From assembly GCA_030390025.1 (NCBI GenBank), contig CM059432.1, positions 27,530,001-27,594,000 of the forward strand: a stretch of 64,000 bases of DNA, in the 5' to 3' direction. The notes beneath the pieces are model-generated. The model did not search any database and had not been told where the DNA came from. It was given only the letters and a program-made list of their open reading frames with translations. This document shows positions 1-64,000 of the stretch, piece by piece; the stretch's first letter is position 1, and each line of letters begins with the position of its first letter. The position numbers and the translations under genes were made by a program. The stretch is from Squalus acanthias (Eukaryota).

Positions 1-556
1 GCACTGTTGGAGGTGCCGTTTTTCAGAAGAGATGTTAAACCGAGGCCCCGTCTGCACTCTCAGGTAAAAGATCCCACGGCACTAATTCGGAGTTCTCCCC
101 GATGTCCTGGCCAATACTTATCCCTCAACCAACATCATTAAAACAGTACAATAAAAGCAAAATACTGCAGATGCTGGAGATCTGAAATAAAAACAAAAAA
201 TGCTGGAAATGCTCAGCAGGTCAGGCACTATCCGTGGAGAGATAACATTTATATTGCCGAGGCCATCTCTCATGTGTTTCTCTCTCCACAGATGCGGCCT
301 GACCTGCTGAGTATTTCCAGTATTTCCTGTTTTTAGATCACTAAAACAGATGATCTCATTACTGTTTGTGGGACCTTGCTGTGCGAAAATAAGCTGCCAC
401 GTTTCCTACATTGCAACAGATTTGATGGGCCAATTGGCCTCCTTCTGACCTGTACTATTCTATGATTCTATGAGTACACTTTAAAAGTTACTTCATTGGC
501 TGTAAAGTAAGTGCTTTGGGGCGCCGAGGTCATGAAAGGCGCGCAAGTTCTTTCTT
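1..556 (+). mobile_element. Deu-domain tRNA SINE (SacSINE1/AmnSINE1-like), interrupted by a short Penelope-derived inverted repeat at about 150-336
   Basis: GTTAAACCGAGGCCCCGTCTG...AAAGATCCC...GTTTGTGGGACCTTGCTGTGCG...CATTGGCTGTAAAG matches the many other copies in this window. The insert is flanked by ATCA(T/C)TAAAACAG on both sides. Confidence 0.7.
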
Positions 557-674
557 CTTATACAACACACATGGGCAAGGCAGCAGAGGGAACCCATGAC
601 AGTGGAACCACATCCCAGCACCTTCAGGGAAGGAGACAACAAAATTTGGGTGCTCACTGTTTTAAATGTTAAAA

Positions 675-975
675 GGGCACCAGGGAGTACATAGGGTTAT
701 GACACTGTAGCCCTGATTCACCAACCAATGTTTGCTGTGAGTACAGCGCCCCACTGGAGAGCAGGGTCCAACCTCCGAAAATTTAACGATGTTCTGTTCT
801 GGCGGTTTGATACAATGGCCGTCAAAATCCTGGAACTCCCTACTCAACAGCACTTTCACCACACAGACTGCAGCAGTTCAAGGCGGCGGCTCACCACTAA
901 CTTCTCAAGGGCAACTGGGGATGGACAATAAATGCTGGCCTTGCCAGCGATGCCCACATCCCAAGAATTAATAAA
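675..975 (+). mobile_element. CR1-group LINE 3' fragment
   Basis: TCAAAATCCTGGAACTCCCT...AGGGCAACTGGGGATGGACAATAAATGCTGGCCTTGCCAGCGATGCCCACATCCC tail, shared with the LINE at 26352-30713. Confidence 0.65.
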
Positions 976-1048
976 AAGATGCTGGCCTGTGGACAGAAAA
1001 GAAGTGGTTGTGCGATGCATTAGCCCACTCGAGATGGCAATATAAATG

Positions 1049-1512
1049 CATAGGAATAGGAGTAGACTATTCAGCCCCTTGAGCCTGCTCTGCCACTCAA
1101 TTAGATCATGGCTGATCGGTACCTCAACTTCAGTTATCTGCCTTTGATCCATATCCCTTGATCCTGTTTCTTTAACAAAAATCAATCTATCTCAGCCTTG
1201 AAAGCTCCAATTGATCCAGCATCCACAGGCTTTTGAAGGGGGGCTAGGAGAAAGAGTTTCAATTGCAGATTTCAACTACCCCTTGTGTGTGAAAAAATGC
1301 TTCTCGATTTCACTCCTGAATGGCTTGGCTCTAATTTTAAGATTATGTACCCCAGTTATCGACTACCTATATTATTTAAAACACCTCAATCAGATCATTC
1401 CTCAATCTTCTATACTCAAGGGAATACAAGCCGAGCTTATGCAACCTGTCCTCATAATTTAACCCTTTTAGCCCCGGTATCATTCTGGTGAATCTGCGCT
1501 GCACCCCCTCCG
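1049..1512 (-). mobile_element. CR1/HER1-like LINE 3' fragment
   Basis: Homologous to the 3' end of the element at 27385-28568 (CATAGGAA..GGAGTAG..CTCTAATTTTAAGA..GGTATCATTCTGGT). Confidence 0.65.
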
Positions 1513-1936
1513 TGGAGAATGTGTGTGCAGCCTACTCCTAATTCAAATGATCTGATATTCAACATTTTTTGGTGTAAATTCCCACTTTGCTTAATTCGAA
1601 TCACTGGATAATGTTATTTTATTTAGCATAAATAAACAACATGGAATCAGGAGTAGATGTACTATAAATGTAGCTAGATCACATTTTAGTACACCACAGA
1701 ACTTTACTAAACAAAGCAGCCAGCCACCACCATCATCATCCTTACTCTTAATAACCAACCCGAGAGATTACAGGGTGATGCAATCAAAGTATTTAAAATT
1801 ATGAAAGAACGAGACAGATTAGCTAGAAGTAGACTGCTTTCAGTAGTTGAGGGGTCAAGAACGAGGGGCTATAGATCGAAGATTAAAGGGAAAAGATTAA
1901 ATGGAAGAGATTTAGAACAGGGGGCAAGAGTTTTTT

Positions 1937-2895
1937 GTATTAGTTCCTGGGATGTGGGCGTCGCTGGCAAGGCCAACATTTATTGTCCATCCCTAATTGC
2001 CCTTGAGAAGCTGGTGGTGAGCCGCCTTCTTGAACTGCTGCAGTCCGCGTGGTGAAGGTACTCCCACAGTGCTGTTAGGGAGGGAGTTCCAGGATTTTGA
2101 CCCAGCGACGATGAAGGAACAGCGATATATTTCCAAGTCAGGATGGTGTGCAACTTGGGAGGGAAATTTGCAGGTGATGGTGTTCCCATGCGCCTGCTGC
2201 CCTTGTCCTTCTAGGTGGTAGAGGTCGCAGGTTTGGGAGGTGCTGCTGAAGAAGCCTTGGCGAGTTGCTGCAGTGCATCTTGTAGATGGTACACACTGCA
2301 GCCACGGGGCGCTGGTGGTGGAGGGAGTGAATGTTTAAGGTGGTGGGTGGGGTGCCAATCAAGCAGGCTGTTTTGTCCTGGATGGTGTCGAGCTTCTTGA
2401 GTGTTGTTGGAGTTGCACTCATCCAGCCAAGCAGAGAGTATTCCATCAAACTCCTGACTTGTGCCTTGTAGAAGGCTTTGGGGAGTCAGGAGGTGAGACA
2501 CTCGGCCGCAGAATACCAAGCCTCTGACCTGCTCTTGTTGCCACAGTATTTATGTGCCTGGTCCAGTTAAGTTTCTGGTCAATGGTGACCCCCAGGATAT
2601 TGAAGGTGGGGGATCCGGCGATGGTAATGCCGTTGAATGTCATGGGGAGGTGGTTAGACTCTCGCTTGTTGGAGATAGTCATTGCCTGGCACTTGTGTGG
2701 TGCAAATTTTACCTGCCACTTATCAGCCCAAGCCTGAATGTCATCCAGGTCTTGCTACATGTGGGCATGGACTGCTTCATTATCCGAGGAGTTGCGAATG
2801 GAACGGAGCACTGTGCAATCATCAGCGAACATCCCCACTTCTGACCTTATGATGGAGGAAAGTCATTGATGAAGCAGCTGAAGATGGTTGGGCTG
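1937..2895 (-). mobile_element. CR1-group LINE, 5'-truncated RT C-terminal fragment
   Basis: ORF fragments NILGVTIDQKLNWTRHIN and LDTIQDKTACLIG; 3' tail shared with copies at 26352, 50135 and 58380. Confidence 0.85.
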
Positions 2896-2954
2896 AATGG
2901 CATGTTGTGAGGCTGTGGAATTCACTGCCAGGGTTAGTGGTTGAGACAGAAACT

Positions 2955-3478
2955 ATCTGCCCGATTTTAGCTCCCGCCAAAAACAGACGGGAGAGTTCAA
3001 AACTCACCCACTGCACCAGAAATGAAGCCAGAGGTATTTGAACTCTCGGACCTCATTCAAATCCCGCTGGACGACTTCCCACCCATTTCAGGCGGAAAAT
3101 TGTACGGCCCAGAGGCCACACTTAGAGACCAGGCTAGTGGTGGGATCAGCTGCCGGGGCATCCCGGGATTATGGGGAGTGGTTGGAGGGGGTGGGTACTG
3201 GATCCCCAGCAGGGAGAGCCTCAGCTTTGCCTGTGGGGCCCGGAGAAGCATACCTGCTCCTCCTGTCCCCCAAAAAGACAAGTAATGAAAAGTTAACAAA
3301 AAAGAAAACTTACCTTTTTGGGTCTCTTCGGGCTCTAATCAGCTGGTTTGGCCGGACAGAAAATTCACTGTGGCTTCCCGCTCAGCCACGGAGTTGAAAT
3401 TGCAGTCGGGTCCTGACTTGATGTGTATGGTAAAAAAAAAAGGACCCGCCGGCTTTGGACACAGGTAAAATTGCAATC
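2955..3478. mobile_element. Non-autonomous DNA transposon (MITE-like)
   Basis: Shares the GGAGAAGCA..CCTGCTCCTC..CCC block and a CTTACCT motif with the elements at 12517-17247 and 35410-36096. Ends are approximate. Confidence 0.45.
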
Positions 3479-4569
3479 GGTCAACTCCCGGCGACTCCAG
3501 GGTGGGTAAGCAACCTGGGTGACTTTATCTGCCTAACCACTCGGTTTTCACCGGCTGGGAAGGAAAAAGGAGTTGAAGGGATATGGGAACAGACTGCGTA
3601 AATGGGATGTGAACTATTTGCTCGTGTGGAGGGTAGAAGCTGACACGGAATGGTTGAGCCAAATGGCCTGCCTGTTTCCATGTTGCAATTTCTGGGCACT
3701 CTATTGGCTTACTCCGGGTTAAAAAGAGGATTTTTGATTAAATAAAAAGTGGTTTACACCAGCTGGGCGTGGCACTCACAAATAGGCTCAAGAAACAGCC
3801 ATACCAAACTATCTTACTGAGAAACCCACCATCTTCTGTTTTCTTAATATGGAGTGCACGTTTTCCCCACTCCCCCGCCCGTAGGGAGATACCCCATTTA
3901 CCAAGTTCCAGAGAACTTGAGAGATTGGCAAGAGAATTTCACGGACAAGCACAGAAATTGCCCCCACCAATTTGATAACACAAATCACCAGGAATACCAA
4001 ATACAATAAAGAGGAAGGTTGCAATCCCTCCAATGTTGTACAAGACTCAGAGGGGATGAACTTTCCCGGGGTTTGCCTGCTTGTCCGCTGTAATTCCGTC
4101 GGAAGAGCCGCGGAAATCCCAGAAGAGGGGTAAACCATTCTTCCGGGGTTTTCAGTCTCTTCCACGAGCAGGAGAGCCGCCCTAAAAATTCACCCCTTCC
4201 ATTCATTACTCCAATTTCTTCCACCGGTCTCAGACCTGAAACCACCAGTACTGTTAACCAAATGCTCTGTCGACAAGATACAAAGTTAGGAAGGGTACAA
4301 ATTTCTAATTGTACCACTGATGAAAAATCACAGTCCCAGTGGACACAAAATGGAAATTTCACATACCCACCATTACGCCGTGCGCGATTCCTAGCGATGA
4401 CACAAAAAAGGTACAACCAACGTGAAACTGAGCTCTTTTCAGTCTCTCTCCTCCCATAAAGAGCACACACACATAAACGCAAACACACACCTTTAAGTTA
4501 CTGCATTGGCCTCAGACCTCTGCTTTACAGTATAGTTGCCAAAGACAGCAAAGTTAGGAGCAGACTTAC

Positions 4570-4674
4570 TTTTATAAAGCAGTCATTTAGAGACAAGTTG
4601 TGCCTGACAGAATCTTTCCATCCTTTGTAATGTCCTTTGAAAAATGGAAACATGACACTGATTTCATGGAGAAT
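4570..4674 (-). CDS. foxh1: FoxH1 second coding exon (forkhead helices 2-3)
   Basis: TTACAG| acceptor, then 105 nt encoding [35 protein letters not shown], then |GTAAGT donor. Phase-0 introns. Intron 1 is 4675-4791 (117 nt). The expected next exon (VLKDP..KGNFW) was not found in 1-4569 and probably lies beyond the window edge. Confidence 0.93.
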
Positions 4675-4791
4675 CTGTAAACACAAAACACATAGCCAGC
4701 TTGTTACATTTGGAAACCGGTCGGATTCCCTCAACATTTAAGAAGCTACAACTCCAGTAACATATGCCAGTCACAAACAGATAACCAGTAC

Positions 4792-5268
4792 CTGAGATAA
4801 CTTCAATCGCTTCTCTGGAGAATTAAGGATGGCAATGGTTATGAGAGCAAGGTACGTGTAGGGTGGCTTAGGGTATCTTTGGTAGTTTTTCTTCTTCTTC
4901 AAAGGCGGTTTATCCTCATCTCCTGCATTTTCTTCGTCACAGTCTTCTGTAGAGTTGGGGTCCCTTTTATCCTGGACCTGGTTTGTAGGATCATTGGTAT
5001 CACAAGCGGAAGCATCAGAGATCGGAGCTGGCTGTTCCATCCTGGGAGCCTTGGTTGAACTCTCCAAATGCAGACTCTGAGATGAAGAGTTTCTTTGGCA
5101 AAGCGAGCGCAATTGTTTGCGGTCAAGCGGGGCGGTTTTTGCAGGAGGAAGAGGAGAACCCAACGCAGTGTCCCAGTCTCGCATTGGAAGTTGAACGTCG
5201 CTTCTGCCTGTTGCTGGAGACGGTGCTGCAAACATCCTAAATCCGTCTACTTCCCAGCTCATTCTCAT
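4792..5268 (-). CDS. foxh1: Forkhead box H1 (FAST-1), first coding exon
   Basis: Translation ends ...[36 protein letters not shown], the FoxH1-type start of the forkhead domain. The exon ends CAG|GTACTG (donor GT at 4791-4790). First in-frame ATG is at 5268; later in-frame ATGs exist, so the true start is uncertain. Confidence 0.9.
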
Positions 5269-5321
5269 GCTGATCAACGAGCATAGCACTGGAGCCACAC
5301 GAATAGACTACTGCCAGAGTT

Positions 5322-5424
5322 TTCTTAGAAGACAATCAACATTTGCATGATCATCCAAAGTGTAATCAGTCTTAGCACAGGGGGATTAGTCAATGAATAA
5401 AGGGGTGGGATCTTAGGGGAGGGG
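5322..5424 (-). promoter_or_regulatory. Putative foxh1 proximal promoter motif cluster
   Basis: TTCTTAGAA (STAT-type, 5322-5330), ACAAT (Sox core, 5332-5336), ATTTGCAT octamer (5341-5348), GGATTA (5383-5388), GGGGTGGG (5402-5409) and GGGGAGGGG (5416-5424), all within about 160 bp upstream of the ATG. Confidence 0.4.
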
Positions 5425-6527
5425 CAGCAGAAAGTTTGGGAAGTGAATGGAGTTCATGAGATCCACATTTTTTTGCCACCTTCAATTTTTTTTTGTCCCC
5501 ACATGATGGAATTTCTCCTTTAATTGTGGCTTTGAACAAGTTCACTCTGGGGCCCTTCAATATTTTTCAGCTGAACCTTGTTTTCCTGATTTTAAAGGGG
5601 CACTACCATTAAGGGAGAAAAGTATCCGGCAAACTTTTATAACCGCTTGGTTATGATAACACAGCACGAAGATGTCAGTGCTTCACTAGCACCATGCCTC
5701 CCGAACAAAAATGACAAACACCTCTTTCTCCCATATCAAATTTCTTCTCCCCCTCCCCTAGAAGGCACTACCCCTTTAAGTCTTGCCTTTTCTCCCTTAT
5801 TTTGATTTGGAGAATCAGGAGGTGGTTTCACTCTGCTGAGCTGCTCCTTTGATTCTGTTTCTAGTCCTTCTTTTCCTCTTTGTTACAGTTCCCTGATCTT
5901 TGTCTCAATGTTTTACTTCTCTTTCTCCTTTCTTTCCACCAGTTTCCTCCATTCTCTGCCTTCCCCTCCTGGGGTAAAGTCCCTTATGCACTGGGTACCT
6001 TATATACCAGACCTTCTACTTGTTCTTATCCTCTTTTCTCTTTCTACCTTTTCTTCCTCTTTATTTTCGGTTTAATTGTTTTCTGTTTCGTGCATAAACC
6101 TCTCCAAGGCCTTGCCCCTCCCTATCTCTGTAGCCTCGTCCAGCCCTACTTCCCCCTCCTCCCGAAGTCCTGTTCCTCTGACTCAGGCCTCCTGTGTGGG
6201 ATATCCCCCACCTCTCATATCAGTGATGGCCCTGCCTTCAGCCAACTAAGTCCCACTCTCTGGAAGTCCCTTCCTGAACACTTTTCTACCTCTCCATCTC
6301 TCTCCTGCTTTCAGACCTGCTTCAAAGCCCAAATCTTCAGTTCAGTGGTAGCCCTATCGTGCCAGAGCAAGAGAGGTGAGACTTCAAGCCCCACCCCAGA
6401 GGCATCAGCACAATTTAAACTGACACTTCAGTGTAGTGCTGAGGGGGTGCTGCATGGCCAGAGATGTCAACTTTTAGAATCATAGAATCTTACAGCACAG
6501 AAGGAGACCATTCGAGCCATTGCGTCT

Positions 6528-6830
6528 GTTCAATTAGTTCCACTCCCCTATTATAGAATCATGGATGAAACATTAAACTGAGGCTCTGTCTGCCTGGCAG
6601 GTAGACTTAAAAGATCCCGCGCACTCTTTGAAGAGCAGAAGGGTTCTCCTGGTTTCCTGGCGAATGTTTCTCCCCCAACCAGCACAACCCAAACAAATGA
6701 ACTGGCCCTTTATCGCATTATTGTTTGTGGGATCTTGCTGTGTGCAAATTGATTCCCACATAACATCCGAAAACACAGTGTCAGTTTCCACGTGTACACG
6801 GACGACACCCAGCTCTACCTCACCACCACC
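6528..6830 (+). repeat. Copy 1 of a 303-bp inverted local duplication (partner 9714-10016)
   Basis: Near-identical to the reverse complement of 9714-10016; both give the same MKSRRVLLVSWRMF... translation. Confidence 0.9.
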
Positions 6831-7735
6831 TCGCTCAACCCCTCCTCTGTCTCTAAATTGTCTGACTGCTTGTCCGACATCCAGTACTGGAAGTGCAGAA
6901 ATTTCCTCCCACTAAATATTGGGAAGACCGAAGCCATTGTCTTTGGTCCCCGCACAAACTCCGTTCCCTAGCCTCCGACTCCATTCCTCTCCCTGGCGAC
7001 TGTCTGAGGCTGAACCAGACTGTTCACAATCTTAGTGCCGTACTTGACTCGGGGATGAGGTTCCGACCACATATTCGCGCCATCACTAAGACCGCCTACT
7101 TCCACCTGTATAACATCGCCCGACTCCGCCTCTGACTCAGCTCATCTGCTCCTAAAATCCTCATCCATGCCTTTGTTATCTCTAGACTTGACTATTCCAT
7201 TGCACTCCTGACCGGCCTCCTATCTTCCACCCTCTAAACTTGAGGACATCCAAAACTCGGCTGCCCGTGTCCTATCTCATACCAAGTCCCGTTTTCCCAT
7301 CACCCCTTTGCTCGATGACCTACATTGGCTCTCGGTTAAGCAACATCTCAATTTTAAAATTCTCATCCTTGTTTTTAAATCCCTCCATGGCCTCGCCCCT
7401 CCCTATCTCCGAAACCTCCTCCAGCCCTACAAGTTGTGCACTCCGAAATCTCTGCGCTCCTCCAATTCTGGCCTCTTGCTCATTCCCGATTTTAATCGCT
7501 CCACCATTGGCGGCCGTGCCTTCAGCTGTCAAGGCCCTAAGCTCTGGAATTCCCTCCCTAAACCTTTCCCCCTCTCTACCTCTCTTTCGTCCTTTAAGAC
7601 GCTCCTTAAAACCTACCTCTCTTGCCCTAATATCGCCTCATGTGGCTCGGTGTCAAATTTTGTTTGATAACGCTCCTGTGAAGTGCCTTGGGATGTTTTA
7701 CTATGTTAAAGATGCTATATAAATTCAAGTTGCTT
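6775..7735 (+). mobile_element. L2-clade LINE 3' portion
   Basis: YTDDTQLY and LHWLSVKQHLNFKILILVFKSLHGLAPPYL..GGRAFS...LWNSLP; tail ..GATGCTATATAAATTCAAGTTG. Confidence 0.85.
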
Positions 7736-8934
7736 TTGTAACAACTGCCACTGCACTTTAAAAGTAATTCATTGACTGTGAAACCCTTTGGGACAATACT
7801 GAGGTCCTGGTTGGCAAGTTCTTTCTTCTTTGACCGAGCTTTTTGGTCACCTCTCCTAATCTCTCCTCGGCTCAGCATCCATTTTCTTCACACCTCTGCC
7901 AAGGGCTGCGGGATGTTTTCTTACATTACAGGCACTTGGAACTTAATGTTGGCAGTGGATACGAGGGAATGAAATGAAGGCACGACTTCCCCGGACTTCA
8001 CAATACTGTAGGATCTATGGGGCCAGCGTTGTTAGTGTTAGAACATCTGAGAGAAGGTGGTAGAAAAAAACACAAAGGTGATCTTTACCAGCCTAGTGGT
8101 GATGTGAGATGCCGACCCTCGGATGAGATTTCGATCTCTGTGTAAGAGTCCTGTCGGCTGTGGACAGTTGGTAGGTTTGCATTCCATTTGCACTCCCCAC
8201 CCCAATATTCTCCGCTCATCACCTGAAGGCACTGACTCGTGCTGAGCCACAGAGCCACAGGTGATTCCAACCCTCCGGTACCTTACAATAAGTGCATCGT
8301 CTTGTATGGGTCTCAGTGGTGCGCGTTAGTGTACTATTCAGCTGTGGAAAGCATCGCAGCTGACCCAATCTTGTTCTTACCTGATATGCACTTCCCAGCA
8401 AGAGTCACTAGATGGCAATCAACAGCAATTCTGACTGATTTACACCAATGCCTACTCCACCACTCAGCCCAAGGTACTGAGGCCAATGGTAGTGACCCGA
8501 CTGCCACGTCAGTTTCGATCAGCTGACTCGGCACAGACCAAGGAACAAACCTGGGATCTGCCCCATCTGGATTGCTCAGCCTCACATTGGAAAGTGCAAT
8601 CTGTAACCAGCTTCTAGGAGGCACCCAAGAAGTGTAGGATTGACTCTCCCAGCCCGCTTCTGGGGGCAGTCTCGACCTCCACGCAGCATGTGTGAGAACT
8701 CACCGTCAGGCCTTGAAATTCCTTATATGGAGATTTGTTGTCCCTTTCTTAATTCAAACAAAAAAAAACTTCTTCAAACCCTTCTGCATTATTTCCATTA
8801 TTCATGTGTAAGCCTGAACAGTGAGTGCCAGCAGACTGTGCATAGGAATGGAGCATCTCTAGATAGAAGCGTTCCAGACCAGAAAAGACCACCACGGTCC
8901 ATCTGGCTGCTCCTAAAGTTCACAAAATAACATG

Positions 8935-9493
8935 CAACAGCAGCTTGCATTCATATAGCGCCTTTAACATCGTAAAACGTCCAAGGCTTTTCACAGGAGC
9001 GTTATCAGACAAAAATTGACACCGAGCCAAAGAAGGAGACCTTAGGACAAGTGACTAAACACTTGGTCAAAGAGGTAAGTTTTAAGAAGCAGCTTTAAGG
9101 AGGAGAGAGAGATGGACAGGTTTAGTGAGAGGATTCCAGAGCTTAGGGCCTAGACGGCTGAAGGCACGGCCACCCATGGTGGGGGGGGAAGGAAGTGGGG
9201 GATCCACAAGAGGCCACAGATGGAGGAACGCAGAATTCGTGGAGGGTTGGAGGGCAGGAGGAGGTTAAAAAGATAGGAATGGATGAGGCCACGGAGGGAT
9301 TTGAACACGAGGATGAGAATTGTCAAATTGAGGTGTTGCTGCTGGACTGGAGCCAATGTAGATCAGCGAGCACAGGGGTGATGGGTGAACAAGAATTGGT
9401 GCGAGTTAGGATACGGAGAGCAGAGTTTTGGATGAGCTCAAGTTTATGGAGGGTGGAAGATGGGAGGCCGGCCAGGAGAGCAATGGAATAGTC
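8935..9493 (-). mobile_element. L2-clade LINE 3' fragment
   Basis: HLNLTILILVFKSLRGL.. translation; L2 tail TTGCATTCATATAGCGCCTTTAAC on the + strand. Confidence 0.75.
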
Positions 9494-9713
9494 ATCCTTT
9501 GAGACTTGCTTTGCTGCAGTCTATTTGACCGTGGGAAGCATCGTTCCGGCTGGGTCACCAGTTTGCGATCCCTTCCCTTCCCTAACCCAGGGGCTCTGAG
9601 GGTGCTAGTAGCACCTCTACCACTATGCTGGCCTCATCCATGCTTTTATAACCTTCAGACTTGACTATTAGGGGGAGCGGTAGCGGCTCGTGTTTTTGAT
9701 GTGGACCTCTCCT

Positions 9714-10016
9714 GGTGGTGGTGAGGTAGAGCTGGGTGTCGTCCGTGTACACGTGGAAACTGACACGGTGTTTTCGGATGTTATGTGGGAATCAATTTGC
9801 ACACAGCAAGATCCCACAAACAATAATGCGATAAAGGGCCAGTTCATTTGTTTGGGTTGTGCTGGTTGGGGGAGAAACATTCGCCAGGAAACCAGGAGAA
9901 CCCTTCTGCTCTTCAACGAGTGCGCGGGATCTTTTAAGTCTACCTGCCAGGCAGACAGAGCCTCAGTTTAACGTCTCATCCATGATTCTATAATAGGGGA
10001 GTGGAACTACTTGAAC
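9714..10016 (-). repeat. Copy 2 of the 303-bp inverted local duplication
   Basis: Reverse complement of 6528-6830 with only a handful of substitutions. Confidence 0.9.
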
Positions 10017-11249
10017 TTATCATTCTAGTGGCAGCCTGCAGTGGTCCCTTTAAGGACCCTTGGTTTGGCTGCTAAGCACCTGAGGAAACTGACCTGCATG
10101 TCGCAAGCTGCAGTCATTTGTTGCCCAATTTTGTTAAAGGGCCTGAAATAGGCATTGAGCCCTCGATTTGCACATGGAGTCTGCCTAAAGCTAGTTCCAG
10201 GTGCGCGCCCTGGACGCCTCTGGAGGAAGCGTAAACAATACATCGGGTGGCGCACTTCTGGTACGGAATGAACGTGCGCACGCCACCTGCCATGTTGGAC
10301 TCTTGCGCCTGTAAATTAGGCATAGCGTGATCCAATTTTTAGGCCACTGTCCCCCAACAAACAAAACTTTAAATCCACGACCGCGCCTTTAAATCCCTCC
10401 GTGGCCTTGCCCCACCCTACCTCTGCAACCTCCTCCAGCTTTAGACCGCTGCTGCAACCTTGGCTCTTCTGATTCTGGCCATTCCCTCTCACTTTGCCCT
10501 ACCATTGCTGGCAGTGCCATCAGCTGTCTTTTAGGGAAGAAAACTAGCTGTCCTACCAAGCCACTCAAGGGCAACTAGGGATGGCCTTGCCAGCGATGCC
10601 CACATCCTGAGAATAAATTTTGAAAAAAGATCAGTCCCCCGCCCCCCTCCTCCCCCCACCCCAGTTATACGCCACCCAATTTTTGTTTCCATGCCTGTTT
10701 TGCACTATCGCCAAGAGTTAAACAAAGGGTCCCAGACCTGAAACGTTAACTCTCGTTTCTCTCTCTAAGGATGCTGCCTGGCCTGCTGAGTGTTTCCAGC
10801 ATTTTCTGTTGTTATTTCAGTTAAAATTACCCCCTCTATCTTTAAAAAACCTTCATAAAAGCCATCTTTACAACTAGGCTTTTGGTTGCCCCTCCTGATC
10901 TTCCACTTCATGGCTCAGCGTCCATTCCCCCATTGGTGAAATGCCTTGGGACATTCTTTTACAGTAAAGGTGCTGTAGAAATGCAAGTTGTTGCAGCACA
11001 AGAACAGCTCATCAAGTCTGTGCCATTTTATTCCCCTGCAGGAGTCACTTTTCCAAGCATTCCCTTTTAAAAAAAATTGATGGACTCTGCTTCAACAATG
11101 GTTTGTGGCAGAAAATTCTACATCCTAGCCAACATCTGTGCAATGCCATTTTCCTATCTTCCCTTTTGACTGTTCTGTTCTCAGTTGAACAATACAGCCC
11201 ACGGTATAAATAGGCCAGAGGCAACAGGATGCCCAGTGAACAAGATAAT

Positions 11250-11929
11250 GGCCCGTATTTTCCGATCGCAGGCCTCCCGCGGGCGGAGGCCTGCGATCTG
11301 GAAAAATCTGCACCCTTACCTGAGGGCTCCCAGGACGCACACACTTCCGTTCCTGGGCCTCTCCAAACTGACGGTGCGCAGGGCCCACGTATCCCAGAGG
11401 CGCAGGTAGTTCGCAGCGTCCCTGGGATCACTTGGGCCATGGGGAGCCAATTACAGAAGGGAATCTCCCTTCATACATTTGACAGGAAAACCTGTCAAAT
11501 ATATGAATGGAGATCAATGAAAATACATAGCAAAACTTTAAATAAATAAAAAAAAATCACATTTTTAAAATGACTTGAAATTACAATAAATTTTTTGAAA
11601 AAAATAATTAAAGTTTTTTACGGGGCTAAAAATAAACTTACCTTTTTTTAAAGTATTTTTAAATGATAAATCAGTGAAATTTTTTTTTTTTACTTTTTTC
11701 AACTCTTATCCTGGTTAAAGCAGGCCTTACACCTGCTTTTACCAGGCGCAAGAATTGTAAGGGTTTTCTGCGGGCGGAGGGTCTCCAAAAAGCGGAACTA
11801 TCCGCCCACAGAGGCAGCGCAGCCGGAGGATCTGTCAAGATCTGTGCATGCCTGAAACCGGCATTTCCGATGTCCCTACGGGTGGGTACACAGCGCGTAC
11901 CCACCCGTAGGGATCGGAATATCTGGGTC
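11250..11929. mobile_element. PIF/Harbinger-type MITE (680 bp)
   Basis: Imperfect TIRs GGCCCGTATTTTCCGATC / GACCCAGATATTCCGATC (rc); 3-bp AAT duplication at 11247-11249 and 11930-11932; AT-rich core; subterminal hairpin. Confidence 0.75.
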
Positions 11930-12818
11930 AATTATCCAATGTTTAAAACCAACTCGACAACATACAGATAAAAGCTGCCTCACTTCCAAGCAGTTGCTGT
12001 AAAACAGATTATTGCTGTGCCTGGTTTTATTTTTGAAGCTGCTGTTTCATTACAAAAATGGAATCCAATCGAAAGCCTGTCTACGTAATAATCTGATCAG
12101 TATGACACGAATTAAAGCAGCGACATTATGCTCTCTCCTGCAAGAAACACTTTGTGAGCTAATTATGATTTTCCAAGTAAAGAAGGAAAGAAAGGATTTG
12201 CATTTATACAGCACCTTTCATGACCTCAGGACATCAGCACTTTACAGGCAATTGAGTACTTTTGAAGTGCCGTCGCTGTTGTAATATAGGAAACGCGGTA
12301 GCCATTTTGGGCACAGCAAGATTCCACAAACAGCAGCAATGACATCATGTTTAGATAATCTGTTTTAGTGAGGTGGGTTGAGGGATAAATATTGGCTGTA
12401 GATATCTGTAATAAAACCAGAAATACATGGTGTGGATATTTCAGGTGTGGACCCTTCATCACTACATACAATCATAGGCCCTGTTAATAACTGTGAGGCA
12501 GGAGCGAGGGGAGCTGGGGGAGAGATTTAGCAGCTGGGACACCTGGAAGTAGGGGTTTCCCGGAGGTCGTGCCGAATTTAACAGAAGGACCTGATTTAAA
12601 TTTTTTGCCTGTGTTTCCCGGCCGCAGCCAGCCAGATTGAGAGGCAGCCGGGGAGTAGAGGAGAGGTAATTTGGACATGGGGGAAGGGGGGGAGACTCAG
12701 CCATTGGGGAGGCGGTTGGCCATCAGGGGGTGGGATCAACCATTGGGGGGGGGCGTGGAGTGGGAGTTGCAGATCGGATATCGGAGGGAGGTGAGTTGGA
12801 CATCGGGATGGAACATCA

Positions 12819-15800
12819 GGCGTCCAATCACGGGGGAGGGTCCACCGATCGCACGGTCTGATCACTGGGGAGGGTCCACCGATCGCAGGGTCCAATCACG
12901 GGGAAGGGTCCACCGATCGCAGGGTCCAATCACAGGGGAGGGTCCACCGATCGCAGGGTCCAATCACGGGGAAGGGTCCACCGATCGCAGGGTGTGATCA
13001 CGGGGGAGGGTCCACCAATCGCAGGGTCCAATCACGGGGGAGGGTCCACTGATCGCAGGGTCCAATCACGGGGAAGGGTCCACCGATCGCAGGGTCTGAT
13101 CACGGGGGAGGGTCCACCGATCGCAGGGTCCAATCACGGGGGAGGGTCCACTGATCGCAGGGTCCAATCACGGGGAAGGGTCCACCGATCGCAGGGTGTG
13201 ATCACGGGTGAGGGTCCACCGATCGCAGGGTCTGATCACGGGGAAGGGTCCAACGATCGCAGGGTCCAATCACGGGGGAGGGTCCACTGATCGCAGGGTC
13301 CAATCACGGGGAAGGGTCCACCGATCACTGGGTCTGATCACGGGGAAGGGTCCACCGATCGCAGGGTCCAATCACGGGGGAGGGTCCACTGATCGCAGGG
13401 TCCAATCACGGGGAAGGGTCCACCGATCGCAGGGTCTAATCACGGGGAAGGGTCCACCGATCGCAGGGTCTGATCACGGGGGAGGGTCCACCGATCGCAG
13501 GATCCAATCACGGGGGAGGGTCCACTGATCGCTGGGTCCAATCACGGGGGAGGGTCCACCGATCGCAGGGTCCAATCACGGGGGAGGGTCCAATGATCAA
13601 AGGGTCCAATCACGGGGGAGGGTCCACCAATCGCAGGGTCTGATCACGGGGGAGGGTCCAACGATCGCAGGGTCCAATCACGGGGGAGGGTCCACTGATC
13701 GCAGGGTCCAATCACGGGGGAGGGTCCACCGATCGCAGGGTCCACTCACGGGGGAGGGTCCACTGATCGCAGGGTCCAATCACGGGGAAGGGTCCACCGA
13801 TCGCAGGGTCCAATCACGGGGAAGGGTCCACCGATCGCAGGGTCTGATCACGGGGAAGGGTCCACTGATCGCTGGGTCCAATCACGGGGGAGGGTCCACC
13901 GATCGCAGGGTCCAATCACGTGGGAGGGTCCACCGATCGCAGGGTGCGATCACGGGGAAGGGTCCACCGATCGCAGGGTCTGATCACGGGGAAGGGTCCA
14001 CCGATCGCAGGGTCCAATCACGGGGAAGGGTCCACCGATCGCAGGGTCCAATCACGGGGAAGGGTCCACCGATCGCAGGGTCCAATCACGGGGGTGGGTC
14101 CACCGATCGCAGGGTCTGATCACGGGGGAGGGTCCACCGATCGCAGGGTCCAATCACGGGGGAGGGTCCACCGATCGCAGGGTCCAATCACGGGGGAGGG
14201 TCCACCGATCGCAGGGTCCAATCACGGGGAAGGGTCCACCGATCGCAGGGTCCAATCACGGGGAAGGGTCCACCGATCGCAGGGTCTGATCACGGGGGAG
14301 GGTCCACTGATCGCAGGGTCCAATCACGGGGAATGGTCCACTGATCGCAGGGTCCAATCACGGGGAAGGGTCCACCGATCGCAGGGTCTGATCACGGGGG
14401 AGGGTCTACTGATCGCAGGGTCCAATCACGGGGGAGGGTCCACTGATCGCAGGGTCCAATCATGGGGAGGGTCCACCGATCGCAGGGTCTGATCACGGGG
14501 GAGGGTCCACTGATCGCAGGGTCCAATCACGGGGAAGGGTCCACTGATCGCAGGGTCCAATCACGGGGAAGGGTCCACCGATCGCAGGGTCTGATCACGG
14601 GGGAGGGTCTACTGATCGCAGGGTCCAATCACGGGGGAGGGTCCACTGATCGCAGGGTCCAATCATGGGGGAGGGTGCACCGATCGCAGGGTCCAATCAC
14701 GGGGAAGGGTCCACCGATCGCAGGGTCCGATCACGGGGGAGGGTCCACTGATCGCAGGGTCCAATCACGGGGAAGGGTCCACCGATCGCAGGGTGTGATC
14801 ACGGGGGAGGGTCCACTGATCGCAGGGTCCAATCACGGGGAAGGGTCCACTGATCGCATTGTGTGATCACGGGGAAGGTTTCACCGATCGCAGGGTCCAA
14901 TCACAGGAGAGGGTCCACCGTTCGCAGGGTCCAATCACGGGGAAGGGTCCACCGATCGCAGGGTGTGATCACGGGGGAGGGTCCACCGATCGCAGGGTCC
15001 AATCACGGGGAAGGGTCCACCGATCGCAAGGTCTGATCACGGGGGAGGGTCCACTGATCGCAGGATCCAATCACGGGGAGGGTCCACCGATCGCAGGGTG
15101 TGATCACGGGGGAGGGTCCACCGATCGCAGGGTCCAATCACGGGGGAGGGTCCACTGATCGCAGGATCCAATCACGGGGAGGGTCCACCGATCGCAGGGT
15201 GTGATCACGGGGGATGGGTCCACCGATCGCAGGGTCTGATCACGGGGGAGGGTCCACCGATCGCAGCGTCCAATCACGGGGGAGGGTCCACCGATCGCAG
15301 GGTCTGATCACGGGGGAGGGTCCACCGATCGCAGGGTCTGATCACGGGGGAGGGTCCACCGATCGCAGGGTCTGATCACGGGGGAGGGTCCACCGATCGC
15401 AGGGTCTGATCACGGGGGAGGGTTCACTGATCGCAGGGTCCAATCATGGGGAAGGGTCCACCGATCGCAGGGTCCAATCACGGGGGAGGGTCCACCGATC
15501 GCAGGGTCCAATCACGGGGAAGGGTCCACCGATCGCAGGGTCTGATCACGGGGGAGGGTCCACTGATCGCAGGGTCCAATCACGGGGAAGGTTCCACCGA
15601 TCGCAGGGTCTGATCACGGGGAAGGCTCCACCGATCGCAGGGTCCAATCACGGGGAAGGGTCCAACGATCGCAGGGTCCAATCACGGGGGAGGGTCCACT
15701 GATTGCAGGGTCCAATCACGGGGATGGGTCCACCGATCGCAGGGTCTGATCACGGGGGAGGGTCCACTGATCGCAGGATCCAATCACGGGGGAGGGTCCA

Positions 15801-16594
15801 CCGATCGCAGGGTCTGATCACGGGGAAGGGTCCACTGATCGCAGGGTCCAATCACGGGGGAGGGTCCACTGATCGCAGGGTCCAATCACGGGGGAGGGTC
15901 CACCGATCGCAGGGTCCAATCACGGGGAACGGTCCACTGATCGCAGGGTCCAATCACGGGGGAGGGTCCACCGATCGCAGGGTCCACTCACGGGGGAGGG
16001 TCCACCAATCACAGGGTCTGATCACGGGGAAGGGTCCACCGATCGCAGGGTCCAATCACGGGGAGGGTCCACCGATCGCAGGGTCCAATCACGGGGAAGG
16101 GTCCACCGATCGCAGGGTCCAATCACGGGGAAGGGTCCACTGATCGCAGGGTCCAATCACGGGGGAGGGTCCACCGATCGCAGGGTGTGATCACGGGGGA
16201 GGGTCCACCGATCACAGGGTCTGATCACGGGGGAGGGTCCACCAATCGCAGGGTCCAATCACGGGGAAGGGTCCGCCAATCGCAGGGTCCAATCACGGGG
16301 AAGGGTCCACCGATCGCAGGGTCCAATCACGGGGAAGGGTCCACCGATCGCAGGGTGTGATCACGGGGGAGGGTCCACCGATCGCAGGTTCCAATCACGG
16401 GGGAGGGTCCACCGATCGCAGGGTCCAATCACGGGGGAGGGTCCACCGATCGCAGGGTGTGATCACGGGGGAGGGTCCACCGATCGCAGGGTGTGATCAC
16501 GGGGGAGGGTCCGTCGGTCACGGGGGAGGGTCCACCGATCACAGGGTCTGATCACGGGGGAGGGTCCGTCAGTCACAGGGTCCGATCACGGAGG
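12819..16594 (+). repeat. 34-bp GC-rich minisatellite, about 110 copies
   Basis: Unit GG(A/G)AGGGTCCAC(C/T)GATCGCAGGGTC(CA/TG)ATCACGG; 34-nt period (e.g. GGGTCCACC at 12838 and 12872). Confidence 0.97.
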
Positions 16595-16771
16595 AGGTAA
16601 GAAGGTTTGTTTGGTGGGCCGGGAGAAGCACTCCTGCTCCTCTTGGCCCAGCAAGCAGTGCTGTAAAGGCTCGTACCTGATGGATCCGGCTCTTCACGCC
16701 TCCCTTCAGCTGCCAGGCCGCGGACGTTAAAAGTAAAGCTCTTGTTAAATTGGAGGCACACAGCCTCATTA

Positions 16772-17065
16772 GAATATAGAAACATTAGAAACATAGAAAC
16801 ATAGAATCTAGGAGCAGGAGTAGGCCATTCGGCCCGTCGAGCCTGCTCCACCATTCAATACGATCATGGCTGATCATCCAACTCCAGTACCCTGTCCCTG
16901 CTTTAATCCCCACAGTACACATATCCCACCCTACCCCCATAACCCCACGTATTTAATTCCCCCTAACATATCCCATCCTATCCCCATAACCCCACATATT
17001 TAATCCCCCCCTAACACTAAGGGTCAATTTATCATAGCCAAATCAACCTAACCCGCATATTTTAG
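16772..17065 (-). mobile_element. 5'-truncated HE1/V-SINE copy
   Basis: Reverse complement of 45685-45962, including the internal tandem duplication and the (CTATGTTT)n tail. Confidence 0.85.
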
Positions 17066-18399
17066 TGTTGGACCCGCCTCCTGAGAGCAGGTTAGCCGCC
17101 CGCCTCCCAACCCATCTCCGTTAAAAGCGGAAGTAGGCGTGTTGGGCGCATTGGGGTCGGGGTTCCAGATTTTTGAATTTTTAACGCCCCCTCATACCTC
17201 CCCCCCGCCCCCCTCCAGTCATCCTGGTAGGTTAAAACTCCCCCCTAGTAGAATCATACAGAACTGAAGGAAATCATTCAGCCCACTGTGCCTGTGCTGG
17301 CTCTTTGAACAAAATATCCAATTAGTCCCACTTAATTGCACCATAATTTGCATTTTTTCTTTTATCTCTGCTGACTTGTTCTTTTGTTACAATTGCAGCG
17401 AGTGACCATAAGAGGGGATGAGAGCTGTTTCATTGGACCAGGATTTGCTGTAGCAGGACATGTAACGGCGTTTGCCGTTAGTTAGACTTGCCTCTGCACC
17501 CTTCCGCTCAAAAAATGTTTGGCCACTAAGTTGCTGAAAGTGCGAGCTGATAATGGCACAGTGAGGGCAAGAGGGCATCTGGGACATGAGTGAAAAGGGC
17601 AACCAACAGGGTATCTTCTTAACCAATGAGATTGTAGGATTGAGAAATAAACAGAGGAAGTACTAAGAAGGTGGGTGAATTAAAGGGAGTGAATTCAATG
17701 TCAAATCAGGTACAGAAAGAGAAATAAAGAGAGGGAAAAAAGATTGGATTAAGAGAGAGATAAAAGGAAGAAAAAAAATATTTTTTAAATTTGACATTTT
17801 CAAACAAACCTGAAACAATTCACAATCTGAGGGAATGTGACTCCACACTTTCAATTGTTAATTTTCAGCGCCAGAGAGGATGATTGGCAGTAATTAACAT
17901 TTATCCTGTAATTAAAAGGATACCTACACTTGTAATTACTAGCTCTAAATATATGTGGTGAGTTTAGTTCAAACCTCGCAAGTCCAGCGACTTCACCCCA
18001 TTCATTGCATTTCAACGGTGAGGCAGACAGCGAGATGCCAGTTTCACAAAGTGAATGGTGGAGCGGTGCAACTCGGACAGCAACTTTTGGATATTCACAT
18101 TGAACCACACATCTGCTCCTCGCCTGAAGACGCCGAACCATTCACCCATAAATTGGTGCAATTAGCCTCACCGTTATATTGACAGAGTATTATGGCCCAT
18201 TCTGTTTTGGGGAAAGATGGTTGATTTGCAGTTAAAGATGAAGTAATTTGTATTTTGAGCACCTTTTATTATTTTCTATTTTGTTCACTTGGATTCTTTT
18301 TCCCACCAGTTTTCTCCCATCCCATCCTCCTCTCTTGAAGGTTGATTCCTTGTTGGAGTATAGTTCCACAGGTGTCAGTAGTCCTCCTGTTCCTCAACC

Positions 18400-18985
18400 T
18401 CAGGATGTCCCAAAGTGCTTTACAGCCAATGATGTACTTTTCAAGTGTTGTAATGTAGGAAACGCGGCAGCCAGTTTCCGCACAGCAAGCTCCCACAAAC
18501 AGCAATTAAATAAATGGCCAGATCACCTGTTTTAGTGGAGTTGGTTGAAAAGAAAAAAGACTTGCATTTATATAGCGCCTTTCACAACCACCGGACGTCT
18601 CAAAGTGCTTTGAAGTACTTTTGAAGTGGAGTCACTGTTGTAATGTGGGAAACACGGCTGCCAATTTGCTCCCACAAACAGCAATGTGATAATGACCAGA
18701 TAATCTGTTTTTGTTATGTTGGTTGAGGGATAAACATTGGCCAGGACACCGGGGGTTAACTCCCCTGCCCTTCTTTGAATAGTCTTTTACGTCCACCTGA
18801 GAGAGCAGATGGGGCCTCGGTTTAACATCTCATCCGAAAGGCGACCCCTCCGCCAGTGCAGCACTCCCTCAGCACTGCACTGGAGTGTCAGCCTAGATAT
18901 TGTGCTCAAGTCTCTGGAATGGAACTTGAACCCCTGATATGCTGACTCAGAGGTGAGAATGCTACCACTGAACCAAGGCTGACAC
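18400..18985 (-). mobile_element. Deu-domain tRNA SINE (near-full copy about 18552-18985 plus a partial copy)
   Basis: tRNA-like head GTGTCAGCCTTGGTTCAGTGGTAGCA..GGTTCAAGTTCCA, Deu core and L2-like tail. Confidence 0.75.
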
Positions 18986-19860
18986 TTAATTGGCCAGTCT
19001 TCATATGTAAGCTTAGAAAGCAAGCTATTTGGGTCATCTTAATCAATACTTAAATTTATATACTACTGCACATGATACAAAGGCACACTACTGGGGAGGG
19101 GGGGTAAAGGGGGTAGAAACTAAACAGAATAAAGGGGAGAGGTTAGGAGTTGACTAAAATCACATTTGAAGAGTAAACTTTGAAAAGGTTTTAGAAGGAG
19201 GATAGAGAGGTAGCAAGGTGAAGAGGTTTGGTGACTGAACCCAGAGTGGAATCAAGGGAAAGGGGAAGAGAGACACACTAGAGACCAGAGTCTGAATAGT
19301 AAAAGGAGCAGCGCACAGTGTGGGGCTGGAGAAGATTGCAGATGTGGATTGGAGTCTTTCTTCCTAGGCAGAAGCCCAGGGGCAGACTGGCTCCCCTGAA
19401 AGGACGCGGGATTATTCGAGATTCTCAAGGAAATAGGGGGGAGCGGCCGATAATATATCGGCGTGGAACCATTCACTTGGAAATCTCCCGAATTCACATT
19501 CTGTCCAGGAAAGGATTTAATGATGAAGATGTCCCTCTCCCCATAGCCCTGAAAATTTGGCCATCGGTGTCCTAGCCAATATTTATCCCTCATTAGTTAA
19601 CTCAGCAGAGACCAGACACTGAACCCGAGGCCTGCCTGCTCTGTGCAGTACAGTTCCAAACTAAATCAGATTTCCAGCATCCGCAGTATTTTGCTATTGT
19701 AAACCAAATGGTGTCTCCTCCTAATGCAAGATCGCCACCAAGAGGCAATAAGTGGTGCTGCAGTGATTTGTGCATATTTTATATGGGAATTTGTTACAAT
19801 TTACACTTGCATCGTACCTTTAAATTAATGACATATAACAAGGCACTTTACAAAGGGATG

Positions 19861-20954
19861 TCTTCCTTTTCCCTCAACCGAGGATTCCCCTCTACCGTGG
19901 TTGACATGGCCCTCGGCCGTGTCCATTCCATTTCCCATAATTCTGCTCTCACTCCTTCCCCTCCCTCCCAGAACCACGATAGGGTTCCCCTTGTCCTCAT
20001 CTTTCACCCCACCAGCCTCCACATTCAACGGATCATCCTCCGCCATTTCCGCCACCTCCAGCGTGATCCCACCACCAAACACATCTTCCCCTCCCCTCCT
20101 CTTTCAGCGTTCTGTAGGGACCGCTCCCTCCGCAACACCCTGGTCCACTCCTCTATCACCCCCAACACCCCTTCCTCTTCACCCAGCACCTTCCCATGCA
20201 AGCGCAGGAGATGCAACACCTGCCCTTTTACCTCCTCCCTTCCCACTGTCCAGGGCCCCAAACACTCCTTCCAGGTGAAACAGCGACTTACTTGTACTTC
20301 TTACAATTTAGTATACTGTGTTCGCTGCTCACGATGCGGTCTCCTCTACATTGGGGAGACCAAACGCAGATTGGGTAACCGCTTTGCAGAACACCGCCGT
20401 TCAGTCTGCAAGCGTGACCCCGAGCTTCTGGTCGCCTGTCACTTTAATTCTCCGCTCCACTCCCACTCTGATCTCTGTCCTCGGCCTCTTACACTGTTCC
20501 AACAAAGCTCAACGTAAGCTCGAGGAACAGCACCTCATCTTTCTATTAGGCACTTTACAGCCTTCTGGACTTAACAACAATTTCAGACTATAACCTGTAT
20601 TTATTTATATATTTTTTTTCTCTTGTTTTCTCACATGGCAGCTGTTAATGATCCTGCCATCATCATTCACACCTCATCTAGAGTCATCTTTTGTTTCTTA
20701 ACTTGTCCCATTGCCATCTCCTTTTGCCTTGCACCATCATCCCTTTTGTCAGTCAATCTCTCCTGCCTTCCAGCCTATCACAGACCTTCCTTTTGTTCTT
20801 TCCTCCCCTCCTCCCTGCCCCTGCTTAAAATTCTCTCTTCTCTAACCTTTTCCAGTTCTGACGAAGGGTCCCCGAATTGAAACATTGACTCTGTTTCTCT
20901 CTCCTCGATGCTGCCTGACCTGCTGAGTGTTTCCAGCATTTTCTGTTGTTATTT
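19861..20954 (+). mobile_element. Penelope-like element (Neptune-type), 5'-truncated, with GIY-YIG endonuclease remnant
   Basis: CKRRRCNTC...NLVYCVRCSRCGLLYIGETKRRLGNRFAEH...VACHFN. Flanked by the 17-bp direct repeat CACTTTACAAAGGGATG (19844-19860 and 20955-20971). Confidence 0.9.
20854..20890 (+). ncRNA. Degenerate minimal hammerhead ribozyme in the PLE 3' repeat
   Basis: AGTT-CTGACGA-A-GGGTC..GAATT-GAAA-CATT-GACT: core boxes are present, but stem II and the palindrome have decayed. Confidence 0.5.
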
Positions 20955-23559
20955 CACTTTACAAAGGGATGGCTCTGGCACCCAGTAGGATTGGGAGAAA
21001 GTTACGGTTGGCGACTGAAACTAAAGTTTGACAAGAAGTGGAGTGGTAGATCCTTGGGACATAATACAGGATGTAGGACGCCACCACTGAAAGGCTGAAC
21101 TCAGTGCCTCGGTATTGCACATGAATGTGAGCTGTGAGCTCAGACTTCTGGTCAAGGTTACAGTCTTCTGGCTGAGAGGCAAGACTGCTATCGACTGAGC
21201 CCATCTGGCACATACGATATCATGTTGCACAAGGGTTAATGTGAGGACGGTTGTGTCTGACAGAGAGGCTTTACTGCCCTTCTCTGCTGAGTGAGCAGGT
21301 ACTGAATGACACGGTCGTGGGATGTTTTTTTTCTCCCTGTGCTGTTTACAAGGGAACAAACGAGAAGCAATGATTATCAGCCTATCTGTTGAAAAATAAC
21401 CAAGCACCATAATTGTCGTGTCATGTGACAGAATGAAAAGAAATTTGGCTGACAACCAAAGGTGCTTGTAGAGTGTTAGATGACGAAAACAAGCAATATA
21501 ATGGTTTACAGTTCAATGGGCTCAGAGTTTTTTTTCCCCTATCCTAATTTCACCCTTCTTTGCCTGAAGGCATGGAGCCGTGTTGGGACACGGTTCTATG
21601 AGAACTGATTGCCCTCAAGCCCAAGTGATCATTCTTCACGCATACGTACAGACATTGAGAGTCAGTGTGCGATTCACCCAGAGCGGGCATCATATCGAAT
21701 TCAACTTCTTAGCTAGGGTCCTTGAATAACAAACAGAAATACTGGCGTTTTGTTTTTTGTGCGTCTACTCTCTCAAGCCCACTGGGGCGAAGGTTAAATT
21801 GCAGTACTTTTGTACTGCCACCTTGACAGAGAACGGCTGGCTTGTCACAGGCCGTGGCTGAAACTTGAGTCTTCCTGACCAGTACTACACTGGCCAATGC
21901 ACTTACCAATGTAGCCATCGAGTGGAGTCCTACAGCTAAACCTCAGTAGGGAGGTTGTACAGTATATGCACAGCAATTTTCAGCCCTCTTCTCAGGGCCA
22001 GAGTGACTCATGCTGGGGTACAGTTCCACAGGCCCCGCATGCTATTCACATTTCTTCATAAGAAATGCAAATTGGAGAAACCTCTAACTCCACTTTGTTT
22101 ATGAAACCGAAGGTCTGAGCTTGTTTGGTGGTTTCCGGTACTTGAGTGCACCGGTTATTGATTAACCCCTTTGCTCCCGCAGGGTTTCCAAATCTGACAA
22201 ATTCCCAGGCACTTGGAATCCCATCACCATTGAGCCAAACTACAACCCATGGTCCACATGCAACCTTCTGAGCCCTGGCAATCCAGCCCTCAAAGCAACT
22301 CAGTCCTATTTGCAGTAATATATTTCTTATTTGCTGCATTGTTCTGTTCGAATCTTGTGGGCCTGGAGGTTGGGAAAGGGCTGTTCTTCGTGCTGTTGCC
22401 TTATTGGTGGAATCTAAAAATCGGCAGCTCGAGACATACGCAGATTAATGGAAACATGGATTTATGTTTATGCATTGCCCCGAGTTGAAGGGTATGAAGC
22501 TATTCGTCCCATAAAGCCAAAAAGGTTGGACACCCTTTAAGTATGCCATGTATTTTAAGGTTCAATTCCACTTCTCCGACCCACAGGCCCTGGGAGCGCA
22601 GTTTCCATGCGGAAGAACACAGTTTGCAGAATCAACCTTTCAACTCCATCATTTTCAAAATGGCCGCTCTTGAAAATACAGGTATCATGTAGAGAGTTTT
22701 CTGTAACTTTCTCCATTCCTCTCCTGACGGCACCGCTTGCTGGGGAATGGGGATCGGGGCACTGGCTGCCCCTTGGCACCTTGCCCACGTGGTCATTTTC
22801 CCCAAATAAACCTTGATAGTGGATGTCCGCAGGTTATTCCACCACTGAGCTGACCCTGATCCTACCCTCATCCGGTGTCCATAATCAGACATCTTCAGCA
22901 GGCATCACTAGACAATGATCAGAAATTGGAACAATGGCTAATTTTCTCCTCCCTAGCCCTTGGGAACTGATGGGGTGGGATGGAATCAGAACAGAGCAAG
23001 CAGCATCATAGCCACTGCATTGTGATGTTTGTTTTCACATAGAAATCTTTAATAACTAACTCTTCCAAATCATGTGAGGCACAATAACGTGGAGAAAATA
23101 AGAGCTTCTGTTTGGAAATCCAGCATTTTTGAAGTTTCTCGAATGCCGAATGAAAGAAAGCCTGTCCAGTACAAACCAGCCATTATATAAAGTGGTAATT
23201 GGACCCAAAACAATGATTCATCTCCACTATAAACCAATTTAATTATGAAGGACGCTGTCCGGGCCGCTAGATGTATAGTACATGGTACATGAGCCAGAAA
23301 AGGATGGTGATGCACTCCCGGCTGGAACTGTAAAGCTGTTTTTATACCAAATCATTTTTCTGAAAGTTAGCTGCTTCCTCCCCCTTCTTCAGCCTCTTGT
23401 AGGCGAGAGCAAAAAAGAAGAGTCCAACTGGTCAGACAAGGGCAGCCTCAATACTATTTCTCAGCCTAGTTTTATCATATGCCTCCCTTTTAAGTTTCAG
23501 TTTAGTTTCTATTTATTTATCTTAAAAACTCTTTCAATTGATAAACTCCCTTTTGCATA

Positions 23560-24205
23560 GTTTCATGTATAGTTACTCATTCTATTTCTTTCTCCCTCAT
23601 GTCCTTATCTAGCTTTCCCTTAAATGCATCTATGCTATTTGCCTCAACTACTCCTTGTGGTAGCGCGTTCCACATTCTATCCACTCTCTGAAGTTTCTCC
23701 TGAATTCCCTATTGGATCTATTGGTGACTATCTTATACTTATGGCCCCTACTTTTGGTCTCCACCACAAGTGGAAACATCCTCTCCACATCTACCTTATT
23801 AAACCCCTTCATAATTTTGAAGACCCCTATTAGGTCAGCCCTCAGCCTACTCTATTCTAGAGAAAAGAGCCCTAGCCTGTTCAGCCTTTCCTGATAAGCA
23901 TATCCCCTCAGTTCGGTATATATTTTTAAATATATTTATTTTGTACTCTATCCATCTCATATTGAAGATTCTCCACTGCTACTGCATTGTCTGGTTTGCT
24001 AAGTGTTCTGTCCCATTGATTTGGGCCAGACCCCTTATTTTACTGGACTTTGACAGTCCAGCACCCTTACCTTTGATTGTTTATTATCCTTTTCGGTTTT
24101 CACATTAAACCAAGCTATGTTGTGGTCGCTTTTTCCCATGTGTTCTCCTATTCTTAGGTCAGTTATTTGTCCCACCTCATTTCCCAGACCTAAGTCAAAC
24201 AATGT
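23560..24205 (-). mobile_element. Decayed CR1 LINE fragments (3' RT end and endonuclease C-terminus)
   Basis: RLGLFSLE..RLR.DL motif at about 23830-23890; DLGLGNEVGQITDLRIGEHMGKSDHN at about 24120-24200. Confidence 0.6.
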
Positions 24206-26351
24206 GTCTGTATACTGCTCAGTTGCATACTGCTTTTGCCAACGGAGTCATTGGAGAAACTGTTAGCCTCACAGTTAACAGAAGAATAGATAGTTGGATG
24301 AGGCACTAGACACTGCTGTGGCCCAGACTGGGTCACTGGCTTCAGGAGAGGAGGGGGAGGTGGAGAGCGTTGCTCAAGTAAACAAACTTAGACAGGAGAT
24401 GTGGCAATTTCCCAGCATACTTTGCTGCTGTGTCTTTCTCTGAGTGTGTTGACTGACAGTGCTGGCAGTGACCTGGTGCCATTGAATATCGAACTTGTGC
24501 CCCAGTAAATCATTGCTGCAGACAAAGTCCAGCCTTATCATAACCTGCCAACAGTAAACTAGAAATGTCGAATATGAATGCTTCAATGGTTAGAACACAC
24601 TGAACCTGAGTGAGCACAGCCGGTTAGTACTGGTAGCCAAGCAGAAGCTGCTTTTATATTGGTTTAGTGATGTCAGTGCCTTCTGACACGTGGGCCTCTC
24701 AAAGCTAACTTGCCAAGTTCGCTAAGCCCAGCTCCTATTTTTTTGCTGGCTCTCCTCAACTAGCAGAAAAAGTAGCCAGATCACCTCTACACCCCCCCAC
24801 CCCCCCCCCCCACTCCCCGCACTGCCTCCCCCCGCCCTACTGGAGTGCTGCCGTAGCCTAAAAGGTGAGACAACAACTTATCTTAGGTGCCAGAAGGTTG
24901 CAGGCATCCTCTTCGCATCTGATCTGATGGGGCAAGCCACCTCTAACACTCAGCTTCTTTGGGCATTCTTCTTCTCTGGCCGACACTGGGCGGAATCTCC
25001 GGAAAATGACGCAGGAGCTACTATGATGGCACTCCCATGTCACGTACAATGTAAATGGTCCTGTCTGTTCTATGCCCATACCGGGGATGTCCCTGCATCA
25101 AACACAAAGGGGCCAGAGACCCAGCGTGGCCAACTAGGCTGCCATCGACCATGGAACCATATTCCTCTTTCCTTGCCTGATTGAAGGAAACCAAAGTCTC
25201 CCCATCTCCATCATCGCAGTCCTTTTTCTTGCACTTCCTAGGTGGCCAGATCCAAAGCACTATCAGAAGAGGCTTGGCAACATGTCACTACTGCCCCTTC
25301 TGAGCATAGTGCATTATTTGGTAGAAGCCAAGAAAGAGGAAAGGCAGAAAATGCCTTGAAAAGATGGAGAGAGTATTTTCCATTTGCTCTGTATGTAATT
25401 AGCCAGTGTAATCTAGGCCAGGAAGGCCCCAGCTTTGATCCCCTTTCTATGCCATGCTTGTTGATCTCAGCTAGGGCTAGAGTAGGAACAGTAGAGTTGG
25501 CCTCATTGCCCTCAGGCTAAAAAATCACTCTGGGATTTTGTTCCTGACTGCTGCTGTAATATGTCCGTGTGTATATCTGCGCATGCGGCCAGATGTCAGG
25601 ACAGCGTGAGTTACCGTCTTCAGATAGAACAGAGGAGAAAACTGGATGTACTACAAAGCAGATGGAGTCTCACCAGCAAGGACAATAACAAAAATGAGAT
25701 CTGTGGAAAATGCGAGGGCTGAAGTTAAACCCCGCCTCCTAAGGTAAAGCTCAGTGACACAAATTTGCTAAATGCTTAAAGACCAAGTGTAACTTGTTTC
25801 TTGAAGAAAAAACCTCATCGCTCCACCATTGGTGGCCGTGCCTTCAGCTGCCTAGGCCCTAAGCCCTGGAATTCCCCCCCTAAACCTTTGCATCGCTACC
25901 TATCTCCTCCGTTCAGATGCTCTTTAAAACCTACCTCTTTGATCAAGCTTTTGGACACCTGTCCTAATGTCTCCTTATGTGGCTCGGTGTCAAGTTTCAG
26001 TTAGCTAACGCTCCTGTGAAGTACCTTGGGATGTTTTACATTATTAAAGGTGCTATATAAATGCAAGTTGTTGTTGTTGATGAGAATAGTTATGTTTTTG
26101 AAGGCACAGATACCAGGTCAGCTGACCTGCGCATGGTAAAACATTCACTTTTCTATCTATGTTCTTTTCTAACAACACCACAAATAAATGATTAACTGAC
26201 ATTAACCACACCAGCAAGCAACATTAATCAGATAAAGTATCCTGAATCTCAAAAACTAAACTCAAGGTCTTGGCTGTTTCACCTTTAAACCATCTGGTTG
26301 TTTCTGTTGTTGTTTCTTAAAGATAGCGCGACAGGGTGCCAAAGGTATTTT

Positions 26352-29300
26352 TTTTATTCATTCCTGGACTGTGAGCGTCGCTGGCAAGGCCAGCATTTAT
26401 TGCGCATCCCTCATTGCCCTTGAGGTGGTGAGCCGCCTTGAACCGCTGCAGTCCGTGTGGTGAAGGTACTCCCATAGTGCTGTTAGGGAGGGAGTTCCAG
26501 GATTTTGACCCAGCGACAATGAAGGAACGGCGATATATTTCCAAGTCAGGATGGTGTGTGACTTGGAGGGGAACTTGGAGGTGGTGGTGTTCCCATGCGC
26601 CTGCTGCCCTTGTCCTTCTAGGTGGAAGAGGTCACGGGTTTGGGAGGTGCTGTCAAAGAAGCCTTGGTGAGTTGCTGCAGTGCATCTTGTAGATGGTACA
26701 TACTGCAGCCACAGTGCGCCGGTGGTGGAGGGAGTGAATGTTTAAGGTGGTGGATGGGGTGCCAATCAAGCGGGTTGTTTTGTCCTGGATGGTGTCGAGC
26801 TTTTTGAGTGTTGGAGCTGCACTCATCCAGGCACGTGAAGAGTATTCCATCGCACTCCTGACTTGTGCCTTGTAGATGGTGAAAAGGCTTTGGGGAGTCA
26901 GGAGGTAAGTCGCTCGCTGCAGAATACCCAGCCTCTGACCTATTCTTGTAGCCACAGTATTTATGTGGCTGGTCCAGTTAAGTTTTTGGTCAATGGTGAC
27001 CCCAGGACATTGATGTTGGGGGATTCGGCGATGGTAATGCCATTGAATGTCAAGGGGCGGTGGGCGCTCTCTTGTTGGAGCTAGTCATTGCTTGGCACTT
27101 GTATGGCGTGAATGTTACTTGCCACTTATCAGCCAAAGCCTGAATGTCATCCAGGTCTTGCTGCATGCGGGCGTAGACTGCTTCATTATCTGAAGAGTTG
27201 CGAATGGAACTGAACACTGTGCAATCATCAGTGAACATCCCCACTTCTGACCTTATGATGGAGGGAAGGTCATTGATGAAGCAGCTGAAGATGGTTGGGC
27301 CTAGGACACTGCCCTGAGGAACTCCTGCAGCGATGTCCTGGAGCTGAGATGATTGGCCTCCCACAGCCACAACCATCTTCCTTTAGAAACATAGGAACAG
27401 GAGTAGGCCATTCAGCCTATCGAGTCTGTGCCGCCATTCAATGAGATCATGGCTGATCTGCGATCTAACTCCATATACCTGCCTTTGACCCATATCCCTT
27501 AATACCTTTGGTTAACAAAAAGCTATCAATCTCTGATGTAAAATTAACAATTGATCCAGCATCAATTGCCGTTTGCGGAAGAGAGTTCCAAACTTCTACC
27601 TCCCTTTGTGTGTAGAAGTGTTTCCTAATTTCACTCCTGAAAGGTCTGGCTCTAATTTTTAGACTATGCCCCCTAGTCCTAGAATCCCCAACCAGCGGAA
27701 ATAGTTTCTCTCTATCTACCTTATCTGTTCCCCTTAATATCCAGAAAACTTTGATCAGATCACCCCTTAACCTTCTAAATTCTAGGGAATACAACCCTAA
27801 TTTGTGTAATCTCTCCTCATAACTTAACCCTTGAAGTCTGGGTATCATTCTGGTAAACCTACGCTGCACTCCCTCCAAGGCCAATATATCCTTCCTAAGG
27901 TGTGGTGCCCAGAACTGCTCACAGTACTCCAGGTGTGGTCTAACCAGGGTTTTGTATAGCTGCAGCATAACTGCTACCCCCTTGTACTCTAGTCCTCTAG
28001 ATATAAAGGCCAGCATTCCATTAACCTTTTTGTTTATTTTCTGTACCTGTTCATGACATTTTAATGATCCATGTACCTGGACCCCCAAGTCTCTTTGGAC
28101 CTCCACTGTTTTTAGCTTTTCACCATTTAGAAAGAACCCTGTTCTATCCTTTTTAGGTCCAAAGTGGATGACCTCATATTTGCCTACATTGAAATCCATT
28201 TGTCACAGTTTTACCCATTCACTTAATCTATCAATATCCCTTTGTAATTTTATGCTTTCATCTACACTGCCTACAATGCCGCCTATCTTTGTGTCATCGG
28301 CAAATTTAGATATATGACTTTCTATGCCATCATCTAAGTCGTTAATAAATATTGTGAATAGTGGAGGCCCCAACACAGATCCCTGCGGGACACCACTAGT
28401 CACATCCTGCCAATTTGAGTACCTGCCCATTATCCCTACTGCCTGTTCCCTGCCGCTCAGCCAATCTCCCAACCAGGTCAATAATTTTCCATCAATTCCA
28501 TGGGCTTCTGCCTCAGATAAAGTCTCTTATGTGGGACTTTATCAAATGCCTTCTGGAAGTCCATATAAGTGCTAGGTATGACACCAGCCAGTTGGGAGTC
28601 TTTCCCCTGATTTTACTAGGGCTTCTTGATGCCACACTCGGTCAAATGTTACCTTAATGTCAAGTGCAGTCACCTCGCCTCTGGAATTCAGCTCCTTTGT
28701 CTATGTTTGGACCAAGGCTGTAATGAGGTCTGAAGCCGAGTGGTCCTGGCAGAACCCAAACTGAGCATCGGTGAGCAGGTTATTGGTGAGTAAGTGCCGC
28801 TTGATAGCACTGTCAACAACACCTTCCATCACTTTGCTGATGATTGAGAGTAAACTGATGGGGTGGTAATTGGCCGGATTGGATTTGTCCTGCTTTTTGT
28901 GGACAGGACATACCTGGGCAGTTTTCCACATTGTCGGCGAGATGCCAGTGTTGTAGCTGTATTGGAACAGCTTGGCTAGAGGCGTGGCTAGTTCTGGAGC
29001 ACAAGTCTTCAACACAACAGCCGGGATATTGTCGGGGCCCATAGTCTTTGCTGTATCCAGTGCGCTCAGCCGTTTCTTGATATCACATGGAATGAATCAA
29101 ATTGGCTGAAGACTGGTGGGGACCTCTGGAGGAGGCCGAGATGGATCATCTACTCGGCATTTCTGGCTGAAGATTGTTGCAAACACACCAGCCTTGTCTT
29201 TTGCACTTGCATGCTAGGCTCTGCCATCATTGAGGATGGGGATGTTCATGGAGACTCCTCCTCCTGTCAGTTGTTTAATAGTCCACCACCATTCACGACT

Positions 29301-30713
29301 GGATGTGGCAGGACTGCAGAACTTTGATCGGATCTGTTGGTTGTGGGATCGCGTAGCTGTGTCTATAGCATGCTGCTTTTGCTGTTTAGCATGCACGTAG
29401 TCCTATGTTGCAGCTTCCCAAGGTTGGCACCTCATTTTTAGGTACACCTGGTGCTGCTCCTGGCTACACTTCTCATTGAACCAGAGTTGGTCCCCTGGCT
29501 TGATGGTAATGGTAGAATGAGGGATATGCCGGGCCATGAGGTTACAGATCGTGCTGGAATACAATTCTGCTGCTGCTGACGACCCACAGTGCCTCACAGA
29601 TGCCCAGTTTTGAGCTGCTAGATCTGTTCTGAATCTATCCTATTTAGCAATGTGGAAGTGCCACACAGCATGATGGAGGGTGTCCTCAGTGTGAAGACGG
29701 GACTTTTTCTCCACAAGGACTGTGCGGTGGTCACTGTCATGGACAGATGCATCTGCGACAGGGAGATTGGTGAGGACGAGGTCAAGTAGGTTTTTCCCTG
29801 CCTGTTGTAGGCCCACTCTGGCAGCTATGTCCTTCAGGACTCAGCCAGCTCAGTCAGTAGTGGTGCTACTGAGCCACTCTTGGTGATGGACATTGAAGTC
29901 CCCCACCCAGCGTACATTCTGTGCCCTTGCTACTCTCAGTGCTTCTTCCAAGTGATGTTCAACATGGAGGAGTACTGATTTATCAGCTAAGGGAGGGCGG
30001 TAGGTGGTAATCAGCAAGAGGTTTCCTTGCCCATGTTTGAACTGATGCCATGAGACTTCATGAGGTCCGGAGTCAATGTTGAAGTCTCCTACAGGGCCAC
30101 TTCCTCCCGACTGTATACCACTGTGCCGCCACCTCTGGGACAGTGAGACAGGACATACCCAGGGATGGTGATGGAGGAATCTAGGACATTGACTGAAAGA
30201 TATGATTCTGTTAATATGACTATGTCAGGCTGTTGCTTGACTAGTCAGCTCTCCCAATTTTGGCACAAGTCCCCAGATGTTTGTGAGGAGGACTTTGCAG
30301 GGTCGAATGGGCTGTGTGTGCTGTTGTCGTGTCCGAAGCTGGTGCCGAGGTCGATGCCGGGTGGTCCATCCGGTTTCATTCTTATTATTGTGTCATTGCG
30401 GTTTGTTACAACTGATGGGCTTGCTAGGCCATTTTAGAGGGCAGCTAAGAGTCAATCACATAGCTTTGGATCTGGAGTCACATATAGGCCAGACCGGGTA
30501 AGGACGGCAGATTTCCTTCCCTAAAGGACATTAGTGAACCAGATGGGTTTTTACCACAATCCGGTAATTCATGGTCACCATTACTGATACTAGTTTTTCA
30601 TTCCAGATTTATTTAATCAACTGAATTTAAATTCCACAGCTGCCATGGTGGAATTTGAAGTTCACGTGTCTGAATTATTAGTCCAGTAACATAACCACGA
30701 TGCTACCGTTCCC
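26352..30713 (-). mobile_element. Near full-length decayed APE-RT LINE (CR1 group), about 3.2 kb without the nested insert, with a tRNA-like 5' head
   Basis: APE start KVLLTNIWGL..QQPDIVILTES (about 30200-30296); GPDNIP..NYHPISLLS..QFGF; GVPQGSVLGP..FTDD; 3' tail near 26352. The 5' 316 bp match the SINE at 34831. Confidence 0.85.
27385..28568 (-). mobile_element. CR1/HER1-like LINE nested in the LINE above
   Basis: SGVPQGSVLGP..KFADDTK; LYKTLVRPHLEYC.QFWAP..LGLYSLEFRRLRGDLI; tail CCTATGTTTCTA. Splits the host RT between 27384 and 28569. Confidence 0.9.
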
Positions 30714-33124
30714 TCACTTGACACTGCTTATTTGTAAAGTGGCATAATCGCCTCTCTACTATCCAAAAGTCTTTCTTCTTTTGTTTGCCTTGCTGATTTT
30801 CTCCCCTCCTGTCCTGCAGACACTATTCCACGGGCACTGGTCACCCATCGGTATCTCTTGCAAGTAACCATTCTTAATATGTGAGCCTTAACAGTGTCTG
30901 TTGCCAAGCGGTTTCACTGAAGGGGAGGTGTCACAGCCAATTCCGTCCTGTCTTCACCTAACATCCACACACACACCGACACTTCCAGCTGGGGTGGGGG
31001 TTACTGGAACGTGATATGCTGATAGTGTGAGATGAATTAGAATGGGAGGTGGCTCATGTGGAAGATAAATACCAGCACTGACCAGTTGGGCCAAATGGGC
31101 TGTTTCTGTGCTGTAAATTCAATATAATTCTATGACCAGGGTGAGAAACCCCGGCTGATCTTTGCCTCTCTAGCCCATGGGCACCAAGGGGAATTTTAAG
31201 GTCTGAACCAGCATCACAGCTGTGGTCAGCATGGATTGGAATCAAAGCTAAGTTGTTTCTGGTCTGTACGGCTCAGCTACTTCCTGGATAAACATCCTTA
31301 GCCATCAGAGACGCTCAAGGTTTTAAAAAAAAATCGCAGTAGCAATTACAATAAACTTTGAAGTGACATCATTCAGTGTCTAGTAATCTTGGGGCAGTGC
31401 AGCATTGTTTTACCTCTGGAGCCTGGCTTCAAATCGAACCCTGACTAGAGGGATGTAGATTTACTCTTTCTGCTGACTTTATGTGACATGAGTTTGTTTA
31501 CAGTCAATCCAGTTCCTAGTTTGCTCAAAACTATCAATAATTGTCATTGGGAAATGGAAATGTCACACTGTTGCTGGGATGGCCACTTTTTGATATTGAG
31601 ATGAAGTTATTGTTAGGGCAAAATAGAAGGAATTTTGTCCTACCTTGGAGTATTCTACCAAGCACTGGAAATAGAGCAATAGGCTCCAAACAAGTCACGC
31701 TAACCATACTATGCCCAACCTGGGAGTGCTTGATCAGGTAATACAGATATAGCTTTACACTGCAAGTAATCCATCCTAATCATCGCTACACTTGAGTGCT
31801 TGATGAGGTTGTGTAGAGGGAGTTTTACGCTGCAAGGCCGAAAAATAAATACAAGAGTGTGCTGTATACACCAGATTTCTGGTCAACGATTTGTACAAGG
31901 TCGGGACACAGAGTTCTGTTGCCAGCAAACATGAAGAAATAATTAGAAGTTAACTTTCCTGAAAACCAGCTCCTCTAATGGTGCAGGGAGCGTAACCAGG
32001 CTGCGGGTGAGTCATCCAGAACAGGATAGTGCCAGTTCTGATTTCCTGAGCGGAGTTAACTGATCTCAGCCGGGCAGTGGTGGGAGCGCTACAAATGATT
32101 TGCAGTAAAAGACATTCGACACTCGGTACACCACTCAAATCATCTCTGTTCTCCACAACAGACATCCATACAGCCTCTGGAGTGATGTCTGATCATTTAG
32201 AAGAATTAAAACATTCCACACTTGCTAACTTCTTTTCAGGATGTTTTTTCTGCCAATTGTCTTCTCTCCCCTCTCCTGACAGTGTTGACTTATTACCAGT
32301 GAACAGCTCCATGGGCTCCACTTGCCATCCAGTACCTCCTCTAGATAGCGATTCTTCCACCGTGAGCCTAGGCAGGCAGTGTTGGCAGGCAACATAACAA
32401 TGAGGTAGGAGGAATCATAACAACAGCTTGGATTTAAATGCAGCGCCCTTTGTGTAGATAACGCACCCCATGGAACTTCACAGAGGTGTGGTTAGAAATG
32501 GATGTCGAGTCAAAAAGAGAGGTTACAAGGGGAGACTAAAGGGTAGAGCAATGAAGTGGGTTTTAAGGAGGGCCTTAAAGGAGGGGAGGGTGCTGGAGGG
32601 GCGGTAGGGTTTGGGGAGGGAGTTCCAGAGAATGGGACCTAATTGACTGAAGATACAGATGCCAAAGGCGCGGTGAAGGAGAAGGGGGCAGTGGGGATGC
32701 ACAAGATCCCAACCTCATCCCCAGCCAATTTATACATGCCCACTTTCAGCTTGATAGCGTCACTTGATAATGCTTGAACATTAGCAGTTTTGTTTCTCCT
32801 GCATAACTCAGGAGCACTGAGCTCATCCGCAGAACTGCGACCTCTGCCGAGACTGGGGAATCACACCTGGGATCTTCCTGACTCTACGGCTCAGCTCAGC
32901 TGCTCACTGAATAGACTCCCTTGGCTATTAATGGAACTTGCTGTCAGGATAATGAACTGCTAATTATTTCTTATGACGCTGGCCAAAGAACTCTGTGTTC
33001 TGACCTCAAAGTTCCCTTCAGATTGGGTTTAATTTTTATTTGTAGAAAGCTGAACTTACTGCCAGCTGCTTTGCACCAAGCTCACAAAAGTTATCAACTG
33101 GTTTTTAAAACTGCACCTTTAAAA

Positions 33125-33572
33125 AGAAAGAAAGACTTGACCTCAGGACGTCTCAAAGCGCTTTACAGCCAATGAAGTACTTTTGAAGTGTAGTCACTGT
33201 TATTTTAGTAATGTAGGAAACACAGCAGCCAATTTGCGCACAGCAAGGTCCCACAAACAGCAACGAGATAATGGCCAGATCATCTGTTTTAGGTGTTAGT
33301 TGAGGGATAAATATTGGCCAGGACACCAGGATAGGCCCCCTACTCTTGTTCAAATAGTGCCAGGGGATCTTTTACGTCCACCTGAGAGGGCAGACGAGGC
33401 CTCGGTTTAACATCTCATTCTGAAAGACGGCACCTCCAACAGTGCAGCACTCACTCAGTACTGCCCTGGAGTGTTAGCCTAGATTATGTGCTCGAGACTA
33501 TGGGGTGGGACTTGAATCCACAACTTTCTGACTCAGAGGTGAGAGTGCTACCCACTGAGCCACAGCTGACAC
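33125..33572 (-). mobile_element. Deu-domain tRNA SINE, near full length
   Basis: Head GTGTCAGCTGTGGCTCAGTGGGTAGCA..GGATTCAAGTCCC; Deu core; same family as 18552 and 54325. Confidence 0.8.
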
Positions 33573-33729
33573 TTAGATAATGCTGAGGGATTGTAGTGTT
33601 GATAGATAGAAAGAACTAGAATAGCACCTTACGATAGCAAAATACTGCAGATGCTGGAAATCCGAAATAACAACAGAAAATGCTGGAAAAACTCAGCAGG
33701 CGAGGCAGCATCCGTGGAGAGAGAAACAG

Positions 33730-33766
33730 AGTTAACGTTTCAGGTCGAAGACCTTTCGTCAGAACT
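33730..33766 (-). ncRNA. Minimal type I hammerhead ribozyme (inverted twin)
   Basis: Exact reverse complement of 33993-34029. Confidence 0.75.
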
Positions 33767-33992
33767 GGAAATAGCAGGAAATGAAATAGATTTAAGGCAA
33801 GGATAAAGCTGGGAAAAGGGGGAGGGGATGAAAGAACAAAAGGAGAGATTAAGAGACATTAAGAGATGTCTTGCCTTGAACATCTCTTAATGTCTCTTAA
33901 TGTCTCTTAATCTCTCCTTTTGTTCTTTCATCCCCTCCCCCTTTTCCCAGCTTTATCCTTGCCTTAAATCTATTTCATTTCCTGCTATTTCC

Positions 33993-34029
33993 AGTTCTGA
34001 CGAAAGGTCTTCGACCTGAAACGTTAACT
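33993..34029 (+). ncRNA. Minimal type I hammerhead ribozyme
   Basis: AGTT-CTGACGA-A-AGGTC(TTC)GACCT-GAAA-CGTT-AACT: CUGANGA and GAAA boxes, 5-bp stem II, AGTT/AACT stem I, and a palindromic AACGTT in place of stem III. Confidence 0.75.
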
Positions 34030-34830
34030 CTGTTTCTCTCTCCACGGATGCTGCCTCGCCTGCTGAGTTTTTCCAGCGTTTTCTGTTGTTATTTAGAATA
34101 GCACCTTATTGCATTCACATCCCAGGGCTCTTCACCACCAAATGGATTACTTTTGAAGTGTAGTCACTGTTATGTAGGTGAACATGGCACTTGAATTGCA
34201 CACAGCAAGGACACAGATGAATGGCCAGTATTGGTTGAGAGAGGAATGTTGGCCAGGACACCAGGAGAACTCTTTGCTCTTGCTCTTTTTCACATAGTGC
34301 CATGGGATCTTTAACATCCACTTGAACAGGCAGATAGGTTAACTCCTCATTCGAAACATGACACCTCTGACAATGTAGCACTCCCTCAGTACTCCCTAAA
34401 TTCCTTCTGTATCAATATTTATTACGTACTCATGTCCTGGACTGGGGTTTGAAGTCACAACCTTCTGACTCAAAGTAAAGTCAATGGAAATCAAAATTGG
34501 GAGAGAAATGTAAAACGGGCTGCCAATTCGTTATTGCTCGTTTTACACTATTGCGCCATCAAAATTACTCCCTTTTTGTTTAGAATATTCCCCAATCTCT
34601 GTCTTTTTCCACTCTCCTTTTCTCCTGATGACATTGGCTTTCTGGGGAACAGTTCCAGTATCTCATGACTAGGTGGCCATTCTTCAAGTGAAACAGCGAG
34701 AGTCAGTGCGCCATTCAAGCGTAGGCTGAGCATCACCTGATGCCACATTTTCTAGCAGGATCACTGGATATCAATCAGGATTTTTGTCCGATCTTACCTC
34801 CATAACTCAGGGTCGTTGAGATCAATATCT

Positions 34831-35280
34831 GGGTACAATAGTGTAGTGGTTATGTTACTGGACTAGTAATCCAGAGGCCTGAATTAATAATCCAGAGAAC
34901 GTGGGTGCAAATCCCAACATGGTAGTTGGAGAAGTTAAAATCAGTTTAAAAAAAATCTAGAAATAATTTTTTTTTAAAGTTGGTATCAGTAGAGGTGACC
35001 ACCAAGCTGTCGAATGTCATTAAAAACTCAACTGGTTCACTAATGTTGTTTAGGGTAGGAAACCTGCTATCTTTACCCGGTCTGGTCGATATGTGACTCC
35101 AGTCCCACACCAACATGGTGGACTCTTAGCTGCCCTCTGAAGTGGCCGAGCAAGCCACTCAGTTGTGTCAAACCGCCACCAGCGGTTCAAGAAGGCCCAA
35201 CACCACCTTCTCAGGGCAATTAGGGATGGGCAATAAATGCTGGCCTTGCCAGCGTCTCAAGAATGAATAATAAAAAAAAA
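34831..35280 (+). mobile_element. Bipartite tRNA-headed SINE (LINE 5' head joined to LINE 3' tail)
   Basis: A-box-like TAGTGTAGTGG and B-box-like GGTGCAAATCCC. 34831-35176 aligns to rc(30398-30713); 35180-35280 aligns to the LINE 3' end and finishes in poly(A). Confidence 0.8.
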
Positions 35281-35409
35281 GTCCTAGTGCCCCTACCACT
35301 GTCCTGGCTTTGATCAGTGAACTCAGCACAGACTGGGAATTAAACCTGGGACTTCCCTGGCTTGTTTGATTTAGCTCCTCACTTGGTAAACATCACTGAG
35401 CCAATTATA

Positions 35410-36096
35410 AAAGAGCCCCAAAGAGGGCGGCACACGCGTGGAGTCCGAGGATGTGGTCGGGCCTCATTTCCATGAATGTTCCCGGTGACCCACCCGAACC
35501 CGACCAGATCCACTACCTGGCCGATGGGCAGGAGCGGAAAGTTGGTGGCAGCAGCCCGCAGCTGGGGATCCGTGGGATCGGTCTTCGGCAGGCAACTAAG
35601 TGGAGTGGTGGAGTGGGGGGAGTGGGAGGGGTGCCTCTAGACATGATCGGGGTGAGGAGTGGCTCTGGATGCAAATGAGTGAGGGGAGCTCTAGATGCAA
35701 ATGGGAGGAGCCAGTGGAAAGGTAGGCCTAAGGTTTCCTTATGGGGCCCAGAGGAGCCCTCCTGCCCCACAAGGACACCAAAAAAAAAATAAAAGCCTTA
35801 CCTGCTTGGGCCTCTTCTGGCCCACAATTCCCCTCCCGACAGGTGTGACCTGATGGGGAAGTCAGCATTGCTCCCTTGCTCAGGCCTCCAATTCCGTTTT
35901 TTTGAACCCTGATCTGCATATTTAAACAAGGCCTCGCCAGCTTGGGCCGGGTGTCCTGCTCACCCACTCAAAAGTGCAGGTTAACATCGGGGCACGGCGG
36001 AAAGGCAGCAGGATCAGAAGGGTTAAGTCACTGCCCTCATTTTAATTGCCCCCCCTGGTTTCCGCCAGGTGGGGAGGGGAGTTAAAATCAGGGTCT
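35410..36096. mobile_element. MITE-like DNA element
   Basis: GAGGAGCCCTCCTGCCCC..CTTACCT block and terminal GAGTTAAAATCAGGGTC, related to the elements at 2955 and 12517. Confidence 0.45.
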
Positions 36097-36669
36097 CTGT
36101 CTTCAAAAGATATCGTTGAAATGATATTATCTGGAATTAAATATTTCTGAGCGAGAGCCACCATCTTTCTCTTGGTTACTGCTCAGGGAGGCTCTGGTGA
36201 CACAGGTTACGGGCCACGGTATCCGCGATGTATGAGTCAGTGCTTTGAGGAAGGAAGGGGAAAACATTCAAGGAGGGATGGAAGCTTTAGAAAATTGTTC
36301 AATAATTATGAGGTTCCTCAAAATAAAATCAAACAACCTCAGATACTACCAGGTAGTGAGGGACAAACTGATTGCAATATCCAAATAGACACAAGTTGGA
36401 CTGTATCTGATTTCATCAGTCAGAATTGTTGCCCAGCTCAGAGCATACTATGCTCTTGGACTGCCCCTTTAAAATAAAATAGCAGCTCACTTGCACAGAC
36501 ACAAAATAGCCCTCTGCATGCTAATATTTCCCCATCATTTCTCCATCAAGGCAGCTAGCAACAATGGATCTGCAATTATTTTTTTTTCACTTTATTTTGT
36601 CTGTTAATTATTAGCTTTGAACTTCTCTCATAACTAACAAAGTTTGTCCAGTAAACTGCTGAGTTGTAA

Positions 36670-37005
36670 AGGTCAGGAAGGTCCCGGGCCCAACCCCCAG
36701 TCTGTGCTGAGCCTGTTCTAACCTCTGAGCTGGTGATAGGGGGTCAACAATCGGCCTCAGCCCCTATGCTTAAGCAAGAAAAAAAGATGGCCAGAGTTTC
36801 TGAACCTGATCACTATCCAGCAACCCCTGCTGGAAATTAAACACTGGGTAAGAACAGGTTCAGGCTTGGCCCAGATGTCCCTCATGTTCAAATGTCTGCT
36901 GATATTCACTGTCTAGGCTGACATGTGAATACTAGCCATTTGGGCAAGTTTCTGGAGGGGTAACAACACCCATGAAATCATCTCAGCAAAGAGTCAAGGT
37001 GTGAA
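36670..37005 (+). mobile_element. Old LF-SINE-like copy
   Basis: ACAATCGGCCTCAGC..CCTGATCACTATCCAGCAACCCCTGCTGGAA..CACTGTCTAGGCTGACATGTGAA..GCCATTTGGGCAAG resembles the LF-SINE consensus as I recall it. Similar decayed copies lie near 8320-8590, 30790-31300, 34600-34830, 44920-45270 and 47130-47480. Confidence 0.6.
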
Positions 37006-39057
37006 AAATTGGAAAAGTAGAAAAGAGTGATCTGAGCTGGACGAAGTTCAGCCAAGTTAATGTTCAGACATCTCTTGAACCATGAACTCTCATTGTGTAG
37101 TTTGAGTTATTTTCAGTGTATGTACATAAGGCCTGTGTCTGGGAAATTATTGTGGCATCATACGAAGATTTCTAAATCGGGCCACTTCTGCGATACTCCT
37201 TCAGGTTTTACAGAGCGTGACACAAGGTTGGTCAATAATACATTCGTTTTTTGAAGAAACCTGCAGTCTACAGACCTGCCGCTGCCCTCCCTTCCCCTAC
37301 CACCATCCCTCCAGTTCCACCTTTTCTTCCCCTTCTGCCTCTCATTCCTCTACAATTATAAACACTCCCAAACACACTTGGATGGTCAAAGATCTATGAA
37401 TTTAGCTAAAGTTTCAAAGCCACATAGAGGGTGGTCTGCTAGTTGGGTTTTCAGGTTCTGGGAACTTGCAAGTTTGTAAAACATGATGACCTTTCCCACA
37501 GTATGCAGACGTCAAACTGAGGCTCTGTCTGCCTATTCAGGTGGACGTCAAACATTCTATGCATGATTCAAAGAGCAGACAAATTCTCCTGGTGTCTGGG
37601 CCAATGTTAATCCCTCAAGTAACACTATCAAAACATTTATCTCATTTGCTGTTTGTGGGACCTTGCTGTGCTCAAATTGGCTTCCAAATTTGCCTGCATA
37701 ACAGCAGTGACTGCAGTTCAAAGGTAGTCCATTGACCGCAAAGCACTTTGGGACATCCTGAGGATGTGAAAGGTGCTATATAAATGCAAGTTCTTTTTAT
37801 ATCTGTCTCCACTCATAAATCGAGACCTTCCCCTCCCCTCCCCAATCTCTCTTTTCCTTAAGATACTGGGGGTGAAATTGAACTTCGGCAAAGGCGCAAA
37901 ATGTGCGGTAGCAAATTGGCCGCTCGATATACATCCCGCCCAATATTCCTTTCCATTGAACTTCCACTTCATCACTTTGGTACTTCGCCTATGTGGCCAT
38001 TCTTTTTGTGTGAACCTAGTTATTTGTTCATTAGGGGCATCACTACTGAACTCTATTCCTGATTTCCATCCTATCAGCTTGGCCAGATTCCAAAAGATGC
38101 CACTGTACCTGCCAACCCCCATAGTCATAACTTTTTATTGCATAGTCTGTTTATCAATTGCTCAAATCGGAATTTGTAATTTACTTGAACTTTTTAGTGC
38201 AGTTGTAATAAACAGGTTTATGATTATTACTATCATTGCTGTAAACCATGGATAAACCCTTTATGTTACCGGTCATAAGCGAAAATAGAAAAATTAGTAC
38301 CAAGGAATAAACTAGCGGAATAAGGCAGACTGTCCTTCCACTGCTGGGTTCTGAGCTCACATCCAGCCCAGGCTGATGGCATGAAAGTGTTGCTGTCTCT
38401 CCGTCAGCAGTAAGAGTCCTAAATAAAGTGAATTTAAGGCAGCCCCCTTCCTATCAGCCATGATTTTATGGTACAAAAGCATCCATACTTTGACATGAAT
38501 TATCAATTTTACTCAGACATCAAAGAATGGTTCATATGGGAAATGGAAAGTTACAAATTAACTGGGTCATTCATCTGTTGGTGGGATCTTGCTGTGCACA
38601 GATTGGCCGCCCATGTTTTCCGACAGAATAACTGTCACTGTATTTCAAAGCAATCTATTGTCTGTGAAGCACTTTGGGATGTTTCTGAGAGGGGTCTCTG
38701 GGCTAGAAATTCAGTATCGCCCCGGTTGGGGAGCTAAATTTTAAAAAAGTTGGAGAATTAGCGCCAGGTGCTAATCCTTCTGACCTCCCGCTAGATTGAT
38801 TGTTAGTACTCCAAGAGAGAACTGGAGCGCTAAATCAAGCGCTAATCACCTAACTTAGGGCGCTACACACAGCGAGCAAGGCTCTACCCGCAGAGCGATA
38901 ACCAATTTCAGGTGCAGTCCAATCGGGACTCATCATTCACACTGGCTCCTTCCAGTTCTTAAAGGGGAGGTTCAATCATTCAGCACAACCTCATTCTCAA
39001 CATTGCTGGCTCTGAAGGCGACCTCCAAGCAACTCAACAGCTACACCTCTTATCCTC

Positions 39058-40538
39058 ATGGCTGATCCCAGTCCCAGGGAGAGAGCTCGCCGTTTCAGCG
39101 ACCAGGCATTGGAGGCATTGGTCGCGGCAGTCGAAAGAAGGAGGGCGGTGCTGTTCCCTGTCTTCAGGGCAATGTAGAGCGAAGTGGCCCAGGATGTCTG
39201 GGCCAGCAGTGTGGTCCTCAGGACCCTCACACAGTGCCATACAAAATTCAACGACCTCACTCGGGTGGTCAGGGTGAGTACATGCTTCAACAAGTCCTAC
39301 ATCCCAGCATCTGAACCTTAGTCTGTACACACTGCACAAACTACCACACCCCCACCACTCACCCACCAAGCATCTGCACCTACTCAAAATCACATCCACA
39401 TCTCATGCCTTGCTTACAATCACAGCTATTCAACTATGGCAGGCACATCTCCCAAACATATAGTTTCACACTCACTCACACACTTTCCTTTCTCTTGCAT
39501 GCCAAGCTGGCCCACAATAGGAGGGAGCAGCAACGAACAGGCGAGGGTGAAGGCGGACATCCAACAGCTTACAGACCTGGAGGAGCGAGTGCTGAGTGCT
39601 GAGAGTCATTGGGCGCCAGGTGGTGGGCGCTGTGGCCATCGGCGACGTCGACCCCCTTGGGGGCAACAACGGTATGTTCATCCCCTCTCCTTCTCTCATC
39701 CCACTTCCCCCTCACCCCACAAGCATTTCGCACTTTCCAGCTCATCATGCTGTATGCATGCATTTCTCCCTTCCTGCTCTCCGCCCCTCACCTTAACCCG
39801 ACTCTTGTGCCTTTATGCTTTCAGATAATCAGCAAGCACCTGATGTCGGCAATGATAAGGACCGTGGAGGAGTCCGCCTCCAACATTGCACAGAGCTCTG
39901 CGCACACCATGGAGCCCATCATTTCCAGTCTGCAAAGGATGGTGGACTCCCTGAGACTCCCTGTGGGGACCCAGACCTCATGCCGTGTGTGATGGGTGAT
40001 GTGTCTTAGTGCTGTAATGCAGTCAACGGTTGCTGCCATCGAGTCTCAGACTGCTCTCATGCAGTCTCAGCTTGATTTCACGTAAGCTCTGACTGCTGGG
40101 CTGGGTCGACCACCGGGGTTTTCACGGTGTCGCAGCAGGCCAGCAATCTGTGCTCCAGCAGATTGGTAGGGATGCTGAGGTGCTGCCCCGGGGGAGTGGC
40201 AGTGTTTCAGTGGAGCAGGAACCTGCTGTCCTCTCTCTCAGTATGACAGCATTCCTGATCCCACCACTGCCACTCTGCCATTGCCCTTGTTGCTGCCTGT
40301 CATCCAGCCAGGCCAGACTGCCGCCGCCCAGCCTGAGGTGGCGCAGTCTACAGCCGGGTCTTCCAGGCTCAGAGCTGGTCGAGGGCGTCCTCCAAGGCCA
40401 TCTGTAATCTCTGGCACCGACACTCAGCAGCCTTCCACCAGCCCTGCTGTAGCCACTGGGGACAGACTACATAGGAACAGTAGATTAGGAAACGGCACTG
40501 TAAAGAGGGGAAGTAAGGGTTTGCACAAGTATGATTAG
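39058..40538 (+). pseudogene. Harbinger Myb/SANT-like DNA-binding protein gene remnant (about 3 exons)
   Basis: MADPSPRERARRFSDQALEALVAAVERRRAVLFP...QCHTKFNDLTRVVR|GTGAGT (exon 39058-39273); further exon-like pieces at about 39501-39671 and 39825-40538; disrupted. Confidence 0.7.
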
Positions 40539-40676
40539 TTAATATGTCTTTACTGAATGTTGATAAAATTTATTAATGGAATTTTGCTGATTTGGTGCTG
40601 TCTCTCATTTCAGCTTGGCAAGCAAAATGGATGGAATGATGGGGATGTGGTGAGCAACTGGGATGCGGGGTAGAAT

Positions 40677-41611
40677 TTATTGGAACCGCAGTCTGATGAG
40701 GCGGTCACGGACCGTCCTTCCAGAAGGCCGATTAAGTGGCTGCCTCCTCCCTCGATGCTGTTCCTCCTCCTCGTCCTCCTCCTCTTCCTCTTCCTCCTCC
40801 TAAGGTGGTGTGGCTATGCCTGGTGGCAATGGCTGGGCCCTCATGATGGCCAAGTTGTGGAGCATGCAGCACACCACAATGAAAAGGGACGTCCACGTAG
40901 CGAAGTACTGGAGGGCTCCTCCCAAATGATCAAGGCAGCGGAACCGATGTTCTGCTCAATGATGTTCCTGGTGGCAATGGCTCTCATTATATGAGTGCCG
41001 GGCAGGAGTGTTGGGGTTGTGGAGGGGAGTCATGAGCCAGGTGGAGAGTGGATAGCCCTTGTCTCCGAGCAGCCAGCCGCAAGCTTGATGTGGTGGCTGG
41101 AAGACTGCTGGAACACCGGTCTGGCGCAGGATGAAGACATCGTGGTTGCTGCCAGGATAGCGAGCATTGACATTGAGGATTAGCTGTCTGTGGTCGCACA
41201 CCAACTGCACATTAAGTGAGTGGTATCCTTTGTAGTTACAGAATACCTCAGGATTGTTACGGGGTGCCCGCAAAGCCATGTGGCGCCCTGCACCATGGAG
41301 AGTTCCACCATCCTGGCAAAGCTACATGCACGCTCATCCTGCTTCTCTCTGGTCAAGGGGAAGGAAATGTAGTGCCTTCTCCTTCAGTAAAGAGCCTCTG
41401 TGACCTCCCGGATCCAGCGATGGACAGCGAACTGCAAGATGTTAGCTATGTCTCCTGTTGCAGACTGGAAGGATCCACTGGCAAAGAAATTGAGGGCGAC
41501 GGTGACCTTGAATGCCACTGAGAGAGCCGTGGTCGCCCTGATCTGAGATTGGAGGTCTGGTTGCAGAAATCGGATGTTGATCCCTTTAAATACCGCTCCT
41601 ACAGCGGCCAT
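40677..41611 (-). pseudogene. Harbinger (HARBI1-like) DDE transposase remnant
   Basis: KVTVALNFFASGSFQ; FCNYKGYHSLNVQLVCD..NARYPGSNHDVFIL; WLLGDKGYPL..WLMTP..YNESH; CCMLHNLA followed by an acidic run; stops and frameshifts present. Confidence 0.88.
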
Positions 41612-42654
41612 TCGACTGCATCATGCCTCCTCTTCCTGCCGTTGTTCACGCCAGGCGTTAAGGCAGGGGGCAGCAGTCAATTTTTCATCTGGGCCGTTAA
41701 CGGGGCGTTCCACACGCGTTGACGTCACAATCTGGCAGCCGCTAAAGGCCTAGGCGCTAAATATTATCGGCAGCGCTAAATCCCGGGTGAATGTCGCTTG
41801 CGCTGTTGGATTCGCCGTGCCCCGCCGCAAACCCATTAGCGCCTCGTTAGTGCCCCTCCAGGCGCTAACGGGAGGTGCTAGCATGCCGAATTTCTTCCCC
41901 TATATTAATTCTTTCTTGTTCTGCACTGGTACAGTACTGAGACCTCTTCTTAAGGCACAGAAATTGATTATTTTCCTGCATTCATATGTTCTTATCATAA
42001 AGATAAGTACAGATGAGAGATCCAACTCAACTTTCCATAGCAACCTACAGTCCCTCACTCCCCCATAGCATCTAACTGCATCATGTATGATTCCAGAGGT
42101 TTTTTTTACCTCCACTACCTATTTGGTCTTAACTACATAATTTAGTCCAGTTAATAAGGAAATAAATATTAATATAATATATTCAGCTCAGTTACAAATT
42201 AACATATACTAGCAGTAGAAGAATGGCGGGATAGCTCCCAAGGTTATGAAGCAAGATGATGTTCAAGAGACAAGACTGTTCACGAGCATGGAATCTGAGA
42301 AATAGGCGTTAACAGTATCAAGAACAGGTTGGGTAATTGTGATTGGAACTATTTGCTCATGTGGAGGGTAAATGCTGACATGGACTGGTTGGGCCGAATG
42401 GCCTGTTTCCGTATTGTAACATTGATGTATTTATTTAATTATATGGCTCCAACGAATGGAAGCTCAGCATGTAAATACATCTCTGACTGCCAACCACGTC
42501 ACAGCAAATGATAGTTTTGTGTTTCCAGCTAGCAAGGGCCACAAAAAAACAGTCTACAACCATGTAACACATTCTAATACAATTACAGGTCTCAATGCAA
42601 GTATAATCCTGGTCCCTGTGCACGGTACAGTGGACTAAGAAGTTAAAGAGTCAT

Positions 42655-44850
42655 GGCCTAGCAATTCATGGCTGCCACGAAAGCTGCCGGTGCCACCGCA
42701 GCCGGGGTTTAATGGCCGCCAAAAATGGTGGTGCCGACAGGACTGAAAAATTGGTGCTGGGTACTAATGATTATTAGCCCAGCGCTAAACTCACCGTGTA
42801 ACGCCCTCCTGTGGCGTTTGTCCCGGCATCAGGCCCCAATGTGGCGTGGCCCAAGCAGCGTTGCAGCTTCGAACAGCCTCTGAAAGTGAGGCTGTGAGTT
42901 CGCAAAGCATTGTGGGATATTAAAAGGGCAATGCCTTCTGAAATGATAAAAATAAAAATGATGTAAAAATATGTAGTTTTCAGCCCTTACAGCTCAACTG
43001 CCTTCTGGAAAAAAAATTAACATTAAAAAGAATTCCCAAATGGGAGTCTTCAGTTCTTAAAGCTGAATTGCCTTCCGGACCTAAAAAAATGGGGAAAAGT
43101 GCTTTAGCACTAGCACAAATGGCTCAGCAAGCCAGGGACGGGGCACCCAGGGTCTCGCATGCAGCACTCCAGCTTTGTGTAGGGGGGTTAACACTGCAAG
43201 AGCGGCCCTCTACACACAGGGGCCAGGAGGCCCTCCAGAAAGATCGATGTGGGACCAGATCACCAAGGCTGTCACTGCCAGCAGTGTCGCCCCCACCACC
43301 TCGCTCCAGTGCCCAAAGAAGCTTCATGACCTCAGACCACTGGACAAGGTCAGTGAATGCATCTTCAAAAGTCGTCTCCTACCAACTGCATCACTAGTCT
43401 CACACACTTCTCAATGCATGACTCCTACCCCCTCTCCCCCAATCACTCACCTACCAACAAGCTGTATCAATCACGAGGCACACCTCCTAGCTTCACCTCA
43501 CCCCCTTGGAGGAGACGGTGCAGGCCATTCTTGGCAGGGGCATGGCCTTTCGCTAGCGGCGGGGCTGAAAGGATACAAGATGCTGGTATCCTCATACGTT
43601 ATCCTCCTTCTGGCATGCACCTCTTGCTTTCCCACCCTCCCCTCACCACAACTCCACCCTTGTGCCTTCCTCATTTAACACACCCAAGAAATGCAGCCTG
43701 CCTAGCCAGTTGATTGACCAAGAAGAGGGAGAGGAGAGTGAAGAAGTAGAAGCAGAAGAAGAAGAAGAAACACCATCTCTCGATTTGACACTCCTAGCCA
43801 CCAACTCCTCAAGGTCGACCAGCAAGGCCATTTGCAGCGTCCCCACTGAAAGTCAGCAGCCTTTCACCAGCCATGCTGCAGCCACTGGGGTAGCACTGTG
43901 TGACATCACTAGGATAGGTAAAGGCACACAAGACAGTCACTGAGAATGCATAAGGGTGATGAGTTGATTTCTTGATGTCGTATTGGATGGATAGATGGAT
44001 TGCAAAGTGTGCTTTGTGGTGGCTTTTATTTCAGCATTGTGGCCAAGAGGATGCTGTGATGGTCAGTAACAGAGGGAAGGTGAGGTGTGGGACTAATGTT
44101 GAAAGAGGAATTGAGGTTGTGGTTACTGGTACCGCAGATGGATGATTCTATCCCAGCCAAAAAGGGGCTGTCTGGGTTGCCTCCTTCCTTCTGCTTCTTC
44201 CTCTTCTGTGTCTTCCCTCTGCGAGCGGATGTTGTAAATCTGAAATAAAAGCATAAAGTGCTGGAAATACTCAGCAGGTCAGGCAGCAACTCGACCTGAG
44301 ACGTGAACTCTGTTTCTCTCTCCACAGTGCTGCCTGACCTGCTGAGTATTCCAGCATTTTCTGTCTTCTCAGAGGCCTCCCTTTACCATCCGAGGCCTTA
44401 CAAACGCCAGCAGCTCTCCCTGCACACATAACAAACTTTAACATGTATTGCACCAAGCCACCACTTCAATAAAATAAAAAAAATCCAGTCCAAAAGCTTA
44501 AATGCCAACTTACGTGAAAGATGTGTGTGTCCCTTTAAGAGGTGCTGGCAGCGCCTCTGTCAGTCTGCTGAACGCTGGGTTTTCATGGTGAGCTCAGCAC
44601 CCAGCGCTGAACTCAGCGCTAAGGTGCAAGTTTGCTGAGGTGATGTTAAGTCTGGGTTGCACGCCGACTGATGGCACCCTCTCGTAATTTACATTTCATG
44701 GGCCAGCGCTGCTATCGGCAGCGCTAAGGCCCTCACCAAAATGGCGGCCGCCAAGTCCTGCACCACAGAAGGGCGCTAGAGTGGCGGCCGCCATTTTTAG
44801 ACCAGATCGCGGCGGTGAGTCGTGGTGGTAAGTGGGCCAATTTCTAGGCC
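42655..44850. mobile_element. Second, more deleted Harbinger element
   Basis: Ends GGCCTAGCAATTC / GGCCTAGAAATTG (rc). Myb-like exon 43119-43348 (WDQITKAVTASSVAPTTSLQCPKKLHDL..|GTCAGT) and an acidic segment at about 43720-43790. Penelope-derived insert at about 44225-44365. Confidence 0.7.
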
Positions 44851-45505
44851 CACATCTTCTTTCGATAAGTTATATTTTTGTAATTGCGGTCAGGAAAATG
44901 CAAGGAGTGGTTACAGCCGTGTTCAGTAGGTCAGTGCACTGCCCAGGTTGGGACTGAGAGACCAAGTTGAATCCCTAGTCTTTGCTTAGTTAGCTGATCT
45001 AAGCCTGATAATTGGTTTCAGCATTCCTTATTTGGGGAGGGGGCCAAGAGGCACTATTTCCATTCCTTTTTCCGGCCCAGGGTCCCCTACTGGAGATTAC
45101 ACCTGTGTGGGTATCAGGTGCAAGACTGGGCTCTGTTGTGATGTTTTCTATGGTTTAATAACTTTCTGACACTTATTGCTACAGTAAAATGTACCTGGAT
45201 GTGAGGTACCTGAGGATCAGGTGTCAGCGAGACTGTACTCCAGCACGAGTCAGTGCCTTCAGGAGAGAACTAGAAAAGACCTTGTCATCAGTTTGCTTGA
45301 GATAGAAGTCAGCTCCAAACCACAGGAGTCCAATGTTGGGTCTAAAACCATTATCTCACAGTTGAGGAGGATGGCCTTACAGTTCACATAAATTGGAGAT
45401 ATCAAACAGAAAACCTGAAGAGTCATTTGAAATTCAAGGTCCTGTGCAAAGCATTTCGATCCAAATGTAGTAACCCAATCAGCCAATTCACAACTGATCT
45501 CGAGA

Positions 45506-45962
45506 CAGCACGGTGGCATAGTGGTTGGGCAGCACGGTGGCATAGTGGTTAGCACTGGTGCCTCACAGCGCCAGAGACCCGGGTTCGAATCTGACCTCGG
45601 GTGACTGTCTGTGTGGAGTTTGCACATTCTCCCCGTGTCTGCGTGGGTTTCCTCCGGGTGCTCCGGTTTCCTCCCACAGTCCAAAAATGTGCGGGTTAGG
45701 TTGATTTGCCTATGATAAATTGACCCTTAGTGTTAGGGGGGGATTAAATATGTGGGGTTATGGGGATAGGATGGGATATGTTAGGGGGAATTAAATATGT
45801 GGGGTTACGGGATTAGGGTGGGATATGTGTACTGTGGGGATTAAAGCAGGGACAGGGTACTGGATTTGAATGATCAGCCATGATCGTATTGAATGGTGGA
45901 GCAGGCTCGACGGGCTGAATGGCCTACTCCTGCTCCTGGATTCTATGTTTCTATGTTTCTAT
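45506..45962 (+). mobile_element. HE1/V-SINE, full length, with a duplicated 5' end
   Basis: GGGCAGCACGGTGGCATAGTGGTTAGCACTG..GGTTCGAATC head, V-domain TCTCCCCGTGTCTGCGTGGGTTTCCTCCGGGTGCTCCGGTTTCCTCCCAC and CR1-type tail (CTATGTTT)n. Confidence 0.9.
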
Positions 45963-48900
45963 GAGACTTTAAATGTTTGTTTTGAAAGCGTGACCTCAAA
46001 AATGTTCTCAAAGCTCTGCTGGACAAACCAACAGTGTGATCCATCTGAGTGGGCAACAAACAAGCATCACGTCAATCGACAAAGGGATCAAAGAGTATTG
46101 GAACCCATGGTCAATAAGCAGCTATCGCGATAATCTGATGTCAGGTAACTAAATAAGCTTCAAAAGAAAGCAGTCAGTTCACAATGATCTTAATCTCATT
46201 CATCAGAAAGTGATTCTTTCAGTGTCAGCAGAAATTTGGAGCAATAATCACGTAGAATTTCCAGAATATTTGACAAAGTGCATTATCATTACAAAGTTGG
46301 CAGCTGGTGGTGTTCAGCATGAGCTGTTGAATGAATGCCAGAGGAGGCAACCTAGGACCTTCCTGATTTCTATGGGTCAGTTCCACACTGTGTCTTTGTC
46401 AACTGAGCTATTGAGAGATCACCAGGGAATTGTAATACTGGTACCAATAGGTTTTCCTGTCCTCTTAGTTTTTGAACTGAATAGTCAACCTCCTTTGAGT
46501 GATGCTCAATATATGTTGGTATTCTTACTGCTATGACTATGTATGGGTTTCTTGATTGTATCAATAAACTGCTGAAAGCCAATTAAAAATTACATCTAAT
46601 ATTATATATCCTATTTATTCCTGAACTGTTTTCTGTATTATCCAAGATCAGAATGGAGAACGAAGCATATTCCCACATTTGGGACCCAGTGTCAGAATCA
46701 AGCTCTCAGGTCAGCTATAGCATACATATAAGTAAAATAAACCTCCCTCTACACTACCTCAACAATATGTCTGAACTCTTACACAAACTTGCAGTGCCTC
46801 CTACTGCACCAGTATGACATTTTCATTTCTCGCATCAGTCATCGATGTGCCCTGTCTGAGTAAAAGGGAGAAGTTACAATGGGATGAAGGTCTTTTCTAT
46901 CCATTGGCTGTAAGGATCGTAAGAGAAATGAGCGTGGGTGGTTTTAATTAGTTTCTAATAGATCAACACAGCCAACAATTCTCATTAAATCTGAGACACT
47001 TAAAAGGATGTCCCATGTGGGAAATAGACACAATGGTGAAATAGCTGGTGCTCTGATGAGATTGGGGCGAAGGCATGGTGTTGGGAAAGAGTAGAGGGAG
47101 CTTACCTGCGCATTACACAGCTGCCCTTGGTAACCTCCAGTGGGTAAAAGCAACACCCTGTGTAATACTGAGCCATACAAACCAGAAGATCTCAGGTCTG
47201 TTCTGAGTCAGGGCAGCAATCAGGGTACATTTGGCCTCAGTACCCTGGGATGTGGACAATCAGCTGGAATCCCTGCTGCTAATCACTGCACAGTGGACCA
47301 CTGTGGAAGTGCGCAAATGTCCCATCAGCTGAGGATCGGAGTGGGCTTGAACTCCACAGTACAGTAGATTGCTAACACTCATTTTCAAGCCTCACACATG
47401 AAGAATGGCTAGAGAGCTACCAGTTACCAAAATTATAGCCCAAGAAGATTCAATGGCTCCAAGAGGAAAGGGGAGGGAACAGAAACCTGTTGTACCTGAC
47501 CTGGAATGTACATTGGGTATGAGAAATGGAATGTATCCCATTCACCTTGATTAAATACAAATTGATTAAAAAGAAAAACAGCTTTTGCTCCTGAGCCCAA
47601 GTGTGTTTCCTATGCTTGACCTACTGCCTAGCACCTGGCAACCTTAGAAAGAACCTTATCACGTCCTTGGGACGCTCCTTAGGGCTTTGCAATGAATTAT
47701 TTTTGAAGTGTAATTACTGTTGTTATGCAGGCAGCCACAAGAGTCAATTTTCACATAGTAATAGCTCAAATGACAAATGAGATGAATAATCTATTTTTGT
47801 AGCGTTCATTGTCTATTTTTGTAGTGCTCATTAACTGAAAACTTGCTGCTCATCTGCCAATAGCACTTTTCTTCCAAACGTCCTATAAGATTATTGATAT
47901 CCATCTAAAAAGGGCAGACAGAGCCTCAAAGACTAATATCTCCAACAATCCCTCAGTATTGCAATGAAGTGTCAGCCTATGATAACGTATTCTTATCCCA
48001 GAGTAGGGTTTGAACCCACAACTTTCTAACTCAGTGTTACCAACTGATCCAAAATAACCTGTGACAAAAAATGTGTTCCCTATATAGTGTACAAAACCTG
48101 TGAATTGTGACAAAAAAAACCTGTCCTACCCTCCAGCAATCTGATTACTTCACCATTTGTCCTTGGGGGGGGGGAGAGAAAAATCACCCCTAGCTCTCTC
48201 TCTAACTTCCAACTCCTTCTCTTCTAGCCATCCACCCATCACACCTCTGCTGCTGTTAATCTCCTAAACCATACTCTTGCCTCTGAGTTTGATACCCCTG
48301 TTCCCAACAAGTCGATCGCTGTCTCCCACCATTGTCACCCCCCCCCCACCCATCATCACACTCTTACATCAAAGGGGCACAAACTTGCGCATATATGGCA
48401 CACAAGTTCACCTCCATGTTCCCCTCCAAGTCACACACCATGCTGACCTGGATTTATATCGTCGTTCGTTTATTGTCGTTCACTGCAAATCAAAATCTTG
48501 CAACTCCCTACCTAACACCATTGTGGGAGCACCTTCACTACACAGACTGCAGCAGTTCAAGAAGAAGGCCCACCACCACCTTCTTCGGGCAACTAGAAAT
48601 GGGCAATAAATGCGGGCCTTCCAGTGATGCCCACACCCCGAGAATGAATTTTTAAAAAGTGGCCTAGTCATCAATTGCCAGATTTGGCTTGATCCTGTCA
48701 AGCTCCACTGTGCCTTACTCTCCTCGGCCAAAAACACCTACAAATCCAATATCATCCTGGAGAGCAAAGACAACCCTAAGCTCCTCTTCTCCACAGCTAA
48801 CCACCTCCTCAAACCTCTTTCAGCTGCACCCTTCACCCTCACTTCCAATCTGACGGGCGAGAAGCGAATGGATTTTTTAATCTCGAAGGTTGAGACCATC

Positions 48901-50134
48901 CATGCATCATCTTTTTTCTCGCCCAACCTCCCAACGACCCAAACGCTGAACTATCATAATTTGCAGTTTCCCTCCATTCCCTCCCATGCCCTTTCCAAAC
49001 TCATATCTTCCAGGTGATCTATCTGCTGCTCCATTGATCCTCCCTCCACTCTGTCCCTGACACTCAACAACGCGTCCTGAACCCTATGGCAGCCAACATT
49101 GTTAACAGTTCTCCTTCCTTTGACACAATCCCTCTCCTTTTCAAGACCTGCATAATAACCACTGTTCAAAAAACTCAACCCTCATCCATTCAGCCTCTCT
49201 AACCATCACTTCATCTCTGACTTGCCTTTCCTCTCTTAAAAGTCCTTGAGTGTGTCATCACCTCTCACCTCTGTGCCTATTCATCCTTTAACTTCCTATT
49301 CAACTTTCTCCAGTCAGGTTTCCAAGCATCTATCAGTGCCAAAACAACAAAGTCACCAATGACATCCATTGCCACTGTCACAGTGGTGCATTATCCTTCC
49401 TTGCTAGTGTCAGCTTTACTCAGTGGTAGCACTCTGGTCTCTGAGTCAGAAGGTCATGAGTTCAAGCCTGACTCCAGGGACTGGAGCACATAACCTAGGC
49501 TGCAGTACTGAAGGAATACTGCTTTGCTGGAGGTGTTGCCTTTCAGATGAGATGTTTAATGGTGACCCTATCTGCCTTTTCAGGTGGACAAGGTCTCATG
49601 GCTCTATCTGAACAGCAGGGAAGTTCTTCTGGTTCTTGACCAACATTTATTCCTCAATGAACATTATCTCATTGCTGTTTGTGGGATTTTGCTGAATTCA
49701 AATTGGCTGCCGAGTTTGCCTAAAAAATCAAGTGATGACAATAACAATTTGTATTCGCATATTGCCTTTAACCTGAAAACATGTCCCAAGGCACTTCACA
49801 GAGGTGTGATCAAAAAAATGGATTTCGAGCCAAAGAAGCAGATATTCGGAGGAGAGACCAAAAGCTTGGTCAAAGTGGTTGGTTTTAAGGAGACTCTTAA
49901 AAGAGGAGAGGAGGTCGACAGGTGGAGGGGTTTAAGAAGAGAAATACAGAGAGAAGAACCTAGGCAGCTAGATGCACACCCACAAATGGTGGGTGATGGG
50001 GGGCGGGATGCACGAGGTCAGAGTCGAAGTTACAGATAATTTGGGGGGGTGGGGGTTGGTTGGGTGGGGTTGCTGGTCAGGAAGAGATTACAGAAATAGG
50101 AAAGGGTGAGGCCATGAAGATGAGATTTTTTAAA

Positions 50135-51081
50135 AATTCGTTCCTGGGATGTGGGTGTCGCTGGCAAGGCCAGCTTTTATTGCCCATCCCTAGTTGCCCT
50201 TGAGGAGGTGGTGGTGAGCCGCCTTCTTGAATCGCTGCAGTCCGTGTGGTGAAGGTAATCCCACAGTGCTGTTAGGGAGGGAGTTCCAGGATTTTGACCC
50301 AGCAATGATGAAGGAATGGCGATATATTTCCAAGTCAGGATGGTGTGTGACTTGGAGGGGAACTTGGAGGTGGTGGTGTTCCCATGCACCTGCTGCCCTT
50401 GTCCTTCTAGGTGGAAGAGGTCGCGGGTTTGGGAGGTTCTGCCGAAGAAGCCTTGGCAAGTTGCTGCAGTGCATCTTGTAAATGGTACACACTGCAGCCA
50501 CGGTACGCCGGTGGTGGAGGGAGTGAATGTTTAAGGTGGTAGATGGGGTGCCAATCAAGCAGGCTGCTTTGTCTTCGATGGTGTCGAACTTCTTGAGTGT
50601 TGTTGGAGCTGCACTTATCCAGGCAAGTGAAGAGTATTCCATCACACTCCTGACTTGTGCCTTGCTTTGGGGAGTCAGGAGGTGAGACATTTGTCGCAGA
50701 ATACCCAGCCTCTGACCTGCTCTTGTTGCCACAGTATTTATGTGGCTGGTCCAGTTAAGTTTCTGGTCAATGGTGACCCCAGGATGTTGATGGTGGGGGA
50801 TTCAGCGATGGTAATGCTGTTGAATGGTAAGGGGCAGTGGTTAGACACTTGCTTGTTGGAGATAATCATTGCCTGGCACTTGTGTGGCGTGAATGTTACC
50901 TGCCACTTATCAGCCCAAGCCTGAATGTCTTCCAGGTCTTGTTGCATGCGGGCATGGACTGCTTCAGTATCTGAGGAGTTGCGAATGGCACTGAACACTG
51001 TGCCGTCATCAGCGAACATCCCCACTTCTGACCTTATGCTGAAGGGAAGGTCATTGATGAAGCAGCTGAAGATGGTTGGGC
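50135..51081 (-). mobile_element. CR1-group LINE 3' fragment nested in an L2 remnant (about 49738-51560)
   Basis: PTIFSCFINDLP..MFADD..WADKWQVTF; L2 sequence continues on both sides. Confidence 0.85.
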
Positions 51082-54000
51082 ATTGAGAGTCTGGAAGCCA
51101 ATGAAAGTCAGCGAGGACAGGGGCAATGGATGAGGAGGACTTGTGCACGATAGGATACAGGCAGCAAAGTTTTGGATGAGCTGTAGTTTTCAGAGGGTGG
51201 AGGATGGGAGGTCAGCCTAGCAGAGCTTTGGAATAGTCGGGTCTGGAGGTGAAAAAGATCATAGTTGAAGATTTCAGCAGCGAATGGGCTGAATTAGGGT
51301 GGAGGTGGGCAATGTTACGGAGATAGAACTAAGTGCTCTTTTCGATGGAGAGGATAGGGGGTCGGAAGCTGATGGGTTCAGTCTTCCCAATGTTTATTTG
51401 TGATTCATCCAAGACTGCATGTTTGACAAGCAGTCTGACAACACGGAGGTACTGAGAGTTAAAGAGAGACGGTGGAGACGTGCAGCTGAGTTCATCAGTG
51501 TACATGTGGAAGGTGACCAAGATAATGTCACCAAGGGGCAACCTGTAGATGAGGGAAACAAGTTTTAGGTGTAGGATGATGTCAGTGATAAGCTATACAA
51601 TGAAGTAGTCAGAGATGGCATCATTAGTGATCGTGATCTTGAGAGCAGAGTGTCCACAGGACATGGCAAGGTTGAGGGAGTTGCTGTGAATGTAGCAGAA
51701 TCAGCTGTGCGCCAGATAGACTCAAGAGGATGGGGCACTTGGGTTAATGCTCATAAGGAGGCAGTGACGGGTGCCTCATGAGGCCATTTGAAGAATGCCA
51801 ATAGAGACACACAGGGTAGCTGTAGGCTTATTCAAGGGGGAATCAAACATGGGACAATGGCGAGTAGGAAGGTAGAAAAGTAGTTGTGCTGAGGTAGGGA
51901 TTGAGGGAGCAAATAGGGGAGAAATGAAAGGGGGCATGACTGAGAGACATGAAGGGAGGGGGCAGGAGGGAAGGGTCTGAGAGGGGCTAAGAGAAATAAA
52001 AAGGAGATAGAAGTAATGGGATCTGGTCTGGCGCAGCAGCCAAAATGCTCACGTGAATGGACACAGAGGGAACTCAGGTTACCAAGGCATGGCTGAGATT
52101 AGGAGAGCTATGTCATGGTTATAAACAAATGATCTCCACCCCCCCCACACCGCACCCCCACCCCACCCACCCCACTTACTCCAGGTGCTTTGTATCAGAT
52201 GGATCAAAAATTGTTACACTCGGTACATTCTGTATCTTAATATTACACTAAATGTTACAATATCTAATTAACCAACTGTCTACAGCTGCCAAACTTCACC
52301 GCATGGACAACCTCAACAAACACTAAAGCACTCCTCAAAGCAATGATCACGATTCACATTTTTCCTTTTTCCCACTTTCCCCAATCATTCAGTCTCTCCC
52401 TCTGTCCCCAATCCTTCACTCAGTCTCTTCCTCTGTCTCAGATCCCCCAGTATGTCTCCACCTCCATCTCCGATCCCCCACCAAGTCTCTCCCTTGATCT
52501 CTAATACTCAGTCTCATGTAGCTCTCCCGACCTCCCTGTGTTTAGTTATTACCTTGTGTAGCTCTACACTTCAAAAAGTAATTAATTGGTTGTGAAATGC
52601 CTTGGGGTATCCCGAGGAACTGAAAGGTGCTTTATAAATGCAAGTTCTTTCTTTCTTTATCCTCCCCAACCTCTCTGCAGCATTTGACACAATTGATTAC
52701 ACCTTCCTCCTCCACTGCCTCCTCTTGATTGTCCAGCTCTGTGCTACCGCTCTTGCATGCTTCCATTCCTGTCTATTCAGACAAATCAACCCCATCTCCA
52801 GCAATGGTTTCTGCTCCCTTCTTCGCACCGTCACCTCTGAAGACTCCCTTTGCCCTCTCTTCTTCCTTATCTAAAAGCTGCTCTCGGTGGCATAATTTAC
52901 AGGCTTGGAGTCAGCTTTCATATCATACTGATGACACCACAACTCTATATGTCCAAAACCTCTGAACACTTCTCCAGGCATACATCTCCTCCAGCAACTC
53001 TCAGTCCTTGACTCTGGCCTCCTGTGCATTCCCCCTTCCTTTGCCCCATCTTTGATGGCAGAGCTTTCAGTCATCTTGTCTGTACTTTCTCTGGAACCCG
53101 TCTCCTCTCTCTCTGTCCTCCTATAAAACCTTCCCCAAATCCATATTTCCTACTTGGTAGTCACTGCTCCTAGTCTCTCTCCCATTGTGCAACATCTGTG
53201 CCTCTTATTATTTCTCTGTAAAGCGCCGGGGGACATAGAGTTGTTGTTGTACCAAAGTTCTTGCAGGATGATGCTGTAATTCTTCTTGTCAGACGGATTC
53301 GTTTTAATATCCTTTCGCCATCATTCAACCTACTGCATCTCACAGCCCAACTCAATGCTTAAAGGTAAGACTTCTGAACTGGAAGGCAGTGGGCTCGAGC
53401 CCCACCCCAGAACTTGGACATAATCTAAGTTGACACTTCAGTCCAGTACCGAGGCAGTGCTGCTTTGACAGAAGTATCGTTTGTCCGATGAAACACTAAA
53501 CCGAGGCCTCGTCTGACTTCAGGTGGGTGGAAAAGATCCCATGGCACCATTCAAACAAAAGCACTGAAAGGAGGGACCATGCAGAAGTCAGCTGGTCTTA
53601 CTTGGGGAGTGACAGCAAGGGCGGTACATTTGACCTGAGCACACCTGGGCTAGTGAGAGGAAAAGTCTGCCAGGTTACCTACTTCTGATCGCTAGCCAGC
53701 GATAGCTTGGTCTAACCTACTTGGTCATTTCCACGCTACGCAGTCCATTTAACAAGAGGGCCTTTGAGGGAGCTCTAATGACTTGCTTTTTTAATGCTGG
53801 ATTTACTGAAAGGAGCATGTGCCAAATTTTACCCAGAGACGTTAGTGCACTTTTAGAAATTAGATCCCTTTTGAGATGAGGCGTATGTTTCTGTACAGTG
53901 CTTCTGTTTTTGTTTATATTGGATTGCTGAATAAATGACTGAATAGGTCATGGTTGAATGTTTTGCCAACTGGCTATTTGTTTTTTTTATCTGAGGTTGA

Positions 54001-54324
54001 CAGAAATCCAGATCCAAGCACAATAGTTCTTTGTAAACTGATGTGTTTCTCAGAATTGAACTGTAAATTCTTTTTTTCCTCCACTTTTTCTTTTCAAGAT
54101 TAGACCCCAGTTTCCCTCAGTCAAAGACCAGTCCAAAGCTGTATTGATTCCACCCCTGACCAAAACATTGCTGGTCAAGCGGGACTGGGGAGTTTCATAT
54201 GCAATTGGGCAGAGGAAAAGTGATGCCAGGGAATGTTTCTCTCTCCCAAACAGTGAGGGATACAAAGTAGTATAAAGCCAGCGAATTGCTGCCTTGGGTG
54301 TGTTCCAGGGAAAAATAGGGCTAA

Positions 54325-54791
54325 AGAAAGAATTTGCACTAATAAAGCACTTTTCACAACCTCAGGATATCCCAAAGCGCTCCACAGCCAATGAAGTACT
54401 TTTGAAGTGTAGCCATTGTTGAAATGTCAGAAATGTGGCAGCCAATTTGCACACAGCAAGCTCCCACAAACAGCAATGTGATAATGACCAGATAATTTGT
54501 TTTTTACTGATGTTGGTTGAGGGATAAATATCAGTCAGGACACCAGGGAGAACTTCCCTGCTCTTCTTCAAAAGAGTGCCACGGGATCTTTTATGTCCAC
54601 CCAAGAAGACAGATGGTTCCTCAGTTCAATATCTCATCCAAAAGACAGCACACCTCTGACAGTGCAGCACTCCCTCAGCACTTCAACTGAAGTGTCAGTC
54701 TAGATTATGTACTCAAGTCTCTGGAGTGGGACTTGAACCACAACCATCTGACCCAGAGGCGAGAGTGCTACCACTGAGCCAAGGCCAACAC
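54325..54791 (-). mobile_element. Deu-domain tRNA SINE, near full length
   Basis: Same head, core and tail as 33125-33572. Confidence 0.8.
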
Positions 54792-55559
54792 ATTAGGATG
54801 CTTCCCTAATGGTTCATTGAGTTAATACACTCACACGGAAGGATGAAGAAAAGGGCAAAAAAATGGATTGAGAGAGCTGTATGGTACCAGATATATCCTG
54901 TTAAATGCAGTGGATGATTTTTTAAAATTGAGGACCCAAGAGGCTAAGGCCCATAATCCAGAACACTGCCAAGGCTGAAAACAGTAAAAGACTACGCAAA
55001 CTGGGAAATAGTGATTTGGTAATGTTAATCTTAGGTTTTAAAACCCTGAAGATTGTAAGAGTAAGGGAAATTTGAGGAAGGTATAGATTTGTACAAAGCA
55101 AGAAAGAAGAAAGAACTTGCATTTATGTACAATCTCAGGATGTCCCCAAGTACTTCACAGCCAATAAAGTACTTTGTAAGTGTAGTCACTGTTGTAATAT
55201 AGGGCAACACATCAGTTAATTTGTACAAAGCAAGGCCCCACAAACAGCAATGAGATAAATGATCAGTAAATGTTTTAGTAGTATTGGCTAGGGGATAAGT
55301 GTTGGCCAGGACACCAGGAGAACTTCCATGCTCTTCTTCAAATAGTTTGGTTTACGGTAAGGTTTGGATTAAGTTGTAAAAGGGCCACCACCATCTTCTG
55401 CAGCCTTGCCAGCGTTGTCCAAATTCTGAAAACAAATTAAAAAAAAAATCAAACTACATTTATAGAGTGGAAGATGTTTGTGAAATCTTGATGGTCAAAT
55501 GTGTTCTATCTAAGATGCCCTCCAACCATGGAAACACTGTCTCTGAAAATGTTCTGAAT

Positions 55560-55760
55560 CCTCACCAACTGCTGGCTTCTTTCCAGTTGGAAAAGAATGA
55601 AGGTGCTGCCCCTGGCACACATGGCATCTATGACATGTTTCATGCATCTGTAAACAGATGACTCGCTGATTTGGTTGATGTCCCTGCCTGGAAGAATCCT
55701 GTGGCATAAAAGGCTAAGGCCGTAGTGAGCTTTACAGGTTGCTGCATTCCTGGAGATGGT
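55560..55760 (-). pseudogene. Old Harbinger nuclease N-terminal fragment
   Basis: Minus strand reads VKLTTALAFYATGFFQ then (frameshift) NQISESSVYRCMKHVIDAM, which parallels KVTVALNFFASGSFQ..ILQFAVHRWIREVTEAL at 41384-41611. Confidence 0.6.
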
Positions 55761-56504
55761 CTGCCGATCGGCCTGGAGCTGAGGGCTTCACTCTGTCACT
55801 GCCACTCTGGTGAAGTGAAGGTGTGCGGGTGCATCCCAGGACTCAGCAGCCCTGAGATGAGGGCCATCTCAATTCCAAGAGGCTCACAGTTGTATAGAGC
55901 AGCCAGCCACACCTCAGACCCCAGGATCCTCAGATTGAACTTAGTGTTCAAATAGGAATGAGGAAAAAGCAAAATGTCACAAGGTGATTCTAAGGAACCA
56001 CAACCTTTTTTGATTACATAGAATTACATCGAATATGCAGCACAGAAACAGGCCATTCGGCCCAACCAGTCTATGCCGGCATTTATGCTCTACTCGATCA
56101 TCCACCCATCCTTCCTCATCTAACTCTATCAGCCTAACCCTCTATTCCTTTCTTCCTCCTATGCTTATCTAGCCTTCAGCTTAAATGCATCTAAACTATT
56201 CACCTCAACCACTCTCTGTGGTAGCGAGTTCCACATTCTCACCACTCCCTGGGTAAAGAAGTTTCTTCTGAATTCCCCATTTGATTTCTTGGTGACTGTC
56301 TTATATTGATGGCCTCTAGTTTTGCTCTTCCCCACAACTTGTATTTATACAGCATTTTTCATGACCTCAGGCTTTACAGCTAATGAATTACTTTTGTAGT
56401 GCAGTCACTGTTGTAATATAGTTGAAGAACCAACCAACACTTGTGTGACAGATAGCATATCTTTCCTGTTTCATATTTGAACAATTTGCGTTATATATTT
56501 TATA

Positions 56505-57576
56505 AAGATGAGAAGTCGCACAACACCAGGTTATAGTCCAACAGATTTATTTAAAATTACAAGCTTTCGGAGCTATCCTGCCCCTTCTTCAGGTAAAGTT
56601 ACACTGAGTGAATCTACAAAAGTTCACAGAATATAAACACAGATACTACAGAGATACAATCTTTCCTTACATCAAAGACACACCAAGAGCACAGCCAAGA
56701 CAATGAGATGTGTCCCAGGGGGTCCAACGTGTCAAATCCTGCTGTCTGTAGCAGATCTCTCTCCATATCCCTTCCTCTCTCTCCGTCCTTTTTGGGGTTT
56801 GTTTTTTGTGTTTGTTTTTTTGTGTTTGTTTTTTAAAAACTGGAAAGACAGACAACGATGTCAAGTCACGTTCTGTAGCGTGACATGAACCCGATATCCC
56901 TATTGAGGCCGTCCTCATGAGTGCGGAACTTGGCTATCAGTTTCTGCTCGATGATTTTGCATTGTCGTGTGTCTCGAAGGCCGTCTTGGAGAACGCTAAC
57001 CCGCAGATCTGAGGCTGAATGCCCTTGACTGCTGAAGTGTTCCCCGACTGGGAGGCAACTATCCTGCCTGGCGATTGTTGCGCGGTGTCCGTTCATACGT
57101 TGTCTCAGTGTCTGCATGGTCTCGCCGATGTACCATGCTCTGGGGCATCCTTTCCTGCAACGTATCAGGTAGACAACGTTGGCCGAGTCACATGAGTATG
57201 TTCCATGTACCTGGTGGGTAGTGTCCTCACGTGTGATGACGGTATCTGTGTTCATGATCTGGCATGTCTTGCAGAGGTTGCCGTGGCAGGGTTGTGTGGT
57301 GTCGTGGTCGCTGTTCTCCTGACAGCTGGGTAATTTGCTGCGGACTATGGTACTTTTGAGGTTAGGCGGCTGCTTGAAGGCGAGTAGTGGAGGCATGGGG
57401 ATGGCCTTAGCAAGGTGTTCGTCATCATCGATGACATGTTGAAGGCTGCGAAGAACATGGCGTAGTTTCTCCGCTCCGGGGAAGTACTGGATGACGTAGG
57501 GTACTCTGTTGGTTGTGTCCCGTGTTCGCCTTCTGAGGAGGTCTATGCGGTTTTTCGCTGTGCTCCGCATCATGAC
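56505..57576 (-). mobile_element. Penelope-like element (second family), 5'-truncated, with an open GIY-YIG C-terminus
   Basis: ORF 56866-57573 contains CHGNLCKTC..NVVYLIRCRKGCPRAWYIGET.QTLRQRMNGH..PVGEHF..EQKLI..GLN. Flanked by the 12-bp repeat ATATATTTTATA (56493-56504 and 57577-57588). Confidence 0.9.
56557..56596 (-). ncRNA. Minimal hammerhead ribozyme in the PLE 3' repeat
   Basis: Minus strand reads TTAC-CTGAAGA-A-GGGGC(AGGATA)GCTCC-GAAA-GCTT-GTAA; stem I TTAC/GTAA; palindrome AAGCTT. Confidence 0.7.
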
Positions 57577-58460
57577 ATATATTTTATAGGAATTGATAGT
57601 GTGCCAGTATTGTAGCTACTTTAAATGGGCTCTGCAATTGAATTCTGGGAGATTTTGGCTGTTATCTTTCTTTCTTTGTACTGGGAAGATGGAAAATCCA
57701 CATACCCTGGCTAGTATGTAAATTGTTGCAGGCAGTATCTATCAGGACAAATGGTTAGACTGTTTCCTCAGTGTGTGAGTTGTCTATGCAAGAATCAGAG
57801 ATTGTTGTTGTCAGAAATACTGTTAGGATATATAAGATTTTTCTGAAAACATGAAGTTGCAATGGAAGTGAAAAGGATTTGGAGATCCTTATGAGATTTC
57901 AGCTTTTAATGATGATTGAAGTATTAAGAAGGTTTATACATATAAATTACGTGGAGTATTATGGTTGTTACAGCTGTTGTACATAATAATCTGATCACAT
58001 GTTACTGAAAGCCTCTGATCAGTTTGGCTCACAGCTTTCTCCCATCAGCTGTCTGTGACCCGACTGTGTCCTCTTCATGTCTGACTTCCTCTGTATTAGG
58101 GGTTCAGATTTTGACTCAGTCTCCTCCTTTGAATCTCAATTTCCAGGCCTTTCTGAAGAGTGAAATAGAGAAGGTCACAGCAGGCCACCACAGTTCATGA
58201 TACAACATTAGGACCATACCGGAGGGAATCCCATATTTATTAGGCACCCGAATCTTCCCTCATGGTCTGTTTAATTTTAATTTGCGTGTGGTTGGGAGTC
58301 ATGTCATTGTATTCCTCCATTTCACTGGTGGTCCTTCTCTATAGCATTAGAAGCCGTGATAGTACTGAATATATACTGAGTAACATTTGCACCACATAAG
58401 TGCCAGGCAATGACGATATCCAACAAGCTAGTGTCTAACCACCTCCCTTTGACATTCAAT

Positions 58461-59191
58461 GGGCCAAAAATTCGGCCGTTCTCGGGTGAGTACTCAGTGC
58501 GTACTCACCCGTATTCGTTCCCGAAGTGCTGGTTTCCTGCATGCACTGCGCATGCGCGGGAAACCGGCTCTTCCGGTATGGCGAAGGGGGCGGTTCCTAG
58601 GTGAACCGCGTGCGCACTAGAGGCTGCGCGCACGCAGCACACTTAGGTTTTTTTTCAGGTTTCAACGCGAGGGTAAGTATGGAAGATTCTACGCAAGTAA
58701 AAAGGAGGCATAAGATCCCTTTTGAACAAGGTAAGTAGTTAATTAAGTATAATTTTAAATTTTTTTAAAAGGTAAGTTTATTTTTATAACTTTTAAAAAG
58801 TATTTTAATTTTTTCAAAAATTAAAATTTTTGTTTAAAGTGGTTAATTTATTTAACTATAGTTATTTTATAAATGTGATGTTTTTTAAAAATTTATTTGA
58901 GGATTAGCTGTTCTTTTGGGGCCGATTTCAATTCACAGATTTGACAGGTCTCCTGTCAAATCTATGAATGAAAGATGGTCTGCTGCCATTGGCTCTCCAT
59001 GGCCCACGTGATCCCAGGGGTCGCATCGCACTAACTGCGCCCCTGGAACACGCAAGCACTGCGCGCCGGCTCTTGGGAGAGGCCCAGGACCCGAAGTTCC
59101 TGTGGGCCCAAAACACAACGGCAGGCGCGGTGGGTGATATCGCGCGTGATCCTTACCCCCGCGGCAAGCCTCCGAATCGAATTTCTAGGCC
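58461..59191. mobile_element. PIF/Harbinger-type MITE (731 bp)
   Basis: TIRs GGGCCAAAAATTCG / GGCCTAGAAATTCG (rc); AAT duplicated at 58458-58460 and 59192-59194; splits the LINE precisely. Confidence 0.82.
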
Positions 59192-59399
59192 AATATCATT
59201 ACCGTCATCGAATCTCCCACCATCAACATTCTGGGGGTTACCATTGACCAGAAACTTAACTGGACCAACCACATAAATACTGTAGCTACAAGAGCAGGAC
59301 AGAAGCTGGATATTCTGTGGCGAGTGTCTCACTTCCTGACTCCCCAAATCCTTTCCACCATCTACAAGGCACAAGTAAGGAGTGTGATGGAATACTCTC

Positions 59400-59614
59400 T
59401 GTCATAAATCGCAAGTAACAACTCAGGAAGTACTACTGGGCGGCCAGCTGGGGCGCCGTCCAGGGAGTATAAATACTCCGGCATGGGCCCACCTTGGACA
59501 GAGACAATCTGGAAACAGGAAGCTAGTGACTGCTAACTAGACCTCCATGTTTTGTTACAAGTTGATTAAAGCCTTGCTTTATGTTCAAGTGCGTAGTGAG
59601 TCTTTATTACGTCA
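59400..59614 (+). repeat. 5' LTR (215 bp)
   Basis: Identical by eye to the 3' LTR; TATAAA at 59469-59474; ATTAAA at 59565-59570. Confidence 0.97.
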
Positions 59615-59714
59615 ATTTAATCAACTTGATATCGTCTCCACGCTTTGGGTGATTCGGAACAACCAGCTGCAACTCGAACCACAGAAGGGAACTTGGGCAA
59701 GAAACTGATCCATC

Positions 59715-62700
59715 ATGGAAAAACTCCTTAGACCCGCTCGTCTCGACCTGGACCCGAATGCACCTGCGGCAGCAAAGGTATGGAAGCATTGGTTTCGTAC
59801 CTTTAGCAACTTTCTTGAAGAATGTGGGGCGGATGTCCCTAATAAGTTACGAATGCTTATCAACTACGTGTCTCCTCATGTGTATGATTATATTGAGGAC
59901 TGTATAGACTATGACACTGCTATCGAAATCTTACAGCAGCTATATGTCAAGTCCCCAAATGAAATCTTTGCTCGACACCTACTGGCCACAACTCGGCAGC
60001 AGCCTGGGGAATCACTCGATGAATTTCTCCAGAAACTTCGCAGGCTCAGCAAGGATTGTAACCTTAAAGCAGTTTCAGCTGAACAGTATCAAGAGGAACT
60101 AATCCGCGATTCCTTTATCAATGGAATCGCGTCCCCTTTTATACGTCAGCGCCTGCTGGAAAATAAAACCCTCAATTTACGGGCTGCTTATGACCAGGCG
60201 TGTTCCTTGGACTTGGCCAAGAAAAATACAGACACTTATCTCCCACCACGTGCACGGGCGGCGGCTATCTCCTTTAATGAGTCTTTCGGTAGGTCTCGGG
60301 CAGATGCCCCCACTGATGTTGACCCTATTCTAACAGACGACGACCCTACCCTAGAGGCCTTCGCTGATGACGACCCCGTCCTAGCAGCATCCTGGCAATC
60401 AGGAAGAAAGTGTTTCTTTTGTGGAGGGGCGTGCCATCACAGAAAATTTTGCCCGGCTCGTAATGTGACCTGCAATCATTGCAGCAAGAAAGGACACTTT
60501 TCCAAGGTATGCCAGTCACGGGCCTCTGCTAACAAGAAAGGCCGCTCCTCTAAAGTATACCGGTCGAGAGCTCCTGTTAGCTTCACAGCTGCTATCTATG
60601 GAGCTGCTCCTCCCCCAAGAACTACTGTTAAGGCTACAGTTGCCGAAGGGAAAATTGCCCCTCCTCCCATCACGGCTGTTTTTCCCCAAAGTTTGTCCCA
60701 TGCAGCCACGAAGGTTTCAGTAAATGGGCACACTCTAAGCGCGCTAATCGACTCCTGCAGCTCTGACAGCTTCATTAGTAAGCAGGCTGTCAACAGGTTA
60801 AAACTGCACATTTATCCCTCGGACAGGGAGATTGCAATGGCTCTGACAACTCTGACCACCAATTCTTCTGGCTTCTGTCTGGTCAACCTCATCCTCAACG
60901 GCCGCACGTATCTCTCCACCCGGCTCGGAGTACTCGCAAACTTATGCAGCGATGTGCTTCTGGGACAGGACTTCCAGAAGCAGCACAAGAAGATCACTTT
61001 TGAGTTTGGAGGGTCAAGGCCGGAGCTTACCATTTCTAAGGTGCCATTTTGTGCACTCTCGGCGGCCTTACTCGGTGAACCCTCCCTGTTTGCCAATCTT
61101 CCCCCCCGCTGTAAACCCATAGCCACCAAATCGCGGCGCTTTAGCCAAGATGATCGAGCGTTTATTGAGGCGGAAATCTCTCGCCTTTTAGTCGACGGTA
61201 TTATCGAGCCATGTTCATCTCCCTGGCGGGCTCAGGTCGTCATCGTGAGGAATCCCTTAAAACAACATAAAAAACGTCTGTGTATCGATTATTCGCAGAC
61301 TATTAATCTATATACCGATCTGGATGCCTACCCGCTGCCACGCATAGATGACATGGTCAACAACCTTGCCAAATACAAGGTATTCTCGACCTTCGATTTA
61401 AAAAGCGCGTACCATCAGGTGCCACTGCAAGACTCCGACAAGAAGTATACAGCCTTTGAGGCCAATGGTCGGCTTTTCCAGTTTCGCCGCCTTCCATTCG
61501 GGGTCACCAATGGGGTGGCCGTCTTCCAACGGGCCATGGATGGCCTAGTCCGGCAAGAGAACTTGACGGATACCTTTCCGTATTTAGACAATATCACTAT
61601 TGCCGGCCATGATCAAAAGGAGCATGACGCCAATCTTCAGAGATTTTTTGACGTACTCCGCCGTCGCCACTTAACATTAAACGAATCCAAATCGGTGAAG
61701 TCGGTGCCATCGGTGAACATTCTTGGCTACTGGGTGGGCAACGGTGTTATTAAACCGGACCCAGAGCGACTTCGTCCACTTCAGGAGCTCCCTCCCCCGA
61801 CGAACCTTGGCTCTCTTCGTCGGGCACTTGGCATGTTTGCTTATTACGCAAAATGGATACCACACTTCTCCGATAAAATACAGCCCCTGCTCCATGCGAA
61901 GTCTTTTCCATTGGAAGCTACGGCTATTTCTGCCTTCAACCTCCTCAAACGACAGCTGGAGAAAGCCACGCTTCGCTCCATTGACGAAAATCTTCCTTTT
62001 GTGGTCGAATGCGATGCATCGGAGGTGGCGATCTCCACTACCTTGAATCAAGGTGGCCGACCCGTGGCATTCCTATCCAGAACCTTGCAGGGTAGCGAGC
62101 TCCATTACCCCCCCGTCGAGAAGGAGGCTACGGCCATCATCGAGGCTGTACGCCAATGGGGTCATTTTCTTGCTCGGCGTCATTTTACGCTTATAACTGA
62201 CCAGCGCTCTGCGGCCTTCATGTTGGATAACCGGAGGCGCACGAAAATCAAAAATAATAAAATTCAACTCTGGAGGATGGAGCTGGCTGCCTTTGGATAT
62301 ACTATCTGTTACCGACCCGGCAAACAGAACGTGGCCCCAGATACCTTCACACGGGCATTTTGCTCCTCAATGTCAACGTCGACTCTGGCGGATTTGCATA
62401 TGGACTTATGCCATCCTGGTGTGACCCGCATGTTGCACTTTGTGCGCTCCAAAAATCTACCATTTTCAACCGAGGACGTAAAGAAAACATGCTCCTCCTG
62501 TAGGATTTGTGCAGAATTGAAACCACAATTCTTTCGCCCATCAGATGGCTTACTCATACATGCAATGCAGCCTATGCAGAGGCTCAGCATAGACTTTAAA
62601 GGGTCATTGCCTTCGTCGACAAGGAACACCTACCTACTTACGATGGTGGTCGAGTATTCACGCTTTCCCTTCGCCTTCCCCTGCCCTAATATGCTTACCT

Positions 62701-63656
62701 CTACGGTAATTAAATGCCTCGATCAGGTCTTTCCCCTTTGCGGGACGGCCAATTTTATCCACACTGATCGGGGTCCCTCCTTTATGTCGAGTGAACTTAA
62801 AAGTTATCTCTCCCAACGGGGAATCGCCTCAAGTAGGACGACACCATATCACCCAATCGGTAACGGACAGGTTGAACGATACAATGCCATCATCTGGAAC
62901 GCTGTCCGTCTGGCGCTAAGGTCACGCAACCTGCCGGACCAGCAGTGGGAAACGGTCCTCCCCGACGCGTTACACTCTATCAGGTCTCTTCTCTCCACAT
63001 CTACTAATGTCACGCCTCATGAGCGATTCTTCAAATTCCGGCGTCGCTCTACACATGGGACGTCTCTACCGTCATGGTTGGTGGCTCCAGGCCCGGTACT
63101 ACTCCGGAGGTTCGTCCGGTCTGCCAAAAACGACCCTCTCGTTGACGAGGTGGAGTTAACGGAGGTAAACCCCACGTATGCGCACGTACGGTACCCTGAT
63201 GGCCGGGAGACCACCGTCTCGCTCCGAGATCTGGCTCCCTGCCCAACCGGTCACACGGGCCCGAATGATGAAGGATCCCCCGACAATGATATCAACACTC
63301 CGCACCCCTATGAAAATGACGCCCCGCCTGGGACATCGGGGGATCTGCCGGCAACGCTACCGGATCAACTCAGGGAGCTGGACGCTCCCCGTAGGATGGC
63401 CACCCGAAACCAGGACGCCGGACAATCTCCAGCCACGACCCGGGATGAGGCCAGCTCAGCACCTGTGGGGACCCGCACCCGGAGTCATGATATTCCCAGT
63501 CCTCCACAGGATGATCAAGATGACGCGGACTCTACTGACTTACCGGTACGGGCCAAGCGACCCAGGGACCAGGACACGGTCCGGGGAGACGTGCCTTCCA
63601 GTCACAAGCAGAGAGCTAAACGTCTGCGGCTATTTCTGGTCCGCCTAGTCCGTTAA
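59715..63656 (+). CDS. Gag-Pol polyprotein, 1313 aa
   Basis: Two CX2CX4HX4C knuckles; protease LIDSCSSDSFI; RT LCIDY..FDLKSAYHQ..LPFG..YLDNI; RNase H CDAS..EKEA..TDQ..APD; integrase HHCC plus D(IDFKG), D(TDRG), E(GQVER). Confidence 0.96.
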   Translation: MEKLLRPARLDLDPNAPAAAKVWKHWFRTFSNFLEECGADVPNKLRMLINYVSPHVYDYIEDCIDYDTAIEILQQLYVKSPNEIFARHLLATTRQQPGESLDEFLQKLRRLSKDCNLKAVSAEQYQEELIRDSFINGIASPFIRQRLLENKTLNLRAAYDQACSLDLAKKNTDTYLPPRARAAAISFNESFGRSRADAPTDVDPILTDDDPTLEAFADDDPVLAASWQSGRKCFFCGGACHHRKFCPARNVTCNHCSKKGHFSKVCQSRASANKKGRSSKVYRSRAPVSFTAAIYGAAPPPRTTVKATVAEGKIAPPPITAVFPQSLSHAATKVSVNGHTLSALIDSCSSDSFISKQAVNRLKLHIYPSDREIAMALTTLTTNSSGFCLVNLILNGRTYLSTRLGVLANLCSDVLLGQDFQKQHKKITFEFGGSRPELTISKVPFCALSAALLGEPSLFANLPPRCKPIATKSRRFSQDDRAFIEAEISRLLVDGIIEPCSSPWRAQVVIVRNPLKQHKKRLCIDYSQTINLYTDLDAYPLPRIDDMVNNLAKYKVFSTFDLKSAYHQVPLQDSDKKYTAFEANGRLFQFRRLPFGVTNGVAVFQRAMDGLVRQENLTDTFPYLDNITIAGHDQKEHDANLQRFFDVLRRRHLTLNESKSVKSVPSVNILGYWVGNGVIKPDPERLRPLQELPPPTNLGSLRRALGMFAYYAKWIPHFSDKIQPLLHAKSFPLEATAISAFNLLKRQLEKATLRSIDENLPFVVECDASEVAISTTLNQGGRPVAFLSRTLQGSELHYPPVEKEATAIIEAVRQWGHFLARRHFTLITDQRSAAFMLDNRRRTKIKNNKIQLWRMELAAFGYTICYRPGKQNVAPDTFTRAFCSSMSTSTLADLHMDLCHPGVTRMLHFVRSKNLPFSTEDVKKTCSSCRICAELKPQFFRPSDGLLIHAMQPMQRLSIDFKGSLPSSTRNTYLLTMVVEYSRFPFAFPCPNMLTSTVIKCLDQVFPLCGTANFIHTDRGPSFMSSELKSYLSQRGIASSRTTPYHPIGNGQVERYNAIIWNAVRLALRSRNLPDQQWETVLPDALHSIRSLLSTSTNVTPHERFFKFRRRSTHGTSLPSWLVAPGPVLLRRFVRSAKNDPLVDEVELTEVNPTYAHVRYPDGRETTVSLRDLAPCPTGHTGPNDEGSPDNDINTPHPYENDAPPGTSGDLPATLPDQLRELDAPRRMATRNQDAGQSPATTRDEASSAPVGTRTRSHDIPSPPQDDQDDADSTDLPVRAKRPRDQDTVRGDVPSSHKQRAKRLRLFLVRLVR

Positions 63657-63694
63657 AGGAAGACTGGACTTCCAAACCTTTTAGGGAGGAAGAA

Positions 63695-63909
63695 TGTCAT
63701 AAATCGCAAGTAACAACTCAGGAAGTACTACTGGGCGGCCAGCTGGGGCGCCGTCCAGGGAGTATAAATACTCCGGCATGGGCCCACCTTGGACAGAGAC
63801 AATCTGGAAACAGGAAGCTAGTGACTGCTAACTAGACCTCCATGTTTTGTTACAAGTTGATTAAAGCCTTGCTTTATGTTCAAGTGCGTAGTGAGTCTTT
63901 ATTACGTCA
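63695..63909 (+). repeat. 3' LTR (215 bp)
   Basis: Direct repeat of 59400-59614, preceded by the polypurine tract. Confidence 0.97.
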
Positions 63910-64000
63910 CTCTCCACTTGTCTGGATGAGTGCAGCTCCAACAACACTCAAGAAGCTCGACACCATCCAGGACAAAGCAGCCCGCTTGATTCGCACCCCA

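Follow-up and report, generated by a model that had tools for sequence, protein, structure and literature searches.

In this study, we found that a Zenon-type LINE of the dogfish Squalus acanthias opens with a tRNA-derived, SINE-like head, and comparison with published consensus sequences confirmed that the join between this head and the coding region is, as judged from sequence, a family trait and not a chance neighbour. The window, that is, the whole stretch of DNA analysed, comprises 64,000 nucleotides (GenBank assembly GCA_030390025.1, contig CM059432.1, positions 27,530,001 to 27,594,000 of the forward strand), and all coordinates given here are counted from its first letter. We established the anatomy of the element, the join of head and coding region across the family, and the make-up of a partner SINE in which the same 5' part is followed by the LINE 3' tail.

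Results

A full-length but decayed copy of the LINE occupies 26348..30713 on the minus strand. The start quoted in the preliminary description was located at 30713, which is the first base of the element; a run of eight A (A8, 26355-26348) closes it, and the depth of contigs aligned to 26200-31000 fell to flank level past both ends, 565 contigs having loose ends of diverse sequence at 26348. On the genome the element covers 4,366 nt, and the total length of about 3.2 kb given previously holds only once a nested CR1 is removed (about 3.18 kb; 3,180 nt from 30713 to 26352). From its 5' end, the element comprises the tRNA-derived head (30636..30713), recognized by its boxes, an anticodon-arm-like stem and a start that is the same in published consensuses; a conserved body common to LINE and SINE (30398..30635; core 30551-30398, 127/154 identical); and a LINE-only leader (30297..30397), in which a basic N-terminal extension of the APE frame aligns with the N-terminus of a relative, P0040, from its fourth residue. 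The APE endonuclease region (29700..30296, low boundary approximate) is broken and was recognized by Pfam (PF03372, E 0.014; PF14529, E 4.4e-5; both below the curated cut-off) and by tblastn matches to P0011, P0003 and P0017. It is followed by a linker and the first part of the RT (28567..29699; PF00078, E 5.2e-5), which is 51-54% identical to P0010, P0011, P0012 and P0015, and, after an interruption, by the second RT part, the C-terminus, a 3' UTR with a short terminal hairpin and the A8 tail (26348..27384; PF00078, E 1.7e-13). This last part shares 91% identity with two other window copies of the same family, both 5'-truncated and on the minus strand, which self-comparison placed at 1917..2893 and 50136..51081.

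The interruption is a 5'-truncated, canonical CR1-like fragment of 1,182 bp (27385..28566), nested in the same orientation, with an RT match of its own (E 1.2e-8) and 36% identity over 108 aa to the host RT. It is foreign to the Zenon family, because the host sequence resumes at 27384 and the other window copies match that side only. A target-site duplication was looked for around the LINE and around the SINE, and none was found. The present copy is dead and not autonomous now because of its stops, frameshifts and nested insertion.

In keeping with an origin from a cartilaginous fish, translated pieces of the LINE matched predicted proteins of Heterodontus, Cetorhinus, Heptranchias, Pristiophorus, Scyliorhinus and Mobula. 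Many shark gene models with LINE pieces (P0001, P0002, P0005, P0008, P0016, P0018-P0020 and others; 54-89% identity) point to exonisation or annotation errors. A further fragment of the same Zenon family (59191-59400, resuming at 63910-64000) surrounds an LTR-type element of 4.5 kb (59401-63909, plus strand) with identical terminal repeats of ~210 bp (TG...CA) and a 5-bp target duplication; the identity of the repeats suggests that this element is young. The window also holds a GC-rich tandem array of ~3.8 kb (12817-16597; offsets in multiples of ~34 bp, ~90% identity between copies) and two inverted, near-identical repeat pairs, 6528-6830/9714-10016 (98%) and 16786-17063/45684-45961 (96%).

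The APE start (KVLLTNIWGL) lies at 30296 and is thus 417 nt away from the 5' end of the element, in agreement with the roughly 420 nt described before. The leader contains twelve AUGs, and its longest AUG-started frames have 44 and 42 codons; therefore, there is no ORF1, and the earlier statement that no room is left for one was borne out. The frame of 44 codons (MKPDG..., 30245..30379, minus strand) overlaps the APE start out of frame. No in-frame AUG precedes the APE in the window copy, where the AUG at 30379 is out of the APE frame, as it is by eye in the stingray consensus HypSab_Zenon-1. In the predicted protein P0017, by contrast, a single frame leads from that AUG into the APE; this protein has no TNIW motif, however, and resembles a copy with a frameshift. 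Non-AUG, IRES-like starts have been put forward for LINE ORF2, though only as a possibility.

By sequence, the window LINE is an elasmobranch Zenon of the CR1 group, a label based on its DNA match to published consensuses and on two structural features: a single ORF with APE and RT and no ORF1, and a poly-A tail (the A8 at 26355-26348, with A-rich ends in five other aligned 3' ends). The marks of canonical CR1, an esterase ORF1 and a non-poly-A tail, were not found in it. In an RT tree of 110 columns, built with unlabelled relatives only, the host fell among those relatives and away from the nested CR1 fragment (80/96), with no branch strongly supported. According to Stuart et al. (2026, PMC13343379; bioRxiv 10.64898/2026.01.13.699120), Zenons are universally devoid of ORF1 and end in poly-A, and the clade is present in elasmobranchs, coelacanth and hagfish. 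The missing ORF1 is therefore ordinary. It had been presented as odd for the clade, a view that we abandoned, as Zenon and Rex1 universally, and many L2 too, are without ORF1. The window LINE resembles the Zenons of Stuart et al. in its length of about 3.2-3.3 kb, in having no ORF1 and in its poly-A tail; it differs in being a broken copy with a nested CR1.

The join of head and coding region was followed in the consensuses from the supplement of Stuart et al. (2026). Head, body and leader open all seven elasmobranch Zenon consensuses (by eye, first 400 nt each), which come from five species, namely great white, stingray, whale shark, catshark and, three times, dogfish (SquAca_Zenon-1, -2 and -3, HypSab_Zenon-1, and the CarCar, RhiTyp and ScyCan consensuses; lengths 2,886-3,314 nt). 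The head is absent from the three hagfish and coelacanth Zenon consensuses (3/3; by eye, first 400 nt). The first base of SquAca_Zenon-1 matches 30713, and the 5' 380 nt of the window LINE are nearly identical to it by eye. Six perfect B-box 10-mers occurred six times in the visible text of ~1,003 consensuses, always in elasmobranch Zenon heads, with a chance expectation of 0.016 in the seven rows and ~2.2 in all rows. The B box is intact in six of the seven consensuses, and degenerate in the stingray consensus and in the window LINE copy. In the same ~1,003-consensus supplement, motifs from the window matched Zenon rows only, except that one motif also matched one L2 row. Being related, the seven consensuses do not amount to seven independent tests.

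For the read evidence, contigs from four of 24 listed public runs (X1, X6, X12 and X15) were aligned to 26200-31000 with 80% likeness required. That X15 is RNA is a guess, and it was excluded as expression evidence. Summed depths for X1/X6/X12/X15, which do not equal copy number and to which SINE copies add in head and body, were 199/180/43/0 in the outer flank, 502k/1,114k/162k/14k in the head, 864k/2,063k/1,141k/22k in the body, and 724k/797k/311k/4.6k in the LINE-only leader and APE start. Depth was unbroken from head to APE and collapsed at 30708 and beyond in all four runs. A 1-nt insertion at 30396/30397 was carried by 21/16 contigs in X1, 26/24 in X6 and 7/8 in X15, so that each of these contigs reaches across the SINE/LINE divergence point; in X12 no contig carried it, at a depth of ~400 there. 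The dip in X1 at 30396/30397 (14.5k) was comparable to those at indels within the ORF (771 at 30090, 7.5k at 27064). Among the contigs listed for the four runs, none spanned the distance from head to APE, and among the 15 joints listed (with 11,986 further), none bridged the nested CR1 and none coincided with the SINE junction.

Of ten candidates from a protein search with a frame across the junction, none matched (0/10). DNA patterns had no match in viral, metagenome and prokaryote contigs, and a protein alignment search returned no viral locus and three metagenome loci, none of which reached the 5' end. The consensuses are the stronger evidence for the join, compared with the contigs. Together, the seven headed consensuses and the junction-crossing contigs in three of the four runs uphold the earlier suggestion that a SINE-headed LINE had amplified as a unit; the refutation proposed earlier, namely other full-length copies that lack the head or carry an ORF1, failed to overturn it, with the head present in 7/7 consensuses. 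A contig of X6, a run from a second organism, overlies 30708-31000 and matched 30685-31000 with 9 differences, so that this insertion appears to be common to both organisms.

Taken alone, the head of the 26348-30713 copy has a weak tRNA likeness. As described earlier, the minus-strand start bears A-box-like and B-box-like motifs, at 30705-30695 (one mismatch to the consensus box) and 30661-30651 (three mismatches), 44 nt apart, with an anticodon-arm-like stem at 30686-30670. When the 514-nt leader was shuffled 2000 times, a box pair equally good arose at any position in 61 shuffles, and at the 5' end (first 20 nt) in 2. On the LINE head, ARAGORN gave no tRNA call down to 70% of its threshold, Rfam gave no tRNA match at E<=10, and the folding z was 0.03; head, body and tails folded no better than shuffles (z -1.70 to 0.44), and a two-sequence consensus fold contained no compensatory pair among 52. 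The head is 77% identical (59/77) to the SINE head at 34831, from which it differs by the absence of 21 nt between arm and B box. Through the window SINE, called as tRNA-Thr(AGT), and through the intact boxes in six of seven consensuses, the head counts as tRNA-derived with A and B boxes, as in SINE2 elements.

In the SINE, a second hairpin (34879-34900) separates the anticodon arm from the B box. By eye, its stem strands are swapped between the dogfish and three galeomorph consensuses, and it is absent from the stingray consensus and from the window LINE copy. Other SINE families in the window have better A and B boxes than the LINE head (54781, 33562, 18975 and 35403, minus strand; 45514 and 45538, plus strand).

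In the partner SINE (34831..35280, plus strand, 450 bp), the LINE head and body run straight into the final ~100 nt of the LINE, and poly-A is present. ARAGORN called tRNA-Thr(AGT) on it, and the Rfam tRNA match reached only 13.1 bits (E 3.6). Its 5' part is identical to the first 315 nt of the LINE at 244/313 positions and its tail to the last ~100 nt at 76/87, and BLAST gave no match to the LINE middle, the SINE having neither leader nor ORF sequence. By these alignments, the SINE is composed of both LINE ends. It may have formed from the LINE through deletion, or the LINE may have captured a SINE. Only this 450-bp element is shorter than 700 bp and non-coding, as a SINE should be, and the 3.18-kb coding LINE is neither. 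One X1 contig joined the body (30517) to the 3' region (26622), skipping 3,894 nt, and is possibly a further internally deleted form.

In a single-motif test for the V domain of V-SINEs, a 14-mer with at most two mismatches was found only at 45661 and 5937 and was absent from the head and the SINE; the inverted repeat pair 16786-17063/45684-45961 adjoins the motif at 45661. The tRNA-Thr-like head type agrees with MetaSINE, and by eye no likeness was seen to the bivalve members compared. The body motif had no match in the paper texts searched. A cnidarian SINE with the same body was considered and dropped as evidence, SINE2-2_NV being described as a V-SINE.

The coding strand of the LINE has one TTTT in 3,180 nt, two other copies of ~1 kb have none, and the nested CR1 has three in 1,182 nt; at the sole site, a third fragment has three T only and the two copies carry deletions. 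By eye, TTTT does not occur in the visible 400 nt of the seven consensuses, and the visible text of the whole file contains 2,750. This scarcity had a P of 0.016 against base shuffles and 0.004 against a uniform-synonymous null (expected 6.0), and was non-significant against a dinucleotide null (expected 3.1, P 0.195) and with codon usage kept (expected 2.7, P 0.19). Phe codons are TTC 18 : TTT 3 in the LINE and 7 : 10 in the nested CR1 (Fisher P 0.006). The LINE ORF favours C at third positions generally (139:83), and the avoidance of TTT somewhat exceeds this preference (binomial P 0.012). The T-run pattern is compatible with transcription by Pol III, no proof of it.

Discussion

A tRNA-type promoter sits inside its transcript, Pol III terminates at runs of at least four T, and Pol III RNAs are uncapped. 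Considering the above results, we propose that the head may act as an internal Pol III promoter for the whole 3.2-kb LINE RNA, a proposal in which our confidence and our doubt are about equal. The A and B boxes would be bound by TFIIIC, transcription by Pol III would begin with the first G, and the scarce T-runs would allow read-through to the LINE end. Translated from an uncapped RNA, the protein would then attach to the 3' tail and use target-primed reverse transcription to copy the RNA, and the partner SINE would be mobilised via the same tail. Since the transcript would itself contain the promoter, every full-length copy would inherit it. Several points count against the proposal: the T-run scarcity is non-significant with dinucleotides or codon usage kept, the seven consensuses are related, the B box is degenerate in the window copy and the stingray consensus, X12 has no junction-insertion contig, none of the listed contigs reaches from head to APE, and an RNA that would be uncapped has no in-frame AUG ahead of the APE in the window copy. 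Kojima (2018, PMC5786205) likewise expects LINEs to be Pol II transcripts and mentions that the two promoter types may conflict.

It is also possible, though somewhat doubtful, that the captured SINE module is functional while Pol II makes the LINE RNA, with the module as a Pol II promoter or through host read-through, and that the tRNA-like fold marks the 5' end for processing. Capping or 5'-end definition would thereby be solved without a 3-kb Pol III transcript, and ribozymes mark 5' ends in other ORF1-less LINEs. The swapped strands of the second hairpin likewise speak for RNA structure and not for DNA boxes alone, and codon usage accounts for the scarcity of T-runs. However, the best-kept parts are the A and B boxes at the extreme 5' end, TTT is avoided somewhat beyond the preference for C, and the stingray consensus and the window copy are without that hairpin.

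We regard it as improbable that head and body are a mere passenger, acquired when template switching attached a SINE 5' end on one occasion, and kept since with no role in transcription. The consensuses are more than 84% alike overall, so the shared heads could reflect recent common descent, and hagfish and coelacanth Zenons manage without one; yet the LINE needs some 5' promoter, its LINE-only leader measures only ~100 nt, and the boxes are intact while the spacers between them vary among species. Very improbable is a chance insertion of a SINE beside a 5'-truncated LINE, which the consensuses and junction-aligned contigs refuted for this locus. A SINE with the same head does occur in the window, and no target-site duplication brackets the LINE, but neither a SINE tail nor poly-A lies between body and leader, and the same junction recurs in all seven elasmobranch consensuses and in contigs of all runs except X12.

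Several known systems resemble the headed Zenon in part; the comparison also covered PMC7245038, PMC5499810, PMC4824008, PMC4758252, PMC3531059 and PMC3894237. The one precedent for a tRNA-like sequence in a LINE is RTE-1_DAn with its relatives (Repbase; Kojima, 2018, PMC5786205), a LINE with a tRNA-like sequence matching many tRNA-derived SINEs. It differs in belonging to the RTE clade, and it received a single-sentence mention, with neither position nor function, and its hits were set aside. Bov-tA, Mar-1, AfroSINE and SINE2-1_ACar each derive their body from the 5' end, and their tail from the 3' end, of a single RTE or Vingi LINE (Kojima, 2018); in those bipartite SINEs the tRNA head is on the SINE only, whereas in the Zenon case the coding LINE is headed too. 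The same source found 5' parts of RTE and Vingi only in SINE bodies, and the Zenon head and SINE differ from this set as a CR1-group case. Persaeus, a SIDE of lepidopteran Zenon, is likewise an internally deleted derivative of a single-ORF, poly-A Zenon, but has no tRNA homology and no Pol III promoter (PMC6740152). Bivalve SINEs are tRNA-headed with a CR1-Zenon 3' tail, and only the tails are common to the LINE (PMC11481361). The shark elements HE1 (V-SINE) and SacSINE1 (Deu-SINE) are tRNA-headed, and the tail of SacSINE1 is from L2.

The missing ORF1 and the poly-A tail are thus already published, and the tRNA head is unremarked in the text of Stuart et al. (2026) as available, in which the words 'tRNA', 'promoter' and 'polymerase' had no match (PMC13343379), the partner SINE being unremarked as well. 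In the literature searched, no paper describes a Zenon or other shark LINE as headed by a tRNA; Repbase, Dfam and subscription journals lay outside this search and may note the head.

In SINEBase, LINEs are defined as Pol II-transcribed and coding, and SINEs as Pol III-transcribed and non-coding. This line is blurred by an abundant vertebrate LINE whose head is that of a SINE. For annotation, such LINE heads would get masked as separate SINEs. If Pol III makes the LINE RNA, the elasmobranch Zenons would provide a naturally occurring Pol III transcript that is coding and several kilobases long, and with it a direct way to study the translation of uncapped RNA. Either way, the case shows modules passing between a SINE and a CR1-group LINE at the 5' end of the latter, and is thereby relevant to the origin of SINE bodies.

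Follow-up and report, generated by a model that had tools for sequence, protein, structure and literature searches.

In the window (the whole 64,000-nucleotide stretch of Squalus acanthias DNA analysed here), an intact Ty3/gypsy element carries, one base beyond its 5' LTR, a putative primer-binding site that is complementary to a segment of the element's own LTR. The same pairing, with compensatory changes in the two arms and a fixed one-base register, recurs across a clade of animal elements that lack a chromodomain, and these elements probably prime reverse transcription with their own RNA rather than with a tRNA, as Tf1 and sushi elements do. An earlier note on this DNA had proposed self-priming from the letters of the window. 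That reading is partly supported: its core, that the 13-mer behaves as a primer-binding site for the element's own LTR segment, is borne out by clade-wide compensatory changes, a matched change in a subfamily, the fixed one-base register and the lack of space for a tRNA site, and the steps beyond this core are given below as predictions. If the reading is true, a whole further clade, spread over many animal phyla, works without a tRNA primer.

Structure of the element and pairing at its 5' LTR

The element occupies positions 59400-63909 of the window (4510 bp) and has one gag-pol frame; its features are collected in Table 1. LTRs of the form TG...CA, the target duplication, the polypurine tract, the order of the pol domains and a Ty3-related reverse transcriptase (RT) identify it as Ty3/gypsy (Metaviridae). 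Pfam matches place protease, RT, RNase H and integrase in that order along the frame, and the best solved relative of the protein is Ty3 Gag-Pol (7q5b; E = 1.5e-53). The earlier note had reported two CCHC knuckles, a YLDN motif and no visible chromodomain. All of these are seen in the reading frame and in Pfam, where the chromodomain is absent from the gag-pol protein of the window element at E <= 0.01; in precomputed Pfam lists, PF00385 is likewise found in none of the 120 homologues among the matches listed. In the C-terminal region (63400-63656) most relatives end in a conserved RRSxRxxKPPxRYG-like tail, of which the window family has only a trace, followed by about 50 extra residues rich in acidic and basic residues.

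Table 1. Positions of the element's features in the window
Feature	Position	Strand	Basis
Target-site duplication CTCTC, left copy	59395-59399	+	same 5 nt at 63910-63914
5' LTR, 215 nt, TG...CA	59400-59614	+	direct repeat, 100% identical with 63695-63909
TATAAA box	59468-59473	+	sequence; 90 nt upstream of 59558
Candidate self-primer segment in LTR	59558-59570	+	exact complement of 59616-59628; covariation
ATTAAA poly(A) signal, last six bases of primer segment	59565-59570	+	sequence
Rest of R plus U5, loop between both arms	59571-59614	+	sequence
Spacer A, one base, from LTR end to primer-binding site	59615	+	sequence
Putative primer-binding site complementary to the element's own LTR	59616-59628	+	exact complement; covariation
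Single gag-pol frame, 1313 aa	59715-63656	+	ORF and Pfam
Two CCHC knuckles in the gag-pol frame	60411-60452, 60471-60512	+	sequence
RT motif YLDN (residues 623-626 of the gag-pol frame)	61581-61592	+	sequence
Polypurine tract AGGGAGGAAGAA, adjoining the 3' LTR	63683-63694	+	sequence
3' LTR, 215 nt, second primer-segment copy at 63853-63865	63695-63909	+	repeat comparison
Target-site duplication CTCTC, right copy	63910-63914	+	sequence

The element lies within what is left of a LINE reverse-transcriptase frame. In contigs assembled from public runs, 59393-59396 is linked directly to 63909-63912. The 4515 nt passed over equal the length of the element (4510 nt) plus one 5-nt copy of the duplication, as would be expected if these contigs represent related LINE copies that lack the insertion. 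The contigs are Logan contigs of four runs, only tentatively taken as RNA. They also stop at 59585-59587, 30 nt short of the LTR end; this is a k-mer effect and is uninformative on transcript starts or ends. The flanks (59200-59399 and 63910-64000) are a very high-copy LINE remnant whose summed contig depth is hundreds of times that of the element. When the 5' LTR and leader were used as a query against the 3.7-Gb genome, 1178 candidates were returned; identity was 99-100% in each of the 40 that received a score. The family is very young and present in high copy in the S. acanthias genome, with at least 639 near-identical copies.

The 5' LTR ends ...CGTCA at 59614 and is followed by A59615 and then, at 59616-59628, by TTTAATCAACTTG, which matches the reverse complement of LTR bases 59558-59570 (CAAGTTGATTAAA) at every position. 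This complementarity, claimed in the earlier note, can be read directly in the sequence, as can the ATTAAA that the note had placed inside the LTR segment; its TATAAA, put at about 85 nt upstream of the segment, is found at a measured distance of 90 nt. The 13-mer is present three times in the window, at 59558 and 63853 on the plus strand (the latter in the 3' LTR) and at 59616 on the minus strand, and 100 dinucleotide shuffles of the window gave no match to it. No TGG-type tRNA site lies within 25 nt after the 5' LTR, again in agreement with the note, and without a TGG following the LTR the CCA end of a tRNA is unable to pair there. The predicted local RNA fold contains the 13-bp stem; its ordinary energy (z = -1.03, with 28 of 200 shuffles folding equally well or better) counts against the reading.

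Conservation and covariation of the two arms

A protein search with the element returned 1280 matches among 8000 scored candidates. The 120 matches listed are 55-84% identical from RT to integrase, and among them the clade is found in records labelled as shrimp (Palaemon), sea louse (Caligus), tunicate (Clavelina), mussel (Mytilus), whipworm (Trichuris) and catshark (Scyliorhinus). DNA of relatives was obtained from two sources. Metagenome contigs gave 593 matched stretches, of which 548 code for a relative; 80 were retained. Among contigs filed as bacterial metagenome-assembled genomes (MAGs), 26 of 67 code for one. A viral contig collection gave 15 stretches that matched the pattern, none of which encoded a relative. 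The 26 contigs deposited as bacterial MAGs (L111-L136) encode animal-type gypsy elements; it appears that DNA of host animals ended up in symbiont or environmental MAGs during binning.

Starts of gag were located by tblastn in 29 cases, 27 of them with at least 100 nt upstream. A stem was counted where the second arm starts one base after the CA and pairs with a segment 18-85 nt upstream. By this measure, at least 11 of 12 Watson-Crick pairs are formed in 22 of the 27 relatives, compared with a mean of 0.05 loci in shuffled regions, and at least 10 of 12 in 26 of the 27 (shuffled mean, 0.71 loci). Among these 26 loci, L086 is truncated at its 5' end and probably qualifies by chance, and L079 is called one register off; a decayed copy, L098, has no stem of this form. 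An unconstrained search for stems also yields chance matches (L086 and L098), and only the constrained count is used here. The pairing feature is located elsewhere on circularly permuted contigs in L035, L060 and L112, and in L037 the region is cut off by the end of the contig. Those relatives that have both LTRs on one contig share the same layout with different arm sequences.

The 27 instances reduce to 23 distinct arm pairs. The two arms of one element pair at 11.5 of 12 positions, as compared with 8.1 of 12 for arms taken from different elements. When the 23 distinct relatives are aligned with flush ends, 93.5% of the 322 cells hold standard pairs, and 11 of the 14 pairs change on both sides (62 cells across the 23 distinct elements); these are the compensatory changes that the earlier note had suggested looking for in the LTR segment and the 13-mer. 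None of 500 shuffles matched the observed values for cells paired, two-sided cells, further pair types or covariation score, and one of the 500 reached 11 pairs. Sliding the partner by 1-3 columns left at most 49% paired. The pairing is under selection. The covariation proves that the arms pair, or that one is templated by the other, and does not in itself prove priming. That the complementarity arose by chance in an AT-rich LTR is of negligible probability: the arm is indeed AT-rich and the fold energy unexceptional, but the 13-mer was matched in 0 of 100 window shuffles, 22 of 27 relatives pair where 0.05 would be expected, and 0 of 500 column shuffles reach the covariation.

The register of the two arms is fixed. 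All 27 instances have AAA as the last bases of the first arm, [G/A]C[C/T] directly behind it, CA at the end of the LTR and a spacer of exactly 1 nt, which is A in 25 of the 27. The second arm begins with TTT, or with TCT in one decayed copy, and the loop between the arms is 24-68 nt in the relatives. The gag ATG is found 2-45 nt after the second arm, which it overlaps in L064, so that a separate tRNA site would have no space. There is also a fair degree of conservation in the arm sequence itself, with a consensus near AGTTGATTAAA, and ATTAAA or AATAAA forms the end of the first arm in 12 of the 23 distinct elements; some of this conservation may thus be due to polyadenylation. The arm has no canonical poly(A) signal at its end in 11 of the 23, and two of the relatives, L032 and L033, have a canonical signal in the loop.

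Since the sequence of the site varies among relatives, a conserved host RNA cannot be its partner, and it is very unlikely that a host tRNA, a tRNA half or another small RNA with the same 13-mer is the primer. Some elements do use tRNA halves (PMC6317226), and the core of the arm is conserved across phyla. However, the site starts with TTTAA, which is unable to pair with a CCA end, and its changes, both among relatives and in a subfamily within the genome, are always matched by the element's own LTR; the covariation seen counts as a refutation of a host-RNA primer. The comparison of the 13-mer with host tRNAs that the earlier note had proposed covered a small part of the host set. No complement longer than 6 nt to 59615-59664 was found among 32 tRNA genes of 3 anticodon types (Lys-UUU, Cys-GCA and Thr-AGU), a very partial sample that comprises 31 genes from 30 Rfam-search loci, mostly of one tandem family, and a tRNA-Thr in the window. 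The latter, called by ARAGORN as tRNA-Thr(AGT) at 34834-34925, is 92 nt in length, long enough for an intron or a tRNA-derived repeat.

A matched change is also seen within the S. acanthias genome. A T-to-C variant at 59563 was first hinted at by contigs from public runs, and the LTR segment with C at this position occurs 159 times in the genome. Twelve variant loci were examined, of which two are 5' LTRs with internal sequence, and both carry the matching G in the primer site. Genome-wide, where the LTR segment and the primer site are on one molecule, the combination is U-A in 639 cases, C-G in 23, U.G in 10 and C.A in 1, and a sister subfamily has a matched C-G where the main family has U-A. 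In the C-G form the paired position is a CpG, so that two CpG transitions connect the states via a wobble pair. The subfamily's 4-nt longer loop is found in 9 of the 10 U.G copies. At least 4 U.G copies have T in the 5' LTR and C in the 3' LTR, which lies some 4.1-4.4 kb downstream on the same strand; as the C is kept in the 3' LTR, these copies look like CpG decay after insertion. Because the variant copies are related, they represent one further compensatory event, not hundreds. The series C-G, U.G and U-A offers a concrete case in which to test whether the primer templates the primer site.

Predicted mechanism and possible roles of the duplex

With no space for another site, and with a partner that covaries, self-priming as in Tf1 is the best reading of these observations. 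In the genomic RNA, 59558-59570 would pair with 59616-59628, and the remainder of R together with U5 would be looped out. A cut after the conserved AAA (A59570) and before [G/A]C[C/T], presumably made by the element's RNase H as in Tf1, would leave a 3'-OH, which RT would extend over A59615 and U5 back to the cut (59571). Either copy of the segment, 5' or 3', could donate the primer, in cis or in trans. An exact one-base register would suit a primer site, since the U5 end of the cDNA is set by whichever base is copied first. The strong-stop DNA, predicted at about 45 nt, would transfer via some 17 nt of R between the cut and the likely poly(A) site. Poly(A) sites typically lie 10-30 nt after the signal, and the likely site here would be the CA at 59586-59587, which is followed by a GT-rich stretch. 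Plus-strand synthesis would then copy the primer into the new primer-binding site, so that a single change in the LTR segment could rewrite its partner. Such rewriting of the primer site from the primer would fit both the two-sided changes and the in-genome series.

Right after the proposed cut, a small hairpin of the form [G/A]CCT...AGG[T/C] is possible in many relatives, and in the window as CTTG/CAAG at 59573-59589. In a crude shuffled-loop test this hairpin was not significant, with at least 4 bp in 14 of 22 cases and a shuffled mean of 10.6.

The position of the TATAAA box predicts a transcript start near 59500, which would put the primer segment about 58 nt further downstream. TATA-like words are found at -90 relative to the segment in the window, at -24 in L060 and at -50 in L112, or are absent in relatives. 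With the TATA box 90 nt upstream, the segment is probably not formed by the first bases of the RNA here, unlike in Tf1. In that element the complementary bases are the start of the mRNA, the first 11 of which pair with the primer-binding site, and the cut by RNase H between bases 11 and 12 was shown experimentally (PMC7175516). An internal primer poses a problem for plus-strand transfer: to make plus-strand strong-stop DNA end where the primer site ends, there would have to be either another cut or removal by RNase H in time.

Conceivably, though we consider it improbable, the duplex of LTR and leader has a purely regulatory or structural role in the RNA, for instance as a mask of the 5' poly(A) signal or as a packaging or dimerisation stem, and priming occurs by other means. 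Retroviruses have U5-leader stems, and HIV-1 has a poly(A) hairpin. As in the window element, LTR-derived and leader RNA pair there near the primer site, and the 5' poly(A) signal is occluded, as it may be in the window element; those structures, however, flank a tRNA primer site, whereas the pairing in the window occupies the primer site itself. The poly(A) signals ending the first arm in 12 of the 23 distinct elements would suit a regulatory duplex, and a partner just outside the LTR would be a natural means of distinguishing the 5' copy from the 3' one, leaving the 3' signal open. Covariation alone cannot separate regulation from priming. The register speaks differently, since occlusion needs no exact 1-nt distance to the CA and yet all 27 instances have it, and there is no alternative primer site, with no TGG after the LTR and gag starting 2-45 nt after the arm. 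Nor does masking account for the 11 of 23 elements without a canonical signal at the arm end, or for L032 and L033 with the signal in the loop. Both functions can coexist, and a regulatory duplex is a rival to self-priming only where priming is denied. In about half of the clade the primer has the poly(A) signal as its 3' end, so that the duplex may also hide the signal at the 5' end of the RNA, and poly(A) masking may well be a second function.

Self-priming and masking can be combined with the position of the segment in a single proposal, which as a whole is possible but somewhat doubtful. A chromodomain-less animal gypsy clade would prime with an internal piece of R whose 3' end is the poly(A) signal; one LTR-leader duplex of 10-19 bp would mask the 5' signal and, after a cut at AAA/RCY, give the primer; and the primer site would be rewritten in each cycle. 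The arrangement would have arisen separately from that of Tf1/sushi, or would be an ancestral hairpin priming that has survived. It would release the clade from dependence on host tRNAs and from control by tRNA fragments, which may aid its spread across phyla.

Relation to known elements and place in the gypsy tree

To our knowledge, self-priming has been shown experimentally only in fission-yeast elements of the Tf1 type, and is otherwise predicted for a few fungal, plant and vertebrate groups of chromoviruses or copia elements. The window element is best filed as a large animal addition to the known self-priming LTR retrotransposons. Tf1/sushi elements of vertebrates are chromoviruses with a chromodomain, whereas the window element has none at its integrase C-terminus and its clade lacks the domain; the likeness lies in self-priming, probable for the window element, in gypsy elements of vertebrates, and the two are set apart here on the basis of this domain. 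With respect to Tf1, the clade differs in its animal hosts, in the missing chromodomain, in the YLDN form of motif C seen in the window element and in having the poly(A) signal as the primer 3' end in 12 of 23 distinct elements.

The literature describes self-priming for the Tf1/sushi group of fungi and vertebrates, the latter comprising sushi-ichi and its relatives (Butler et al. 2001, as cited in PMC6317226 and PMC4600332), and proposes it for Tcn1 and TAR copia (PMC6317226, PMC6934838, PMC4600332, PMC3601003). Hairpin priming has been proposed as the ancestral state of LTR elements (PMC3601003). As in Tf1 and Tf2 of Schizosaccharomyces pombe and Tj1 of S. japonicus, the window element has no tRNA site, and the site after its 5' LTR is complementary to upstream, LTR-derived RNA of its own, an arrangement in which the rest of R-U5 is looped out (PMC7175516, PMC4600332). 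For Tcn1 of mosses and fungi and for the TAR copia elements of plants (Houba, Osr-1), self-priming is likewise predicted from complementarity between LTR and primer-binding site alone; unlike the window clade, these belong to other host kingdoms, Tcn1 grouping with Tf1/sushi and TAR falling in another superfamily (PMC6317226). No description of self-priming in a chromodomain-less animal clade was found among the papers listed from the searchable literature, outside which several older key papers lie.

Primer sites for tRNAs are reported to be targeted by small RNAs that derive from the 3' ends of tRNAs (PMC7472051); if the reading holds, such RNAs would find no target in these elements. Annotation pipelines that seek tRNA-complementary sites will miss or mislabel primer sites of this kind.

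The C-clade (SURL-like) Mag elements, including Steamer, resemble the window element in several respects: they are about 4.5-5 kb long, their LTRs measure 150-220 bp, gag and pol share one frame with two zinc knuckles, and they are distributed over many aquatic phyla (PMC8905726, PMC11046912). In Steamer and the C-clade branches near it, the LTR is directly followed by a 12-nt site for tRNA-Leu, TGGTGTCAGAAG (PMC8905726). The window element has no TGGTGTCAGAAG in that position, and assignment of the family to Mag C or to Steamer-like elements was rejected for their use of this site. L118, which has a Steamer-type site (TGGTGTCAGAAG) and stands in for named SURL or Steamer sequences, has a Pol identity of 32%, is found on the other side of the deepest split in a midpoint-rooted tree, and is parted from the clade by a split with 100% support.

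This tree is a quick maximum-likelihood tree of 34 RT-integrase rows, rooted at the midpoint and built from the window element's relatives and outgroup rows without named reference elements. It separates a clade of 24 rows from the other 10 rows with 100% support. Within the clade, 14 rows have DNA, and all 14 have the self-type site; the remaining 10 are proteins without DNA. The earliest branch of the self-type clade is L112 (39% identical), on a long branch whose place is unsure. Among the other 10 rows, 4 are assessable, and all 4, more distant gypsy elements from the same MAG contigs, have ordinary TGG-type sites (L118, L120, L123 and L125). In L120, L123 and L125 the primer site begins TGGGGGCTCG..., which we take to be of tRNA-Pro type. 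These three and L129 form a distant gypsy group in which the polyprotein starts with a MYND zinc finger. Matches to Chromo (PF00385) in the genome, 16 from 44 candidates, were tried as proxies for chromoviruses; the 12 loci examined were without integrase homology and appear host-gene-like. No Chromo domain was found in 13 distant gypsy ORFs from MAG contigs.

The window element, L038 and L104 have an identical 13-nt arm, with Pol identities to the window element of 52% for L038 and 49% for L104. Judged from the Pol identities of 55-84% and the shared 13-nt arm, horizontal transfer between aquatic phyla is possible.

Motif C of the RT is YLDN in place of YxDD, the Asn aligning with the second Asp of the Ty3 YLDD. 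Of the 23 aligned relatives with a residue at this position, 19 have the xxDN form. YLDD is found in the early-branching L112 and L035 and in all 10 outgroup gypsy ORFs, which indicates that YLDN arose inside the clade. The clade is nevertheless very prolific in this genome.
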